Source: an uncultured bacterium | GTDB taxonomy: Bacteria > Patescibacteriota > Minisyncoccia > Phycocordibacterales > UBA2100 | Direction of reading: 5' to 3' | Length of the DNA: 59,449 nucleotides | Assembly: GCA_903854215.1 (NCBI GenBank) | Contig: CAINVT010000058.1 | Coordinates: 1 to 59,449 of the forward strand | Shown: piece after piece, positions 1 through 59,449 of the stretch | Numbering within the stretch: the first letter of the stretch is position 1 | How the letters are laid out: each line of letters begins with the position of its first letter | Translations under genes and position numbers: made by a program | The notes under the pieces: generated by a model | What the model was told of the DNA's origin: nothing | The model's database searches: none | Seen by the model: the letters and a program-made list of their open reading frames with translations, nothing else

Positions 1-789
1 ATCCATTCGGATTTCCTGTAATCTGTACACTGTTTTCTGTAAACTGGCATCACACTGCGTGTGATGCACCCTCTTCAACTCCTTGTAGACATATGGTTTC
101 AGTTCTATTTCACTCCCCTCACCGGGGTTCTTTTCACCTTTCCCTCGCGGTACTAGTTCACTATCGATCTGAAGAAGTATGTAGCCTTACCGGTTAGTTC
201 CGGCAAATTCACTCAGGCTATTCGTGTCCTGAGTTACTCAAGAACTACAGCCATAGAGTTGCTTTGATTTCGAGTACGGGACTATTACCCTCTGGGGTCG
301 CACTTCCCAGTGCGTTCCTCTATCTAAGCAATTTTTGACTCTACCTATTACTAGCGCTGTAGCCTTATGACCCCCATCCCCTTAGACAGTTGCTAGTTGA
401 TAGTTGATAGTTTTTAGAAGATCAGCTCGTGCATTTCTGCATTTCGCTAACAACTAATAACTAACAACTTCTTTACTGGCCCCTATCTAAGTGGCTGAGT
501 TTGGGCTGATCCCGTTTCGCTCGCCGCTACTAAGGGAATAACTATTGTTCTCTTTTCCTCCTGGTACTGAGATGTTTCACTTCCCAGGGTAAGCTCCTCT
601 CTGCGTTTAAGAGAGAGGTCATGGAAGTTCGTTCCATGGGGTTTCCCCATTCAGAAATCTCCGGATCAAAGGTTGCTAAGCACCTCCCCGAAGCATATCG
701 CCGCTATGCCGCGTCTTTCATCGCCTTCTTCAGTCAAGGCATCCACCATACGCCCTTATTCAGAACTCCCGCTAGGAATTCTGAGAACC
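1..789 (-). rRNA. rrl: 23S rRNA, 5' portion (runs off the left edge; 5' end uncertain, between about 769 and 789)
   Basis: Reverse complements of conserved 23S blocks: CAAGGCATCCACC (735-747), GGTACTGAGATGTTTCACTTCCC (~562-584), CCCGTTTCGCTCGCCGCTACT (~511-531), TTTCACCTTTCCCTCGCGGTACTAGTTCACTATCG (~132-166). Confidence 0.97.
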
Positions 790-1186
790 GCGTACCCTAA
801 TCCATGTCTAAACAGATTAGGTTATTTTGAATCATCGTATCAATTCATTCCGACACCGCTGTCTTCGTGAATGAGGGACGACGATTTGTTATTTGTTTTA
901 GATTATCCAGTACCACGTTCAGATCTCGAAAATGTGAAGTGGGGGCGATCGGAGGACGAACCTCGGCCGACCGCCCCACACCCCCCGCCTCGTGAACGAA
1001 GATATCGCGAGGCTAAGAGAAAAAGAGCTGAACGTGGTACTGGATGTGCCCCGCGCAATTTTCTTTGCACGAGGTTCCTTTTTCTCATCCGGTAGACGAT
1101 ACCGAGATAAGAAGTTTTGATTCTTGCTTTGCCGCGCCAAAGTCGCTTACGCGACGACGGCGGGTAAAGTTTTTTGTTTGTGTCGT

Positions 1187-1206
1187 TATTCAGTTTTCAA
1201 CGAGCA
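1187..1206 (-). promoter_or_regulatory. boxA-like antitermination element in the rRNA leader
   Basis: Minus strand reads TGCTCGTTGAAAACTGAATA, resembling the rrn boxA motif, about 100 nt after the promoter. Confidence 0.6.
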
Positions 1207-1312
1207 TGTATATGGTACGAAAAAAGCCGCTGAGGAGCGGCCAGGGTTATCAGCTCGAGAGCCGGCTAACCTTGCCACTTCGCGCTAAATTCATTACTCA
1301 TATACGCTCGCG

Positions 1313-1341
1313 AGTATAGACGACTCTATTACTCGTGTCAA
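1313..1341 (-). promoter_or_regulatory. sigma70 promoter for the 23S transcript
   Basis: TTGACA-17 nt-TATACT on the minus strand, near-perfect consensus, pointing at the 23S gene. Confidence 0.85.
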
Positions 1342-1358
1342 ATCGAGGTCGAGGGCAA

Positions 1359-1408
1359 AAATACAAAGGTCGGAGCTTAGGGTATTCCACGCTCCGACCT
1401 TTGTATTT
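1359..1408. repeat. REPIN-like inverted doublet, copy 1
   Basis: Perfect 18-bp arms AAATACAAAGGTCGGAGC / GCTCCGACCTTTGTATTT; arms and spacer resemble the element at 2774-2815 in opposite orientation. Confidence 0.75.
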
Positions 1409-1481
1409 CAGGCGTATTACGACACAAAATTTCTAAAGAAAACGACCTCTTTTTCTCCCGCCAAATGCCGATGTAAAAGTT

Positions 1482-1510
1482 TGCACCCCGCGGATTTTCC
1501 GCGGGGCGCA
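1482..1510 (-). terminator. hairpin terminator after the NUDIX gene
   Basis: GC-rich stem CCCCGCGG / CCGCGGGG just past the stop codon. Confidence 0.6.
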
Positions 1511-1520
1511 CTCTATTTTT

Positions 1521-1958
1521 TCAGAGCATACTTCGCTTCCGAAGTAACCGTGTCAAAACGTGACGTTCATGCGGTGGCAACGATGGCAACGCCAGCGCTG
1601 CTTCTACGGTGAACCATGCCTTTCCTTGTCCTTCACGCAGCTGCAATCGCTGCCACGGTTCCCAGTGCACGATGAACGTATGGTCGAGCACGCGCATAAC
1701 TGCTCGCCCGCGCTTCTTGAAATGCCACGCTACATCGAATAATCGATGTTCGGGCAAAAGACCATAGCCGAGTTCTTCTCTCCATTCACGACAAAGAGCT
1801 TGAAACGGAGACTCGCCCCGTTCGACACCGCCACCAAAGAATGCCCCGCAACCGGGATAGACATGTGCCCGCCTGCATCGTAAATGAAGAAGCACCCGAC
1901 CATCTCTTCTCAGCAGCATGGCACATGCCCCGCGCTTGTGATGTGTTATGTGCCGCAT
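1521..1958 (-). CDS. NUDIX hydrolase
   Basis: Nudix box GGGVERGESPFQALCREWREELG; SD GGAAGGAGG and TTGACC-17-CACTAT upstream. Confidence 0.85.
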   Translation of the reverse strand: MRHITHHKRGACAMLLRRDGRVLLHLRCRRAHVYPGCGAFFGGGVERGESPFQALCREWREELGYGLLPEHRLFDVAWHFKKRGRAVMRVLDHTFIVHWEPWQRLQLREGQGKAWFTVEAALALPSLPPHERHVLTRLLRKRSML

Positions 1959-2006
1959 TGGGCGCCTCCTTCCCCCTGAGGATAGTGCAGAAAAAATCGT
2001 GCGTGG

Positions 2007-2690
2007 TCAAACTTGTTTTAAAATTACTTCTGCTCGCACGAGATCCTCGGGATCCGTGATGACAATCCAATAGGATGCTTCAATAAGATGCAGCGGTTGT
2101 TTTGATGCAAGGATGGTTTGTGGCAGTCCATACTCATCGCTACCGGGTACTTTCGGGATCATCGGATAATCAAAGATTTTCGTATCAAGGAGGAATGCTC
2201 CGGTACTCAAAAAACCCGACCCACCATCATGATGCGATGCTTCGATAATATCTTTCACTAAACGATTCTCACCGAAGACAACTTTCGCCGCACTGGTAAG
2301 ATCATCACGTTGAAGACCAAGCACCGTCCACTCAGTCGACTGTGCGAGTACCCGTATATCTTGTGGCGCATAAATGTCGTCACCGTTGAGAACGAGGAAG
2401 CGATCTGTGAGTAAATCTTTCGCACGAGCGAGGGCGCCCATGGTGCCATCGAGAATATCCTGCTCGACATAGCACATATGTTTGCCATTATAGTTTTCGC
2501 CGAATCGCTCTCGTATCTTATTAGCAAGATAGCCGACAATGAGAATGATCTCATCGACTTCTTCGGGCAATGCATCGAACTTATGTTCAAGAAGCGATTT
2601 CCCCGCCACTTCGAGCATCGGCTTCGGAGTCTCATCCGTCAAAGGCTTCATGCGCGTGCCGCGACCGGCGGCAAGAATGACTGCTTGCAT
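2007..2690 (-). CDS. sugar-phosphate nucleotidyltransferase (NTP_transferase family)
   Basis: ILAAGRGTRMKPLT..PKPML motif; start moved to MQAVIL, 6 nt after TATAAT. Confidence 0.9.
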   Translation of the reverse strand: MQAVILAAGRGTRMKPLTDETPKPMLEVAGKSLLEHKFDALPEEVDEIILIVGYLANKIRERFGENYNGKHMCYVEQDILDGTMGALARAKDLLTDRFLVLNGDDIYAPQDIRVLAQSTEWTVLGLQRDDLTSAAKVVFGENRLVKDIIEASHHDGGSGFLSTGAFLLDTKIFDYPMIPKVPGSDEYGLPQTILASKQPLHLIEASYWIVITDPEDLVRAEVILKQV

Positions 2691-2728
2691 GCGGGCATTA
2701 TACAACAAAAAGCGGATCCAAAAAAGAA

Positions 2729-2815
2729 CAAGGGTCGGACCTTGGTAGCAACCCAAGGTCTAAGTAATTTAGAACATAGGTCAGAACTTGGATACCCTTA
2801 AGCTCTGACCTATGT
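2729..2815. repeat. REP palindromes and REPIN-like doublet, copy 2
   Basis: AGGGTCGGACCTTGG, GACCTTGG..CCAAGGTC hairpin, and ACATAGGTCAGAACTT..AAGCTCTGACCTATGT doublet. Confidence 0.7.
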
Positions 2816-2824
2816 ACAACTCAC

Positions 2825-3517
2825 TTATTTCTGATCGTGTGACATCTCGCTGCGGATGTGTTCGATGGCACGTGCAGCCGCATCCTTGCCGCCGAGACCG
2901 AACGCAAGGCCGAATGCAATCGAGAGTGCGATCACGACTCCGGTAAAAAGCGTATTGATGAAGTCGGTGCCGATGCCGAGCTGCGTCATAACCGTCATAA
3001 TCGCGAAGATCCAGATCGCCCACTTGGCAACGGTGCCGGCGAAGTTACCGTGACGCGATCCCGCTGCACGCGCAGATCCTGCGATGAGTTTCTTCACGAC
3101 TTCCGCGACGACCGCGGCGAGAATAAGTATCAAGGCAGCAATGATCACGTGCGGCAAGTAGAGAAGGACAACTTGTTCGAGAACGATGGTCACCATGGTG
3201 AGCCCAAGTATGCTCAACGATGCGCCGAGGAATCCGAGGATCACGAACCACATGACCAGCGTTCCGAGGAAACGTCCGGTATTGAGTTTGAAACCGAGAT
3301 CTTTTGCTACCTCATCGAGACCGGCAGATTTCATCACGTCGTCGATGTGTAAGACTTTTACGACTTCGATGATGATGCGGTACAAAATGACACCGACGAT
3401 CCATCCTACGATAAGAACGATGACCGCCGCGATGATCATCGGCACATATTGAAGGACAACGAACCAGAGATCACCGAAGGATCCCTGTACTGCACCGGCG
3501 GATTGCGAGACTATCAT
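2825..3517 (-). CDS. TM-helix repeat membrane protein (small-conductance mechanosensitive channel TM / CmpX-like)
   Basis: Repeated YVPMIIAA / YLPHVIIAA helices and C-terminal AFGLAFGLGGKD motif. Confidence 0.85.
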   Translation of the reverse strand: MIVSQSAGAVQGSFGDLWFVVLQYVPMIIAAVIVLIVGWIVGVILYRIIIEVVKVLHIDDVMKSAGLDEVAKDLGFKLNTGRFLGTLVMWFVILGFLGASLSILGLTMVTIVLEQVVLLYLPHVIIAALILILAAVVAEVVKKLIAGSARAAGSRHGNFAGTVAKWAIWIFAIMTVMTQLGIGTDFINTLFTGVVIALSIAFGLAFGLGGKDAAARAIEHIRSEMSHDQK

Positions 3518-3645
3518 AAATATAAATGAGTAATTAATTTTGAATAATGAAAGATTTGCGACCTCTTATATACTCAAAATGATAGCATCCTATTGCACGA
3601 CTTTTCGACGCTCATTTCCCTCCTGTGGATAGGTTGATAGATTCA

Positions 3646-4281
3646 CTAGAGCAAGCGTGTCTTGTCTAAGAGTACGAGATGCGGGAAATCGAGCGTATCG
3701 CGAATGAGACGATCTTGCACCGTCAGCCGGTAGCGAAATTCAGGCGTCGTGAATGCGGCGTAGCGGATCTCACGTCCGAAACTTTGTTCAAGTCCTTTGA
3801 GCGCCGTCTCGAGACGTTGCTTACTGAGACCGTCTGCCGCAAGCAAAAGATCGGCAGGGCGTGTCGGGTCGCCCATGAAATTGCCCGAGAGCACGACGAC
3901 GCCGAGTCGGCCGATATGCTTCAGTGCGGTCGTGATCGTATCGTATCGTGCGGGCGATACCTCATGCACAAAAGTAGATAACGCACGAAAATGTTCGAAG
4001 TCGGTATTCACTGTCCATACCGGCTCGGTCTTCTTTGTAGAATTTTTCTTCACCAGCTTTCCGTTCTGTAAGACGGGCATCGGCAATTCCTTACCTCTCG
4101 TGATGGCCGCTATGTGTTCAAGTTCTCGTAGTGCGCGACTTGCAATGCGCGGTGTAATGCCGGCCCGCTTGGCAGCAAGTACAAGGGTGAATGATTCGGC
4201 ATCATTGAATATAAAGATACGCAGCAGACGTGCGCGCGCCGTATCGCCGATAAGTTCCGCCAAAAAATCCTTGCTTTTCAT
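3646..4281 (-). CDS. conserved protein, N-terminal HTH-like plus degenerate nucleotidyltransferase-like domain
   Basis: 211-aa ORF; LSGNF..ADLLL and GREIRY..EF.YR resemble a minimal NTase fold; -10 TACTAT 6 nt upstream. Confidence 0.65.
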   Translation of the reverse strand: MKSKDFLAELIGDTARARLLRIFIFNDAESFTLVLAAKRAGITPRIASRALRELEHIAAITRGKELPMPVLQNGKLVKKNSTKKTEPVWTVNTDFEHFRALSTFVHEVSPARYDTITTALKHIGRLGVVVLSGNFMGDPTRPADLLLAADGLSKQRLETALKGLEQSFGREIRYAAFTTPEFRYRLTVQDRLIRDTLDFPHLVLLDKTRLL

Positions 4282-4308
4282 ATGCCGATAGTATCACGTG
4301 TCAGCCGC

Positions 4309-4356
4309 CAAAAGAAACCGGCCCCGACACAGGTGTGCCGAGGCCGGTTTCTTTTG
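4309..4356 (-). terminator. terminator of rplJL
   Basis: Long stem CAAAAGAAACCGGCC..GGCCGGTTTCTTTTG. Confidence 0.75.
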
Positions 4357-4367
4357 TTGCCCACAAA

Positions 4368-4676
4368 GTTCAGCGTTCGATAGTAAGTTGGATTACTTCA
4401 ACGTTACCTTCGTCGAAATCTGCTGATTTCGACATGATTCCCACATATGGGAATCACCACCCGGAAAAGTTACTTAAGAGTAACTTTTCCTCCAGGCCGG
4501 ACGCTACTGCGTCCGGCACGTTACTGAGCGTCGGGCCTTTGACGGCATCACGTTCAGCAAATGATTGTTGGATTATTTCAACGTTACCTTGGTCAAAAAG
4601 CTGCTGCTTTTTGACACTTCTCGGGCCAAGCCCTCGTCGCCACGGAAAAGTTACTTAAGAGTAACTTTTCCTCCAG
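4368..4676 (-). repeat. diverged 181-bp tandem unit containing copies of the rplL 3' end
   Basis: 34 bp identical at 4462-4495 and 4643-4676; GTTGGATTAYTTCAACGTTACCTT at 4387-4410 and 4567-4590. Confidence 0.9.
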
Positions 4677-5070
4677 CCTCTTCGATCTTCTTCTTCCATG
4701 CTTCTGCGTCTTCCTTCTTGACTGCAGGCTTGAGCATGGCAGGAGCAGATTCGACGAGTGTCTTCGCTTCGGCAAGTCCGAGCGCGAGCAACTCCTTCAC
4801 CGCTTTGATAACGGCGATCTTCTGTTCGCCGATCGCAGTAAGTTCAACATCGAACTCTGATTTCTCATCAGCGACAGCACCTGCTGCAGCCGGACCGGCA
4901 ACAGCGACAGCTGCGGCCGAGACACCCCACTTTTTCTCAAGTAACTTCACGAGCTCATTCGCTTCGAGGATCGTGAGCTTCTCCATTGCTTCGACAAGAG
5001 TCTTGAAGTGTGAAGGGACGACAACGTCCGCCTCCGCTCCTTCGACTTTCACTTCAGTATCTTCAGTCAT
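4651..5070 (-). CDS. rplL: 50S ribosomal protein bL12 (L7/L12)
   Basis: [27 protein letters not shown] and C-terminal [10 protein letters not shown]; ATG start at MTEDTE. Confidence 0.97.
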
Positions 5071-5097
5071 AATTTTCAATTTTTAATTTTATAATTT

Positions 5098-5601
5098 TTA
5101 TGCACTCATTTTCTGCGCGCGTTGGTCGATGACCATCGCGAGACGCGTGAGCGGCGAGTTGATGAGGTTCACCAACTTGCCACGCAAGACATCCAAGGAC
5201 GGGATCGTGGCGATCTCTTGCATCGCTGCGGCATCGACGAACTTGCCGTCAAAAATACCGCCGAGGATGACAAGCTTCTCCGGACCCCATTCTTTGCCGA
5301 AGCTATGAATGCGATTGGCCGGCAATGTGGAATCGGTACTTGTCGTGTTGTACGCGACAGCGACTTCACCATCCATCGGCACATTCTGATGGTCGTGACC
5401 GAGGTTATCGAGTGCACGCCGGATCAACGTCTTCTTCGCAACCGTGTAACCCAAGCCGTCAGCGCGGAATGCACGGCGCATCTTTGATTCCTGCGCGACG
5501 GTGACGCCTTTGAAGTGGACGAAGACCGAGGATGCAGCGCTTTTGATAGCGCCCTCGACCTGGTCGATTATTTCCTTCTTCTGGTCTCTTGTTTTTGCCA
5601 T
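5098..5601 (-). CDS. rplJ: 50S ribosomal protein uL10
   Basis: MAKTRDQK.., VAKKTL, IATIPSLDVLRGKLVNLINSP; directly upstream of rplL. Confidence 0.95.
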   Translation of the reverse strand: MAKTRDQKKEIIDQVEGAIKSAASSVFVHFKGVTVAQESKMRRAFRADGLGYTVAKKTLIRRALDNLGHDHQNVPMDGEVAVAYNTTSTDSTLPANRIHSFGKEWGPEKLVILGGIFDGKFVDAAAMQEIATIPSLDVLRGKLVNLINSPLTRLAMVIDQRAQKMSA

Positions 5602-5892
5602 GTATGTTCTAGATGTTATGGCACTAATAATGTGTACCCGCGTAAAGGACGTAAAATTGCTACGCAATCACGTCCCTCGCGGTTGTGAAAATTGTAGTCG
5701 CTTTCGCTTCTCAATTTTCTACAAGGCTTCGAGAGTTCTAAGGCTTAACCTTGGAACGTTCGACCTCAAGCAAGCTTCGTCCTTCCGTAGCCGCGTCAGA
5801 CGCGGCGGAGAAGGAGCTGAAATGAAACCTTCCAGTACTCGCTTTCTCTGGCCTTATGCGATGCATAGTACATTGTTTCGACACAACGTCAA
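5602..5892 (-). promoter_or_regulatory. rplJL promoter and ~250-nt structured leader (candidate L10 autoregulatory leader)
   Basis: TTGACG-16-TACTAT at 5865-5892; several hairpins between promoter and ATG. Function inferred from position only. Confidence 0.5.
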
Positions 5893-5959
5893 TTTGATTT
5901 TCACCAACAATGTGTTACTATATATCTCAGGTGCGTCCATGCACTTCGGAGGAAGGACG

Positions 5960-6343
5960 TTGACATCTGTTCAAATAATCAGTCCCGAGGAGATGGCAAC
6001 TCTCCTTGAGGAAATCAGTCTACGGGGCCGTGTGGCCAATATTGTTCTTCGCGATGATCGCCCTGATGCGCGAAGTGTGGCCATGCAGTTGCGAGCAAAA
6101 GTCAATTTGACTGATAGAGGCGAGAATCGCGTATCAAAAATCGGCGGGGGACGCATAACGCCCAACAGGGCAAAGGTTCTCTTGTTTGAGATACTCCTCC
6201 TCAACATCTATGCCCATGACCCCGGCGTATACACAGAGTTCGTCGCATGTATGCGTGACGGTCGATTGATGGAAAATCAGGTCCAGGCCAGATATATAAG
6301 AGAAATTGCCAAGCGGCACGGCCTTGTGGTTCCGAGTTTCTGA
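5960..6343 (+). CDS. hypothetical protein (127 aa)
   Basis: SD GGAGGAAGGA before a TTG start, promoter TTGATT-16-TACTAT, terminator hairpin at 6366-6398. Confidence 0.65.
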   Translation: MTSVQIISPEEMATLLEEISLRGRVANIVLRDDRPDARSVAMQLRAKVNLTDRGENRVSKIGGGRITPNRAKVLLFEILLLNIYAHDPGVYTEFVACMRDGRLMENQVQARYIREIAKRHGLVVPSF

Positions 6344-6409
6344 CCGTTAAGTTGCCGATCCGAAAAAGCGTCGGGAATCCTTCGGGATCCCGGCGCTTAT
6401 ATTTTTATA

Positions 6410-6568
6410 TTATTTGAGCATGAGTGCGAACGCGGCTGAGGCCGCTTGTTGTACATCTTGTGTCTTCGTATAACTACTCACCGCAAGTGTAAGACTGAAA
6501 CTCAACACGAGGAACGTGACAAACCCGAAGGTGAATTTGAGAAACGATCCCGTCGGCGACTGTTGCAT
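6410..6568 (-). CDS. small single-pass membrane protein (52 aa, below the ORF-track cutoff)
   Basis: Hand translation MQQSPTGSFLKFTFGFVTFLVLSFSLTLAVSSYTKTQDVQQAASAAFALMLK; TACAAT 6 nt before ATG. Confidence 0.7.
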   Translation of the reverse strand: MQQSPTGSFLKFTFGFVTFLVLSFSLTLAVSSYTKTQDVQQAASAAFALMLK

Positions 6569-6616
6569 CACACTATTGTATACCGTCTAAACAATCAGAA
6601 AAGCGTTTTATCCATT

Positions 6617-7057
6617 CTATCCGACGCGAGTTGGTTTTGTCTTTGCATTCCGTGATAACCACCAGTATTTCCAGGCGATGACGATGACGCTTATAATGAC
6701 AAAAACTTTTTGCATCAAGTCGGTCATTTCGGTTCGGTCGGGGGTGAGGAATGCAGGCATTACCGGAGAAGTAACAATAAGCAATAACGCTACTACTGCG
6801 ACCAATCCGGTAACTTTCCACCAAGTGGCAAAAACTTCTTTACGAACAAATATTAAGACGAAGAAAAGTAGTGGCAACCAACGGATACTCCAGTAAAGAG
6901 GCTTTCCAATCCCAAAGTCAATTGACTCACTCAAACAATTTGCATTCAAGTTTTTTGGACACAAACCAATTAGGTCAGGATGAAGGAGAAAATACCCGAG
7001 CGGTATTGCCGCCAGAGATACTGCACAGAGCATGATTGAAATGACTCGATGACTCAT
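6617..7057 (-). CDS. four-helix membrane protein
   Basis: Four hydrophobic segments; ATGA overlap with the stop of the upstream hydrolase. Confidence 0.75.
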   Translation of the reverse strand: MSHRVISIMLCAVSLAAIPLGYFLLHPDLIGLCPKNLNANCLSESIDFGIGKPLYWSIRWLPLLFFVLIFVRKEVFATWWKVTGLVAVVALLLIVTSPVMPAFLTPDRTEMTDLMQKVFVIISVIVIAWKYWWLSRNAKTKPTRVG

Positions 7058-9837
7058 AGTTTTGTTCCCACCAATACCTTCAACTCCTCAATCATACCAA
7101 GAATTTGAGTGCCTTGGGCCGGTGTGATCTGTTCTACCTTCATCAGCAACTTCGGCTTCGACTTGGTAACTTCGTTCTCAACATACGTTTCGATCAGATT
7201 CAACTTGCGCAAAACCCGCGTCTTCACTACGTCTTTTGTATTGGTGTCTTTCAGATCTCCATCATCATTGTTCCATTGCGTGCTCTTACCAATGAGATAG
7301 CTGGCATTCATGATCTTCGCCTCGAGTTGGATCTTCACCAAGAGCCCGAGATCCATGCCAAGAATATCCGTGAACATCAGCTTCGCATATGCGGCAGGAT
7401 CGGTAAGCTGCGCAGATGATGATATCGTCATGTCGGTCTTGCCATCACCATTCTCATCGACCACGAGCGATGTCGCTGTAGGGTTTGTACTATTGAGACT
7501 TATGGCAACCGTGCTCGAAGCAGTGACCGGAATCCCACTGAAGGTTACCGGTATCGTCGCTACCCCACCGGAGACCGGCGTGACCTCGAAGGTGAACGTC
7601 CCTGTGTCGGTGCCATGCAGTTTGACATTGTAAACGCCGTTTGCAGGCAGCCCGATGTATTGTCCTTCTCCATATCGTTGGTAGTAACTTCCGGGAATCT
7701 GCTCTTCGACATACAGGTCGTCTGATTGCGGATTAGGATTTGGTGCCAGTCCGGTGTGATTGCCTTGGGCATCATAGACATCAAGCGACACCGGCGAGAG
7801 GACGCGGAGACGTAAGCTTTTGGTTAGCGAAGTAGGAGTAGGTTCCACCGAAGTTACATATAATGATGATAGTTGTGGAGAAGACGAAGCTATCAGTTGA
7901 CTGAATAGATCTTCAAAAATTTGTGTTTCCGTGATATTCGCGTGATTAAAGTTTGTGTGTTTATCATTGTTAATTTTATTTACATTTATGTAGTAAGTTT
8001 GCCACGCCGTCGTCGCCACCTGGCTTGGGATTACGACAGTCCCATCTCCATCTTCAGTCATATTTACAATGTGACGTGGATCTACCACTGTCTCACATGA
8101 TCCATTTTGACATTGCGCGTGAGCCACTTCAGAGTATGTGACTTCAGACGGCGTATCGATTCCCCATCCGGCAATCTGTATTACTTGCACTCCGACAGGC
8201 GGTACCCACGAATCTAGATTCGCATGAAGTGTAGCTGCGCTCGTCAGAAGTTTTGACGAAAGCACATCAGGTGTTTCTGTATCGAGGAATACTGGTTTCT
8301 TGCGTCCACCAGCACCGGTAATGAAGCTGGCAAGTTGTGTTGAATTTGTGATGGTCGGTGTGGATATCCCGGCAGTCGATTTGAGTGTCGGGGCGTTAGA
8401 GAGGTCAACAACGGGCGTCGCAACCTTTGTAAAGTATGCTGCGGATGGCAAGAGATCGTACGCGTCGGGCATATTCTCGGCAAGTCCGCGCGCAGTAGAA
8501 AGCGACGCCATAAATCCTTTCGACTCGGGAATATCCTGAAAATCTCCATGCAGCATTGACGCTATTGCTTTCGGCGTACCGGTCTGCGGCACGTCGACGA
8601 AGATTATTTTGTCGACAAGATTGGATTGGCCTTCGGATTGCAATTTTATCATGAGAGCCTTCGTGATGAGGCCTCCATTGGAATGTGCGACAATCGTCAC
8701 CTTGCCGGTTTTCGATGTCTTTGCGAGCAATATGAGTTCCTGATCGAGATAATGTGTCCCATCATCGTACTGTGTGCCCTTATTAACTACGTCGTCCGGA
8801 CTCATACGCCAGTCATAGGGAAATACGAGGTAATCACTAATCGAACTGCTCACCTTGAGACCCGCAAGCTGCGCCAGAAATGATTTGTAAATATTGTCTG
8901 CGTAATAGGTGTACCCCGCGATAATAGGCGCGCCTTCTGTATCAATCGCTGCATTCGTCTTTGTATAAATGTGGTTGATACTCGCACCACTACTATCAAG
9001 GTACAAGGATTTTACATCGGCCTGATTACTTAAAAAACCTGGTTCCCAAAGTTGGTGTTCCGTACTGCCAGTCAATGTGTACAAACGGCTCGATTCGACA
9101 CCAGGAATAAACAAGACATTCGATTCGCAATTCTTCGAACACGACGCGGTCGCTGCGCCGGCGACATAGTTGAATGAGATTTGTGAAATCCAAGTGATCG
9201 GGAAATTCATGTTTGGGTCATAGGGATCGGCGAACCAGTGCGCGATATCCGCATCGGTGGTCGGGCGGTCGATGCCGGTATCCGTAATCGGATCGTAGAT
9301 ACCGATCGTCGTCGGGAAGTATCCGGCGACAATCGTATAGGTATCTGAAGGGGTGGAAGCGTTGCCGAATGCCGGCAAATTGAATGTGACATGATTCGTC
9401 GTTACTTGCTTAATCGGGGCGGGAGCATCCACCACGGAATAATTCCCCCCTGATACCGCATCACCTCCTTCCAAATTTCCGTAGGTACCGCGGAATATTC
9501 CGTAGAATCCCTGCGTACCTGATGGCTGGCTGTTCGCCGGCTTGAGAATCGTAACGTCCCAATCACCGTTAATGGAATTGAGATCTGCACCATTGACGGT
9601 GACTAGCGGAGTAACGAATGTATCATTAACGGTGACACCGGCATGACTCGCAGAGAGCCATGGTTTTGGAGCAAGGATAATATCTGCATATGTTTTAGTG
9701 GTAGGTACGAACAAACAGAAAAGCACAACGAGCGACGCGGCGACAAAAGCCGCCGCGTCTGCTCCGCGCACATTTGAAATCGAAATGCCTGACCCCAAAG
9801 CATTTACATCTACGCTTGACCCCAGAGCGTTGTTCAT
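7054..9837 (-). CDS. large exported alpha/beta hydrolase (lipase / LCAT-like)
   Basis: VLFIPGVESSRL, FPYDWR, nucleophile elbow IVAHSNGG, GDGTV, N-terminal hydrophobic segment, C-terminal DENGDGKTD loop. Confidence 0.85.
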   Translation of the reverse strand: MNNALGSSVDVNALGSGISISNVRGADAAAFVAASLVVLFCLFVPTTKTYADIILAPKPWLSASHAGVTVNDTFVTPLVTVNGADLNSINGDWDVTILKPANSQPSGTQGFYGIFRGTYGNLEGGDAVSGGNYSVVDAPAPIKQVTTNHVTFNLPAFGNASTPSDTYTIVAGYFPTTIGIYDPITDTGIDRPTTDADIAHWFADPYDPNMNFPITWISQISFNYVAGAATASCSKNCESNVLFIPGVESSRLYTLTGSTEHQLWEPGFLSNQADVKSLYLDSSGASINHIYTKTNAAIDTEGAPIIAGYTYYADNIYKSFLAQLAGLKVSSSISDYLVFPYDWRMSPDDVVNKGTQYDDGTHYLDQELILLAKTSKTGKVTIVAHSNGGLITKALMIKLQSEGQSNLVDKIIFVDVPQTGTPKAIASMLHGDFQDIPESKGFMASLSTARGLAENMPDAYDLLPSAAYFTKVATPVVDLSNAPTLKSTAGISTPTITNSTQLASFITGAGGRKKPVFLDTETPDVLSSKLLTSAATLHANLDSWVPPVGVQVIQIAGWGIDTPSEVTYSEVAHAQCQNGSCETVVDPRHIVNMTEDGDGTVVIPSQVATTAWQTYYINVNKINNDKHTNFNHANITETQIFEDLFSQLIASSSPQLSSLYVTSVEPTPTSLTKSLRLRVLSPVSLDVYDAQGNHTGLAPNPNPQSDDLYVEEQIPGSYYQRYGEGQYIGLPANGVYNVKLHGTDTGTFTFEVTPVSGGVATIPVTFSGIPVTASSTVAISLNSTNPTATSLVVDENGDGKTDMTISSSAQLTDPAAYAKLMFTDILGMDLGLLVKIQLEAKIMNASYLIGKSTQWNNDDGDLKDTNTKDVVKTRVLRKLNLIETYVENEVTKSKPKLLMKVEQITPAQGTQILGMIEELKVLVGTKL

Positions 9838-9896
9838 ATGTGACACGGATTATGCCACCAACGAAACCGCCCTCAAGAGGTTATCCACAAAAGTTA

Positions 9897-10723
9897 CCAA
9901 GCTCAGAGCTTGGTGATTTCTGTGGATAACTACAAAGCTCTGAGCTTTGTATATTCGGCATGTTTTTCGTGGACACGATGCGTTTCGGATTTGATGAGTT
10001 CATCGAGATCATCTTGTGCGTCAAAAAAATCGGGCAGCTCGTCGGCAAGGATGGCGCGTTCGGGACGTTCGTCGATATGGTCTTTGAAGCTCGAAAATCG
10101 ATATTCAGACAAGAATAGGCGCGCTTTCCTCGCGCAACGAATCCCCTTGTCTTTCCAATCGGATTGCAGAAGATCAAGCGGATTGAGATGCACGTAGGCG
10201 AACAGGTACCGAAAATACGATTCAGTGTCGATACGTTTGGATTGATATCTCCCCTGGAAAAGCGTGCCCGAGTGGTCATAGCGTGCATTGAAATACATCG
10301 AGTACGCACCGCAGATCTTTTGGAGAAATTGCTGGATCCCGTTGTCAGTTTTGGAACGCAAGACGAGATGAAAATGATTGGGCATCAGCGTGTACGCCAA
10401 AATGTCGACCAATGATTTTTCGCTATATTCGTGTTTGAAAATTTCCGCAAAACCCCTGCCCTTGAATCGTTTGGCGGAATATTTTGAGAGGACGTCCCGC
10501 ATCACCACGTGATCGCGTGTGTTGTACAGATAGAGCAGGAGTAGGAATCGCTCGCGATCTTCATCAGAAGTGAATATGTCATGCTTATGAGCACCGCGAT
10601 TGTAGACGTGGTAATTTTCTCCTTCAGCAAGCATCTGACCCCTAAGATACATCGGAAGATTGTAATCCTACAAAGCTCAGAGCTTTGTAGTTATCCACAG
10701 AAATTACCAAGCTCTGAGCTTGG
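9897..10723. mobile_element. RAYT (REPtron-like) element bounded by 55-bp inverted repeats
   Basis: 9897-9951 and 10669-10723 are reverse complements with one mismatch; each holds two AAGCTC-N-GAGCTT palindromes. Confidence 0.85.
9930..10652 (-). CDS. REP-associated tyrosine transposase (RAYT, Y1 HUH family)
   Basis: YHVYNRG, LMPNHFHL (HUH), GTLFQGRY, YVHLNP, YRFSS motifs. Confidence 0.93.
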   Translation of the reverse strand: MYLRGQMLAEGENYHVYNRGAHKHDIFTSDEDRERFLLLLYLYNTRDHVVMRDVLSKYSAKRFKGRGFAEIFKHEYSEKSLVDILAYTLMPNHFHLVLRSKTDNGIQQFLQKICGAYSMYFNARYDHSGTLFQGRYQSKRIDTESYFRYLFAYVHLNPLDLLQSDWKDKGIRCARKARLFLSEYRFSSFKDHIDERPERAILADELPDFFDAQDDLDELIKSETHRVHEKHAEYTKLRAL

Positions 10724-10734
10724 CGTGTGGGGAG

Positions 10735-11466
10735 CTATTGGTATTTGGCGAGATCGGCTTTGAGTTCTGCTGCGTTGGGGTTGGCAGCGAGACCTTGTTT
10801 GAGCAGTGCGATGATCGTGGTCGTCGACTGCGGATATTGATTGGTATAGAGCGAAAACAAATCTTGATAGAGATACACCTGTGTCGGATTGTTCGCGATT
10901 GCAGCCTTGTATGCGGCGGCAGCTTGCGGATACTTATGGAGATAATTCGTATAGAGATCGGCTAGGTTGGCATTCGAGACGACATTGCTTGGATACAGCG
11001 CGAGCGCGTACTGCCAATCGGCAGCAGCGCCCGCATAATCCCCCGCTTCTTTTCGAGCATCGCCGAGTGTGATCCATGCATTGAAATTCTTGCTGTCACT
11101 TTTGAGCACAGCCTGAGCCTGTGTGAACTGCGTTTGTATCGATGACTGCAGATCGGTCGAGATTCCAGAAGTAAAAACGAGCGCCGCTTTGAAGTCGGGT
11201 GCCGCCGGTGCGTTGCCGGCAGATACGACGTGGATCGTGTAGCCCGCGTTCGAGGATGCGGACGTAACAGAGATTGATGCCGCCGGTGAAGCCGATGTCT
11301 TGACGGTCGTCGAAGTCGCACTCGTGGTGGTACTTGTAGCGGTATTCGAAGGAGTGCCCGGAGACGCCGGTTGCTTCGAGAAGTAATACGCGATACCGAT
11401 GAGTATGATCGCGACAATAATAATACCTCCGATGATCTGGTTACGTTTGTCCTGTCGTGGTTCCAT
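10735..11466 (-). CDS. membrane-anchored TPR protein with Ser/Thr-rich stalk
   Basis: N-terminal TM helix, S/T/A linker, TPR-like repeats (AWITLG..GDYAGA, NLADLY). Confidence 0.8.
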   Translation of the reverse strand: MEPRQDKRNQIIGGIIIVAIILIGIAYYFSKQPASPGTPSNTATSTTTSATSTTVKTSASPAASISVTSASSNAGYTIHVVSAGNAPAAPDFKAALVFTSGISTDLQSSIQTQFTQAQAVLKSDSKNFNAWITLGDARKEAGDYAGAAADWQYALALYPSNVVSNANLADLYTNYLHKYPQAAAAYKAAIANNPTQVYLYQDLFSLYTNQYPQSTTTIIALLKQGLAANPNAAELKADLAKYQ

Positions 11467-11509
11467 ATGTCCCCAGAATACCACAGCTCGGGCATCGGGC
11501 AAAAGCGGC

Positions 11510-13093
11510 TTACGAAACCGTATTGCCAGTGCGTTTTTCTTCGTGATAATCCTCTTCGGAATTGATCGACCAGAGGGCCGACTTGTCGGTGCGACCGGCA
11601 ATGATATTGTCGACCGCCATCATGGCGGCGAGCATCGAATGATCTTGATTGTTGTATCGATGCATGCCGTTACGACCGATGAGAAAGAGATTTTCGAACT
11701 GATTGAAATGATCGCGTACGACAGAGAGTCGATCGTATGTACCGGTGTAACTCGGATACGCTTTCGGCTGCCGAATCACGACGCCGCCGATCACCGTACG
11801 ATCACGTAGCAATCCGATCTTCGCAAGTTCTTCACCGGCGAATGCGACAAGATCCTCGTCACGCATATTCCATAATGCATCACCTTCCGCACAAAAATAT
11901 TCGAGTCCGACCCAACCGCGTGATTGATCGGCAAGCAATTGCGGACTCCAATTGTTGAAAAATTGCACACGACCTACGTTGACCCCCGGTTCATGCACGT
12001 ACATCCATGTATCAAGAAATGGTGATCTGTCCGCTTCAACGAGCGGCGCATCAAGCAAAAGTCCGACCGTCAAAAAATCACGATATTGCAGGCCACCCGC
12101 AACGTCTTCGACTTCGGCCGGCAGATGACCGTTGAAAATCTGTGCCAAAAGACGCACGTCGGTCGTCGAAAAAACATAATCCGCATCGATGATCTCCGTC
12201 CCCGCTTTTGTCTGTACCTGCACGCTTGTAACGCGTGAACCCGCGCTTTCTATACCGACGACTGACTCACCCATGCGCACCTCGCCACCCTTTGATTGCA
12301 CCTGATCAGCGACACGTTCCCACAATTGGCCTGGTCCGTAAACAGGATATAAAAACTGTTCGATCAAGGATGTCTCGACGGATTTTCCCGCAAGTGGTCC
12401 GGCATGCAACAGCTTCTTGATCGCATGTGCGATCGCACCGCTCACCGAAAGACTCTTGATACGCTGCGCGCCCCACTCGGCCGAAAGTTCTCGACACGGA
12501 ACGCCCCAGACTTTTTCTGTATACGATTTGAAGAACGTCTTGTAGAGCTCAGTACCGAATCGATTGATGAAAAAATCTTCGAGCGTCGTCTCCGGCTTGC
12601 GTGGAAAAAGTCGCGACCACATGTACGTCCATCCGATCTTCACGACCTTCACGGGTCCCAGTTTGGAAAGCGTATCGAACGATAATTCAACGGGATACGC
12701 GAAAAGTTTGCCGCCGTAGAGAATGCGCGTCTTGCGCGGACGTACACGCAGGACGTTCTCACCGTCTGCCGACGATGCCATACGCATACCGTCCGTGAGC
12801 GCGCGCGTCGTGCGTTGATACGTGATATCGGTGCTTTTGTCGAGATCCAATTCGACCGGCAAGATCTCGCTCCACCATTTCATCACGCGATCCGACTTCG
12901 AGAAAAATCGATGGCCGCCGAGATCAATGCGATTGCCGTTCCATTTGACCGTACGCGAAATACCGCCGACGTATTCAGCATCTCGCTCGATCACGATCGG
13001 CTTGATATCGGTCCGCGTCAATAATTCATATGCTGCGGTAAGTCCCGCCGGCCCCGCACCGATAATGACTGCGATCTTTTTCTTTTCATTCAT
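11510..13093 (-). CDS. FAD-dependent oxidoreductase (UDP-galactopyranose mutase / amine oxidase-like family)
   Basis: [39 protein letters not shown]. Confidence 0.88.
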
Positions 13094-13196
13094 AGAAATA
13101 TGATCAACGACAGTGCGGCAATCGTAGCATAAAAGTTGAAGGTCGGCTTTTGCGCCGACCTTCTGTTCGTGTTCGCATTCATTCGCATTCACGAGC

Positions 13197-13721
13197 CTAG
13201 AGTTTTCCGTTCTCGCGTCGCACAGCCGTTTTTTCCAGAAACCATTGACGCCAGCCAAGCACATCAACGATGGGAAAAACGACGTCAAGAATAAGGTCAG
13301 TCATCAATTCCTGCGGTCGCGGAATACCGAAGATGACGCGATGACTGACATTCTTCTCATTCCGCGTCAGCCACCAGACACGCGGGAAATGCGATAGTGA
13401 TGAAACAACGACGAGTTGGGCATTATTCTCGCGCACTCTGTTCAGAGCAGCTTCGATTTGGCCGATCGTCTCGAACCCTTCTGGAATGACGATCGTATTT
13501 TGACCGCCGAGTTTTCCAAGCGCTTCACGTTGAAAATCGCGCTCGAAAAATCCAGGCTCTTCAAAACCGCTCACGACCAGCAGTGCGCACTGTGCACTAC
13601 CGGCCCAACGTTGGATTAGTACGGCGGCTTCGCACGCGCGATACCAGTCCTGCCATCGAAGCGGACCGATACGACCCACGGGGTTCGGGCTTTTCATCAA
13701 TGGAAGAACAAAAGTGTACAC
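13197..13721 (-). CDS. YdcF/ElyC (DUF218)-like protein
   Basis: [23 protein letters not shown] pattern. Confidence 0.55.
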
Positions 13722-13794
13722 CTCTACTCCTCCCTAAAAGACTGTCGGACTTCGTATACTATGACATTTTGATACAAAAAAGCAAGTGTTAGCA

Positions 13795-15270
13795 CTATCG
13801 CGGCGGACGCGTGCGCTTCGTCCGTCGAATTAACATATCCGTGAATGCTGAAACACCGGTAATCGCGAGGATGAAAAGATACGGCTCCGCGGGGATGCGG
13901 TAGCGCGCGAGAGAAACGGGGCCGGTGAGCAGTGCGAAGTACGCGACGAGTCCGGTAAATAACAGCATATAAAAGAGTTCGCCCCGCCGAATGATGAGCG
14001 CAGAAAGCGCGCCGAGGCATACGATGAACCAGAACGCGACTTCGAGTAAGATCGGCATGATCGTCCCAAGGCGAGCAAGCCGATCGCGAATGGTGCCGGA
14101 GGTACGTATTTGTGCGAGTACTGTCGAAGGCGGCACAAGATAGCTGCTGTTATCGCGTTCCTGCATCACCATCTGTTCATATGCCGCAACGCTGCTGTCG
14201 GCGAAAAATGGGATCGTATTGATCACATGAAAATAGGCGTACGAGAACGGATGCTGGAGGATCAGATCCTCCGCAAGCCTTCCTTGCTGATTCGTTTGAT
14301 CACCGCCCGGCGGTGTCAGCTGTGCGAGGCCTGCAGCTATCATTTTGTCGACTTGTGCGTATGCAGGATCAGCCCACGCGATTCGTACCGCAGCAATCGC
14401 CGAGATGTGCTCACCATTTGCATTCATCAAGCGCCACGCAAGAAAGTCACGCACATTGTACTCGAGAAGATTACTTGCTCCCACATGCGCGATCTCGATC
14501 GCGCCAAAATCTCGATCATTACGGATCACCCACGGCGTGACGACGAGGAGAACTGCGACAATATAAACGCACAGCGGAAGGATCATCGTTTTCCATTGCT
14601 TCATGGTGTTCACTGCGAAGATACCGCCGGGGCGGAAAAGATACATGATCGGTAGGATCGGGATCAAAAATTCGCCGATCGGCCGAATGAGGACCGCAAC
14701 GCCCATGAGAACTCCGACGAACGCCCAACGTATGATCTCGCGACCACGACTGCGCAGTTCGAAGAAAAACATCAAATAGACGCACATGACGATGAGTGAA
14801 CTGAAAATGCCGTCGGTGATGATCGTCGTGTTGCCGATGATGACCGAAGGGTCGAGCATGTACAGCAATGCGGGCACGAGTGCGAGCGCGGGTTGCACGA
14901 AACGTTGCGCCATCACATAGACCAAGATCGACGCGACAAGCGCGAGCATTGTTTGGATGACGACCGCGAGTACGAACCCTCCGCTTATCGCTTTCACGCC
15001 AGCAAGAAAGAGCGCATAGCCCGGCGGCCATTGCCGCTCCGGCGAGAGGTCAGGACTGTATGAAAAGACACCGTGTGCGAGGATGTTGTCGGCCATGAGC
15101 GCGTAACTTTGTGAATCCCCTTTCACGATAGGATACGGCGCCGACTGCGGATTGTGTACGGCACTGTGCGCGAGATACGCGTACGAGGATGCGTAGGTAC
15201 CTATGAGGATGATCGTCAGAATGAGAAGCCGATTCTGCTCTGATTGCAGCGCACCTCGAAACAAGTTCAT
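13795..15270 (-). CDS. GT-C integral membrane glycosyltransferase (ArnT/PMT-like)
   Basis: GDSQSY loop, PPGYALFL, VLIRP, PWVIRN, ARYRIP; many TM segments. Confidence 0.85.
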   Translation of the reverse strand: MNLFRGALQSEQNRLLILTIILIGTYASSYAYLAHSAVHNPQSAPYPIVKGDSQSYALMADNILAHGVFSYSPDLSPERQWPPGYALFLAGVKAISGGFVLAVVIQTMLALVASILVYVMAQRFVQPALALVPALLYMLDPSVIIGNTTIITDGIFSSLIVMCVYLMFFFELRSRGREIIRWAFVGVLMGVAVLIRPIGEFLIPILPIMYLFRPGGIFAVNTMKQWKTMILPLCVYIVAVLLVVTPWVIRNDRDFGAIEIAHVGASNLLEYNVRDFLAWRLMNANGEHISAIAAVRIAWADPAYAQVDKMIAAGLAQLTPPGGDQTNQQGRLAEDLILQHPFSYAYFHVINTIPFFADSSVAAYEQMVMQERDNSSYLVPPSTVLAQIRTSGTIRDRLARLGTIMPILLEVAFWFIVCLGALSALIIRRGELFYMLLFTGLVAYFALLTGPVSLARYRIPAEPYLFILAITGVSAFTDMLIRRTKRTRPPR

Positions 15271-15271
15271 A

Positions 15272-16114
15272 TCAGACGCGATTGTGGTCGTCTTCGAGTC
15301 GAACGATGTCGTTCTCGTCAAAATCACCGAGCGCGATCTCGACGACGATACCACCTTTTTTCGATTCGAGTCGGTGCACCGCCTTCACATCCACATTGAT
15401 CACCTCACCTCTTTTCATCGAGATCAGGCGCGGTGTACCGTCTTTGTCATGGACAGTCGCTACTGCATCCCCCTCCACGAGCATCCAATGTTCCTGTCGG
15501 TGATGATGATATTGCAAACTCAAACGCTGCTTCGGACTGATATAGATCGTTTTTAATTTCCATCCCTCACCCGCATCCCATCCATAAAATTCTCCCCACG
15601 GACGTACCGATCGGACGAAGTTGCGCGCCGCATCGCGAATCATCCATGACGACGATTGGACCTTGCCACCCCTTCCGATATTGTAGACAACTTTGATGCC
15701 CAACTTTTTGCAAAGTTCTACTTCGGGTATCGGATCACCACTCGGCTTACGATCGCCGCCATTGGCAAAGATTGCAGGTTTGAGTTTGGCGAGTTCGCGC
15801 GAGACACTTCGATCAGGATCATCTTTCTTGTGCGAAGTCAGCACAACCTTATCGACGAACGGAAAACTCTTGATGATCTCGGCGCGCTCTTTCTCTTGCA
15901 TGAATACATGTCCCTTCTTGGAACGAAGCCAATTATCATTGTTAATGACAACGACAAGCTTGTCGCCCAGCTTGTGTGCCGCTTCAAACATCCGCACGTG
16001 CCCGATATGTATCGGATCAAAACCGCCCGAAACCATGACCCACTGCTCCGCGCGAGGTTTCGCCGCGTTTGCCTTCTTCATATTCTTTCCTTTTTTCGCA
16101 TGTGTGATGGCCAT
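15272..16114 (-). CDS. cytidylyltransferase (TagD/RfaE-like) fused to a mannose-6-phosphate isomerase-type cupin
   Basis: SGGFDPIHIGH, ANGGDR, KVQSSS, then RPWG..RLSLQYHHHRQEHW..DIVRLEDD. Confidence 0.9.
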   Translation of the reverse strand: MAITHAKKGKNMKKANAAKPRAEQWVMVSGGFDPIHIGHVRMFEAAHKLGDKLVVVINNDNWLRSKKGHVFMQEKERAEIIKSFPFVDKVVLTSHKKDDPDRSVSRELAKLKPAIFANGGDRKPSGDPIPEVELCKKLGIKVVYNIGRGGKVQSSSWMIRDAARNFVRSVRPWGEFYGWDAGEGWKLKTIYISPKQRLSLQYHHHRQEHWMLVEGDAVATVHDKDGTPRLISMKRGEVINVDVKAVHRLESKKGGIVVEIALGDFDENDIVRLEDDHNRV

Positions 16115-16139
16115 ACTTCTTTTATCGTTACGTGCGAAT

Positions 16140-16175
16140 AGTCTAGCAAGCCCGACATGAACGCGCTAGGATGAA
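16140..16175 (+). repeat. direct repeat, left of the NYN cassette
   Basis: AGTCTAGCAAGC-N8-AACGCGCTAGGATGAA, repeated at 16974-17009. Confidence 0.85.
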
Positions 16176-16253
16176 AGTACATCAGACGGTTAAGGGATTT
16201 TGTGTATTTTGCATACAGCATTGTGAACATATAATTGCTATATAATTGCCAAA

Positions 16254-16886
16254 ATGAAAACTTTTGCTTTTATTGATGCGTCCAACCTCTTTTATGGCGG
16301 CCAGAAATCGCTCGGCTGGAGCATCGATTATGCAAAGCTCCGAGACTATTTGAAAGAAAAATATGGCATTGAGCGAGCGTACTTTTTCGGCGGTGTTGAA
16401 ATATATCGGTATCCGTTTGATTATCTTGCGTACGAGTCAGTGCCCATCCGACAGCTTGAGCATTACATTCTCGATTTGATACAGAAAGAAGGCACACGAA
16501 TGACTGAGGCACAACTCGTTCTTTTCGATCGGCACCTGAAGCGCATTCGTTTCTATCGCAAACTGGAGTCATTCGGCTACACACTCATTTTGAAACCAGT
16601 CAAGACATATACAGACGAGGATGGCAACCCGCGTCGCAAAGCAAATTGCGATGTCGACATGGCTTTCTATCTTATGCGCGAACGCGACGACTTCGAACGT
16701 GCGCTGATACTTTCTGGCGATGGCGATTTCCTGCCCGTACTAAAATTCCTCAAAAAGAACGGTAAGCAGGTTGTCGTACTCGCGCGTAGCCCGCGCACCG
16801 CAAAAGAAATAAAGCAGTTCGCAGGGAACAACTTCAGGGATTTTGAGTACCTGCGCGAATTACTCAAACGCGATGATGAGGGGTGA
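16254..16886 (+). CDS. NYN-domain (LabA/DUF88, PIN-like) nuclease
   Basis: FIDASNL, KANCDVDM, ILSGDGDF acidic motifs intact; TATAAT 7 nt before ATG. Confidence 0.92.
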   Translation: MKTFAFIDASNLFYGGQKSLGWSIDYAKLRDYLKEKYGIERAYFFGGVEIYRYPFDYLAYESVPIRQLEHYILDLIQKEGTRMTEAQLVLFDRHLKRIRFYRKLESFGYTLILKPVKTYTDEDGNPRRKANCDVDMAFYLMRERDDFERALILSGDGDFLPVLKFLKKNGKQVVVLARSPRTAKEIKQFAGNNFRDFEYLRELLKRDDEG

Positions 16887-16964
16887 AAACAGCGAGCGGC
16901 ACCCATGTAGGATGCCGCTCAAGTCTGGTACCAGTTATGATAGATGATCGGCGCAAAAAGTCAA
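16884..16964 (-). ncRNA. candidate convergent small RNA and its promoter downstream of the NYN gene
   Basis: TTGACT-16-TATCAT (16964-16937) followed by an 11-bp hairpin at 16894-16920 and a short U run. Confidence 0.5.
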
Positions 16965-16973
16965 TGACAAGTC

Positions 16974-17009
16974 AGTCTAGCAAGCAAGGCAGCAACGCGC
17001 TAGGATGAA
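16974..17009 (+). repeat. direct repeat, right of the NYN cassette
   Basis: Second copy of AGTCTAGCAAGC-N8-AACGCGCTAGGATGAA. Confidence 0.85.
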
Positions 17010-17013
17010 CGAT

Positions 17014-18297
17014 ATGGGTGGAAAATTCGACGATCTCGCTGCACGATTTACCGCATTCACAGGGCGAATATTGAAAACCGATGGTCGCTATTTGCTTCAC
17101 GGCGGCTTCTGGTCGTTCATAGGTCAAGGCTCGGCAATTGTATCTTCGCTCGCGCTCGCCGTCGTCATTAGTCGGTACGTGCCGAAGGATGTCTACGGTG
17201 ACTATAAATACGCGCTCGCCGTCATCGGCATTCTTTCGATATTCACGCTCAACAGTCTCTCGTCGGCTGTCTTCCAATCGATTGCGCGCGGATTTGACGG
17301 TGCTTTGTTGGACGGCTTCCGCATCAATCTGCGCTGGAGCATCCTCGCGTTTGTCGGCGCGCTCGGCATCGCGGCGTATTATCTGTTCGCGCATAACTTC
17401 GTGCTCGCATTCTGCATTCTCCTCGGCGGATGTGTGATGCCTTTCCAGAACAGCGCAAATCTGTTCATTGCGTTCCTCGCAGGCAAAAAAGATTTCGCGC
17501 GCCGTGCGCTCTATGCCGACATGCTCGGCAATATCATCCCCGCGATCCTCATGATCGCGGTCGCGCTCTGGCTGCCGAATCTGATCGCGCTCGTCGTCGC
17601 CTATTTCATCGGTAATCTTGCCGTCGATCTCTATTTTTTCCGGCGGACCATGCAGCTCTATAAGCCCGATCCGGAGAAGAAAGATCCGGCAATGAAGACT
17701 TACGGACTTCACCTGAGTGCGATCGGCATTCTCGGCGGCATCGCGGGCAATTTCGATCAGATCCTCCTCTTCCATTTTGTGAGCGCAGCCGACCTCGCCG
17801 TCTACGCATTTTCAATCGGCATTCTCGACCAGGTGAAAGGGCCGGCCAAGATGCTCGACACGATGATGCAGGCGCACTTTGCGAACCGCGATTCCTCTGA
17901 CATCAAAAGTGGCATCGGCAACAAGATGCTCTGGATGCTCGGGGTCGCCGTCCTCATGATCGCCGTCTATTACGTCTGTGCACCGTTCATATTCAAGATC
18001 CTCTTCCCCGCATACCTCGCCGCGATCTCCTATTCGCGTCTCTACGTGTTCAACCTCCTCAGTCTCGCCGTAGTACCGATCAGCTCGTACTTCACCGCGC
18101 ACAAAAAAATCAAGGAACAATACATATCGAGCATCGGCGGCAACGCGATCATAATCATCTTCATGAGCGTAGGGACGATCTTCTGGGGTCTGTGGGGGCT
18201 CATCGCCGCCCGCGTCGCGGCGAGCATCGCTTCTAGTTTACTCTCCCTTATACTGTATTGGTATGCCACGAGAATTGATATGGGAGTTGCAGGTTGA
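17014..18297 (+). CDS. Wzx-type oligosaccharide flippase
   Basis: About 12 TM segments, ISRYVPKDVYGDY, FDQILL; start may be 17005 or 17014. Confidence 0.88.
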   Translation: MGGKFDDLAARFTAFTGRILKTDGRYLLHGGFWSFIGQGSAIVSSLALAVVISRYVPKDVYGDYKYALAVIGILSIFTLNSLSSAVFQSIARGFDGALLDGFRINLRWSILAFVGALGIAAYYLFAHNFVLAFCILLGGCVMPFQNSANLFIAFLAGKKDFARRALYADMLGNIIPAILMIAVALWLPNLIALVVAYFIGNLAVDLYFFRRTMQLYKPDPEKKDPAMKTYGLHLSAIGILGGIAGNFDQILLFHFVSAADLAVYAFSIGILDQVKGPAKMLDTMMQAHFANRDSSDIKSGIGNKMLWMLGVAVLMIAVYYVCAPFIFKILFPAYLAAISYSRLYVFNLLSLAVVPISSYFTAHKKIKEQYISSIGGNAIIIIFMSVGTIFWGLWGLIAARVAASIASSLLSLILYWYATRIDMGVAG

Positions 18298-18301
18298 TCC
18301 T

Positions 18302-19297
18302 ATGCTTGAAACACCTGTCGCACTTTTCATATTCAACCGCCCCGAAGAAACGGCGCGCACGTTCGATGCGATCCGGGGAGCGCGACCGCGAAAACTTTTT
18401 ATCATCGCCGACGGTCCACGGTATCCCGAAGAGATACCGCTCTGCGAAGCGACTCGCGCCGTGACCGAGCACATTGACTGGTCTTGCGAGGTAAAACGTA
18501 ATTACACACCTATAAATATGGGGTGCGATCCGCGTGTATCTTCTGGAATTTCATGGGTGTTCATGCATGTCGACCGCGCGATCTTTCTTGAAGACGACTG
18601 CGTTGCCGATGGTTCGTTCTTCACGTTCTGCCAGGAACTTCTAGATCGATACACGAACGACACGCGCATACTTCTCATTGGCGGAACATCGTGTCAGGAA
18701 AAAAATCCCGATTATAAGGCAACTGCAAGCTACTATTTTTCCATGATGTCTATGGGCTGGGGCGCATATGGTACATGGCGGCGTGCATGGAGCCAGTACG
18801 ACTGGGACATGAAGCGCTGGCCGTCGTTGCGAGACTCCGGCGAACTCAAGCGGATATTCGACAATCCAGCCGCCTACGAGCGATTCGCACGCGTATGGGA
18901 TGAATATTATGAGGAAAAGATCCATCACACGTGGGATGGGCCATGGTCATTCGTACAAGCCATCAATGGCGGCCTGTGCGCCAATCCGGTGATCAATCTC
19001 GTCGAGAACATCGGGTTCAACGAGCGCGCATCCCATCAAAAGGTCAACCATCCTGGTTGGGTCGATCTACCGTCGAAACACATGACCTTTCCGCTCGTCC
19101 ACCCGTCCACCGTCACGCGCGATCGGGCTGCGGAAAATTTCGATTTCCTTTTTTTCTTTGGTATCGACAAAACCTCGTGGCAACGCATGATCCGACCGAT
19201 AAAAAATCGGTTTCCTACCTTGCACCACTTTGCAAAAGCATTGCGAACAAAGATTCGTACTGTTTTGCTTGCGAGGAAAGAGAAAAATCAATCGTAA
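18302..19297 (+). CDS. GT-A fold nucleotide-diphospho-sugar transferase
   Basis: PVALFIFNRP, IIADGPR, IFLEDDC, WGAYGTWRRAW, NLVENIGF. Confidence 0.85.
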   Translation: MLETPVALFIFNRPEETARTFDAIRGARPRKLFIIADGPRYPEEIPLCEATRAVTEHIDWSCEVKRNYTPINMGCDPRVSSGISWVFMHVDRAIFLEDDCVADGSFFTFCQELLDRYTNDTRILLIGGTSCQEKNPDYKATASYYFSMMSMGWGAYGTWRRAWSQYDWDMKRWPSLRDSGELKRIFDNPAAYERFARVWDEYYEEKIHHTWDGPWSFVQAINGGLCANPVINLVENIGFNERASHQKVNHPGWVDLPSKHMTFPLVHPSTVTRDRAAENFDFLFFFGIDKTSWQRMIRPIKNRFPTLHHFAKALRTKIRTVLLARKEKNQS

Positions 19298-20477
19298 CTC
19301 GTTCGTATCCGGCGCGACCCATCGCATGTACTTTTTGATGATTGGATAAAAGCACGTCTATCTGGTCCGCAAGCATCTTCGTATCGAACGGATTGACAAT
19401 GTATCCTGACACGCCATCTTCGACAATCTCACGTGACCCGCCGAAGCACGTCGCAACGACGGGTTTTGCGCATGCGAACGCTTCGAGATTCATAGTAGGA
19501 AACGAATCAAATGAGAGTGTCGGCACGGCCACTATCGAGGCGGTATGATATGCAGCATGCAGATTGGCGCCGGAGACCCATCCGGTAAAAATGATTGCGT
19601 CGGAAATACCGAGGCGTTGCGCATAGTTCAACATGTTATCCGCAGCTGAATCCTTTTTCCCGATGACGAGAAGTTGCGCCGCGGGGATACGTTCGCGTAC
19701 TAATGCGACTGCTTCGACTATTTTCGATGTGCCTTTGACCCCCGAGAGCCGACCCCCGAAAAGGACTGCTGATTTTCCGATGTTGTGCTCACGCTTAAAC
19801 TGTTCAATCGACTCTGCCGATTCTTTCCATTCATCTACGTCGATACCGTTATGAATAACCTCGACATTGCCGATCCCGTTATCATTGAGTGCAATCTTCA
19901 AAGCATCGCTCACTGCGATGATCTTATTAACATCGCGAGCGAGAATCCGTCGGATGAGAAAATTGCGGAACGGATTGTATCGGAGCCGTTGTTCGCGCAA
20001 CTGCCGTAGCGGATGTATACGATAATTGAAATCGTGCGGAATCGCAAGATTGGTAGGATCAATGTATTCAGTGAGCTTTGAGTAGTTGAACGACATGACA
20101 TCGTGAGCCGTCAGAACGACACGCGCTCCGGATTTGTGCGCGAGTGTGAGCGTACGATACGACAGATATCCGTGGACATTGTGCACATGCACAATGTCCG
20201 GTTTGAACTCGCGTAAAATTCTTTTTACCTCTCGCGTTGCGCGAGGATTCCACAAGCTCACGTACGCTTGGAAACGCAGATCGTATGACGTTACGATCCG
20301 GAAAACCGGTATACCCTCGTATTCGGACTGCCCCTGCTTTTCTCGATCACGTGATGTCGTAACGACGAATACATCGTGCCCATCCCTTTTGAATTGTCGT
20401 GCGAGATTCGACGCGATTGCCGCAGCTCCACCGTAGCCTTCGGGTGGAAAATCGTCTTGTAAGATAAGGATTTTCAT
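19215..20477 (-). CDS. glycosyltransferase family 4
   Basis: FPPEGYGGA, IHNGID, DSFPTMNLEAFACAKPVV. Confidence 0.9.
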   Translation of the reverse strand: MKILILQDDFPPEGYGGAAAIASNLARQFKRDGHDVFVVTTSRDREKQGQSEYEGIPVFRIVTSYDLRFQAYVSLWNPRATREVKRILREFKPDIVHVHNVHGYLSYRTLTLAHKSGARVVLTAHDVMSFNYSKLTEYIDPTNLAIPHDFNYRIHPLRQLREQRLRYNPFRNFLIRRILARDVNKIIAVSDALKIALNDNGIGNVEVIHNGIDVDEWKESAESIEQFKREHNIGKSAVLFGGRLSGVKGTSKIVEAVALVRERIPAAQLLVIGKKDSAADNMLNYAQRLGISDAIIFTGWVSGANLHAAYHTASIVAVPTLSFDSFPTMNLEAFACAKPVVATCFGGSREIVEDGVSGYIVNPFDTKMLADQIDVLLSNHQKVHAMGRAGYERVTIDFSLSSQAKQYESLFAMLLQSGAR

Positions 20478-21205
20478 ATGAGTTCGAAATTCGTCACATA
20501 CCGACAATCTGTTCGGTGTGCGATATATGCCAAAAATTGATCGAGTTCATTCCACATATCATAGCGCTCGATCTCCCACGAATGGCCCCACAAATGAAAG
20601 ACTTCCCCGCGCTCGTGTGCTATGTCGAACGTCGCACGGGCCAACGCTTCCCAGGATCTGAATGATGGAAGAGACACCCCGAGTGCACGCAATGCGGGTG
20701 CACGTTCGCGTAAAGGACCGAGAAGATCTCGCCATACATACTGTGTCTTGTTCTTTTTTCGAAACGGCATCGGGTATACCTGCAACGTCGTCGGCATCTG
20801 AAAAGGATTTTCGGCAATTTTTATTTCTCCCAACTGCGTCGTCCGCGCACCACGGAATCCTGCTTGTCGTGCTGCCGCTTCCGCTTCAAGATCAAGATGT
20901 CCGCTCGGATAACAAAACATCGGCACCTCTCGTTGCAAGAGTTTCTCAAGCCATTCTTTCGATCCTGCGATTTCGCGTATTTTTTCTTCGTTGCTGATCT
21001 TCCGCAGGTCGGGATGCGTGAGCGTATGCGCACCGATTTCATGTCGGCTCCCGATCATGCGAATCGAATCGTCGCTGAGCCGCATCGGCCGATAATTTTG
21101 TGCGATATAGAAAGTCCCTTTGAGCCCATGGGTATCAAGAAGCGCGGCGAGTTTTTCATCAAGCACGTCTCCGTCGTCCCAACTTGTCGTGACAAGAATG
21201 CTCAT
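20474..21205 (-). CDS. polysaccharide deacetylase
   Basis: TSWDDG, HEIGAHTLTHPDL, FCYPSG, FHLWGHSWE. Confidence 0.9.
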   Translation of the reverse strand: MSILVTTSWDDGDVLDEKLAALLDTHGLKGTFYIAQNYRPMRLSDDSIRMIGSRHEIGAHTLTHPDLRKISNEEKIREIAGSKEWLEKLLQREVPMFCYPSGHLDLEAEAAARQAGFRGARTTQLGEIKIAENPFQMPTTLQVYPMPFRKKNKTQYVWRDLLGPLRERAPALRALGVSLPSFRSWEALARATFDIAHERGEVFHLWGHSWEIERYDMWNELDQFLAYIAHRTDCRYVTNFELI

Positions 21206-21939
21206 AGAGGTTTACGTGCGATGAGAAGATAACCGTGCGCATACAAGCGAGACGCTGTACTTTGATCGTGACGATCGCGCCACATCATGAAGCCACCGTA
21301 TGTTCGTGCATACAAATTGAAAAAGCGCGACCACCACCGATGATAGATTCCGTATCGCTCAATGAGGTAACGTAAATGCATTTGCGCTATAACGCCCCGG
21401 TACCCCCCCCGCGATTCAATGACCTCGACTGTGAACCCTGCATCTTCCGCAAGTCGCCGCAAACTGTATGGAGTAAATCGCCAGTAGTCGTATGGTTCAT
21501 CGTGCAAGGGTGCGAACATGGCTTCCGTGATAAGCGCCGCGCCTCCCGGCTTGAGTACGCGAAAGCATTCGGCAAATGCATCACGGAGCTCGTATATGTC
21601 GCCCATGACTTGCGTCGATATAATGGAATCGAATGACGCATCGGGAAACGAAAGCGCGACCGCAGAACCAACCACATCGACGCCGGCCACACCTTCCACA
21701 TCAACGGTCACATATTCGGTGTAGTTAAAGAGATGTCTATATCGGGAATACGAACCTGCTCCGATATCGAGAGTCCGCCCTCGGACTACGGACGCATAGC
21801 GCCGTATCTGTTCTAAAAGCTCATATCTCGCGGGTTGGAAAATATATGTCATATGGCGAACGTTTTCCTCATGTCTCCATTCCTTCCACCGGTCGTAAGA
21901 AAAAAGCTCATAAAGGTTTTTGGGCGACGATATAGACAT
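21202..21939 (-). CDS. class I SAM-dependent methyltransferase
   Basis: LDIGAG, RVLKPGG, PYDYWRFT; start uncertain. Confidence 0.85.
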   Translation of the reverse strand: MSISSPKNLYELFSYDRWKEWRHEENVRHMTYIFQPARYELLEQIRRYASVVRGRTLDIGAGSYSRYRHLFNYTEYVTVDVEGVAGVDVVGSAVALSFPDASFDSIISTQVMGDIYELRDAFAECFRVLKPGGAALITEAMFAPLHDEPYDYWRFTPYSLRRLAEDAGFTVEVIESRGGYRGVIAQMHLRYLIERYGIYHRWWSRFFNLYARTYGGFMMWRDRHDQSTASRLYAHGYLLIARKPL

Positions 21940-22555
21940 TGGCGTAAAAATACGGATTTGAGAACCACCCCCTCCGGTCAAGTGCATAGAGAAGGCACAT
22001 GAGCCGCTCGACGATAGTGCGTCGGATACGGCCATATGTTCGTCCGAGCCAGGGATGAATGAAGAAGAATTTCAAACCTTCCGCCAATACTGTGCAGGTG
22101 CCGCCATAAGCGCCCGCTTCTATGATCTCAAACCTCTCATCCTTAAAAGCCGTTACAGCACCCTCGACGGTATAGCGTCGATAATCGCTGGGGACACTAT
22201 GTTCGGCCATCAAGAACGGTACAGTGAGAACACATACGCCGCCCGGTCGGAGAACGCGGCGCAATTCGGAAAGTACTTTATTCGGATCCTCAACATGTTC
22301 AAGTGTTTGAAATGAAAGCACGGTGTCAAATGTGCGATCTGCATGAGAAAGAGAAAGTGCACTTTCGACGAAATCGATATGCGGGCCTTTTTCAATGTCC
22401 GAAGCTTTGTAGTCCGTAACATGTGCGCGAATGAATTCCCGATATTTTGCTGTACCAGCCCCGACGTCCAGCGTGAGACCTTTTGCATAGCGCGGAATCA
22501 GGTCATGGACGATCTCGCGTGTCGTCGGAAGATGCTTGAGTGGATAGGGACTCAT
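21908..22555 (-). CDS. class I SAM-dependent methyltransferase
   Basis: LDVGAG, QTLEHVEDP, RVLRPGG, PSDYRRYT. Confidence 0.88.
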   Translation of the reverse strand: MSPYPLKHLPTTREIVHDLIPRYAKGLTLDVGAGTAKYREFIRAHVTDYKASDIEKGPHIDFVESALSLSHADRTFDTVLSFQTLEHVEDPNKVLSELRRVLRPGGVCVLTVPFLMAEHSVPSDYRRYTVEGAVTAFKDERFEIIEAGAYGGTCTVLAEGLKFFFIHPWLGRTYGRIRRTIVERLMCLLYALDRRGWFSNPYFYANVYIVAQKPL

Positions 22556-22577
22556 AATTTCTCGTTATGATTATGCA

Positions 22578-23693
22578 TTAAGCTTTGGCCGAATATATGC
22601 GGACGTACGTTTCCACGGTCTTCTTCCAATCGAACACATTGTACCCCGCCCGTGCATTTTTGGAGAACACGTCGTACGAGTCGAGGATCGTTTGTATTTT
22701 TTCGGCAATGTCTTCCGGATCACGCTGGTTCGTAAGATATCCAGTTGCGCCGTCTTCGATCGCCGATTCTATGCCGCAGTCTCGGCTTCCGACCGCGGGT
22801 TTGCCGAATTGGTACGCCTCGACGACAACGAGGCCGAATCCTTCGAAATGGTGGTGTATCTCGTCAGTGTTCGAGTTGAGTGCGAATACGTCGCAGGTCG
22901 AATAAAAATATGAGAGTGCCCGGTCGTTCGCGTCACTCACAATAAGTAAGTTACTACCGAGGCTATGCGTATCCGCGTAGCTTCTCATCTGTACCGCATA
23001 GTTAGATGCAGATGATCCAAGTGCAACATACAGAATAGACGGATATTGAACTTTCAATAACTCGACAGCCTTCAGCGTCTCGAGTTGCCCCTTGCGGTCC
23101 TTGATCGCACCGACGGTAAGGATGATCGGGTGACGTTCGTTCGAAATGCTGTACTTCGCGGCAAAATTCGTTCGTTCGAGATCAGAGATTTCAGGCTGGC
23201 GCGTGGCACCATGCAATACGATGGTGAGTTTTTCTGCGGGGATCCCGGCATGCTCAAGCTGTCGTTTCGTATAATCGCTGATGCAAAAGATGCGCGATGC
23301 TTTCGCGTATGCGCGGCGTAGAAGCCAGCCCCTACTCCGCGAATAGAGCGGCGCAATCGAGTAGGTTCCCACGCCATTTGTGAAAAGTCTTTTGGAGGTT
23401 CCGATCGTTGCGAACCATCCGTAGACGCCGTATGGCCACCCGTCGATAGCATGGATCACGTCGACATTACGCGCCGCGCGGCGCACGATAAGCATGTTGA
23501 ACACGAGGCTCGCGGCTTTGTACCATGATCGCAACGGTGTGATCTTCGTCATCCGGCACGGCGCATTCGCGATGACCTCCGTGCAAACGGATACTTCCAT
23601 GCCTTGTACGATGAGTTGGTCCACGACCGCACGTGTATGCCGACCCCATCCCGATCGCTCATTCAGACTCCCGGTAACTATAAGAACTTTCAT
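22578..23693 (-). CDS. glycosyltransferase family 4
   Basis: RKGQ, EGFGLVVVEAYQFGKPAV. Confidence 0.9.
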   Translation of the reverse strand: MKVLIVTGSLNERSGWGRHTRAVVDQLIVQGMEVSVCTEVIANAPCRMTKITPLRSWYKAASLVFNMLIVRRAARNVDVIHAIDGWPYGVYGWFATIGTSKRLFTNGVGTYSIAPLYSRSRGWLLRRAYAKASRIFCISDYTKRQLEHAGIPAEKLTIVLHGATRQPEISDLERTNFAAKYSISNERHPIILTVGAIKDRKGQLETLKAVELLKVQYPSILYVALGSSASNYAVQMRSYADTHSLGSNLLIVSDANDRALSYFYSTCDVFALNSNTDEIHHHFEGFGLVVVEAYQFGKPAVGSRDCGIESAIEDGATGYLTNQRDPEDIAEKIQTILDSYDVFSKNARAGYNVFDWKKTVETYVRIYSAKA

Positions 23694-23825
23694 ACACAGT
23701 AGTCTATCTAGATACTCGGTTAAATCAAGAACGACTGGATGTACTTGTAGAGGCAGTTGATACGACGTTGGAACTTTGCAAGATCAACGTGTTAAATTCA
23801 CCACCCCATTATCTAATATCATGGG

Positions 23826-25298
23826 CTAGAATGGATATTGTACTCCTATTCCGTTATTGTAGAGTTGGGACACTTCCGCCGGTGTGAGAGCCCGATTCCA
23901 GACACCTACCTCATCGATATAACCCTGGAAATATCCTCCAGATGTTCCCTCATACACACCATATCCGATGTAAGAATCAAGAGAACCACTACCAAATACT
24001 CCTCCGGATGAATTGCTACCGACATTGACTCCATTCAGGTAGAGGTTGTTTACGTAATTGCCACCGTTCCAGTTCGATGTTGCTGTCACCAAATACCACT
24101 TTCCTGTAAAAAACGTGTATGGATACACTACTGGATTATAACCAGTCTGCATTTGCAAACCTGAGTTGGTGACTTGAAGTGCAAAGATTTTGGGAGAAGT
24201 GTCCCACGACCAGAAGAGAGATTCGGCACTCGTGGGAAGCACAGTAAGATACATCCACTCAGAAACGGAATATGACTGTCCTACGGACATAGCAAGATGC
24301 GTATCAATGCCACTGTCGACTCCGTCGAATGCAGCACCTTGATTAATTTTCCCATATACTGTCCCATACAGAATGTTTGAATCGGTGCCGTTATTTGTGC
24401 CGAAGGCATCATTACTGTTGCCACCAAGTTTCCAATAACTAATCAATCCATTAGTAAGCGTTGGTGGAGATGTGGGAGGAGATGAAGAGACCGTTGCACT
24501 TCCAATATCAACAGATCCCAGATAACTTGTTCCGTCATACACGAAATGCACTATGTCCACACCTTTGGCAGCCGTAGTGAGCGTCGGCGTTTGACCGCCC
24601 GCGACCCATTTGATCGATGTTGGCCATGAGACCGTCCTCCCACCGGTTCCATCTTGCTTGAGAATGAGTGTGTATTCACCGCCCGCTTGCCCACCGGCAA
24701 AAGTCATCGTGGTATTCGCCGCCGTGAGTGCTAGTGATTGCACATTACCCGCATTCCAGTCGATCGAGCCACTGTTCGCGGCAACGAGACGACTGTACAT
24801 CGCTCCCGAGACATCGAGCTTATGCTGTGGGTTTGTGTTACCGAGTCCGACGTTACCGTTACTTGCAACGTACATCTGCGATACTCCTGATGAGGAGATC
24901 AGATTGAGCGTAGCTTGGCCAGAAGTTCCCTTCACCATAAGCCGCGCAATCGGTGACGTAGACGCATTCGTACCGATTTGCAACGAATGGTTAGTGGTGC
25001 TCCAGAACAAATTTGCGTTATCCTGTGCGAATCCGTTTGAATAAAACAGGAGCGAACCGTTGGTGAACGATGTCGCACCAGTGCCTCCCTGATCGACGCG
25101 CCACGGCGTCTTATCCCAGTCAAAGACCGGCATGCCGCCGACATTCTTGATCGCCAGATGCATGGCAGCAAGTGCAGCGGATGTTTGCCCGAGCATTATT
25201 TGTGCACCGAGTTCACCAGATCCGACGATCGCGGCAGATGAGATAGTCGGTAGCACGAGAAACGCGAGTAATGAAAAAACGACCCCTAATTTTTTCAT
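23826..25298 (-). CDS. exported protein with C-terminal LamG/concanavalin-like domain
   Basis: Signal peptide, VGLGNTNPQHKLDV repeat, GLISYWKL..FQGYIDEVGVWNRALT. Confidence 0.85.
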   Translation of the reverse strand: MKKLGVVFSLLAFLVLPTISSAAIVGSGELGAQIMLGQTSAALAAMHLAIKNVGGMPVFDWDKTPWRVDQGGTGATSFTNGSLLFYSNGFAQDNANLFWSTTNHSLQIGTNASTSPIARLMVKGTSGQATLNLISSSGVSQMYVASNGNVGLGNTNPQHKLDVSGAMYSRLVAANSGSIDWNAGNVQSLALTAANTTMTFAGGQAGGEYTLILKQDGTGGRTVSWPTSIKWVAGGQTPTLTTAAKGVDIVHFVYDGTSYLGSVDIGSATVSSSPPTSPPTLTNGLISYWKLGGNSNDAFGTNNGTDSNILYGTVYGKINQGAAFDGVDSGIDTHLAMSVGQSYSVSEWMYLTVLPTSAESLFWSWDTSPKIFALQVTNSGLQMQTGYNPVVYPYTFFTGKWYLVTATSNWNGGNYVNNLYLNGVNVGSNSSGGVFGSGSLDSYIGYGVYEGTSGGYFQGYIDEVGVWNRALTPAEVSQLYNNGIGVQYPF

Positions 25299-25393
25299 AC
25301 GTGTGTATGTTACATAATAAGTACTTTGAAATTATACGCACGTCCGATCAAGATGCAGGTCTGTCGTGGCGAACAAAAGTGGATAACTACTAC

Positions 25394-27118
25394 CTAGTAT
25401 GTACTCGTCGTGTTAAATGTGTAAATCTCAAAACGCCCCACTGTCGCGAGAAGCTTCGTCCCTTTTAATTTTTGCGGTTGCATCTGCGGATCGAGCTCGG
25501 TGTCTTTGACGATATACGAGACGTTGTAGTGTGCGAGCGCCGCTTCCGGACTGGTGAGATCCTTCTGATACCGCGCATACAGATCATTGAAATACGATGC
25601 GCCCATATATGAGAGAGCGGAGACCATCGGCGGACAATTCGAGCGTATGAATATCATACAGAGCTTCGCAGAGCGATCCGCTGTTTGTGGGCCGTCATTA
25701 GCATTCCCCGCCCCCGCATAGAGCCGTAGATCGTTCTCGATATCGGTACGAGATGCACTATCGAATATACGCGACGCGAGGTATCTATTTTGCACGTCGG
25801 TGTCCGGTATGAGATAGAGTCCGCCGTCGGGTTGGAACAATACATAATCATCTGTCATGACCGGCACGTAATATGAGAATGAGTCGTCGGCAAAGATGAC
25901 CGATCCTGCTGGTACATTTTTATTTAACCATTGCATCGTGGCTGCATATACCTGTGATGCGAGCACCGATCGGTTATCGATACTGCGAAAGCCTTCAATC
26001 GTTTGAAACATATTCCAAGCGAGAAATGCAACGATGACGAGTGCGGCAACACTATAACGACTGATCATATCCTTCCGCCAGTCGATGCGTCCCGATCCGA
26101 AATAGACTGAGAGCGCATAGACACCGGTCAGTGCTGCCCATACGTAGCTGAATCGGATGAAATGGATCGCAGCCTCCATATCTTTCCCCGTAACGACGGT
26201 ACTAAAGGCCGCAACGAGAAGTGCCGTACCGGTAATGCTAAAAAATATGAGTTCAGTGCGACGCACCATTCGGTCGGTGCACAGGATCCACAGTACTCCG
26301 AACATCGCGATCGTTATGAGCGCGGTAATAATCGCACTCGAACCGAACGTATGCGTCGCGACGAATCCGGTCCGCGTCATCGTTTGCCAATACCACGATT
26401 CATGGAGTTGCAGGTAGGTGTACCACAAGACCGGCAACACGAGCAGGATCGTCGCTGCATCGATCAATACGAGCGAGATGAGCCGTCGCCGTTCATACAC
26501 AAAAAAGAAGACATGCGTCAGACCGAAGACAATGACGACGATCTGCCAGAGAAAAGTGTATACATAGAATGCAAGCGCGGACGAACTGATGAGCATGACT
26601 TTCGCCACGTGTGAATCCGGATCCTTGAGCCATGCGAGATATGAGAGGAGAAAAAAAGCGAAGCAGGGAAATACGATCTGCATCGAGACAGGTCGTTCCA
26701 TGAGCCAATACGAGGAGGCGAGCACCGCAACAAGCGCAGCGATGATCCACCATCCGCGCATACCGAGCTTTCGTGAAAGCGCAATGAGAAGCCACGCGAA
26801 GATCGCAAACGCAATAGCGGTATCGAAAATAATTGCAGGCACGAGGGGAATGCCGATAAGAAGCGGCGCAGCGGCGATCCAATCAGCACCGAAGAATGAG
26901 GTCGCCGGCTCATTCGCGTATTCTTTGAAATACGGATTGCCGATAAAGGGATATCCGTGCGCAACATCGTGCAACTGCGCAAAATAGTAACCACTATCGT
27001 TGGTGAATTCCGGCGGCACGTGTAGAAGTCCGCGATTCATCACCAGTGCGGCGATCCATGGGACGAGCGCAAGCGCGACAGTAACTCCGAGTATAATCGT
27101 TATCAATCGCTTGCTCAT
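25394..27118 (-). CDS. polytopic membrane protein, possible GT-C glycosyltransferase
   Basis: NDSGYY first loop, many TM segments, extracytoplasmic C-terminal domain; follows the GT2 and GtrA genes. Confidence 0.7.
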   Translation of the reverse strand: MSKRLITIILGVTVALALVPWIAALVMNRGLLHVPPEFTNDSGYYFAQLHDVAHGYPFIGNPYFKEYANEPATSFFGADWIAAAPLLIGIPLVPAIIFDTAIAFAIFAWLLIALSRKLGMRGWWIIAALVAVLASSYWLMERPVSMQIVFPCFAFFLLSYLAWLKDPDSHVAKVMLISSSALAFYVYTFLWQIVVIVFGLTHVFFFVYERRRLISLVLIDAATILLVLPVLWYTYLQLHESWYWQTMTRTGFVATHTFGSSAIITALITIAMFGVLWILCTDRMVRRTELIFFSITGTALLVAAFSTVVTGKDMEAAIHFIRFSYVWAALTGVYALSVYFGSGRIDWRKDMISRYSVAALVIVAFLAWNMFQTIEGFRSIDNRSVLASQVYAATMQWLNKNVPAGSVIFADDSFSYYVPVMTDDYVLFQPDGGLYLIPDTDVQNRYLASRIFDSASRTDIENDLRLYAGAGNANDGPQTADRSAKLCMIFIRSNCPPMVSALSYMGASYFNDLYARYQKDLTSPEAALAHYNVSYIVKDTELDPQMQPQKLKGTKLLATVGRFEIYTFNTTSTY

Positions 27119-27120
27119 AG

Positions 27121-27825
27121 TTACCGTCTCAACCGCATCTTCCACGGCGCGAGAACACCTTCCAGAATGATGTGTTTCGATATTTTGGATTGTCCTTCGC
27201 GCCGCTCCACAAATATAATGGGTACTTCGGCGAAGTGCGCCCCCCTTCGCCAAAGCCGATATTTCAATTCCATCAAAAAAGCGTATCCGGAAGCATCGAA
27301 GGACGATATGTCGGCGCTCCGCAATGCATCGACCTTGATGAGAATGAATCCTGCCGTCGCGTCATAGATCGGCATACCGGTGATCGTACGACAATAACGA
27401 TTCGCAAATCCGCTCAGAAGTTTCCGCCACGGCTTCCAGCCCTGCGTACCGCCGCCCGCGCAATAACGCGAACCGATGACAACATCCGCGTCAGTGTTCG
27501 CTCGAATCATGGCTTGAATGTATGACGGATCGTGAGAGAGATCCGCATCCATCATCAGGATACGCTGCACTGACTGATCTTTCAGGACCTCCGAGAACGC
27601 GTGCAGATACGCCTTACCGAGACCTTCTTTTCCCGCACGTTTGAGCAACCGCAGACGCGGTTCGCTTTGCATGATCTTCTCTACAATACTTGCGGTACCG
27701 TCCGGCGAATTATCATCGACTACCAAGACTTGTGCTTCGGGAACATGTTGAAAAATGCGTTCGATGATCGTCGCGATATTTCCCGACTCATTGTACGTCG
27801 GCAGAATAACGGTGAGACTGTTCAT
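27121..27825 (-). CDS. polyprenol-phosphate mannosyltransferase-like GT2 (DPM1/Ppm1 family)
   Basis: ILPTYNE, VVDDNSPDGT, MDADLSHDP, GYAFLMEL, FVERREGQSK. Confidence 0.92.
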   Translation of the reverse strand: MNSLTVILPTYNESGNIATIIERIFQHVPEAQVLVVDDNSPDGTASIVEKIMQSEPRLRLLKRAGKEGLGKAYLHAFSEVLKDQSVQRILMMDADLSHDPSYIQAMIRANTDADVVIGSRYCAGGGTQGWKPWRKLLSGFANRYCRTITGMPIYDATAGFILIKVDALRSADISSFDASGYAFLMELKYRLWRRGAHFAEVPIIFVERREGQSKISKHIILEGVLAPWKMRLRR

Positions 27826-28226
27826 ACCTGTTTGTCTTGAGACTCATTAAATATGAGATGCTGGTAAATGAAAAAGCTCGATACCGCAACGATCACGCTC
27901 GCAAGTATCTGTGCAAGCACGTACCACACGCCGAGATACTCGACCGCCACATATACGATACCGGTGTTCAAAAGAAGATTGAATATTGCGACTCCAAAGT
28001 AACGTGTCATTTGGTGCGTCATCGTGCCGGGAGTATTTTGTTCGAACGTCCACGTACGCTGAAGGTAAAAGCTCACGAAGAACGATGTGATGAACGCGCA
28101 CACAGAAGACGCGAGGTACCACACGCCGAGAAAGTGCGTCAGCAAGAAAAGGGTACCGATGTTCACGACCGCTCCGGTACTTCCCGAAATGATGTAACGT
28201 GCTGCCTTGGGTAGAGCTACGGTCAT
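27822..28226 (-). CDS. GtrA family flippase
   Basis: RYIISG, QRTWTF, four short TM helices. Confidence 0.88.
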   Translation of the reverse strand: MTVALPKAARYIISGSTGAVVNIGTLFLLTHFLGVWYLASSVCAFITSFFVSFYLQRTWTFEQNTPGTMTHQMTRYFGVAIFNLLLNTGIVYVAVEYLGVWYVLAQILASVIVAVSSFFIYQHLIFNESQDKQV

Positions 28227-28227
28227 A

Positions 28228-29367
28228 CTAGTGTGCGATGAACGCAAGGATGCGCGCCGCGCGATTCTGCCAGGTATATTGATCGACATCCTCGCGCGCC
28301 TGTGCCGCGCAGACTTCCGCCTGTGCCGGATCATTGAGAAGTGTTTGTATCGCACCGGCGATCGCCTGCGGATCACCCGGCGGCACGATGACCGCATTCT
28401 GTTCGGTCAAGACCTCGCGAATCGTCGGCAAATCGGATGCAATGATCGGCCTGCCGCTTGCCATATATTCGAACATCTTCACCGGCGACATATGGTTGCG
28501 ATAATGCGGCGTGTCCGGGAACGGCATGAGGAGAACGTCGGCAGCTTGCTGATACCGCGCAAGTGTCGTTTGCGATGAATGTCCAAAAAGAAGCACGCGC
28601 TCGTCGACCCTCTGCTGCGCTGCGAGTGCACGATACCGCGCAATATCCGGATCCGCACCACCGACCGCAGCGAATAGGACGTCCGGAATTTCTTTGAGTG
28701 CCAGAATGATGTCGGTAATACCTTTGTCCGCTCCCATTGTCGTGAAATTTCCTGTATAGAGCACGATCTTCGCATCCGGCGGAAGCGAGAGTTCACGGCG
28801 TGCTTGCGACTTCTCTACTTTGTTTCCGAAGATTCCGACATCTACGCCGCTCGGTGCCACCATGATGTTCGCAGCTTCGAATCCTTCCGCCACGAATGCT
28901 AGTTTCAAGGCATCTGAGATCGTAATAATATGTCGCGCGTGGCGGCAACGGCGAAAGAATGCCGCTCGATTATTCGAGATGAGGTGACACTCATAGACGA
29001 CCGAGAATCCGATGCGAGAGAACAGCTCGATGAGCGGAACATCACGCGTGTAGATCACCGTATTTTTCCGACTCCGGAAAAGCATGTAGAAAAAGGCACT
29101 TGCATAGAAACTCACGATGCGAAGCGCGAACATCATACGTCCGCCGTTAATCCGCAAAAAATCGAGCACAAAAAGATGTCGAACGTTGAATACGTGTGCG
29201 ACGTGATACCGTTCAAAAATATCTCCCCGTTCATGCGTCGTGAGCGAGGGCATGACGAGTGTCACTTCGGCGCCGCCCACCGCGAATGATTCGCACGAAC
29301 GTACGATCGTAAGACCGTACGCTTTGTCGGTCGGCATACGTGTGTGAACGATGTAGAAAATTTTCAT
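28228..29367 (-). CDS. glycosyltransferase family 4
   Basis: APSGVD, KGI, SPVKMFEYMASGRPII. Confidence 0.9.
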   Translation of the reverse strand: MKIFYIVHTRMPTDKAYGLTIVRSCESFAVGGAEVTLVMPSLTTHERGDIFERYHVAHVFNVRHLFVLDFLRINGGRMMFALRIVSFYASAFFYMLFRSRKNTVIYTRDVPLIELFSRIGFSVVYECHLISNNRAAFFRRCRHARHIITISDALKLAFVAEGFEAANIMVAPSGVDVGIFGNKVEKSQARRELSLPPDAKIVLYTGNFTTMGADKGITDIILALKEIPDVLFAAVGGADPDIARYRALAAQQRVDERVLLFGHSSQTTLARYQQAADVLLMPFPDTPHYRNHMSPVKMFEYMASGRPIIASDLPTIREVLTEQNAVIVPPGDPQAIAGAIQTLLNDPAQAEVCAAQAREDVDQYTWQNRAARILAFIAH

Positions 29368-29401
29368 AGCACCGGCGTGGTCTCATTGAGACAACAGCAC
29401 A

Positions 29402-30433
29402 TTACGACGTCTGATGCTTCAACGCGTCATAATCGCTCTTGACCATCATCTCGACGAGTTGGTCGAACGAAACTTTCGGTTTCCACCCGAGCTCGCGTCG
29501 CGCTTTGCGCGCATCTCCAAGAAGCTGATGCACCTCATGTGGGCGATAGAATTCCGGATCAACCGCAATGATGACTTTACCACCTGTATCTCTACCGACT
29601 TCACTTTTTCCCTTTCCTTTCCAGGTGATGTGCATATCAAGTGCTGTCGCAGCCGCGTCGACGAAATCACGCACCGTGCGTGTCTCCCCCGTCGCTATCA
29701 CATAATCATGCGGTTTTTGTTGCTGAAGGATGAGACGCATCACCTCGACATAGTCCCCCGCATATCCCCAATCGCGCTTCGCCTCCAGATTGCCGAGCAG
29801 AAGTTTCTCTTGGAGACCAAGTTTGATCTTCGCGAGCGAATGGGTGATCTTACGCGTGACAAAATGTTTGCCGCGACGCGGCGATTCGTGATTGAAGAGA
29901 ATACCGGAAGCAGCGAAGAGTCCGTACTTTTCTCGATAGCCGACGATGAATTCTTCATGCGCCTTGAGCTTGGACTCGGCGTAGGGCGAGACCGGCGCAA
30001 ACGGTGACCGTTCATTCTGCGGCGGCAGTGTCGCACCGAACATTTCACTCGTGGATGCCTGGTAGATCCGTACATCTTTGTTGACCCGCATCGCTTCGTT
30101 GACCACGCGCCCCACGCCATAATAATTCGTATCCCATGTCTCGTCGGGCACTTTGAATGAGACCCATACATGCGACTGCGCCGCGAGATTGTAGACCTCG
30201 TCGGGACGCACCTCCTCCATCACCATACGAACAGTGCTTAAGTCGCGCACGTTGCCGTACACATACGAGAGTTTCTTCGCCAGATGAAGATCTTCGATAT
30301 ATGGCGGCGGCCCAGCGCTTGTGCGACGCAAAAGCCCGTACACATCGTATCCCTTATCGAACAAGAGTTCGGCAAGATACGAGCCGTCTTGCCCGGAGAT
30401 CCCCGTGATAAGCGCCCGTTTCTTCTTTGCCAT
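29402..30433 (-). CDS. gmd: GDP-mannose 4,6-dehydratase
   Basis: ITGISGQDGSYLAE, YNLAAQSHV, QASTSE, GILFNHESPRRG..FVTRKIT, RDWG. Confidence 0.96.
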   Translation of the reverse strand: MAKKKRALITGISGQDGSYLAELLFDKGYDVYGLLRRTSAGPPPYIEDLHLAKKLSYVYGNVRDLSTVRMVMEEVRPDEVYNLAAQSHVWVSFKVPDETWDTNYYGVGRVVNEAMRVNKDVRIYQASTSEMFGATLPPQNERSPFAPVSPYAESKLKAHEEFIVGYREKYGLFAASGILFNHESPRRGKHFVTRKITHSLAKIKLGLQEKLLLGNLEAKRDWGYAGDYVEVMRLILQQQKPHDYVIATGETRTVRDFVDAAATALDMHITWKGKGKSEVGRDTGGKVIIAVDPEFYRPHEVHQLLGDARKARRELGWKPKVSFDQLVEMMVKSDYDALKHQTS

Positions 30434-30486
30434 AATGAGCTGAATAGTAACAAGAAGCCGCCTTATTTCCTATATCTCATCTATTT

Positions 30487-31404
30487 TTAGTATGTGATCC
30501 CCAGAGACCGTTTCAATTCAGCCACGCCGTCATCGAATGAGACCGCGGGTTTCCACGCGAGAAGTTTTTCCGCACGGCTGACATCCGCACATGAGCGCGC
30601 TGGCTCGGTACGTGGTGCAACATACTCCACCGGACCACCGATCTGTTCTGCAATAGCAAGGACCGACGTTTCGCGACCCGTTCCTATGTTGATGACTTCA
30701 CCATGCCCGACGTTCATGGACTCCGCCGCGAGCATATTCGCGCGAGCGACATCACGCACATGCACATAGTCGCGCGTATGTTTCCCGTCTCCCGCAATGA
30801 GAAGAGGCTTACCAGCAAGACGTAAAGAAAGAAATTTTCCTACGACAAGTCCATAGGGACCCTCCGCATCGAAGCGTGGTCCATACACATTGAAGTACCG
30901 CAGAGACACCGTCGAGAGTCCATACAACTCCGCCCAGAGGCGACACGCATTTTCGGAAACATATTTTTGAAATGCGTAGGGACTCATCGGATGCGCAGGC
31001 ATGTCTTCTTGCAGTGGCGATGTTTCTTGGTCTCCATACACCGATGCGGAGGTCGCGAGGACGACCCGCTTCACATGCGCCGTATGCGCCGCTTCCAAGA
31101 CCGATATCGTGCCGCCGGCATTCACCTCAAATGTCTCTTGCGGATTTTGTATTGAATATTCGACACGCGGCAGCGCCGCTTCGTGGAAGACATATGCTGC
31201 GTCTTTGAAGATCGGAGTGAGTGCGCCTGTGTCGCGAACATCGATCTCGTGATAGATCGCTTTCGTATGCATACGATCCGCACGTCGACCGGCAACGAAC
31301 GTATCAACGACATGCGTTTCGTATCCGCGCTCAAGAAGCATCTCGACAATATGTGATCCTATGAACCCCGCTCCGCCAGTGACGACTGCTTTTGTCTGAC
31401 TCAT
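30487..31404 (-). CDS. NAD-dependent sugar epimerase/dehydratase
   Basis: VTGGAGFIGSH, SPYAFQK (YxxxK), LRYFNVYGP, RDYVHV. Confidence 0.92.
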   Translation of the reverse strand: MSQTKAVVTGGAGFIGSHIVEMLLERGYETHVVDTFVAGRRADRMHTKAIYHEIDVRDTGALTPIFKDAAYVFHEAALPRVEYSIQNPQETFEVNAGGTISVLEAAHTAHVKRVVLATSASVYGDQETSPLQEDMPAHPMSPYAFQKYVSENACRLWAELYGLSTVSLRYFNVYGPRFDAEGPYGLVVGKFLSLRLAGKPLLIAGDGKHTRDYVHVRDVARANMLAAESMNVGHGEVINIGTGRETSVLAIAEQIGGPVEYVAPRTEPARSCADVSRAEKLLAWKPAVSFDDGVAELKRSLGITY

Positions 31405-31436
31405 GTAAAAATAATAACCTGAAAGTATCAAGAAAA

Positions 31437-32594
31437 CTACGGCGTTGTGAGGAGATCAAGATACAATACTGCAGTATTTGAAGCGGTCCTTTCCCAAGAA
31501 AATTCCCGTGCACGAGATAATCCCTTTTCGATGAGTTCTTTTTGTAGCGTTTCATCTGTAAGAAGTGCTCGTATCTTTGCTGCAATGTCGGATACATTTG
31601 TCGGGTCAACAATGAGTGCGGCATCGCCTGCAATTTCCGGCATTGAGGTAACATTCGATGTAATGACCGGCGTCCCCGATGCAAATGCTTCAACAATCGG
31701 AAGACCAAAACCCTCGTTCAAAGACGGGAACACAAAAAGTTCTGCAGCAGAATACAGCGCATTCAGATCTTCTTGTGCGACGTAATTAATAAAAATGATA
31801 TCATCGGGTTTTGGCGAATTTCGAACCTCCGCCTGCGCTACCCCAAATGCTTGGTGCATATTTCCCACAATAACTAATGTGGGAAGTTGCACTCCTTCGA
31901 CCTGGAGGGATACGTACGCACGGATAAGCGCAGGAATATTTTTGTGCACAACGTGCCGAGATATGTCGAGTATGAATTCATCATTTATACCGTATCGCTC
32001 TTTAATCTGTGCACGTGCGATATCTTTATTGATCATCTGATACGATTCACCGCCGCCGAGATAAATAGTACGAACCCGATCACGGGCAGCATGATAGTAC
32101 TCAACGATCTCTTCTTTGCCGAATTGTGAATCGGCGATGATCGCAGAAACCGCAGCGTTACAGTGTTTCAAAATAAAATTGAATATATGACGCGAAGGGG
32201 GAAATTGACCGCCCGCAGTGATGTCACCGGCACCGTGCGCCGTCACGACAATATGCGTGGCCGGTGCCAACCAGAAGAACGGATAGAGCCGCGGCTGGAA
32301 CCAATGGATGATATCGAAACGGTTTTTGCGATATTTCCAGAAGAACAGCATCGTGCGTACGAACCGAGTTGCGACCGGTAACTTCAATTCCGGCATTATG
32401 ATTTCGTGTGCACGTTTATAGATCGGATCGTCCACCCGATCAAAGTGAACCAAATACCATTCAAACCGATCATCTTCCAAAAGATTCTCAATGAGCTTGC
32501 GCGTATAGAGTGCCGTGCCTTTTGCCGGACGATTATCCATCGCATAACTCATGAGCGCGACTCTGACCTTACCTTGCCTATCGTTCGTTTTCAT
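31437..32594 (-). CDS. glycosyltransferase family 4 (mannosyltransferase-like)
   Basis: HKNI, FPSLNEGFGLPIVEAFASGTPVI. Confidence 0.92.
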   Translation of the reverse strand: MKTNDRQGKVRVALMSYAMDNRPAKGTALYTRKLIENLLEDDRFEWYLVHFDRVDDPIYKRAHEIIMPELKLPVATRFVRTMLFFWKYRKNRFDIIHWFQPRLYPFFWLAPATHIVVTAHGAGDITAGGQFPPSRHIFNFILKHCNAAVSAIIADSQFGKEEIVEYYHAARDRVRTIYLGGGESYQMINKDIARAQIKERYGINDEFILDISRHVVHKNIPALIRAYVSLQVEGVQLPTLVIVGNMHQAFGVAQAEVRNSPKPDDIIFINYVAQEDLNALYSAAELFVFPSLNEGFGLPIVEAFASGTPVITSNVTSMPEIAGDAALIVDPTNVSDIAAKIRALLTDETLQKELIEKGLSRAREFSWERTASNTAVLYLDLLTTP

Positions 32595-32722
32595 ATACTC
32601 GCAATCCGCATCGAATGAGGATACCATTTAAAATCAAGAAATATAAAAAATCAGTTAAATGATAACTTATTCATATATGAAGCTATTCCAACATTAGACC
32701 AACAATGGGGTATAATTACTTT

Positions 32723-33514
32723 ATGAGAAGCATGAAAGATTGGGTGTTTGAGGCAGTACGAAAAACTGGTTACCCGCTTGTATTTACAGATAATTATGGG
32801 ATCCGATCAATTCTCTATAGATGGAATGGGACTCCGACATGGAAACTGCGCGGCAAATACCACATGGCGAAAGAGTTTGCCGCATTCAAGAAACTTATTC
32901 CTGGGGGTGGAGTAGTGCTAGATGTCGGTGCGAACATCGGAGTCCATGCCATCATGATGAGCCGTCTCGCAAAAAAAGTATACTCATTCGAGCCCACTGG
33001 AGAGTCATTCCAACATCTGAAAGAAAACATTGCACTTAATAATGCAGATAACATCACCCCCATACTAAAGGCCGTATCGTCGAAAAACGGGACCGCGACT
33101 TTTCATCTTTTTTCTTCGGAAAATGCGGAGTGGAATTCTCTCCGGTATCGCGAAACGCCTTCTGTAAAACCTGCGACTGAACGGACTGTTTCCACTATCA
33201 CCCTCGATACGTTTGCGGAAGAACAAGGCCTGGAGTTTATTGATTTCGTCAAAATAGATGTTGAGGGAGCAGAAAAAGAAGTACTCATGGGAGCATCGAA
33301 TTTACTAAAGAAGCATTCAATAAAGGCACTCTCCTTTGAGGTTTGGGGAGAAAATCAAGGAGGAAAAACTTCTGTTGATGAATTGATTGGCATATTTGAA
33401 TCGTTCAAATATACGGTTTGCGACTATGATCAAAAAGAAGATTCATTTCAGACGCTGTCACGCCCATACACTTCACAATTAAACAACGATAACCTATACG
33501 CCTTTCCTAACTGA
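32723..33514 (+). CDS. FkbM family methyltransferase
   Basis: LDVGANIG, SFEP, KIDVEGAE; TATAAT 6 nt before ATG at 32723. Confidence 0.92.
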   Translation: MRSMKDWVFEAVRKTGYPLVFTDNYGIRSILYRWNGTPTWKLRGKYHMAKEFAAFKKLIPGGGVVLDVGANIGVHAIMMSRLAKKVYSFEPTGESFQHLKENIALNNADNITPILKAVSSKNGTATFHLFSSENAEWNSLRYRETPSVKPATERTVSTITLDTFAEEQGLEFIDFVKIDVEGAEKEVLMGASNLLKKHSIKALSFEVWGENQGGKTSVDELIGIFESFKYTVCDYDQKEDSFQTLSRPYTSQLNNDNLYAFPN

Positions 33515-33603
33515 GTCGCAAAGTGAATCCCTTGATGGCGGTCCGTCGGCCGTTGATCTTATGGCAAAAAAACATTTGTGCTCTTACGTTTCCGACAATC
33601 ATA

Positions 33604-34728
33604 CTACGAATCCGCCGAATTGAACGAATCGTGCCCCGACGATTCCGCGACGGACCGCAAAAGTGTATCAACATGGCGTGTGATAGAAAAACGCGTAATC
33701 TCTGTCTCGCCGGCGTGCAGTAATCGGAATCGCAGTTGCGGATCGGTGTTCATTCGATTCATGGCTCGGACAAGCGAATCGACATCACCTATAGGAACGA
33801 TGAGTCCCGACACACCATCGTTCACCACTTCACGCGCAGCACCAAAATCCGAGACGATGATTGGTAGACCGGACGCCATTGCCTCAAAGAGTACGATTCC
33901 AACACCTTCCCAACGCGACGGAAGCACAAAACAATCCACTGTTTTCATCAACGCGGGAATATCGTCGCGCGCGCCCAAAAAAGTAACCCGTGAGTCGATG
34001 CCGAGCGCATGCGACCGTTCTTCAAGTGCAGCTCGTTCAACGCCGTCTCCTGCAATGAGAAGATGTGCATCGGCAACACGCGCAAATGCATTGAGGAGAA
34101 TGTCTACGCCTTTTTGGTGTATCAGGCGCCCGACAAAAAGAAAAAGGAAGGTGTCTCCGAGATTTTTTTCACGGCGCACATTGGACGGTACGACATCATG
34201 AAAACGATTCAAATCTATACCGTTCTCGATGACGACGATGCGTCGTGCATCAATGTTGTGGATAATGAGCGACTCACGCACAGCTTGTGATACGGCGACG
34301 ATGCGTGTCGAGAGCCGCTGCAGGATGCGATCCAGAAAAAATTGCCGTTTCGTTTTTACGTTATCGTACACATTGTGCTCGAAAGAAATGCGCACGGGGA
34401 TGCGGGCAAGGAAAGCCGCCGCCCGCGCGATTGCATTCGCGAACCACAGATGGCTTACTACGACAGAGAATTTTTCACGATGCAGAAAAGATGCGAGGAC
34501 GACGTAGCCGCGCACATCATACACAGAATGAATTGGAATATAACGACGCTGTTCGGTCGGAAGTATGCACAGATCCGTAAAACTCCCGGCTTTCCGTTCC
34601 GGTCGGAGCGTTATCAGCACGACCGGTACACCGCGACGATACAGTTCGTTGACCTCGTCGACTGCGAGACGTTCCGCTCCGCCGAAACCAAGGTTGTTTA
34701 TGATAACTGCGATACGCATAGTATTCAT
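33604..34728 (-). CDS. glycosyltransferase family 4
   Basis: GGAER, IENGID, VGRLIHQKG, PSRWEG..FEAMASGLP. Confidence 0.92.
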   Translation of the reverse strand: MNTMRIAVIINNLGFGGAERLAVDEVNELYRRGVPVVLITLRPERKAGSFTDLCILPTEQRRYIPIHSVYDVRGYVVLASFLHREKFSVVVSHLWFANAIARAAAFLARIPVRISFEHNVYDNVKTKRQFFLDRILQRLSTRIVAVSQAVRESLIIHNIDARRIVVIENGIDLNRFHDVVPSNVRREKNLGDTFLFLFVGRLIHQKGVDILLNAFARVADAHLLIAGDGVERAALEERSHALGIDSRVTFLGARDDIPALMKTVDCFVLPSRWEGVGIVLFEAMASGLPIIVSDFGAAREVVNDGVSGLIVPIGDVDSLVRAMNRMNTDPQLRFRLLHAGETEITRFSITRHVDTLLRSVAESSGHDSFNSADS

Positions 34729-34729
34729 T

Positions 34730-35788
34730 TCATCGCTCAAATAAATCACCGATCTTGTCGGCCAAAAGTGCAAGCGAATGTTCCTGTTCGATGAACGCGC
34801 GGTTGTGCTTCCCCGCTTCCGAAAGTTCTTCCGGAGTACGTGCGAATGCCGCTGTAAGGGCGCGGGCGACGCCTGTGGCGTCGCCCGCAAAAAAGTCGTC
34901 TCCAATCACCTCACGCACCGCATCATTTGCGACGACGACGATACAGCCGCACGCCATCGCCTCGCCGATCGTCTTATCGAACGAGCCCGACGGCGTGAGG
35001 TTCACATAGATCTGATGTGCACCGTAAATCTTCGGCGTATCTTCATTGCGAACGGACGGATAGAGTGTCACGTAGCCGTTCTCGACGAGCGATTGTGCCG
35101 CATCTGTAAAACGCTTGAAATACGGGTCGTCAGGATAGGTCGGATCGCCATAGATATCAGCATGGAAGTCGATATGTTGATCAACGAGCATATTGAGCGC
35201 ATTGAGAAATTCGATCGGCTTTTTTACCTCGTCGATGCGGCCGAGAAAAAGGATCGAACCTGTCGGAGGTGCGACCTCCGGTGGAACGAATCGCTCCGTA
35301 TCAATACCGATGGGCATTTGTTCTGCATTTTTGAAATGCGCCACGTATGCGGCCGACGAGGTGTAACACACCGTATTCGCGAGCACACCGACAAGCCGCG
35401 TCATCCATGACCCTTTCTTATGATTACGCCAGAGGATGATTTTCTTTCCGGATAATCTCCAAAAAATACCACCGAGTAATACATACTCTTGATTCATGTG
35501 TACAAAAACTGCATCGTAATTGCGGCGCAAATTCCAAATATATCTATAGAAAAAAAACAGATACTGTATTCGCACCAGCATTTTTCTGAAAGCTGACAGC
35601 TGACAGCTGACAGCTGTCTTCCCCAACGAATGCACCTGCACATTCGACGGAAGATGCATCCGTCCCCGCTTAAGACAGATCACCTCGATCGATTGATAAC
35701 GCGGCGCAAGCACTTCGATCCAGCGATGCATGAATCCCAAGACGGGATCGTCGAGGTCGACCGCCTGGGTTGTTATGAGAAGCCGCAT
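34730..35788 (-). CDS. glycosyltransferase family 4
   Basis: LGRIDEVK, GSFDKTIGEAMACG. Confidence 0.88.
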   Translation of the reverse strand: MRLLITTQAVDLDDPVLGFMHRWIEVLAPRYQSIEVICLKRGRMHLPSNVQVHSLGKTAVSCQLSAFRKMLVRIQYLFFFYRYIWNLRRNYDAVFVHMNQEYVLLGGIFWRLSGKKIILWRNHKKGSWMTRLVGVLANTVCYTSSAAYVAHFKNAEQMPIGIDTERFVPPEVAPPTGSILFLGRIDEVKKPIEFLNALNMLVDQHIDFHADIYGDPTYPDDPYFKRFTDAAQSLVENGYVTLYPSVRNEDTPKIYGAHQIYVNLTPSGSFDKTIGEAMACGCIVVVANDAVREVIGDDFFAGDATGVARALTAAFARTPEELSEAGKHNRAFIEQEHSLALLADKIGDLFER

Positions 35789-35792
35789 AGGC

Positions 35793-36794
35793 TTATTTTC
35801 TCACATGTCTGACGGCCTTTTTTGCAGTTTTCCGGACATTCTTTTTGACGGATTTTTTAGCCTTCGACTTTCGCTTCAAGATATCTTTGCCGTATACACC
35901 CGAAAGCAGGTCGAGATCTTTTTTACTGCCGAGAAGAAGCTCGATATTCATATTTTTCATCGCGTCGATGAGCTTCATGCCGTGTTCGTCGCCCACGTTC
36001 TCCGCGAAAAGCCGCGAGAACGTCTCGAAATCCTTGATATGGCAGTCGCCGCCGATGCCGCGGCCTGACGAATGCGCCGGCTCGATGTGCCATTTGGCGA
36101 TGACCGGATCCTGGAACGCGATCATCGGATCGCGAATGATCATTTCCTTGATGTGCGTCCAATCGACATCGAGCTCTTGTGCGATGTCATACAAAAGATT
36201 CATGTAGATCGAACGCGCGAAGAGCGACGTGTTGTGAACGTATTTGAAAAATTCCGCCGTCTGCGCCGGCACGATGATCGACGGCGCTTCCGGTAGGATC
36301 GAGAGCAGGCGCTCTGCCCGCGTGCGATATTCCTCGTTGTCGACGGGAATACCGATGATGTTCTGCAACGGGTGAGATGCATCATACGCAGCCGTGCCGC
36401 GCGAAAGGAATTCCGGCGAGTGCATGACGAAGATATCCGGATATTGTTTTTGGAATGAGTGCGTCGTGCCGGGCTTCAAGGTCGATTTCACCACCGCCGT
36501 CTTTCCGTTGCCCACATGTTTCAAAACGCCGCGTGCGATCGAGTCATCAAATCCTTCGATCGTAGTCGGCGTCGGCACCGCGATGAAAACGATATCCGCC
36601 TCTTTAATCTTGCTTTCGTTTTGCCGATACGGTTCTTCGAGCGCGAAGCGGATCGTCTCAAAACCGCGCTTCTCGAAATCCCCCGCGTAGTTCTTGCCGA
36701 TCCATCCCTGGCCGATGAAACCAATGACCGGCTTCTTCTGGCCGTTCTTCACTGTTTTTTTCGCCGTCTTTTTTGTTGTTTTAGTCGCAACCAT
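35793..36794 (-). CDS. UDP-glucose/GDP-mannose dehydrogenase family protein (short form, Lys-rich termini)
   Basis: GFIGQGWIG, FIAVPTP, KST..PGTT, SPEFL, GGDCHIKD with the catalytic Cys position. Confidence 0.88.
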   Translation of the reverse strand: MVATKTTKKTAKKTVKNGQKKPVIGFIGQGWIGKNYAGDFEKRGFETIRFALEEPYRQNESKIKEADIVFIAVPTPTTIEGFDDSIARGVLKHVGNGKTAVVKSTLKPGTTHSFQKQYPDIFVMHSPEFLSRGTAAYDASHPLQNIIGIPVDNEEYRTRAERLLSILPEAPSIIVPAQTAEFFKYVHNTSLFARSIYMNLLYDIAQELDVDWTHIKEMIIRDPMIAFQDPVIAKWHIEPAHSSGRGIGGDCHIKDFETFSRLFAENVGDEHGMKLIDAMKNMNIELLLGSKKDLDLLSGVYGKDILKRKSKAKKSVKKNVRKTAKKAVRHVRK

Positions 36795-36919
36795 AGATTC
36801 CGCATTATGCTTCTTTGGCTTAATTTATGCAAGAATCGACGTTGACATATTCATAAAAAGGTTTATTATATTGATTCGATCTTTGATTAAATACGACCCA
36901 TATAAGGAAAGGTTTGCCA

Positions 36920-37606
36920 ATGTCGAACAGACTCGCACACACAGTCGATGTCGTGTGCGGCTTTGCATTCGACATCGAAAAGACCGACGATCCACAACGT
37001 CCGAGCGGTTTTAAGCCCGCTGAAGTTCATCTGGGATCAATCGAACTGAACCCTCTTTACGCGCAACCTCGACTTGAAGGCTTGGCCGCAATGCTACGCC
37101 TTGGTTTCTGTCGAATGCTCGTAATCCCCGGAAAAGACGAGAGGCGCTATAAGGACGAAACTATTGTGATCGACGGCAAGCCACCGAAGTACTGGCAGGG
37201 GTGGGTAATTCGGGAAATGCTCATCCATGATCTTTCTGCAGATCCATCGAAAATACACTGGCTGCCTTCGACGGGCACGACTGGTAATGCGGCGATCGCT
37301 TTCTGTGAATTCGCTCGATGGGAACACCTCTCGATCGAGGAAGGAAAGGTGGAGTTTGTCACGAGTTGGTATCACTGCACGCGAGCCGGCCGAATCGCAT
37401 TGCGATCAGCCGGGCTGCCTCCATTTTTGACTCCTGCTGAGGCGTTCACGTTGGCCGAAGCGGAATTGGACGGAACGCGTGATGCGGCCGAACAGCGACT
37501 GCGGTCATTCGGCGGCCACTACCTCGATCCACGGGTCATCCAAGAAATTCGTGGCATAGCAATGTTCTTACTTGGAAAAGATCAGCCCCAGATGAAGGGT
37601 TGGTGA
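36920..37606 (+). CDS. YdcF/ElyC (DUF218)-like protein
   Basis: RLEG..LVIPG..STGTTGNA..FVTSWYHCTRA; SD AAGGAAAGG, TTGACA promoter, terminator at 37621-37642. Confidence 0.65.
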   Translation: MSNRLAHTVDVVCGFAFDIEKTDDPQRPSGFKPAEVHLGSIELNPLYAQPRLEGLAAMLRLGFCRMLVIPGKDERRYKDETIVIDGKPPKYWQGWVIREMLIHDLSADPSKIHWLPSTGTTGNAAIAFCEFARWEHLSIEEGKVEFVTSWYHCTRAGRIALRSAGLPPFLTPAEAFTLAEAELDGTRDAAEQRLRSFGGHYLDPRVIQEIRGIAMFLLGKDQPQMKGW

Positions 37607-37644
37607 CCGACACTCCGAAAGGCCGCGACGCGAGTCGCGGCCCT

Positions 37645-38718
37645 TTACTTTTTTATAGATGCAGCGATATCATCGCTGTACTCGCGCACATATTCCTCAA
37701 AATTCTTATACGAATAATTTTTCAATTGCATCGTCCGAGGACCGTCCTTGAACCATTGTGCTAACGCTGCGGGAAATTCTTGTTCACTCGTGATGATCGC
37801 TCCAGCCGCGCGGGCGATGCCGACGTCAGTCGAGAGAACGGGCTTCCCTGCCGCAAGAGCTTCGATAATGACGAGTCCGTAGCCTTCGTAGTGGGAGGTG
37901 ACGAGGACAAGATCGACTATGGGATAATAATCGATCGGCGCGGCCGCATTTTCAAAAAACACTCGTTCAGCGATGTTCTTTTCCTGCGTCAGTTTTTTCA
38001 GTTTCTCTTCTTCACTACCGGAACCAATGATGATAAGGCATGACTCCCGAGGCGAAGCCTTTGCGAATGATTCGATCGCGAGCGCGACATTCTTCTCCGG
38101 TTCCAGACGCGAGACAATGAGTAATTTTGTTTTGAATTGCTCGAAGCAGGCCTCCAGCCCAGATAACCGTGGCGCATCTCTAAATTTTTCGACATCGACG
38201 AATATCGGCAAGACACTGATGTGCGTTTTGAGCCTGTAGTGCACGACGATCTCGTCTTTGATGCGATCGGATACGACGCGCACGTGCTGAGCTCGATGCA
38301 GGACGAAACCTGCGATGGCGACGCGCAAACGATTTAAAAAAGAATGTTGTGTGTAGTGCGGCGAAAGAAAATCCGTATGCACTTGCACGTGCAAGGGCAC
38401 GTTCAGCATGCGCGCGATGAAAAGTCCGAGCATTCCCGTTTCGAAGGGGTCTTGTACCGAGATCACATCGGGCCGCGGCAAACGCCGCACAATACGTATG
38501 GTGTCGAGCCCGTAGAATAATTTTGAAAATGAATTGGTCGGATGAATAGAAAGACCTTCTTGCAGATGCTCTATCGCTCCGTCGCTGTGCAACGAGAAGC
38601 CGACGATGTCCAAGCGTCCAAAGGCATGGGCATAGGAAATTTGCCGCTCGAATGCGGGCGTCCCCGGGAAGAGGATTCCGCGTTTTGATCTATCCGAGCC
38701 GATCTGGAGTACGTGCAT
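37645..38718 (-). CDS. glycosyltransferase family 4
   Basis: SRLEPEKN, EGYGLVIIEALAAGKPV. Confidence 0.9.
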   Translation of the reverse strand: MHVLQIGSDRSKRGILFPGTPAFERQISYAHAFGRLDIVGFSLHSDGAIEHLQEGLSIHPTNSFSKLFYGLDTIRIVRRLPRPDVISVQDPFETGMLGLFIARMLNVPLHVQVHTDFLSPHYTQHSFLNRLRVAIAGFVLHRAQHVRVVSDRIKDEIVVHYRLKTHISVLPIFVDVEKFRDAPRLSGLEACFEQFKTKLLIVSRLEPEKNVALAIESFAKASPRESCLIIIGSGSEEEKLKKLTQEKNIAERVFFENAAAPIDYYPIVDLVLVTSHYEGYGLVIIEALAAGKPVLSTDVGIARAAGAIITSEQEFPAALAQWFKDGPRTMQLKNYSYKNFEEYVREYSDDIAASIKK

Positions 38719-38725
38719 ATGATTT

Positions 38726-39742
38726 TCAAATGTGGGACTTACGAAGTCCCCCGTTACTGATCGCGAGCATTTCGTGGGCGATGTCGTCGTAGGTGCGGAC
38801 TTCCGTATATGCGGCGATGTTCGCGCACAAACGCGCATAGGTTGCCGGATCGGCAAGTTTTGTAATTCCTTGCGTCAAGTCGGACTTGTCCAAGGGATCA
38901 ACGATGATGCCCATGTCCTTATACTTTTCCGCGTAACCGGAATACTTCGTGAGGATGAATGGTACGCCACAACGGAGAGCGTCGATGACACTATTGGGAG
39001 CGACTTCCGATATCGATGGAATGGCTACGGCATAGCTCGCGCGCATTTTCTCGATGAGCTCCGGGTATGGCACCATTCCTTCTTCCAGATCGAGATCCAC
39101 GCCATCGGCGCGCGCTTTTTCGAATGCGGAGCGAAATGCGGCAGTATTCTTGAGCGCGATTTGTCGGCCGTACAAGAGTATTGATCGATCAGTCGTCGTG
39201 TTGCGCTGCAATCGCTCACCGATCATGTTTTCGACAACGTGGACACGGCTGTCGTCGAGGTGATACGGCTCATGCCAGATATCCGCGAGCCACGATGTGT
39301 TGAACGCAAGTTCGGCATGACGCAGCATCCACGCAACGAGTTTGAATGCGATGCGTTCTTTGCGATTGAGATCACGCGAAACTCGATAGAAATCCGGTAG
39401 CGGAACGAGATCTTTTGTGCGTTCAGCATATGACTCCCAGACGAAATCCCCACCGATACGAATGACGACAGGAACGCGACGCAGCTTCGCGACGAGTGTT
39501 GCCGGTACACCGACGCTGTACGTGTCGAATGCAAATATCGCATCCGCTCCGCTCGCCACGCGCCACAGTTTGATCGCGTACAAAAGATGCCGAACACCTG
39601 ACGGATATTTTCGCAAACCACCGAAGAGAACGACGGGGGCATCGTGCCCGGATCGTTCGAGTGATTCTTTGACACCTTTGGCATACAAGGCGGGTCCGCC
39701 GACCTCCGGCGGATAAATGCCCGTCGCTATGATGATGCGCAT
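38726..39742 (-). CDS. glycosyltransferase family 4
   Basis: TGIYPPEVGGPA, PSISEVAPNSVIDAL. Confidence 0.85.
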   Translation of the reverse strand: MRIIIATGIYPPEVGGPALYAKGVKESLERSGHDAPVVLFGGLRKYPSGVRHLLYAIKLWRVASGADAIFAFDTYSVGVPATLVAKLRRVPVVIRIGGDFVWESYAERTKDLVPLPDFYRVSRDLNRKERIAFKLVAWMLRHAELAFNTSWLADIWHEPYHLDDSRVHVVENMIGERLQRNTTTDRSILLYGRQIALKNTAAFRSAFEKARADGVDLDLEEGMVPYPELIEKMRASYAVAIPSISEVAPNSVIDALRCGVPFILTKYSGYAEKYKDMGIIVDPLDKSDLTQGITKLADPATYARLCANIAAYTEVRTYDDIAHEMLAISNGGLRKSHI

Positions 39743-39792
39743 AGGAATACTGTAGCGCACGAAGATGCGGCGCGCCATGAGGGCGCGCCGCA

Positions 39793-41010
39793 CTATTGTG
39801 TTAACGTGTCGAAAACCTGCGTCTTCATATCTTTTGCGATGATATTCCAGTCATATTTTTCGATCGCGAGCACACGCGCGTTCTTCACGATGGTCGCCGT
39901 GAGCGCCGGATCGTCGAGGTAGGCACGCACCGCTTTAGCAACTGATTCCGGATTGCGCACGTTGCAAAAGATTCCCGTCGAGGGATACTCCGGATCTTTC
40001 CACGGATCGAAGAGGAAATCGACGATGCCGCCGACCGGTGTGGCAACGACCGGAATCCCCGCGGCATATGCTTCGACGAATGCGTTGCCGAATCCTTCAA
40101 TGATCGACGGCCGCACGAAGACATCGCACATTTTGAAATATGCCGGCAGTTCAGAATGGTCAATGTGTCCGGCAAAAATTACCCGTTCGTCGACACCGGC
40201 CTCTTTGGCGATATCGCGCAACATGTCGCGATCTTCACCATCGCCTGCAATGAGAAATCGCACGTTTTCCGGCAAATACGTGAGCGCACGGATCACATCC
40301 TCTATACCGCGCGAAAGTACGAGTCTCGAGGCGGTGAAGAGATACACATCGCCGTGCTGTTTGCCATATTTATTTTTCAATTCCCATAGCAGTTCACCTT
40401 CAACCGGGGCGGAAAATTTCTCCGTGTCGACTGCATTGGGAATGACGACGACTGGCCCTGTGTACCCGACTTCACGCGTAAGCTTCTCGATGAATGTAGA
40501 AATTGCTTTGATGAGATCCGCCTTGAGATACAGGCGACGGTAGAAGAACCACATCGCTTTCAATATCGGCTGGCGTGACTGTACCTGAGCGAGTGAATTG
40601 CCGTCTTGCAGTTCGAGATAATACGGAACTGACGGATGTGTGTATTTGAAAAGCAGCGCGCCGAATGCGGCATAGTTGGCCATCATCGCCCAGGTCATGT
40701 CGTACTTCTTTTCGCGATGCAACGAGAGCGCCTTCCAGAATGATGTGAACGGGAAAAGTAATTTTGCGCGTTTCAACGCCGGTGGCAGTGCACGATCCGA
40801 CACTTTTGGATTTTCCACCACGTCGCCGATGCGGTACACCGTGATATTTCCGATCTTCTCCACCTCCGGCAACTTTGCATCGAATCGCAACGTAATCATA
40901 TCGAACTGATAGTCCGCCGGATCGATCCGATCGGTTATTTCCTTGATCGCCACCTCCGCTCCACCCACGAATGGGTGGTATGTGAGTGAGAATATGAGGA
41001 TGCGTTTCAT
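39793..41010 (-). CDS. glycosyltransferase family 4
   Basis: YHPFVGGAE, IPNAVD, EGFGNAFVEAYAAGIPVV. Confidence 0.92.
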   Translation of the reverse strand: MKRILIFSLTYHPFVGGAEVAIKEITDRIDPADYQFDMITLRFDAKLPEVEKIGNITVYRIGDVVENPKVSDRALPPALKRAKLLFPFTSFWKALSLHREKKYDMTWAMMANYAAFGALLFKYTHPSVPYYLELQDGNSLAQVQSRQPILKAMWFFYRRLYLKADLIKAISTFIEKLTREVGYTGPVVVIPNAVDTEKFSAPVEGELLWELKNKYGKQHGDVYLFTASRLVLSRGIEDVIRALTYLPENVRFLIAGDGEDRDMLRDIAKEAGVDERVIFAGHIDHSELPAYFKMCDVFVRPSIIEGFGNAFVEAYAAGIPVVATPVGGIVDFLFDPWKDPEYPSTGIFCNVRNPESVAKAVRAYLDDPALTATIVKNARVLAIEKYDWNIIAKDMKTQVFDTLTQ

Positions 41011-41099
41011 TGGCTTCAATCCTATCCCAATCGGGACAAAAGAAAAGCGCCGCAGGATTGCTCCCGCGGCGCTTGAAAGTGCCCCACATTATCGCAGTC

Positions 41100-41798
41100 T
41101 CAGAGGCCCATAGCATTCACTAATTGCGCCACAGAAAAGGCCTTGTCATCACCGAATACATTGAGGTACTCCCGTATTGTTTCCTTGGCAACATAACCCT
41201 TGCCGAGGTCGTCGACTATAGTGTCTTTCGGATGACCATCTGCATATCCCGTCGCGGCCGGATGGAACCCATGCTTCACAAAAAGCAGATCCTCGAATGG
41301 TCCTTTGACCGTGTCACGCAATACTCGCGGCGAATGGTTCGATGATGCGACATGCAGGAGATAACTCGGCGCGAAGCCGAATTTCCCGGCACGGTACCAC
41401 CGTGCGACCTCGACGATCGTACCGGAAGTAGTCGGACTCACTTCGTCAAAGAATGCGATTCTCCTGAGCATTTTTGGATCGAGCCCATACTCGTGGGCGA
41501 GTTCGTACGTGCGTTCCGCACAATACCGCGCTTCCGTCACCGTTCGCTTGCCATTGAAGGCCACCCACGATGCGCCGGTCGAGAAGATGATATTGGACAG
41601 ATTCACACAATCTCGTGCGAGTTCCAAAACTCTCCGAGCGCGACCGGGGCGCTCCATAGTCCCGATGCAGACTTCTTCCCAGTCGCGATACGGATATTCG
41701 TGCGCGGGCTTTCCGTCATATGTTTCGACCCCTTTCAGTTCGGGATTTGCAGCGAGAGTATATCCATGAAATAGGATGCGAGTAGGAACTTTGAACAC
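41100..41798 (-). CDS. YdcF/ElyC (DUF218)-like protein
   Basis: PGRARR..IIFSTG..TEA..DEVSPTT..SSNHSPR; SD GGGAGG before GTG; hairpin at 41045-41074. Confidence 0.6.
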   Translation of the reverse strand: MFKVPTRILFHGYTLAANPELKGVETYDGKPAHEYPYRDWEEVCIGTMERPGRARRVLELARDCVNLSNIIFSTGASWVAFNGKRTVTEARYCAERTYELAHEYGLDPKMLRRIAFFDEVSPTTSGTIVEVARWYRAGKFGFAPSYLLHVASSNHSPRVLRDTVKGPFEDLLFVKHGFHPAATGYADGHPKDTIVDDLGKGYVAKETIREYLNVFGDDKAFSVAQLVNAMGL

Positions 41799-41860
41799 GA
41801 CGAATCCTCCCTGCTAGGGTCATTTCCTAACTGAGGTTATATCACAAATATAATATATGT

Positions 41861-43357
41861 CTATACCGGTCGGATCAACTTCCCTTCCTGCTTCATGGTC
41901 ATTTCTTGGTAATTTTTTCGTACCCGCTCGATAAGCGCATTCGTCTCCTGCATTTCTGTACCTTGATATATGTGGTCTGCTTTTTTTTCTGCGTACGCCG
42001 CGAGTTTTTTCTTCAGTGGTGAGGTGTACAGTTCGCTCGCATGATGCGCGATGATGAAGCTTGCCTTGGAGCCGAGTAGTTTCAAGATCACGCCGACCAA
42101 CGCACCATAGCTCGCCATCAAGGACCACATGAATCGGAAATGCCGCTGTCGATCAAGTTCGCGCGCTTTGAAAGCACCCAAGACCGGTAAGAGGAATTTA
42201 TCTAACTTCATACCGAATCCGAGACGATAGACAGTGATATTGTCCATGATTTCCACACGCTTCAGGCCACGGCGGAATTTGGTCGTGATGACGTGGAATT
42301 CTGTCTCGGGCATCGCGCGGGCAAGCATCGCAAGTCGTTCTTCGGCAAGACCAGCATCGGGATAGTAGGTGGCCGCGAAGACGAGTATGCGGCTCTCGGG
42401 AAGTCCAATATGTTTATAATGCGCGATCATGTCATCGAGCAGCTCGTCCAACGTTTTAGTTGGTTTCCAATTGAGCTCATGCTTCGCAAGTGTGATGTCG
42501 GGCTTCCGGAAAAGTGGCGCGTCATCTTGCGGTTCGAATACGATCTTTGACTTCGAGCCGGTCTTCTCAAGAATCTTATGCACGAGGTCGAGCATACTGA
42601 TCTCTTCGTCATTGCCGATATTGACCGGTCCGATGAAGTTCTCTTTGTGCATGAGCTTGTCGAGTGCTTCGATCTGATCGTCGACATGCAGGAAACAACG
42701 CGTCGCTGACCCATCGCCGTAGATGACGATATCACGATTGCCGAGCGCGTTGTAAATGAAAATCGAAGGGACACGACCGTCGGTCATCTGCGTATTCGGT
42801 CCGGCAGTGTTGAAGATGCGCGCGATACGAATATCAGTGCCATGCACGCGACTATGATCTACGAACAGCGTCTCGGCGGCACGTTTTCCCTTTTCGTAAC
42901 ATGCGCGAGGGCTGAGCGCATTGGCATTGCTCGCATAATTGTCAGATTCACGGAATGGATGGTCGCCCATCTCACCATAGACATCTGCGGTCGATCCTTG
43001 GAGAATGCGTGCACCGTGTTTCTTGGCGAGATCGAGCATGTTGATAACGCCATCGATCGATGTACGCATCGTATGGATCGGATCGACCTGGAGTGAGAGG
43101 ACGGAAACGGGACATGCAAGGTTGAAGATCAAATCTATTTTCTCACCGGGAAAATCGAGCGGCTCGATGATATCGTGCTTGATGAATTTAAAATTTGGAT
43201 GTTTGAGGAATGCATCGATGTTCTGTGTCGTGCGCGTTTTCATCAAGTTGTCGACGACGATCACGCGATGACCTTCATCGAGATATCGTTTTGCCATTAC
43301 TGAGCCCAAGGCGCCGGCTCCACCCGTAATGAGAATGGTTTTCTGTTCTTCAGACAT
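41861..43357 (-). CDS. UDP-glucuronate decarboxylase-like SDR fused to a GT4 N-terminal half-domain
   Basis: ITGGAG, FNLACP, PRACYEKGKR, ARIFNT, DGRV; C-terminal part resembles the N-terminus of the GT4 at 39793-41010. Confidence 0.85.
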   Translation of the reverse strand: MSEEQKTILITGGAGALGSVMAKRYLDEGHRVIVVDNLMKTRTTQNIDAFLKHPNFKFIKHDIIEPLDFPGEKIDLIFNLACPVSVLSLQVDPIHTMRTSIDGVINMLDLAKKHGARILQGSTADVYGEMGDHPFRESDNYASNANALSPRACYEKGKRAAETLFVDHSRVHGTDIRIARIFNTAGPNTQMTDGRVPSIFIYNALGNRDIVIYGDGSATRCFLHVDDQIEALDKLMHKENFIGPVNIGNDEEISMLDLVHKILEKTGSKSKIVFEPQDDAPLFRKPDITLAKHELNWKPTKTLDELLDDMIAHYKHIGLPESRILVFAATYYPDAGLAEERLAMLARAMPETEFHVITTKFRRGLKRVEIMDNITVYRLGFGMKLDKFLLPVLGAFKARELDRQRHFRFMWSLMASYGALVGVILKLLGSKASFIIAHHASELYTSPLKKKLAAYAEKKADHIYQGTEMQETNALIERVRKNYQEMTMKQEGKLIRPV

Positions 43358-43366
43358 ATATGAAGA

Positions 43367-44185
43367 CTACACGTCTTCGGGACTTTCTTCAACGATGTCC
43401 CATTCGTTTTTCTTGACGTGCCGCGCGCTCGCTATCACGGCAATGGTGAAAAGCACGACGGCGGCAAGCGCAAAGAACCAATATGCGTCGATACCGGGTG
43501 CGGCCGCAGCGGCCGTTTGTGGCTCTACAACGGCCATATTTCCCGCGTCATTGCTCGCACGAACCTGTGCCTGAGACGAAGATTTAACCTTCCCCTGATC
43601 GGCGGCCTCGTTGGGCGACTTTATGGGGGCTTTCTTCGAAGTTGTGATCGGTGCCGTCCTTGGCGCGATCATTGTGGTAGACATTGTGGCACCGGGGGTT
43701 GGTGCGTGCGGAACGAATTGTCCTGTATCATCCGGTGCGCGTTGCAGCGAATTACCATCACCGAGTCCGCCCCACGCGCTATCGTACGATACGGTATCGA
43801 TCGCAATGAGTGATTTGTCACGTAGCGTCAATGTCGCGCCGCCGTTGTCGAGTTCAAACGCGCTATGAAATAGTGCGCCGACATAATCCGGATGATCCGT
43901 TTGAAATTTCGTCGCGTTCGACGCGATGACCGCGTACGTATCCGGTGCGAGCAGGGAACCACCCGATACGGCAATGATGTTGTGATTGGCATCACCTTCA
44001 TACACTTTCCAGCTCGTGAGCAGAATCGATGATGTACCGGTGTTGTAAACCTCTATCCACTCATGCCCGCTGTCGACACCAGGCGGATCGTACATGATCT
44101 CAGTGATCACTGCCTGCGCATTCGCGATGAACGGCACGAGCAGTAGTGCGATCGCGGCGTTACGTATCTGAAATATCTTGTTCAT
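43367..44185 (-). CDS. lamin-tail-domain surface protein with C-terminal anchor
   Basis: Signal peptide, VITEIMYDP..EWIEVYN, GNSLQR, PTPG, C-terminal TM. Confidence 0.85.
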   Translation of the reverse strand: MNKIFQIRNAAIALLLVPFIANAQAVITEIMYDPPGVDSGHEWIEVYNTGTSSILLTSWKVYEGDANHNIIAVSGGSLLAPDTYAVIASNATKFQTDHPDYVGALFHSAFELDNGGATLTLRDKSLIAIDTVSYDSAWGGLGDGNSLQRAPDDTGQFVPHAPTPGATMSTTMIAPRTAPITTSKKAPIKSPNEAADQGKVKSSSQAQVRASNDAGNMAVVEPQTAAAAAPGIDAYWFFALAAVVLFTIAVIASARHVKKNEWDIVEESPEDV

Positions 44186-46325
44186 GACCCCCGTCATCAT
44201 TGATAATGCGTTTGAGCAATTCAGGTGAAATCTCCTCCATTCCGCTTTTTTCCGGTACTTTCACTTCCTCGCGAGTTCGCAGTGGTTCGGAAATCGATTC
44301 GCTTGGTTGTGGTCGCGGCGCCGGCTGCACAGGCCGCGGCGAGGGTGTTGGTTCAGCCGGTCGCGGAGGCTGCGACGGGCGAGTAGAGCGGAAGTCAGTC
44401 GCACGAAACGATCGCGGCGGCGGATTTTGTTGGTATTTTTGTGTGGGACCGGTCGATGCTGCAGCGAGCGGTCGTTGCAAACGTGAACGAAGCAAGTCGG
44501 CTGGAGAACGTATTGGCGCAGTGGTGGATGCGGGTGTTGGTGGCGGGGTTGGTGTTGGCGCTGCCGATGTCGTGCGTGCGCCTTCGATCGCAGCGCGCAA
44601 TGCGGAGCGCTGTTCTACTTCACCATTATTTGATCGAGACGCTGATGCCACCGGAGCGACATACTGCGTTTGCGAGCGTTCCCCCTTCTGCTCCACGGGT
44701 CGTTCATATGTTCGTTCAACTGCTCGTTCTATCGGTGGAGGTACTGCAGCTGCCGGAGGAACCACTGTTGCCGCAGAAGCCGGTATATACGTATTCGCAG
44801 GACGAGCTGCTTCTTGTCGAGGCTCTGTGTGTATGACAGGCTCCGGTGTCGGCGGCGGCGGTTGAGGCGAAGGTGTACTGTTGGTAGCACGCATAATTGC
44901 GATCGGTGGAACCGGCGGCGTACTCGGAGCGCTCGGAGCGCTCGACGCCGGACGCGATCCATAGCTGCTACCACCTTCCATTTTGCGGATCTGTGTTTTG
45001 GACAAGACAGGCGGCGGGATGAACGCTTTCTGCTTCTCGGCGATCACTGCCTCGACATCGGCACGTTGCCGGCCATAGGTCTCACGCGAGTGCATGACGA
45101 CATCTTCACGATATGAAATGTGCGGCGATTCGATGGGCGGGATCGTCTCGGCGGAGAACGGCGGCGAGCCGACACCATCGATCATCAGCGTAAGATAGAT
45201 CTGTCCGATGCCGAGGCCGACCAGGTCTTCCGCTTCGAAGGTCGGTTCAAAAACGATCTTCAATGTCTCGGCGTCGAACGGACCGACACGGAAGGTGATG
45301 AGCGTCCCTACGTTGCCGAAGACGGCATCACGAACCGTTTCTTCCATTTGTTCGATGTATTGATTCGCGAGCGTGAGCGCAAGCTTGTACTTGCGCGACT
45401 CCGAAAGAATGTCGGCGAATGCTTCATTCATCATTGATTGGAATTCATCGACGTAGAAGAAGCAGCGCGGCAACTTCGCCATGCGTGACGGCGGTTCGTC
45501 CGCGCGACTCATCGCCGCGAGATAGATCTTGACGGTGAGCATGGATCCGAGCAACGACGCGTTGGTCTCGCCCATCCGCCCCTTGGAAAGATTGACGATG
45601 AAAATCTTTTTCTCGTCCATGATCTTGCGCAGGTCGAACGATGATTTGGGTTGGCCGATGATATTACGAATGAGCGGGTTGGAGACGAATTGTCCGATCT
45701 TGTTCTGGATCGCCGGTGTCGCTTCGCGGGTGTAAGTATCGGTGAATGCCGCGAACTCTTCCGTCCAAAAAGCGCGGACGATCGGATCCTGCACGACTTT
45801 GATGACCGCTTCGCGGAACGTCTTGTTGGTGAGCATCCGGTTCACATCGAGCAAGGTCGAACCGGGATATTCGAGAAGTGCCAAGAGTGTGTTCTGCAAG
45901 ATGTATTCCATGCGGGCGCTCCATGCGTCGACCCAAATACGCTTGAGAGCACCCATGAGGCCGGAGACGACGAGATGCCGCTTGTCGAAACCAACATCTT
46001 CCATGACGTTGAAACCAATCGGGTAGTCAACGTCGAACGGCGCGAAGTAGACGACGTCGTTGATGCGATCATGCGGAACGAAGTCGAGCAGCTTTTCGGC
46101 GGTCGAACCGTGCGGGTCGATGAAGGCGATTCCTTCACCATGCTGGATGTCCTGGATCGCCATATTCTCGAGCATGGTCGACTTGCCCATACCGGTCTTG
46201 CCGATCACGTAAACATGCTTGCCGCGATCTATAGAACGTATGCCGAACATCTCGCGTTTGCCGCGTGTGTGCGTTGCCGCAAAATATGTGATGCGGCGAT
46301 CATCGTCGCGTGCATCGGGATGCAT
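44160..46325 (-). CDS. VirD4/TraG-like coupling ATPase with long Pro-rich C-terminal tail
   Basis: Walker A IGKTGMGKS, IDPHG, Walker B YVDEFQ, SESRKY, NQY, GNVGT..FRVG. Confidence 0.9.
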   Translation of the reverse strand: MHPDARDDDRRITYFAATHTRGKREMFGIRSIDRGKHVYVIGKTGMGKSTMLENMAIQDIQHGEGIAFIDPHGSTAEKLLDFVPHDRINDVVYFAPFDVDYPIGFNVMEDVGFDKRHLVVSGLMGALKRIWVDAWSARMEYILQNTLLALLEYPGSTLLDVNRMLTNKTFREAVIKVVQDPIVRAFWTEEFAAFTDTYTREATPAIQNKIGQFVSNPLIRNIIGQPKSSFDLRKIMDEKKIFIVNLSKGRMGETNASLLGSMLTVKIYLAAMSRADEPPSRMAKLPRCFFYVDEFQSMMNEAFADILSESRKYKLALTLANQYIEQMEETVRDAVFGNVGTLITFRVGPFDAETLKIVFEPTFEAEDLVGLGIGQIYLTLMIDGVGSPPFSAETIPPIESPHISYREDVVMHSRETYGRQRADVEAVIAEKQKAFIPPPVLSKTQIRKMEGGSSYGSRPASSAPSAPSTPPVPPIAIMRATNSTPSPQPPPPTPEPVIHTEPRQEAARPANTYIPASAATVVPPAAAVPPPIERAVERTYERPVEQKGERSQTQYVAPVASASRSNNGEVEQRSALRAAIEGARTTSAAPTPTPPPTPASTTAPIRSPADLLRSRLQRPLAAASTGPTQKYQQNPPPRSFRATDFRSTRPSQPPRPAEPTPSPRPVQPAPRPQPSESISEPLRTREEVKVPEKSGMEEISPELLKRIINDDGGHEQDISDT

Positions 46326-46346
46326 GCGATTAAGTATACCAGATGA

Positions 46347-46622
46347 CTACGCGACTGTGTGTGCGTCGTCGTGCGAATGTTTCTCGTTAAATGTTTGCGT
46401 ATCGTGCGATACGAAGTTCACGGGCACACTTTCAACAAATTCCCCTTTGCGCGCACGTACCTGCTGCGGTCGTTCCCCGCGGCGGCGTACGGCGATGCCG
46501 AGACCGATAACGACGATACCGAGTACGAAGAAGATCAACATCTGCGTATCCACTGTAAAACCAAGAAACGGCATCAGAGCGACAAGGGCTCCAACGAGCA
46601 TAATGAGTGCATCGAGTGACAT
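46347..46622 (-). CDS. small two-helix membrane protein
   Basis: Two hydrophobic segments, PFLGF, FVES; TACACT 6 nt before ATG. Confidence 0.75.
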   Translation of the reverse strand: MSLDALIMLVGALVALMPFLGFTVDTQMLIFFVLGIVVIGLGIAVRRRGERPQQVRARKGEFVESVPVNFVSHDTQTFNEKHSHDDAHTVA

Positions 46623-46698
46623 ACGAAAAGTGTACCCCTATAGTCCAATAAAGAAAAGCCCTCGCTCCAGCATTGCTGAGGCGAGAGACTTTGAGGTG

Positions 46699-46827
46699 TT
46701 AGCGGAGCAATAATTGTCCCGCGGGGCTTGCCACGAGGAAGAGGATAAATAATCCTTTCATGGCATAGCCAGGAATCTGATCTTCGAAAATGTCATTTCC
46801 GAAAATGGTGAAGAAAATGATACGCAT
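46699..46827 (-). CDS. 42-aa hydrophobic small protein (below the ORF-track cutoff)
   Basis: MRIIFFTIFGNDIFEDQIPGYAMKGLFILFLVASPAGQLLLR; TTGACA-16-TATAAT promoter near 46891-46918, SD GGAG, terminator at 46657-46689. Confidence 0.6.
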   Translation of the reverse strand: MRIIFFTIFGNDIFEDQIPGYAMKGLFILFLVASPAGQLLLR

Positions 46828-46926
46828 TACACACTCCATACTCGGCATGCCGCAACGCTGCGCATCCTGCCGAAAGACGACGCTGGTAGTATTATATTCT
46901 ATTTTTGTATTTTGTCAATGCCTTCG

Positions 46927-47676
46927 TTATTTACTGACGATAAGCACGAATTCTCCCCGCACACCGCCTTTTGCTTCTAATTGTTTCGCGATATCCAGTG
47001 GCTCGCCGACGAGCATTTCTTCGTGCATCTTGGTAAGTTCACGACCAACGTACACGCGTTGGATATTATGTGCAGCGAGTTCGGCAAGCAGTTTCAAAAT
47101 ACGATGCGGTGATTCGTAGACGACGACCGGATGTGAACTAGCCACAATTTCTTTGAGCATCGTCTGTCTCCCCTTCTTATGTGGTAGGAATCCAAAGAAG
47201 GTGAATGATGGATCATCAATACCGGCGATCGAAAGTGCCGCCGTGATCGCTGACGCGCCAGGAATTGCTTCAATGGTAAATGATGGAGGTAGCGGCGCGG
47301 AAGAAACTTCTTTTCCGCTTCCGCCTATCGTTCGGGTCGAAAAAAATACATTGGGAATGTCGCTTTGCAATGCTTCACGGACTCGTGCAACGAGCCGAGC
47401 ACCAGGATCTGAAATGCCCGGTGTCCCCGCATCAGAAACGAACGCGACTTTTTCTCCGCGCTCTAGTCGTTCGATGATCTCATCTGCTTTCTTCAACTCC
47501 GTTGCCGCATCAAGGCGATGTACCGAAGTCTGTATTTCATACTTCACCAAGAGCTTCGCGATCACGCGCGTGTCTTCAGCATAAATAGCATCCGCCTCCT
47601 TGAGCACGCGCAGCGCACGTAGAGTAATGTCCTCCATATTACCTATCGGTGTCGCTACTATTGAAAGGGTTCCCAT
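46927..47676 (-). CDS. rsmI: 16S rRNA (cytidine1402-2'-O)-methyltransferase
   Basis: VATPIGNMEDITLRA, AEDTR, VSDAGTPGISDPG, YESPHR, RELTKMHEE. Confidence 0.96.
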   Translation of the reverse strand: MGTLSIVATPIGNMEDITLRALRVLKEADAIYAEDTRVIAKLLVKYEIQTSVHRLDAATELKKADEIIERLERGEKVAFVSDAGTPGISDPGARLVARVREALQSDIPNVFFSTRTIGGSGKEVSSAPLPPSFTIEAIPGASAITAALSIAGIDDPSFTFFGFLPHKKGRQTMLKEIVASSHPVVVYESPHRILKLLAELAAHNIQRVYVGRELTKMHEEMLVGEPLDIAKQLEAKGGVRGEFVLIVSK

Positions 47677-47677
47677 A

Positions 47678-48976
47678 TCAATCAGCAATTTGCTCCGCTA
47701 CCTTATAAATATCTCCCGCTCCCATCGTGATGATGAGCGTATCCGAGCCGCAGGTAAGCAGCTCGTCGCGGATTTCGTCGAATGACTCATACGCAGTCGA
47801 ATCACCACCGATCTCTGCGGTGCGCAGCGCGAGGATACGGCTGGACACGCTCGGATCGGGCGCTTCACGTGCCGCATAGATCGGCGCTATGAGCGAACGG
47901 TCAGCGGTCGCAAGCGCGATCGCGAATTCCGAGAGAAATGACTTGGTACGACTGTAGAGGTGCGGATGAAATGCAACGACGATCTTTTTGTTGGGAAATT
48001 TCTCACGTGCAGCTTCGATCGTTTTGCCGATCGCAGTCGGATGGTGCGCGTAATCATCATAGACCAAAGCTCCCAAGGGAGTTTCACCTTTATATTCGAA
48101 ACGTCGCCATGATCCCTTGAAGTCGGTGAGTGCGCGATCAATAGTATCCTGCGGGACATCGGGAAATGCGGCGCGCGCGGCCGCTGCGGCCGCGCGCGCA
48201 TTTTCCCTGTTGAATTCTCCGATCTGATTGAGCTCTGGAATATTGACCTGTGTGTAATCGACAATATGTGCGGAAGCATCAGCAAGCACACGTGCAATAT
48301 TCGGACCAGCAGGATTCGTCACAATATATCCGTCACGTGAGACTTTGTGCGCTGCCGTGCGAAACGTCTCGACGAGCGCGTCGAGCGTCGGAAAATAATC
48401 CGTATGATCGAGCTCGACATTCGTAATGACGAGAATTTCCGGATCGAGCTTCAAAAGATGATCGCGATACTCGCATGCTTCAACAACGAAGGGTCCCTCC
48501 TTTGTTAAAACTCCGGCGGGCGAAGCAAGGAAATTAGAACCAAAATCGCGCACAATTGAACCGACGATTGCCGTCGGATTCTTGTCGGCCGTCTGCAATA
48601 TTTTTGCAAGCATGCCGGTCGTCGTTGTCTTTCCGTTGGTGCCCGCGACCGCAATGGTCCGTATCCCTTTTGAAATCTCGCCGAGTGCTTCAAAATACGA
48701 CAATTCTGGGATTCCACGTTCATGCGCCTTCATGCGCTCCGGATTCGATTCAGGGATCGCATCGCTATAGATAAGGAGCTCCGTGCCCGCAGGCACATTC
48801 TCCGCACGCTGGCCAACATCGACGGGAACGCCCACTTCTTCAAGTAACGCGGTCGTCGGCGATTCATCCCGATCTGAACCGGCGATCGTTTTGCCCTGTT
48901 GCGCCAGCAATTGAGCCAACGCCGACATCCCGATCCCGCCGATGCCGGTCATATAGATGTTTTGAGGAATGTTCAT
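47678..48976 (-). CDS. murC: UDP-N-acetylmuramate--L-alanine ligase
   Basis: GIGGIGMSALA, AGTNGKTTTT, VEACE, DHTD, RRFE, DDYAHHPT. Confidence 0.95.
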   Translation of the reverse strand: MNIPQNIYMTGIGGIGMSALAQLLAQQGKTIAGSDRDESPTTALLEEVGVPVDVGQRAENVPAGTELLIYSDAIPESNPERMKAHERGIPELSYFEALGEISKGIRTIAVAGTNGKTTTTGMLAKILQTADKNPTAIVGSIVRDFGSNFLASPAGVLTKEGPFVVEACEYRDHLLKLDPEILVITNVELDHTDYFPTLDALVETFRTAAHKVSRDGYIVTNPAGPNIARVLADASAHIVDYTQVNIPELNQIGEFNRENARAAAAAARAAFPDVPQDTIDRALTDFKGSWRRFEYKGETPLGALVYDDYAHHPTAIGKTIEAAREKFPNKKIVVAFHPHLYSRTKSFLSEFAIALATADRSLIAPIYAAREAPDPSVSSRILALRTAEIGGDSTAYESFDEIRDELLTCGSDTLIITMGAGDIYKVAEQIAD

Positions 48977-49033
48977 ACTTCTACTATACACAGCAAAAGC
49001 GTAAAGCGCACCAATACAAAAAAGTTATGCACA

Positions 49034-49241
49034 TTGCCAATAGAATCTCAGGGGTATAGGCTTATTATGGCAACCTAAAAGAGGAGGCGCCGGCAAACTA
49101 TAGGATGCATGTCCCTCTAGTGAAAGGAGGTGATCCAGCATCTCATTTCACTCGCGGAATGCTGCCCAAAAGTCGCGGCACGTGGTGAAATGCCCCCAAC
49201 TGAGCACGCTGTCAAAGGCGTGCTCTCCTCATTCACCTTTT
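49034..49241 (+). ncRNA. candidate small RNA with an 18-nt complement to the 16S 3' end (promoter included)
   Basis: TTGCCA-17-TAGGCT at 49034-49062; GAAAGGAGGTGATCCAGC at 49122-49139; terminal hairpin at 49202-49225. Confidence 0.6.
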
Positions 49242-50633
49242 CTACAGTTTCTCCACGATTCTTAAAAATTCATCATTCCGTTCATATTCATTCTTGAACA
49301 TCCCGAACGACGCAAATGCGGGACTGAAAAGGATAATATCGCCGGGTTGTGGCTCACCAATCGCTGAATCAATCGCTTTTTGTAGTGAGTCGAAAATCGA
49401 GGCGTCGGGTAATTCGTTTTTGATGCGATCCGTCCCCGTTCCCGCAAGCAGAATCACCTTTTTACAGCGAGATCGAACCTCGCTGAGAAGTTCCTCCATG
49501 TTCAAACCCTTATCCGCCCCCCCCATGATCAAAATGATGTGGGACTTCGTAAGTCCCACATTGGGTGCGAGCGCGCATAATGCTGCGATGGTTGCGTCGG
49601 GAGTCGTGGCATTGTTGTCGTTGTAGATTTTGACCCCATTTATTTCACGGACGAATTGCAAACGGCCTTCGACACCTTCAAATGACTCGAGTCCGGCGCG
49701 GATTTCTTCTTCGGACAATTGCAATGCGCGCAGTGCCTCCGCGGCAAGTGCCGCGTTCTGGCGATTATGCTCACCGGGTATCTGTACGGTCCAGTCGGTT
49801 GGAATCGCTGGCGGAACGTGCGGCGCGACCGCAGGTCGCGCCGCCTTTATTCGTTCTTCAACTGACTTTCCACAAATAAGCATATCCCCGTCTTTTTGAC
49901 TCGCAAAAATATTCGCTTTGTCGGCAAAATATGCATCCATATCTGGATAGTAATTCTGATGATCGGGCAAGAGGTTGGTGAAGACTGCGATTTGTGGGCT
50001 AATTTTCAAATCACCGAACCCTTGCAACTGCCACGAGTCCAATTCGAGCACCACGATATCCCGAGGTTCAACCTCGGGAAGTAGTGCGAGCGTTGAAACG
50101 CCGCGGACATTACCGCCGAGAAAGACTATTTTTCCAGCTAATTTGAGTCCATGGTAAATCATCTGCGTCGTCGTCGACTTCCCGCGTGTACCGGTGACGC
50201 CGACAATCGTCGCACCTTCTTCCATCACATACTTGGCGAAAAGCGCCGTAGACATATAGACCGGTACTCCAGCACCGTGCGCAGCAACAATATATGGAGA
50301 ATCGAGCGGCACACCGGCAGCCTTCAAGACCATGTCGCACGACGTGAAGTCTTCTTCACGATGGTCGCCGAGATTTTCTTGACGGTACTCCGTCTTAGAA
50401 AATCCAAGTGCAGTTGCCGACGGCAAGCTGCCGCCGAGGTGAAATGTCACATTTGGATATTGTTTGAGGCGCACAACTGACGCGGCGAGCTCAGATTCGG
50501 TTTTTCTATCGGTTACGATGACTTCCGCGCCGCAACGAGCGAGGAAGTCAACGTCTCCTACTCCGCGCCCCAATACTCCGAGCCCCATTACGGTAATCTT
50601 CTTTCCTTGAAACAGCTCGTATGCATTTTTCAT
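49242..50633 (-). CDS. murD: UDP-N-acetylmuramoyl-L-alanine--D-glutamate ligase
   Basis: MGLGVLG, VTGTRGKSTT, GGNV, LELDSWQL, DHQN, GGADK, SPAFASFGMFKN. Confidence 0.95.
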   Translation of the reverse strand: MKNAYELFQGKKITVMGLGVLGRGVGDVDFLARCGAEVIVTDRKTESELAASVVRLKQYPNVTFHLGGSLPSATALGFSKTEYRQENLGDHREEDFTSCDMVLKAAGVPLDSPYIVAAHGAGVPVYMSTALFAKYVMEEGATIVGVTGTRGKSTTTQMIYHGLKLAGKIVFLGGNVRGVSTLALLPEVEPRDIVVLELDSWQLQGFGDLKISPQIAVFTNLLPDHQNYYPDMDAYFADKANIFASQKDGDMLICGKSVEERIKAARPAVAPHVPPAIPTDWTVQIPGEHNRQNAALAAEALRALQLSEEEIRAGLESFEGVEGRLQFVREINGVKIYNDNNATTPDATIAALCALAPNVGLTKSHIILIMGGADKGLNMEELLSEVRSRCKKVILLAGTGTDRIKNELPDASIFDSLQKAIDSAIGEPQPGDIILFSPAFASFGMFKNEYERNDEFLRIVEKL

Positions 50634-50741
50634 CTCTCTACTCTATACCAAATATCTGCTTTTGAGTATCAATCCATGCACGTATAGAGCCACATCAGTG
50701 GAGGACTTGTTGTATGGTCGGCAAAATCGTTTTCTAACCGA

Positions 50742-50750
50742 TTATCCACA
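50742..50750 (+). promoter_or_regulatory. DnaA box upstream of nrdAB
   Basis: Perfect TTATCCACA about 35 nt before a CATAAT -10 element. Confidence 0.55.
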
Positions 50751-50794
50751 TGGAGAAATGCGGGTCGAACAGCAAATGATAGTGCATAATGTGA

Positions 50795-50913
50795 GTCGCG
50801 ATGAAAGACAGGTGACGACGACGCGATCGTCACATCAAAAGCGTGCGCGCATTGCCTCGAACATAATTCCGAGGTCTTTTGGCGCCCGCTCCGGGCGTCT
50901 TTTTTATCACGGC
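50795..50913 (+). promoter_or_regulatory. structured 5' leader of nrdA with terminator-like hairpin
   Basis: Hairpins at 50812-50833, 50855-50874 and 50881-50899 followed by T6. Confidence 0.5.
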
Positions 50914-50996
50914 AACAATTACTGATCACAAAAGATCGAGGAGTTCATTATTAGTCGACGGGCAATTATCAGATATCAGAGAGACAAAAGAAACAT

Positions 50997-53765
50997 ATGA
51001 GTATATCGATTACGAAGCGCGACGGAGAGAGGGCACCATTTAACGCAGATAAGATCAATCGTTCGATTGAGCGTGCCTGTGCAGGACTTCTTGATCCGAT
51101 CTCGATGGTGACGCAGATCGCCACCGAGACAGAGCTCACGCTTTATGACGGGATCACCACCGAGGAAATGGACAAGGCGACCATCAATGCCGCCGTTCAG
51201 AACATCAAAGAGGATATCGAATACGACAAGGTCGCCACACGACTCCTCTTGAAGACCGTCTATCGTCGTGTTGTCGGTGATTACGATCTCGATGACCCCG
51301 CCGACCTCAAACAAAAGCATCGCGATGCGTTTCCGCTCTATATAAAGAAAGGTATCGCCGATGGCCGACTGCATCCCAACATGGGGCTCTACGATCTCAA
51401 AAAGATTGCTGATGCGCTTTCGATCGAACGCGACGAGCTCTTCGTATATGCCGGACTCGACGGTTTGCTCAATCGCTATGCGATCAAGAGCATGGATCAG
51501 CATCCATTGGAGACGCCGCAGTTCTTCTTCATGCGCGTCGCTATGGGCCTTTCTTACAACGAAAAAGATCCGACTGCGGCGGCGATCAAATTCTACGACA
51601 AGATGTCGCGACACGAATACATTCCCGGCGGATCGACCAATCTCGGATCCGGTACCGTTCGCTCCGCACTTTCCAACTGCTTCCTCCTCGAGATCCACGA
51701 CGACATGGCACATATCGCGAAGTCAGTCTCCGATGTCATGTTACTCTCGAAAGATTCCGGCGGCATCGGCGCGTCGATCACCAAACTCCGCGCAGCTGGC
51801 TCACCCTTACTGTCCAATTTCGGGGGCGCATCGAGCGGTCCCACGCCGTTCGCCAAGATCATCGACACGGCAATTCGCGCGATCCAGCGCGGCGGCAAGA
51901 AGAAGGGGGCGTTGTGTTTCTACATGGAAAACTGGCACTACGACTTCCCCGAATTCATCGACTGGAAGCATAATGCCGGCGACGATTATCTCCGCATGCG
52001 CACCGCAAATACTGCCGCGTGGCTCTCCGACGAATTCATGCGCCGCGTCGAACGCAACGACGATTGGTACATGTTCGACCCAAAGGAAACACCAGATCTG
52101 AACGAGCTCTACGGCCAAGCATTCAGCAAGCGCTATGCCGAATACATCGAGATGGCGAAGACCGGTAAAATGCGCATGTGGAAGAAAGTTCCCGCAACCG
52201 AGCAATGGCACCAGATATTGACTGCGTTGCAATCTACCTCGCATCCGTGGCTCACGTGGAAGGATCCGGTCAACCTGCGCGCCTTGAACAACAACACCGG
52301 TACGATCCACATGAGCAATCTCTGCACCGAGATCTGCCTACCGCAAGACAAGAACAACATTGCGGTTTGCAACCTTGCTTCGATCAACATTTCCGGTCAC
52401 ATCGAAAGTAAGCAGATCAACTGGGCGAAACTCGAATCAACCGTCCGCCTCGCCGTACGTCACCTCGATAATCTCATTGATATCAACCAGCTTTCGATCC
52501 CCGAAGCGGCGCGCAGCGATAAGGAAAATCGCGCGATCGGACTTGGCGTCATGGGATTCGCTGATGCGCTTGAACAGCTTTCCATGTCCTACGAAAGTGC
52601 GCATGCATGGGACTTCGCGGATCGCCTCTTCGAATTCGTCAGCTACATGGCGATTGATGAGAGTGCCAACCTTGCGCGCGAACGAGGCTCCTATCCCAAC
52701 TTCGCCGGTTCACGGTGGTCACAAGGCATGGTGCCGATCGATACGATCGAAGTGCTTGAAAAAGACCGCGGCATGACGATCGACCTTTCCAAGATCACCA
52801 AACAGCGCCGTCTCGACTGGGACAAATTGCGCGGGAAGGTCAAGGAAGGTATGCGAAATGCTACCTTGATGGCTGTCGCACCGAATGCCAACATCGGGCT
52901 GCTCGTCGGCACGACGCCAGGCATTGATCCGCGATTCGCACAAGTATTCTCGCGCAACAAGATCTCCGGCAAATACCTCGATCTCAACCACAATCTCGTC
53001 AAAGACCTCAAGAATATGGGTCTCTGGGAGGATATCAAAGAGATGATCATCGAAAGCCAAGGTGACATCAGCAACATACCCGGCATTCCGGCGTATCTCA
53101 AAGAGATCTATCGCACGGCATTCACCACCAATCCGCATGCGTACATCGAGGTCGCCGCGCGCGCGCAGAAGTGGGTTGACCAAGCACTCTCGCGCAATAT
53201 GTATCTCGAAAGCCGTGATATGGAAGAGATGAAAGGGGTCTATATGACGGCATGGAAGAAGGGTCTCAAGACGACCTACTACCTCCATATGAAGCCGCGA
53301 CATACCGCCGAACAATCGACGACAACCGTCAATAAGGGACAACTCACCGGCAAACGTGGATTTGGCGCGATCAAAGTCGCCGCGAGTGCACCGACAACGA
53401 CCGAGTCTGTCCCTGAGTCGGCAGAAGCACCGTCGCCGGTCGTCATTGAGAAAACACCACTTTCTCCTTCACCGATGCCAACGAGCAATCCGCTCGGATT
53501 CTCGACGGTTACTGCTGCCCCGTCGTCCGTGTCGATAACACCATCGCCGATCATTCCTCAAGAATCACAGCCCGTTCTCGTCCGACAACCCGTCGCACCA
53601 GTTGCAGCAGAAACCACTAGTAGCATGCGTGCACAACAGAGCGAAGCACCGATCGCCTCGACCGTATCAACAACATCAACATCGATACCACCCGTTAAAC
53701 GAGAACTTCCGGATGCACCGATGGATCCGGCGGATAATCCCAACGTGTGCATCTCGTGCCAGTAA
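50997..53765 (+). CDS. nrdA: class I ribonucleotide reductase alpha subunit with N-terminal ATP cone
   Basis: ITKRDG..KI ATP cone, LSNCFL, SNLCTEI, VCNLASIN, KTTYY, C-terminal CISCQ. Confidence 0.97.
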   Translation: MSISITKRDGERAPFNADKINRSIERACAGLLDPISMVTQIATETELTLYDGITTEEMDKATINAAVQNIKEDIEYDKVATRLLLKTVYRRVVGDYDLDDPADLKQKHRDAFPLYIKKGIADGRLHPNMGLYDLKKIADALSIERDELFVYAGLDGLLNRYAIKSMDQHPLETPQFFFMRVAMGLSYNEKDPTAAAIKFYDKMSRHEYIPGGSTNLGSGTVRSALSNCFLLEIHDDMAHIAKSVSDVMLLSKDSGGIGASITKLRAAGSPLLSNFGGASSGPTPFAKIIDTAIRAIQRGGKKKGALCFYMENWHYDFPEFIDWKHNAGDDYLRMRTANTAAWLSDEFMRRVERNDDWYMFDPKETPDLNELYGQAFSKRYAEYIEMAKTGKMRMWKKVPATEQWHQILTALQSTSHPWLTWKDPVNLRALNNNTGTIHMSNLCTEICLPQDKNNIAVCNLASINISGHIESKQINWAKLESTVRLAVRHLDNLIDINQLSIPEAARSDKENRAIGLGVMGFADALEQLSMSYESAHAWDFADRLFEFVSYMAIDESANLARERGSYPNFAGSRWSQGMVPIDTIEVLEKDRGMTIDLSKITKQRRLDWDKLRGKVKEGMRNATLMAVAPNANIGLLVGTTPGIDPRFAQVFSRNKISGKYLDLNHNLVKDLKNMGLWEDIKEMIIESQGDISNIPGIPAYLKEIYRTAFTTNPHAYIEVAARAQKWVDQALSRNMYLESRDMEEMKGVYMTAWKKGLKTTYYLHMKPRHTAEQSTTTVNKGQLTGKRGFGAIKVAASAPTTTESVPESAEAPSPVVIEKTPLSPSPMPTSNPLGFSTVTAAPSSVSITPSPIIPQESQPVLVRQPVAPVAAETTSSMRAQQSEAPIASTVSTTSTSIPPVKRELPDAPMDPADNPNVCISCQ

Positions 53766-53776
53766 ATTATGAGCGT

Positions 53777-53896
53777 AGAAACGAATGAGGCGCATATGTT
53801 TTGCGATATTTGCCCAAGGTTCGAGCCTTGTGGGATCCCAAGGTCGAGCCTTAAGATTCCGGCAAATCTCGCAAAATATATGCCGACATTTGTTTC
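53777..53896. repeat. long imperfect hairpin enclosing a REP doublet between nrdA and nrdB
   Basis: Arms GAAACGAATG..GCATATGTTTTGCGA.ATTTGCC / GGCAAAT.TCGCAAAATATATGC..CATTTGTTTC; loop has two CCAAGGT(T)CGAGCCTT copies. Confidence 0.7.
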
Positions 53897-53924
53897 AAAT
53901 ATTATTCAATAATAAACTATCCAT

Positions 53925-54941
53925 ATGTTACTAGGAAAAGCAGCGCCAAAGGACTACAACATCCAACCGAGTATTTATCCGTGGGCAAAAGATCTTTATG
54001 ATCAGGCGGTACGCAACACGTGGTTCCCCCATGAAATTGCGCTCAAAGAGGACCTCGATGATTGGGCGAAGATGACCGAAGACGAGCGACATGCGGTCGA
54101 ATTCCTCATCTCGTTCTTCAATCCATCAGAATTGATCGTCAACCGCGTGCTCGCACTCGGTGTCTATCCGTACCTCAAATCTGCCGAATGCCATCTCTAT
54201 CTCGCCAAACAAATGTGGGAGGAAGCAAATCACTGTGTCGCGTTCGAGTACGTCCTTGAAACCTTCCCGATCGATCGCGATCGATCATTTGCGCTGCATG
54301 AGGAAATTCCATCCATGATTGCAAAGGAGGCGTTCATCAACAAGTACATGCGGCACATGACTGAGGAGAAGCTCGATATCACCACGGCAGACGGTAAGCG
54401 CGCATTCGTCCGTAATCTCACGGCATACAACGTCGTCATGGAAGGCATCTGGTTCTATTCTGGCTTCATGGTCGCGCTCTCATTCCGCCAACGCAATCAG
54501 CTTCGCAACCTCGGCAGTATGATCAACTGGGTCCTGCGTGATGAATCACTGCACCTCAAATTCGGCATCAATCTGCTCCACGGCATTCTTGAAGAGAATC
54601 CGGAGCTCGTCACACCTGAGTTCGCTGCGGAGATCCGCGACATCATCGTCGAAGGCGTCAATCTCGAGACAGAGTTTAACAAGGATCTTTTCCCGCGCGG
54701 CATCCTCGGCCTCAATGCCGACTATGTGAATCAGTATGTGCAGTACGTCGCCGATCGCCGACTCGTCGAGCTCGGTATGGAAAAATATTTCAACGCGACA
54801 AATCCCGCCAAATGGATGTCCGCTGCGACTGATGTCTTCGAGCTCGTCAATTTCTTCGAGGCTCAGAACACGAGTTACGAGGTCGACTCCGGCGGCGACA
54901 AAAAGAAAGTCGCTTCGGCTCCGGATGCGCCAACAGAATAA
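53925..54941 (+). CDS. nrdB: ribonucleotide reductase beta subunit, class Ic-like residue pattern
   Basis: WFPHEI, EEANH, EGIWFYSGF, RDESLH, NFFE..Y. Confidence 0.95.
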   Translation: MLLGKAAPKDYNIQPSIYPWAKDLYDQAVRNTWFPHEIALKEDLDDWAKMTEDERHAVEFLISFFNPSELIVNRVLALGVYPYLKSAECHLYLAKQMWEEANHCVAFEYVLETFPIDRDRSFALHEEIPSMIAKEAFINKYMRHMTEEKLDITTADGKRAFVRNLTAYNVVMEGIWFYSGFMVALSFRQRNQLRNLGSMINWVLRDESLHLKFGINLLHGILEENPELVTPEFAAEIRDIIVEGVNLETEFNKDLFPRGILGLNADYVNQYVQYVADRRLVELGMEKYFNATNPAKWMSAATDVFELVNFFEAQNTSYEVDSGGDKKKVASAPDAPTE

Positions 54942-54951
54942 TTCACTGATA

Positions 54952-55005
54952 GAGAGGGAGGCGCAAAAAAGACCCGCACGCGGGTCTTTTTTGCGCCTCC
55001 CTCTC
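54952..55005. terminator. long perfect hairpin between convergent nrdB and the MscS gene
   Basis: Perfect inverted repeat of about 25 bp with internal A6/T6 runs. Confidence 0.8.
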
Positions 55006-55007
55006 GG

Positions 55008-55871
55008 TTACTTTTTCAATCCCTCCAAGAACGCCATGATCTTTTCTTTGCGCTCAGCCGCATCGCGTGCGCGCGCGATGAACATTATGCGGATGATGAT
55101 CGCGCCGGCGGCGTTATATTCAAAATTGATCTTATATGAGACACCCGCATACCCGCGATAACTGCCCACTTGCCGCAGGTTGCGCTTCGGCAAGAGCTCG
55201 TCAAGAAATACGCGCAACTCTTTCACCAGCACATCGAACGTCATGTCGTAGGTCTCCGCAGAAAACGGAATATCCATGACGATCTGTCGATGGGTATCGG
55301 CTTTCAGATTTTGCTGTTCCGTCGGATTGAGGAGGAATTGATAATTCGGTATCGTAATGCGTTTGCCGTTGTATTCCCCGCCTTCATCTTTGCCGGCAAA
55401 GATCGTATGGAAGAGACTGATGCGAACGATCTCGCCGAAATTCCCATTCATCCCGATGTCATCGCCGACATTGTAATTCGAGAGCAGGTAAAAATAGGCG
55501 ATGATTGAATTGATATTTTCCTTCTGATTGATCACGACTGCACCCATTGCAAGTGCGAGAAAACTGAACGCTTGAATGTTGTAGAAGAGCACGCCGAGCA
55601 ACACGCTCAGCAAGAGCAGGAGCGCACGGACAACATCGAGTATTTGCCGGCGGCGGAAATACGCGAGCGAAACCTCCTGCACTTCTTCCATATCGGCGAG
55701 ATCCTTCGTCTCATGCGTATAGCGTCGTCGCAGACGGAATTTGAGGAACCACACGACCCCCTGCGAAATCAGCACGAACACAATCAGAGCGGAGCCTTTG
55801 ATGAGCCCGTCGAGAATGTCGATATTCAATGTTTCGATCCAATGCAACATATGTTCATTTCGAACGTTCAC
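55008..55871 (-). CDS. MscS family mechanosensitive channel
   Basis: TM segments then YNVGDDI..GEIVRISLFHT..ITIPN; start may be 55850. Confidence 0.85.
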   Translation of the reverse strand: MNVRNEHMLHWIETLNIDILDGLIKGSALIVFVLISQGVVWFLKFRLRRRYTHETKDLADMEEVQEVSLAYFRRRQILDVVRALLLLLSVLLGVLFYNIQAFSFLALAMGAVVINQKENINSIIAYFYLLSNYNVGDDIGMNGNFGEIVRISLFHTIFAGKDEGGEYNGKRITIPNYQFLLNPTEQQNLKADTHRQIVMDIPFSAETYDMTFDVLVKELRVFLDELLPKRNLRQVGSYRGYAGVSYKINFEYNAAGAIIIRIMFIARARDAAERKEKIMAFLEGLKK

Positions 55872-56451
55872 CCGCTCGCTCCGGCATCTTTCCTCCGAGC
55901 TCTTTGATAATCTTTTCCTCTTTTACCACACCCCAGTCACAGAAATTATTCTGTCCAAGACGGTCAAAGGCATGGTCGAGTTCGCCGGCGAGTTTTGCAA
56001 AATATAAATTCATTGTCATGCCGTGTCCGACAATTAAGATCTTCTTGTCCTTATATTCTCTGTTAATCTGTTCAATCTTTTTCGAGAACCTGTTGAGCGC
56101 GTGATCGGCGGTCTCCCACTGATGAGAGGATCTATCTTGATACGTCATACATTCTCTGACTGCCTCTTCATATTCATTGGGATGCAGTAACCCGCTTGCT
56201 TCTCGATCGAGCTCGCTCAACTCCTCTACCTGGATAATCTCCTTGCCGAGGCGGTCTGCAAGCGGTTTTGCCGTTTGATATGCCTTATGTTCTGTAGAAG
56301 AAACAATGATATCAACTCCTTGCAACTCTCTGTTATCTGCAACTTGCGAGGCTTCTGTTTCTCCCCGTACAGACAATACCCATTTATGTATGGGTGTATC
56401 TCGATCTATCTGTGTGTGACCGTGTCGTAAGAAATAGATGGTATTTGCCAT
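55855..56451 (-). CDS. histidine phosphatase family protein
   Basis: FLRHG, LS..G, AYQTA, LSELDR, IVGHG. Confidence 0.9.
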   Translation of the reverse strand: MANTIYFLRHGHTQIDRDTPIHKWVLSVRGETEASQVADNRELQGVDIIVSSTEHKAYQTAKPLADRLGKEIIQVEELSELDREASGLLHPNEYEEAVRECMTYQDRSSHQWETADHALNRFSKKIEQINREYKDKKILIVGHGMTMNLYFAKLAGELDHAFDRLGQNNFCDWGVVKEEKIIKELGGKMPERAGERSK

Positions 56452-56470
56452 AAAATAATAATACTACAGG

Positions 56471-56552
56471 TGCCGCGGGGGAGACTCGAACTCCCATGGG
56501 TTGCCCCACATGCTTCTGAAGCATGCATGTCTACCAATTTCATCACCGCGGC
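56471..56552 (-). tRNA. tRNA-Leu(CAG)
   Basis: GCCGCGG acceptor stem, anticodon arm CATGC-TTCAGAA-GCATG, variable arm, GTTCGAG T loop; CCA not fully encoded. Confidence 0.95.
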
Positions 56553-56588
56553 GTGACTGTAAAGCGCATTCTATACTTTTAGCGCCTT

Positions 56589-57893
56589 TTATTCCACCGC
56601 TTCGATCGACGCTCCCAATGCCTTCAAACGTTGGTGGAGATTCTCATAGCCGCGATTGATCGGGTAGACATCTCGAAGTGTCGATTCCCCTTCTGCTGCA
56701 AGCATACCGATAAGCAAGATCGTGGCGGGGCGCAAGGCGGGCGGCGCCTTGATATCGGCACCATGTAATGGCGTAGGACCTTCGACTTCTACACGATGTG
56801 GATCAAGCAGCGTCGTCTTTGCCCCCAGTTTATTTATTTCCGTAAACCAATGCGCGCGACCATCATACATCCAATCATGTATCAGCGTCGTGCCAACCGC
56901 TTGCGTCGCGATAGGGACAAAGAACGGGAGATTGTCAGCGTTGATTCCGGGGAATGGGCGCTCAGAAATCTTCTCTGGCGGCGCTATCAGCGTCGAGGGC
57001 TTGATAACGATATCGGCAAGGTGTGTTTGTCCATTCTCAGCCAGATATTTTGCACCGCGATCATACGAAAGCCCCATACTTTCAAGCGTCAAGAGTTCGA
57101 GCTCGAGCATATCAATCGGACAGCGTCGTACGGTAAGCTCGGAACCAGTCGTTGCCGCCGCAGAAAAGAAAAACATCGACTCAATGGGGTCCTCGCTTGG
57201 ATAGCCGACGATATCTGCGTTGATGTCATCCACGCCGTGTACCACGAGCGTTGACGTGCCAATACCGTCAATCTTCACGCCGCATCGCTCAAGAAAGAAG
57301 CAGAGATCCTGAACCATGTAGTCAGCGCTCGCGAATTTGATTGTCGTCACGCCGGGGATTTTTGCCGCCGCCATAAGCGTATTTTCGGTGCCGGTATTGC
57401 TCGCCTCATACATGACAATCTCCGCGAGGTGCTTATCTGCAACCTCTACATGGTAGGTGTGCTTTTCCTCATCACCTTGGAGTGTGATGCCCATACGTGC
57501 GAGCGCGTCCACATGTGGTCCGAGCGTTCGCTTACCTAAATCGCAACCAGCTGGAGCGGGCAGATCAAATGAGGTAAGCACATGCGCAAGCGGGGCTACG
57601 AACATCGCGATGGAACGCGTGCGCACCGCCGCCTCGCGATCGATATGCGAGAGATCAAATGTCGCAGGCGGCGTGATGACAATGTCACCGCCTTCTTTCC
57701 AATCAACAGTGACACCGATGCTCTTCAGTACTTCAAGGATTCGTTTCACTTCCTCAATGCGCGGCATGCGCTTCAATGTCGTCGTGCCTCTATTCAAAAG
57801 CGACGCGCAAAGCAAAGCGACTGCGGCGTTCTTGGAAATATTGGTCGTGACTTCCCCGCTTAGTTTCTTTCCGCCGATGACATGGTAATTCAT
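56589..57893 (-). CDS. murA: UDP-N-acetylglucosamine 1-carboxyvinyltransferase
   Basis: [12 protein letters not shown] loop with Cys, [18 protein letters not shown]. Confidence 0.95.
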
Positions 57894-57897
57894 AGAA

Positions 57898-58422
57898 CTA
57901 TTGTACTTCAAATAACCTTGAAAGTATCGAGGCACCTGAAGTCTTAAGTTCGGTGAAATTCATGTCTTTATCGATACGGAAAAGAACATCAAATCCGTCA
58001 CCGGCAGTTGGCGGTTGCGCTTGGAGTTCTGCATATGCCGTACGCAGATATTCCTCGGAGACTTTCTTTCCCCTCGATGCGTTACGGTTCAGCACTTCCT
58101 CCAGAGGAATATCAAAGAAGAGTCCTTCAATCGTATTTACGCCCGCTAATCTTGCATCATCTACGAATCGTCTGCGTCGTGCCTGGTTCGAAAACGTCGA
58201 ATCGAAAACGGTGGTGCGACTCGCCCCGATACTGTCCATCACTCGTTTTCTCGCCTCGTTCCAGACAGCTTTGTCATCCGTATGATCATCTTCCTTGCCG
58301 AAGAGTTCGTTTCGGATGTCATCCGGAGATATATATTCATATCCATGTTCTATTGCGAATTTTCTCAGGATCGTCGTCTTTCCTGAACCCGGGATTCCAA
58401 TGCCAAAAATAAAGCTTGCCAT
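57898..58422 (-). CDS. P-loop kinase (AAA_33 / polynucleotide kinase-like)
   Basis: GIPGSGKTT, ISPDDIR, FDST, RNASR, PPTAGDGF; start moved to MASFIF, outside the tRNA. Confidence 0.85.
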   Translation of the reverse strand: MASFIFGIGIPGSGKTTILRKFAIEHGYEYISPDDIRNELFGKEDDHTDDKAVWNEARKRVMDSIGASRTTVFDSTFSNQARRRRFVDDARLAGVNTIEGLFFDIPLEEVLNRNASRGKKVSEEYLRTAYAELQAQPPTAGDGFDVLFRIDKDMNFTELKTSGASILSRLFEVQ

Positions 58423-58424
58423 TG

Positions 58425-58496
58425 TGCGCCGGGAAGGAATCGGACCTTCGACCTCTGTCTTATCAGGACAGCGTTCTACCACTGAACTACCGGCGC
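58425..58496 (-). tRNA. tRNA-Ile(GAT)
   Basis: GCGCCGG acceptor stem, anticodon arm CTGTC-CTGATAA-GACAG, T arm GAAGG-TCCGATT-CCTTC; no encoded CCA. Confidence 0.92.
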
Positions 58497-58530
58497 TTAC
58501 AGGAGCGATAGTAGCAAAAAACGATGATAT

Positions 58531-58806
58531 ATGCTAGTTTTTGTCAGGGCAATGAGGCTCTGTTCAACGTGGGAGATGTTCTTGTCGTATATTTCGTATG
58601 TGCCAGGCAAAGATCATCGCGGAGATGATCGCGGGCGGACGAACACATTCGGAGGCAAGTTTTTCGCTGACGTTCGGCTTCTCGACGCCGACATTGAGAA
58701 AGTATCCCAACACATGGCGGCGGCCGAAAAAAGTCGCAAAAAAACGCGCCGCAAGCGGAAAACGTTGAGCCAACAGGAGCAAGCTGCAATTCAGCATGGA
58801 AACTGA
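58531..58806 (+). CDS. small basic hypothetical protein (start uncertain)
   Basis: ORF followed by a hairpin and T run at 58822-58853. Confidence 0.4.
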   Translation: MLVFVRAMRLCSTWEMFLSYISYVPGKDHRGDDRGRTNTFGGKFFADVRLLDADIEKVSQHMAAAEKSRKKTRRKRKTLSQQEQAAIQHGN

Positions 58807-58946
58807 TGCAATTTTCTATACAAAAAGAGCGGTCGCATAGCGGCCGCTTTTTTATGAACTTTTCAAACTGTGGAAATGACAGTGGCGAAGAGATGTGCCA
58901 TATGCTAGCATCTTCGACGGAGCATGGGGCTCCGGGAGGCTTAACA

Positions 58947-59138
58947 GTGGTCAAAATTATTGGACCCGACGGCAAACAACACCGTAAGCCAAAAGACCGG
59001 CTCGAGAGCGATGAGTCTGTAGATTCCGCGCCGAATATCGTCACCACAAGACGGAGAGGCAAGCCGCGCTGGACATCTGAAGACTACAGGCTCCGTGGTA
59101 TTGAAACGGCGACGTCTACCCCCATGTATATCGAGTAG
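58947..59138 (+). CDS. small hypothetical protein (63 aa)
   Basis: SD GGGAGG 8 nt before a GTG start; hairpin and T run after the stop near 59157-59190. Confidence 0.45.
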   Translation: MVKIIGPDGKQHRKPKDRLESDESVDSAPNIVTTRRRGKPRWTSEDYRLRGIETATSTPMYIE

Positions 59139-59449
59139 GCGCGCTCACGGGACTATGCGGCCACCCTCTTCTGGGCGGCCGTTTTATTTTATCGACCCAA
59201 ACCAAAAACCACCTCTCGACTGTGCTCGGGGTGTTTTTCGTATAGCAAAACAATTCACAAACAGTAGAAAATCACTCTTTTGTTCCGTCCATCTCGTCAC
59301 GGTCTTTCCCGTGTGTCTGACAGATTGAAGGGTATTACTGTCATAACCCTTGTGTGCTCAGCTGAGACACACAAATCGACAATCAGTCTCCTTCCACCGA
59401 AGTGGAGATCAACGTCCAATTTTGGAATGAATCCACGAGCAGCTTCCGC

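Follow-up and report, generated by a model that had tools for sequence, protein, structure and literature searches.

The locus examined here raises the question of why the end of a ribosomal protein gene should be written several times over behind its own stop codon, and in more than one codon spelling. The window, a 59,449-nt stretch of DNA from an uncultured bacterium of the Patescibacteriota, carries on its minus strand an open reading frame for rplL (ribosomal protein L7/L12, 4651-5070), which ends in the peptide GGKVTLK* in a spelling here called X (GGA GGA AAA GTT ACT CTT AAG TAA, ending at 4651). KVTLK* occurs four times within 4393-4673, in two synonymous spellings and among six perfect hairpins of 9-12 bp. 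All features of this array lie on the minus strand and are described in the direction of the gene.

The in-gene tail forms the 5' arm of a perfect hairpin (P1a, 4644-4671, found by inverted-repeat search) in which the tail codons pair over 12 bp with a reverse-complementary anti-tail around a CTTA loop (GGAAAAGTTACT/AGTAACTTTTCC). It extends into unit 1 (E1), a 78-nt insert at 4586-4663 made up of the end of a replacement tail, the anti-tail, a pair of hairpins and a right end reading GACCAAGGT; its boundaries were set by a public contig joining 4664 to 4585 and by alignment with the relative L007. The first of the two hairpins is a small variable one (GGGC-TTG-GCCC, 4623-4633, read in the sequence and folded) and the second is a terminal AGCA-loop hairpin of the form GTC...AGCA...GAC with a perfect 10-bp stem (4592-4615, GTCAAAAAGC/GCTTTTTGAC), followed by a single C and the displaced tail Y1 (AAG GTA ACG TTG AAA TAA, 4590-4573), which together with TCCAAC occupies 4567-4590. 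Alignment showed Y1 with its TCCAAC to be orthologous to the in-gene tail and TCCAAC of L007. Next comes the body of an older insert (E0, 4496-4566), a 71-nt spacer which the same alignment showed to be common to L007 and which is closed by a 9-bp hairpin (4496-4517, GCCGGACGC-AGTA-GCGTCCGGC), a C and another tail copy. This copy (X2, 4470-4495) and its perfect 12-bp hairpin (P1b, 4463-4490) lie in a 34-nt block, 4462-4495, that repeats 4643-4676 exactly.

The second block opens into unit 2 (E2), a 77-nt insert placed at 4406-4482 by analogy with unit 1, its boundaries being taken from alignment of both units and not from an empty site. Unit 2 has its own variable hairpin (4435-4456, TGATTCCCA-TATG-TGGGAATCA) and a perfect 9-bp terminal AGCA-loop hairpin (4412-4433, GTCGAAATC/GATTTCGAC), followed by a G and the displaced tail Y2 (AAG GTA ACG TTG AAG TAA, 4410-4393; 4387-4410 with TCCAAC). 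Since Y1 and Y2 each precede TCCAAC they form a 24-nt repeat with 23 of 24 positions identical. A terminator-like 23-bp inverted repeat with A/T runs on both sides (4309-4356, no strand assigned, folded) separates the array from a downstream gene of 211 aa (3646-4281, minus strand), the same neighbour that follows rplL in several relatives. The initial annotation had described the in-gene GGKVTLK* within a hairpin, an alternative tail at 4590-4573 in which every sense codon is synonymous, an exact second tail with hairpin, a fourth tail at 4410-4393 and AGCA-loop hairpins with different, fully paired stems, and all of these were found as claimed.

The 28-nt and 24-nt patterns of the array each matched twice in the window where 0 matches were expected from 100 shuffles. 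Six of the 25 hairpin records of the window (perfect stem of at least 9 bp and loop of 3-5 nt, a few hairpins being counted twice with different loop lengths) fall in 4412-4671, and folding of the 391-nt array stretch gave z = -11.6. Chance is excluded as the source of the array features. When the 401-nt region was compared with the rest of the 1.1-Mb genome (blastn-short) as a possible dispersed repeat, it matched only itself. The longest perfect hairpin in the window lies elsewhere, at 54952-55005, with a stem of 25 bp and a 4-nt loop.

In 14 comparisons of an in-gene tail with a displaced one, a single pair was identical and 13 pairs differed at 1-6 of 18 nt, with the peptide and stop kept in 10 of the 13. 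The two tail pairs of the window differ at 6 and 5 positions, all of them silent, an outcome with a probability of at most 1e-4 under random change. Silent-only differences indicate that both copies evolved as working tails. Judged by their codons, the two spellings are formerly or currently working rplL tails of different lineages and not the product of a drifted duplication.

Matches to rplL were present in 53 of 61 genomes searched, and the gene and its surroundings were compared across 29 further genomes, of which 24 belong to the same genus and 5 to other families. A further in-frame tail copy was found 85-259 nt past the stop in 11 of the 29 loci (10/24 in the genus and 1/5 in other families). 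The layout was the same in all 11 loci, with the in-gene tail followed by its own reverse complement, hairpins and a second tail, and in each the anti-tail fits that species' own codon choice. In L030 the protein ends in KVELK, where other loci have KVTLK, and the extra copy also reads KVELK. In the remaining 18 loci the stop leads on towards a terminator or the next gene and no second complete tail is present; among these an anti-tail or hairpins are still found behind the stop in L003, L004 and L023 and a decayed tail remnant in L007. The order in L007 is rplL, Y-type tail, TCCAAC, spacer, hairpin, decayed tail remnant and terminator, which on alignment is the backbone of the window minus units 1 and 2. 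TCCAAC would be the resident flank in the window, as in L007 and L020. The number of units thus varies among relatives from 0 to 2 or more, which answers a question posed by the initial annotation.

Read-level evidence came from assembled contigs of public runs, in which stretches lacking cover and the low shares of runs X4-X9 carry no weight. In an RNA library of peat, one 181-nt contig matches 162 nt of rplL in the window at 98% identity and then joins 4664 straight to 4585-4567 (junction ...GGAGGAAAAGT|AACGTTGAAATAATCCAAC), with unit 1 exactly absent and the joint at a shared GT. It carries rplL with a single tail, AAA GTA ACG TTG AAA TAA TCCAAC. Three of the 162 positions differ from the window, which indicates that the contig derives from another strain. 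It is an empty site for unit 1, although, with only 19 nt beyond the joint and an RNA library as its source, it may represent either a DNA allele or a processed transcript. A second contig, from the likely source sample, carried a variant hairpin module within unit 2.

When AGCA-loop hairpins were sought across this genome, near-identical modules came to light directly downstream of tRNA genes. The terminal-hairpin pattern matched 120 stretches in the genome collection, and of the 80 examined 36 had a true hairpin and 44 were rejected as chance hits, mostly in high-GC genomes. True-hairpin stretches came from genomes labelled as Saccharibacteria, Kaiser-, Adler-, Taylor-, Nomura-, Campbell- and Niyogibacteria, other Paceibacterota and four Elusimicrobia MAGs. 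A 63-nt core common to these stretches was modelled and is here called R1. It consists of RGCCGGAG, a hairpin, GAGGCGGGG and a long hairpin with a bulged A, ending in GUGACC. No credible Rfam match was obtained in the window region, 13 rplL loci or 15 R1 loci, where the search returned only tRNA, tmRNA and a sub-threshold L10 leader.

The R1 structure was assessed with 62 sequences aligned to the model, so that the alignment is biased towards the model; 92.5% of cells were paired and 16 of 23 pairs were changed on both sides (204 cells). The covariation score was 0.418 against 0.126 in shuffles (0/500 reached the observed value) and at most 0.082 with slid partners, so the covariation check suggested by the initial annotation gave a strong signal in the core of these fuller relatives. 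One G.U pair was present in 61 of the 62 sequences. As this pair would be an A.C mismatch on the other strand, it is the sense strand that folds, whether as RNA or as single-stranded DNA.

Seven R1 sites were found in this genome. The core occurred in 6 of 151 genomes sampled across the phylum, this one included, with 2-7 copies each, and five further genomes held 33, 13, 9, 4 and 2 copies, the 33 copies being in a genome of 1.1 Mb. The distribution, which takes in Patescibacteria and Elusimicrobia, is patchy and multi-copy. A viral origin was set aside, since of 15 IMG/VR stretches that matched the core pattern a single one gave a weak hit to the model (21.5 bits).

Full R1 cores were detected at the rplL site of L015, L016, L020 and L030 (59-74 bits, E 1.7e-15 to 6.3e-12). 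The window's own units scored 9.4 bits against the model (E about 4 over 97 kb), which is not significant. They share the 3' plan of R1, namely a variable hairpin, GAG, a GUC...AGCA...GAC hairpin, one base and a target copy, and the same plan was seen in L014 and L024. The terminal hairpin of unit 1 has the layout of the R1 3' hairpin, and the series of R1-type terminal hairpin, one base and target end is found twice (4592-4615, C and 4590-4573; 4412-4433, G and 4410-4393). An anti-target of the R1 type, lying between the proximal copy and the core, is likewise found in the 12-bp hairpins at 4644-4671 and 4463-4490. From this layout and from the full members at the same site in relatives, the window's units are probably short, degenerate relatives of R1. 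A GTGG in front of the hairpins had been explained as a remnant of Gly codons; fuller relatives have the linker RGCCGGAG at that place, so GTGG is more likely a degenerate linker.

The same elements were found at the ends of other genes. In this genome the last 14 nt of 5 of 45 tRNA genes are repeated 125-227 nt downstream, behind hairpin modules, and two more tRNA genes have modules without a clean repeat. The layout at tRNA genes is constant. A loop links the tRNA 3' part, which begins in the T-loop, to its reverse complement, and after these come the conserved linker and hairpins, a long terminal hairpin ending in GACC and a second copy of the 3' part. In 12 of the 20 R1 matches examined the 3' part of the upstream tRNA was repeated after the core, from T-loop position 57 to the last tRNA base, and such a repeat was also found in 8 of the 36 true-hairpin stretches. 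At tRNA-Val, T59 of the closest relatives' orthologues is shared with the distal copy, a mild hint as to which copy is native. The R1 core was found at more than ten tRNA species and also behind a tmRNA gene.

Protein-coding genes other than rplL also carry it. On G000 C35 (about 18900-19200, minus strand), outside the window, R1 lies in the 3' end of a zinc-finger (topoisomerase-like) gene whose last 22 codons (...KTIPERCSDK...HNPHKL...*) are written twice with mostly silent differences, and in another MAG it is found at a short protein tail. In L045 and L100, from Kaiserbacteria and Saccharibacteria MAGs, R1 is at the 5' end of a family-1 glycosidase gene, and the N-terminal codons (...FP[DE]GFLWG) are present twice, upstream of the element and in the gene. 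The R1 core in L049 lies within an open frame of 280 codons (UvrC-like), which is uninterrupted.

We consider it likely that the array arose when small integrative elements, rich in hairpins and without an ORF, inserted at least three times in succession into the final codons of rplL. Direct observation covers the architecture, its presence at further genes and in further genomes, the presence/absence polymorphism, the silent-only tail differences and the strong single-strand structure in the core of the fuller relatives, and the features of a site-specific integrative element are found here, with direct repeats of the gene end flanking the insert, the gene intact and empty sites in L007, in the contig that joins 4664 to 4585 and in 18 of 29 loci. 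An older event, E0, common to L007, would have been followed by two younger siblings, E1 entering the working tail and E2 the displaced one. Each element would carry near its left end a replacement gene end acquired from another lineage, hence the other synonymous codons, and then its reverse complement, hence the perfect tail hairpin, while its right end would be the terminal hairpin abutting the crossover point. Conservative recombination between the carried copy and the chromosomal tail would leave the gene intact with the element's tail. The proximal copy, which pairs perfectly with the element's reverse complement, would then be element-borne, and the distal copy would be the displaced resident tail with its resident flank, so that repeated events would pile old tails downstream. 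The identical 34-nt block of units 1 and 2, set beside their unrelated middle hairpins, requires sibling elements or gene conversion.

A recombinase acting in trans on a circular form of the element may have carried out these events by site-specific recombination, with the hairpin module as a putative recognition determinant. A circle of unit 1 would join its right end GACCAAGGT to TACTCTTAAG; no circular or excised form was seen among the assembled contigs of the public runs. It is improbable that the reverse-complement segment and a three-helix core constitute a guide module, as RNA or folded single-stranded DNA, which pairs with the target end and programmes the recombinase in trans. If true, this would explain how one near-invariant 63-nt core serves more than ten tRNA species, tmRNA, rplL and other gene ends, and it would represent a nucleic-acid-guided integration system outside the IS110 family.

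Other explanations of the array were weighed against successive insertion. The initial annotation had raised the concern of a strain chimera, and that the assembly joined the rplL 3' regions of two strains in one contig we find barely credible. A 34-nt exact repeat does break short-read graphs, and the concern stands in so far as no single contig of the public runs compared spans the whole array, but the array is tiled by overlapping contigs of three studies (4245-4568 in X3; 4499-4672 and 4643-5041 in X1) and the same tandem layout is present in the independent assemblies L030, L014 and L020, which makes an assembly chimera unlikely. It is highly improbable, too, that a unit behaves as an intron-like RNA element, removed from the transcript so that both tails are translated in different molecules and are both under coding selection. 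The sole contig without unit 1 is from an RNA library and the skipped stretch can be written as GU...AG; that contig, however, derives from another strain, the unspliced gene is already complete, unit 2 lies past a stop codon and yet both tails are intact, and the 77-78 nt units match no Rfam intron or ribozyme family.

A functional, vertically inherited rplL 3' UTR, acting in stability, termination or translational coupling and duplicated in tandem with its tails kept for alternative RNA pairing, would account for the very stable fold (z = -11.6), for stems compensated between units and between species and for a tail hairpin that always fits the host's own codons. The initial annotation had offered such a structured unit under selection at rplL alongside repeated insertion. 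We regard it as very doubtful, as it leaves the patchy, multi-copy and multi-target distribution unexplained: the structure is missing from 18 of 29 relatives' loci and from a 98%-identical strain, it is patchy across the phylum, and the same modules occur at tRNA, tmRNA and other genes. RNA pairing also does not explain the silent-only differences because the distal tail has no partner. Variable unit number, empty sites, silent-only differences and other gene ends hit all favor the alternative put forward in that annotation, repeated insertion replacing the rplL 3' end with the peptide kept. Insertion might instead have proceeded by transposition or retroposition with target duplication, in which a structured RNA or single-stranded DNA core enters a staggered cut, the anti-target is made by fold-back copying and the product spreads by homologous recombination after DNA uptake, this spread supplying the foreign, silently different proximal tail. 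An anti-target specific to each copy across a great many different targets (33 copies in a single genome of 1.1 Mb), one anti-target that complements about 35 nt of native right flank where the direct repeat is only 10 nt, an invariant G.U pair pointing to a single-stranded sense-strand form and RVT_1 in 7 of 11 R1-bearing genomes all speak for this route. We nevertheless think it unlikely, since the tRNA repeats always run from the T-loop to the last base, which agrees more readily with a carried gene end than with a staggered cut, RVT_1 was not found in the 33-copy genome, and the anti-target mostly fits the proximal copy and not the distal one.

If the units were inserted by site-specific recombination as proposed, the enzyme would be supplied in trans. 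The units contain no ORF, no recombinase was found linked to the elements, and none was found within 1.5 kb of rplL in 30 loci. The large serine recombinase family PF07508 was present in 9 of 11 R1-bearing genomes as against 83 of 145 R1-negative genomes of the phylum sample (88/151 overall), with no cis linkage, and one complete genome with weak R1 matches is without it. A large serine recombinase may tentatively be named as the best candidate. In two cases an island with a large serine recombinase separates an R1 copy from its tRNA, by 15.3 kb in one and 4.3 kb in the other, and no further R1-bracketed recombinase islands were found in G140, G186 or G212-G215. In G117 a third, degenerate target copy is present about 60 nt upstream of the anti-target segment, before the R1 module, which indicates that the island is a later neighbour insertion and not the parent of R1. 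Such islands were therefore rejected as R1 parents and are better read, at least in G117, as later insertions at the same tRNA. The 15.3-kb stretch (L189; G000 C13, 2043-17544) is bounded by tRNA-Trp and by an exact 14-nt repeat of the 3' end of that tRNA. Its genes include two helicases, an IS481-like transposase, sigma-like genes and a large serine recombinase, and the R1 module is at its far end. In G117 (L192, 148-1821) the 557-aa serine recombinase frame runs 57 nt into an opposite-strand tRNA-Pro, crossing the island junction.

Other candidate movers were also considered. The Y1/HUH transposase PF01797 was rejected as mobiliser because three of the six R1-bearing genomes in the phylum sample (G117, G140 and G186) gave no match to it, and an assignment to the IS200/IS605-derived or REPIN class was dropped because target ends are duplicated and Y1 was not found in the same three genomes. 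This genome has nine PF01797 genes, and the hairpins that flank them are unrelated from one gene to the next. One of them, a 240-aa IS200-like or RAYT-like ORF, is in the window (10188-10490, minus strand) and is flanked on both sides by hairpins of the CTACAAAGCT type (9931-9951 and 10668-10690), the other eight having different ones. A reverse transcriptase as mover was discarded on the distribution of RVT_1 given above, with 7 of 11 R1-bearing genomes positive and the 33-copy genome among those without a match.

The closest known parallel is the SCC elements found at rlmH. Their site is the 3' end of rlmH and the repeats are synonymous variants of its last codons; SCC elements stack in tandem, and remnants without a recombinase exist. 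The likeness lies in the short target site, the flanking direct repeats, the tandem stacking and the synonymous gene ends. SCC and SCCmec are described as integrating at a short site targeted by a serine recombinase (Ccr) and as flanked by direct repeats holding the site (PMC8772726). SCC elements contain genes and measure kilobases, whereas those described here are 77-260 nt, ORF-less, built of hairpins and located at rplL, tRNA and tmRNA.

Islands and prophages at tRNA and tmRNA genes of the T-loop sublocation resemble them in having a repeat from the T-loop to the 3' end, a gene restored by the element's copy and tandem pile-up; the classification of tRNA integration by sublocation is said to go back to Williams in 2002. 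The present elements differ in having no integrase in cis, a size of about 100 nt, a single core found with more than ten tRNA species, and an extra copy of the target in reverse complement. They share with MITEs, REPINs, Rickettsia palindromic elements and BOX elements a small, non-coding, hairpin-rich, multi-copy and non-autonomous nature, but conserved terminal inverted repeats and a target duplication of fixed length are lacking and the flanks are copy-specific and reproduce a functional gene end. The MITE class was rejected because the flanks change from copy to copy, following the target. We also take there to be a likeness to integron attC sites, the CTX phage attP and IS110 bridge RNAs in structure being conserved over sequence, in a bulged base and in a fixed wobble pair (attC compared by eye), and, presumably as in IS110 bridge RNAs, a target-complementary segment lies beside a structured module at the end of the element. 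The complementary segment is here 10-35 nt, in contrast to those systems, and mostly fits the element's own copy.

A full-text search, which did not extend to subscription journals, returned no description of such elements. What appears to be new is their ORF-less scale of 77-260 nt, a conserved core with a defined fold, the extra copy of the target in reverse complement, the variety of targets found with a single core and the presence of rplL among them. In ultra-small bacteria an essential ribosomal protein gene would thus be a recurrent landing site, its last codons overwritten repeatedly with the protein unchanged, and the elements of about 100 nt at tRNA, tmRNA and protein-gene ends would make up a widespread, undescribed structured family. 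Such a family could be used as a marker of gene flow among uncultured Patescibacteria and would provide a test case of how tiny non-autonomous elements find and repair their targets, and it may also represent a new motif of structured RNA or DNA.

A second, unrelated core type was found at rplL in L005, L006, L009, L012, L020 and L022, without an Rfam match. It reads ...AAGGGGTCGGGRAAC...GTTYCCCG...GGAG...AACCGNGGGTT... and has the same layout of target, anti-target, core and target. In this genome it is present at C25:3600-3860, C69:2980-3210 and C8:42700-42899, behind two tRNA genes and a terminator. Two further repeated hairpin motifs were noted in G000. The first, CCACGTCCKTAA-TGCTCAC-AGCA-GTGAGCA...TATGAACGAGGCCTAA, has four copies (C10:14714, C11:7591, C59:3906 and C69:19383). 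The second, GCGCGAAACGGA-GGGATTTTTC-AGCA-GAAAAATCCC-GAC, has three (C13:30479, C33:9128 and C64:8244), which are weak R1 matches (E about 0.04), and one of its sites is about 200 nt from the only tyrosine recombinase gene of the genome (C64:8470-9009).

What the first reader, a model, noticed from the sequence alone, without database searches (positions are those of the whole stretch)
16254..16964. NYN nuclease with a convergent ~50-nt hairpin RNA: candidate RNA-antitoxin or RNA-partnered nuclease
Seen: right after the NYN stop lies the hairpin GAGCGGCATCC-TACAT-GGGTGCCGCTC, fully paired (one G-U) only on the minus strand, with a minus-strand promoter TTGACT-16-TATCAT about 16 nt before it and no ORF to drive. 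The nuclease keeps its acidic motifs. Established: type III toxin-antitoxin systems pair an RNase with a small RNA. Inference: an undescribed NYN plus ncRNA module for defence or addiction.
Basis: partly seen in the sequence, partly recalled or inferred. Interest (0 to 1): 0.75.

Follow-up and report, generated by a model that had tools for sequence, protein, structure and literature searches.

The report
NYN nuclease with conserved partner RNA
A small nuclease gene of ultra-small (Patescibacteria) bacteria always travels with its own tiny hairpin RNA gene pointing back at it, forming a compact mobile two-part module that looks like an undescribed RNA-controlled nuclease, possibly a toxin with an RNA antidote.

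Summary
NYN gene 16254-16886 (+) is followed by a minus-strand unit: promoter TTGACT-16-TATCAT (16964-16937), start near 16929, 9-nt leader, 11-bp hairpin (16920-16894), U-tract ending on the NYN stop codon. The same unit follows 78 of 79 assessable homologues from many Patescibacteria lineages. The stem covaries: 99.9% of cells paired, 9 of 11 pairs compensatory, with an invariant A-U and U.G pair. The promoter keeps a fixed distance. U-tract and stability favour the minus strand only, so it is not NYN's terminator. Rfam has no match.

RNA and NYN co-occur exactly: the same 4 of 150 phylum genomes. In the genus, 5 genomes have both, 4 keep the RNA beside NYN remnants, 0 have NYN alone. Gene context is unconserved, and host-derived direct repeats often flank the module.

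Best reading (about 0.5): a mobile toxin-antitoxin-like pair whose RNA restrains the NYN RNase. Expression, toxicity and binding are untested. It is not a member of the known type III or type I families.

The parts
16140..16175 (+). Left copy of a 36-nt direct repeat flanking the module. It is host intergenic sequence and duplicates the ribosome-binding site and start region of the downstream flippase gene.
   Evidence: the repeat finder family D2, 31 of 36 identical to 16974-17009. There are only these 2 copies in the window (0 expected) and in the whole 1.1-Mb genome.
16208..16246 (+). Promoter region of NYN. It holds TTTGCA-16-TATAAT (16208-16235) and a second TATAAT (16241-16246) that ends 7 nt before the ATG, so the mRNA is probably leaderless or nearly so.
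   Evidence: Promoter scan, 10 of 12, and sequence read. In relatives, a -10-like hexamer ends 6-7 nt before the start codon in 39 of the 70 loci that have a good hexamer (78 examined).
16254..16886 (+). NYN-domain (PF01936) nuclease gene, 210 aa. It carries a subfamily-specific two-helix insert at about residues 50-106.
   Evidence: Pfam E=1.3e-18. AlphaFold2 model: mean pLDDT 93.3, pTM 0.89, helices 65-82 and 85-106. Foldseek best match 2qip (NYN) at E=3e-8, plus the MARF1 NYN domain and T5 flap endonuclease. D8, N11, K129, D133, G155 and D156 are invariant in 44 sequences.
16885..16929 (-). Predicted ~45-nt small RNA. It has a 9-nt single-stranded leader ACCAGACUU (16929-16921), an 11-bp stem (16920-16910 with 16904-16894), the loop UACAU (16909-16905), and the tail GCUGUUUU, which runs onto the NYN stop codon.
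   Evidence: Fold. Alignment of 79 sequences without gaps. Covariation. Covariance model R1 scores this site at 65.1 bits, E=2e-10, and it is the only strong hit in the genome. No Rfam match.
16937..16964 (-). Sigma-70-type promoter of the small RNA: -35 TTGACT (16964-16959), 16-nt spacer, -10 TATCAT (16942-16937). The predicted start, A at 16929, lies 7 nt after the -10.
   Evidence: In relatives, 67 of 78 sites match at least 9 of 12 positions against 19 of 1560 control windows, and the -10 ends 6 nt before the conserved first A in 70 of 78.
16974..17009 (+). Right copy of the 36-nt flanking direct repeat. It overlaps the start of the polysaccharide flippase gene (17005..18297).
   Evidence: The flippase matches Pfam PF01943.

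Best explanation
This is a self-contained, horizontally mobile two-gene module of about 760 bp. One gene encodes a NYN-fold metal-dependent RNase, transcribed from its own promoter as a probably leaderless mRNA. The other, on the opposite strand and pointing at it, is a tiny RNA gene. It has a near-consensus sigma-70 promoter, a 9-nt single-stranded leader (A-Y-Y-A-R-A-C-N-U), an 11-bp hairpin with an invariant A-U / U.G step under a 5-nt loop, and a U-tract that ends on or next to the NYN stop codon.

The RNA most likely restrains the nuclease, as an RNA antitoxin would. It could do so by binding NYN directly through the leader and the G.U-marked helix (type III-like). It could also pair with the complementary 3' end of the NYN transcript (type I-like). 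If the short-lived RNA stops being made, after gene loss or transcription shut-off by a phage, NYN would be freed to cut cellular RNA.

Shown here: the RNA element, its structure, its strand, its promoter, its exclusive linkage to this NYN subfamily, and the module's mobility.

Inferred: that it is transcribed as a discrete small RNA, that NYN is toxic, and that the RNA neutralises it.
For: 1. The element follows 78 of 79 assessable homologues (62-79% protein identity, many Patescibacteria lineages) plus the window. The one miss has only 47 nt of contig after the stop codon.

2. Structure: 99.9% of 847 cells form pairs and 9 of 11 pairs show compensatory changes. There are 136 double-change cells against 30.1 +/- 4.7 in shuffles (0 of 500 reach it). 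Sliding the partners by 1-3 columns gives 32-51% paired.

3. Strand: U18.G28 is present in 77 of 77 distinct sequences and would be an A-C mismatch on the plus strand. The hairpin is more stable on the minus strand in 79 of 79. At least 5 T in 8 follow the stem on the minus strand in 71 of 79 loci and on the plus strand in 0 of 79.

4. Promoter: 67 of 78 match at least 9 of 12 positions against 1.2% of controls. TTG and TAnnnT are nearly invariant, and the -10 sits 6 nt before the first conserved A in 70 of 78.

5. Linkage: in an even draw of 150 genomes of the phylum, the same 4 genomes carry the RNA and the NYN gene, adjacent to each other. The other 146 have neither.

6. Asymmetry within the genus: of 116 genomes, 5 have NYN plus RNA, 4 have the RNA with NYN deleted or reduced to a remnant, and 0 have a close NYN without the RNA. 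Elsewhere, NYN carries a nonsense codon with the RNA intact in L046 and L092. A viral contig has an internally deleted NYN with the RNA intact.

7. Co-divergence: the two leader types (AGAC, AAAC) follow the two main NYN clades (SH-aLRT 99; 77 rows, quick tree).

8. Selfish or mobile behaviour: there is no conserved neighbour. The largest non-NYN cluster occurs in 6 of 81 loci, and the 140 neighbour proteins are mostly unrelated housekeeping genes. The module sits at other loci in congeners.

9. NYN looks catalytically competent. A bacterial NYN protein has been shown to be a Mn-dependent ssRNA nuclease (abstract of bioRxiv 10.1101/2024.04.08.588522). PADLOC holds NYN models among candidate defence proteins (E=2e-9 and 1e-6, partial matches).
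Against: No transcript evidence exists: no RNA run holds the region.

Toxicity, RNA binding and RNA instability are all untested.

Retention of the RNA after NYN decay could simply reflect that a 90-bp target is hit less often than a 630-bp gene. In 2 of the 4 genus remnants the RNA gene itself is degenerating.

The architecture differs from every described RNA-antitoxin system.

One divergent relative (L138, 38% identity) keeps the promoter and leader but has only a 4-bp hairpin. Two relatives at 41% identity (L133, L137) show no such RNA. The G.U helix is therefore not indispensable across the wider family.

Neighbours are mostly housekeeping genes, not defence islands.

The family was not found in 50,697 phage records. 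In plasmids the only matches were at 29% identity.
Confidence: 0.5

Rival explanations
1. Cis-acting expression control without toxicity. The strong convergent promoter and its terminator act as an insulator and antisense device. Polymerases firing from it collide with NYN transcription, since NYN has no terminator of its own. The short RNA pairs with the NYN 3' end. Together they set NYN level and stop read-through into host genes. NYN itself would have an ordinary RNA-processing role.
For: No U-tract follows the stem on NYN's strand in 0 of 79 loci, so NYN transcripts must run into the RNA gene. A 44-nt RNA would overlap the NYN stop codon or ORF in 52 of 79 loci. A mobile cassette inserted next to housekeeping genes would benefit from insulation.
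Against: A pure antisense or collision device needs no conserved sequence. Yet A1, A4, A6, C7 and U9 of the leader and the A-U / U.G step are invariant across lineages whose neutral sites are saturated. The loops (UAUAU, or UUCGY in 14 of 79) are poor kissing loops. An ordinary housekeeping RNase would not be present in only about 3% of genomes at varying loci.
Confidence: 0.2
2. The RNA is a positive partner of NYN: a cofactor, specificity subunit or dedicated substrate. NYN and RNA would form a working ribonucleoprotein. The constant 9-nt leader might pair with a conserved target, or NYN might process the leader-plus-helix the way protein-only RNase P enzymes process a 5' leader on an acceptor-like helix.
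For: Linkage is exclusive and the two co-diverge. The leader is single-stranded with invariant bases, followed by U9 and G10 at the helix base. NYN carries a helical insert after strand 2, and the model also matches T5 flap endonuclease (Foldseek probability 1.0, TM about 0.45), an enzyme that handles 5' single-stranded tails on duplexes. R93, H94, R97 and F100 in the insert are invariant among 25 close relatives.
Against: If the RNA were needed only for NYN activity, it should decay together with NYN. Instead it persists with an intact promoter after NYN deletion in L112 and L114. The leader is constant, so it cannot act as a programmable guide. No target was identified. The comparison with RNase P substrates is my own analogy and was not tested.
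Confidence: 0.15
3. The promoter drives a protein: the minus-strand ORF that starts in the hairpin (16667..16906, 79 aa) is a real overlapping gene, for example a protein antitoxin.
For: A minus-strand ORF of at least 60 aa starts within the first 45 nt of the RNA in 48 of 79 loci, with a median of 76 aa.
Against: The open antisense frame is explained by NYN's amino-acid sequence. It is stop-free over the last 72 codons in 37 of 80 loci, against 43% after shuffling synonymous codons, so there is no excess. The apparent start codon sits at three different places and frames in the RNA. 31 of 79 loci have no such ORF of at least 60 aa. A terminator hairpin with a U-tract lies between promoter and ORF body. 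The window's peptide is Ser/Arg-rich low-complexity sequence.
Confidence: 0.03
4. DNA-level element. The hairpin would be a recombination or nicking site used for the cassette's mobility, with NYN as the DNA nuclease, and the transcription signals would be incidental.
For: The module is mobile and often flanked by host-derived direct repeats. PIN-like folds include DNA flap nucleases. A G.T wobble would also mark one DNA strand.
Against: A near-consensus promoter at a fixed 6-nt distance and a U-tract placed for termination are conserved in nearly all loci, and both are RNA-level features. The flanking repeats lie 35-200 nt outside NYN and 0-114 nt beyond the promoter, not at the hairpin. The repeat pattern fits homologous recombination rather than site-specific cutting.
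Confidence: 0.04
5. One reading: the hairpin is merely the intrinsic terminator of the NYN gene and the promoter match is chance.
For: It lies right after the stop codon. In the window alone, the promoter-like count is not above shuffles.
Against: The U-tract is on the opposite strand in 71 of 79 loci and on NYN's strand in 0 of 79. The hairpin is weaker on NYN's strand in 79 of 79. The promoter is conserved in 67 of 78 loci against 1.2% of controls.
Confidence: 0.02

Closest known systems
Type III toxin-antitoxin systems (ToxIN, CptIN, TenpIN)
   Same: A protein endoribonuclease is paired with a small non-coding RNA encoded next to it. They are compact, mobile and patchily distributed. The proposed logic, a labile RNA holding an RNase in check, is the same (abstracts of PMC3401426, PMC5086642 and PMC8860590, seen in the listing).
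   Different: The toxin fold here is NYN/PIN-like, not ToxN-like. The RNA is a single 45-nt hairpin rather than a tandem array of about 36-nt repeats. It lies downstream and convergent with its own promoter, rather than upstream on the same transcript. No processing or complex formation has been shown.
Type I toxin-antitoxin loci with convergent, 3'-overlapping antisense RNAs (for example txpA/RatA and bsrG/SR4 of Bacillus subtilis; recalled, not read here)
   Same: Convergent arrangement: the small RNA's 3' part is complementary to the 3' end of the toxin transcript.
   Different: Type I toxins are small hydrophobic peptides, whereas here the protein is a 210-aa nuclease. The RNA is much shorter than typical type I antitoxins. 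It carries invariant helix features that simple antisense pairing does not require.
VapBC and other PIN-domain toxins of type II systems
   Same: The toxin candidate belongs to the PIN-like superfamily of metal-dependent RNases (classification in PMC5499597, passages read). The module is mobile and has varying context.
   Different: No protein antitoxin gene is present. The NYN (PF01936, COG1432) cluster is listed as 'function unknown' in that classification and is not among its predicted toxins.
CRISPR-associated NYN ribonuclease of Bacteroides fragilis
   Same: It is a bacterial NYN protein shown to cleave single-stranded RNA with Mn2+, and it acts on a small structured RNA precursor (abstract of 10.1101/2024.04.08.588522).
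   Different: That protein sits in a type III CRISPR locus and trims crRNA. Here there is no CRISPR array or cas gene, and the RNA is a single dedicated gene.
Nuclease genes with an RNA encoded at their 3' end in mobile elements (TnpB/IscB with omega RNA; recalled)
   Same: A selfish cassette consisting of one nuclease gene plus one structured RNA abutting its 3' end.
   Different: Omega RNAs are long, co-directional and carry a variable guide taken from the flank. Here the RNA is 45 nt, convergent, and has a constant leader.

Membership tests
Pfam NYN domain (PF01936; LabA-like / COG1432 cluster) | Profile match above the curated gathering score | tested here: met
   68.4 bits against a cut-off of 24.2, E=1.3e-18
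Pfam NYN domain (PF01936; LabA-like / COG1432 cluster) | Conserved acidic metal-binding residues | tested here: met
   D8, D133 and D156 invariant and D158 at least 90% conserved in 44 sequences. D135 is nearly invariant among 25 close relatives.
Pfam NYN domain (PF01936; LabA-like / COG1432 cluster) | NYN variant of the PIN-like fold | tested here: met
   Model pLDDT 93.3. Best Foldseek match is 2qip at E=3e-8 with TM 0.75 on the target. The MARF1 NYN domain 5yaa gives TM 0.71. An extra two-helix insert is present that 2qip lacks.
Type III toxin-antitoxin | Toxin of the ToxN/AbiQ, CptN or TenpN families | tested here: not met
   Pfam finds only NYN. PADLOC finds only NYN and HEC-09 models. 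The fold is NYN.
Type III toxin-antitoxin | Antitoxin RNA is a tandem array of repeats upstream of the toxin on the same strand, separated by a terminator | tested here: not met
   There is a single hairpin, downstream, on the opposite strand, with its own promoter. No tandem repeat appears in 15500-17600.
Type III toxin-antitoxin | RNA binds and inhibits the toxin protein; toxin is growth-inhibiting alone | not testable with these tools
   Needs expression and binding assays.
Type I toxin-antitoxin | Toxin is a small hydrophobic peptide | tested here: not met
   A 210-aa soluble NYN nuclease
Type I toxin-antitoxin | Antitoxin is an antisense RNA overlapping the toxin mRNA | tested here: inconclusive
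   The geometry allows it. A 44-nt RNA would reach the stop codon or ORF in 52 of 79 loci, and NYN has no terminator of its own strand. Neither transcript's ends are known.
Intrinsic terminator of the NYN gene | G+C-rich hairpin followed by a U-tract on the gene's own strand | tested here: not met
   At least 5 T in the 8 nt after the stem: plus strand 0 of 79, minus strand 71 of 79. The hairpin is weaker on the plus strand in 79 of 79.
Any curated RNA family (Rfam 15) | Covariance-model match | tested here: not met
   The only hit in 15500-17600 at E up to 10 is snoRNA sR1 at 11.9 bits against a gathering score of 45.

The most novel reading that the evidence does not exclude
A new class of RNA-antitoxin module. 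A NYN-fold RNase toxin would be neutralised by a dedicated 45-nt hairpin RNA, made from its own convergent promoter and recognised through a 5' leader and an invariant G.U-marked helix. The module would spread among Patescibacteria as a minimal addiction or abortive-infection cassette. It would move by recombining through the conserved 3' ends of housekeeping genes, leaving duplicated host sequence on both sides.
Probability: 0.4. Interest if true: 0.85.

Novelty: new variant of a known kind. Interest (0 to 1): 0.78.

Why it matters
RNA-antitoxin systems with protein toxins are known for only a few toxin folds. Patescibacteria make up a large share of bacterial diversity, yet their toxin-antitoxin systems, defence systems and non-coding RNAs are poorly described.

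This is a clean, testable case. It pairs a 210-aa nuclease with a 45-nt RNA, with strong covariation, exact co-occurrence and an obvious experiment: express each alone and both together.

If the RNA restrains NYN, it adds a toxin fold and a new gene layout to RNA-based toxin control. It would also give a function to part of the large 'function unknown' PF01936 cluster.

The flanking duplications of housekeeping-gene ends differ only at synonymous sites. They offer a rare view of how a cassette with no transposase or integrase moves between genomes.

Tried and rejected
RNA evidence: the look-up of sequencing runs listed 7 runs from 2 studies, of which 6 hold at least part of the stretch. All are DNA, and no RNA holder was listed.

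Population variants: laying contigs of 4 DNA runs on 15500-17700 gave only short pieces. No joint skipped the cassette, so this says nothing on an empty site.

Empty-site comparison in congeners: the cupin gene is found in 48 of 80 congeners. The closest (G086, 74% DNA identity) has a different neighbour gene ending 7 nt before it. Neither the flippase nor the repeat matched in 11 fetched loci. No empty site was recovered.

More distant NYN relatives: a search of 400 phylum genomes with P0130 (44% identical to the window's NYN) returned only members about as distant from P0130 as the window is. The context of P0130-like proteins stays unseen.

Paralogues: the other NYN paralogues of this genome and the weak homologues in relatives (L002-L006, L009-L015) have no R1 match. 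A weak R1 hit at G000:C25:46231-46276 (E=0.07) is not next to a NYN gene.

Shine-Dalgarno absence as evidence for a leaderless mRNA was dropped. An SD-like motif occurs in 1 of 81 NYN genes but also in only 12 of 88 neighbour ORFs.

Leader pairing: pairing of the leader with the U-tail, or with the 5' end of NYN mRNA, was inspected by eye. It was not consistent across variants and was not pursued.

Literature: five full-text searches found no paper that links a NYN protein to an RNA antitoxin or describes this RNA. The searches were NYN domain/Patescibacteria/small RNA; type III toxin-antitoxin/NYN/RNA antitoxin; CPR/noncoding RNA/covariation/motif; NYN/antitoxin/LabA/DUF88/defense island; and Patescibacteria/toxin-antitoxin/NYN. 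Only listings and abstracts were seen, apart from passages of PMC5499597 and the abstract and outline of 10.1101/2024.04.08.588522.

Phages and plasmids: there was no match in 50,697 phage records. Three Sinorhizobium plasmids matched at 29% identity only.
Full report
**What is in the window.** ORF 16254..16886 (+) encodes a 210-aa protein. It matches Pfam NYN (PF01936) at E=1.3e-18. Seven bases after its stop codon lies an inverted repeat, 16893-16921. The terminator scan calls it on the minus strand: 12 pairs, a 5-nt loop and the tail CTGTTTTC. In a 61-nt context the minus strand folds at -27.3 kcal/mol (z=-5.3; 0 of 200 shuffles as good). The plus strand folds at -22.0 kcal/mol (z=-2.0; 10 of 200). 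A minus-strand promoter-like site, TTGACT-16-TATCAT (16964..16937), matches 10 of 12 positions and points at the hairpin. By itself that site is not above chance, since the region has 5 such sites against 3.5 +/- 1.5 in shuffles. Rfam 15 has nothing here: the only hit at E up to 10 is a 12-bit snoRNA match. The question was whether it means anything.

**Conservation answers that.** The NYN protein has 2896 hits in the 90%-clustered protein collection, and the best 120 are 66-100% identical. In the 50%-clustered library only 27 representatives reach E<=1e-30, so this is a tight, abundant family. I fetched 80 loci from species-representative genomes at 61-79% identity. Nearly all are labelled as Patescibacteria lineages: Kaiser-, Lloyd-, Nomura-, Gottesman-, Roizman-, Peri-, Wolfe-bacteria and others. 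A few carry non-Patescibacteria bin labels that I could not check.
- One locus ends inside the ORF.
- Of the other 79, 78 show the same unit just after the stop codon: hairpin, a short conserved stretch, then ATTATA-like and GTCAA-like boxes on the plus strand.
- The one exception has only 47 nt of contig left.

Read on the minus strand, the unit is TTGACA-N16-18-TATAAT, 6 nt, A-Y-Y-A-R-A-C-N-U-G, an 11-bp stem, a 5-nt loop, the returning stem, and a U-rich tail.

**The RNA structure is supported by covariation.**
- The 79 sequences (window plus 78) align without a single gap over leader, stem and loop.
- For the 11-pair helix, 99.9% of 847 cells form standard pairs.
- 9 of 11 pairs show changes on both sides.
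- 136 cells carry double changes against 30.1 +/- 4.7 in column shuffles (0 of 500 reach it).
- Sliding the 3' partners by 1-3 columns drops pairing to 32-51%.
- RNAalifold predicts the same helix on its own.
- Two neighbouring pairs never vary: A17-U29 and U18.G28, in 77 of 77 distinct sequences. The pairs around them switch freely (C-G, U-A, A-U).

**The strand is the minus strand.**
- The invariant U.G would be an A-C mismatch in a plus-strand transcript.
- The hairpin is more stable on the minus strand in 79 of 79 sequences (mean -17.8 against -12.4 kcal/mol).
- At least 5 T in 8 follow the stem on the minus strand in 71 of 79 loci and on the plus strand in 0 of 79.

The hairpin is therefore a terminator for a minus-strand transcript, not for NYN.

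**The promoter is conserved at a fixed distance.** I anchored on the first conserved A.
- 67 of 78 loci (one was too short) have a -35/-10 pair matching at least 9 of 12 positions, against 19 of 1560 random windows from the same loci.
- T, T, G of the -35 and T, A, T at positions 1, 2 and 6 of the -10 are present in 75-78 of 78.
- The -10 ends exactly 6 nt before that A in 70 of 78.

The spacer itself is not conserved, which fits a promoter. The predicted product is a 42-46-nt RNA. In the window it runs from 16929 to about 16886. A 44-nt RNA would overlap the NYN stop codon or ORF in 52 of 79 loci.

**Linkage to NYN is exclusive.** I built covariance model R1 from the alignment. It finds one strong site in the window's 1.1-Mb genome, and that site is this one.
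- Phylum draw: among 150 genomes drawn evenly, 4 have an R1 match. The same 4, and no others, have a close NYN gene (E<=1e-15), and the RNA is directly adjacent to it.
- Larger draw: 13 of 400 genomes carry the family.
- Genus: of 116 genomes, 5 (including this one) have NYN and all 5 have the RNA. Four more have an R1 match without an intact NYN. None has a close NYN without the RNA.
- The four genus remnants: L114 keeps NYN codons 2-18 joined almost directly to the hairpin, with an intact TTGACC-17-TATACT promoter. L112 keeps only the last ~20 NYN codons plus an RNA gene with a recognisable promoter. In L116 and L117 both NYN and the RNA gene are decaying.
- Elsewhere: L046 and L092 have a single TAA inside an otherwise intact NYN, with the RNA intact. 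An IMG/VR contig has an internally deleted 110-aa NYN with the RNA at E=1.6e-9.

The pattern 'nuclease decays first, RNA stays' is what an antitoxin would show. A 90-bp gene is also simply a smaller target than a 630-bp gene, so this is a hint and not proof.

**More distant relatives keep the layout.** Three NYN genes at 31-38% identity (L138, L139, L140; two of them with stop codons) are followed by a convergent promoter, a ~10-nt leader, a hairpin and a U-tract of diverged sequence. In L138 the leader ACUAAACCUC is kept while the stem is only 4 bp. Two genes at 41% identity (L133, L137) show no such RNA. These were read by eye from the sequence.

**The module is a discrete, mobile unit.**
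- Context: clustering all ORFs within 3 kb of NYN in 81 loci gives no conserved neighbour. The largest non-NYN cluster occurs in 6 loci.
- Neighbours: Pfam on 140 immediate neighbours shows unrelated, mostly housekeeping genes (PPDK, L7/L12, GAPDH, topoisomerase, RuvB, RuvC, YchF, IleRS and others). There are a few integrases, reverse transcriptases and toxin-antitoxin genes.
- Congeners: the module sits on other contigs than the cupin gene that neighbours it here. DNA similarity to the window spans exactly 16254-16964.
- Phylogeny: the NYN tree does not follow the lineage labels (quick tree, 77 rows; L046 and L092 were dropped for internal stops).
- Flanking repeat in the window: a 36-nt direct repeat flanks the module (16140-16175 and 16974-17009; 31 of 36 identical). 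It occurs nowhere else in the genome.
- Flanking repeats elsewhere: 15 of 73 assessable loci have an exact flanking direct repeat of at least 14 nt, up to 58 nt exact and 122 nt with mismatches. In 500 mismatched locus pairs, 0 reach 14 nt. The repeated sequence differs at each locus, so it is host sequence.
- Synonymous-only differences: in L017 the last 44 codons and the stop of the upstream PPDK gene are present on both sides of the module. The two copies differ at 13 bases, all synonymous, 12 of them at third codon positions. In L092 the duplicated end of the L7/L12 gene differs at two third positions (read).

Two copies that have both evolved as coding sequence must come from two genomes. 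This fits transfer of the module together with a piece of a conserved neighbour gene, followed by integration through a single homologous crossover. That mechanism is inferred, not shown.

**The protein.** AlphaFold2 on a 44-sequence alignment gives mean pLDDT 93.3. Foldseek finds the NYN protein 2qip (E=3e-8), the MARF1 NYN domain and T5 flap endonuclease. D8, N11, K129, D133, G155 and D156 are invariant across relatives down to 30% identity. Residues ~50-106 form a two-helix insert that 2qip lacks, with invariant R93, H94, R97 and F100 among close relatives. It is a plausible RNA-binding surface, but that is inference. A bacterial NYN protein has been shown to be a Mn-dependent, sequence-nonspecific ssRNA nuclease (abstract). 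The PF01936/COG1432 cluster is listed as function unknown in the PIN-superfamily classification (passages).

**Rival readings.**
- Antisense ORF. The minus-strand ORF in the window (79 aa) has counterparts of at least 60 aa in 48 of 79 loci. However, the frame is stop-free in 37 of 80 loci against 43% after synonymous-codon shuffling, the 'start' falls in three different frames, and a terminator intervenes. I treat it as a by-product of NYN's sequence.
- Antisense or collision device. This explains the geometry but not the invariant bases.
- Positive cofactor or substrate. This role remains possible.
- DNA-level role. This does not explain the promoter and the U-tract.

**Verdict.** The element, its strand, its promoter, its linkage and the module's mobility are well supported by computation. 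The function is inferred. I rate an RNA-antitoxin-like restraint of the NYN RNase at about 0.5. Which mechanism applies, protein binding or antisense pairing, is left open. The module is not a member of the described type III or type I families. No paper among five full-text searches describes it.

Noticed in passing
window 16140-16175 and 16974-17009; loci L017, L031, L040, L044, L052, L053, L065, L082, L092: Host-derived direct repeats of varying length flank the NYN-RNA module. They run from 16 to 58 nt exact, and up to 122 nt with mismatches. In L017 the duplicated 3' end of a PPDK gene differs at 13 sites, all synonymous, which suggests integration by homologous recombination with donor DNA.
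   Followed up: partly
window 16241-16253; upstream regions of L016-L095: A -10-like hexamer ends 6-7 nt before the NYN start codon in 39 of the 70 loci that have a good hexamer. The NYN mRNA may therefore be leaderless. Shine-Dalgarno motifs are rare in these loci generally (12 of 88 neighbour ORFs).
   Followed up: partly
window 16667-16906 (minus strand): A 79-aa antisense ORF overlaps the 3' third of NYN. Similar ORFs occur in 48 of 79 loci. Synonymous-codon shuffling reproduces the open frame, so it is a by-product of NYN's amino-acid sequence.
   Followed up: yes
NYN residues about 50-106 (window 16401-16571): This is a subfamily-specific two-helix insert after strand 2, with invariant R93, H94, R97 and F100. 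The model also matches T5 flap endonuclease, whose helical arch sits at the corresponding place.
   Followed up: partly
L112 about 1620-1800 and L116 about 1550-1800 (minus strand as read): In two congeners the orphan RNA gene lies directly after a small ORF. By eye, its end looks like a RelE/ParE-type toxin. This was not scanned against any family library.
   Followed up: no
L133 (G530), about 110 nt after the NYN stop: A NYN relative at 41% identity lacks the RNA. It is followed instead by a convergent 29-codon ORF and a minus-strand terminator-like hairpin. This was read by eye only.
   Followed up: no
L026, L034, L039, L042, L056, L091: A ~340-aa reverse transcriptase (Pfam RVT_1 in the 4 that were scanned) lies within 3 kb of the module in 6 of 81 loci. 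It is the most frequent neighbour cluster. The type of reverse transcriptase was not determined.
   Followed up: no
G000 contigs C48, C44, C64, C25: The genome holds four or five further, distant NYN-domain paralogues (E=2e-9 to 4e-4). One has an internal TAA. None has the RNA element next to it.
   Followed up: partly
window 11510-20507: The module is inserted in a polysaccharide-synthesis region. It sits between a cytidylyltransferase/mannose-6-phosphate-isomerase-type gene (15272..16114, minus strand) and a Polysacc_synt flippase (17005..18297). Congeners arrange this region differently.
   Followed up: partly
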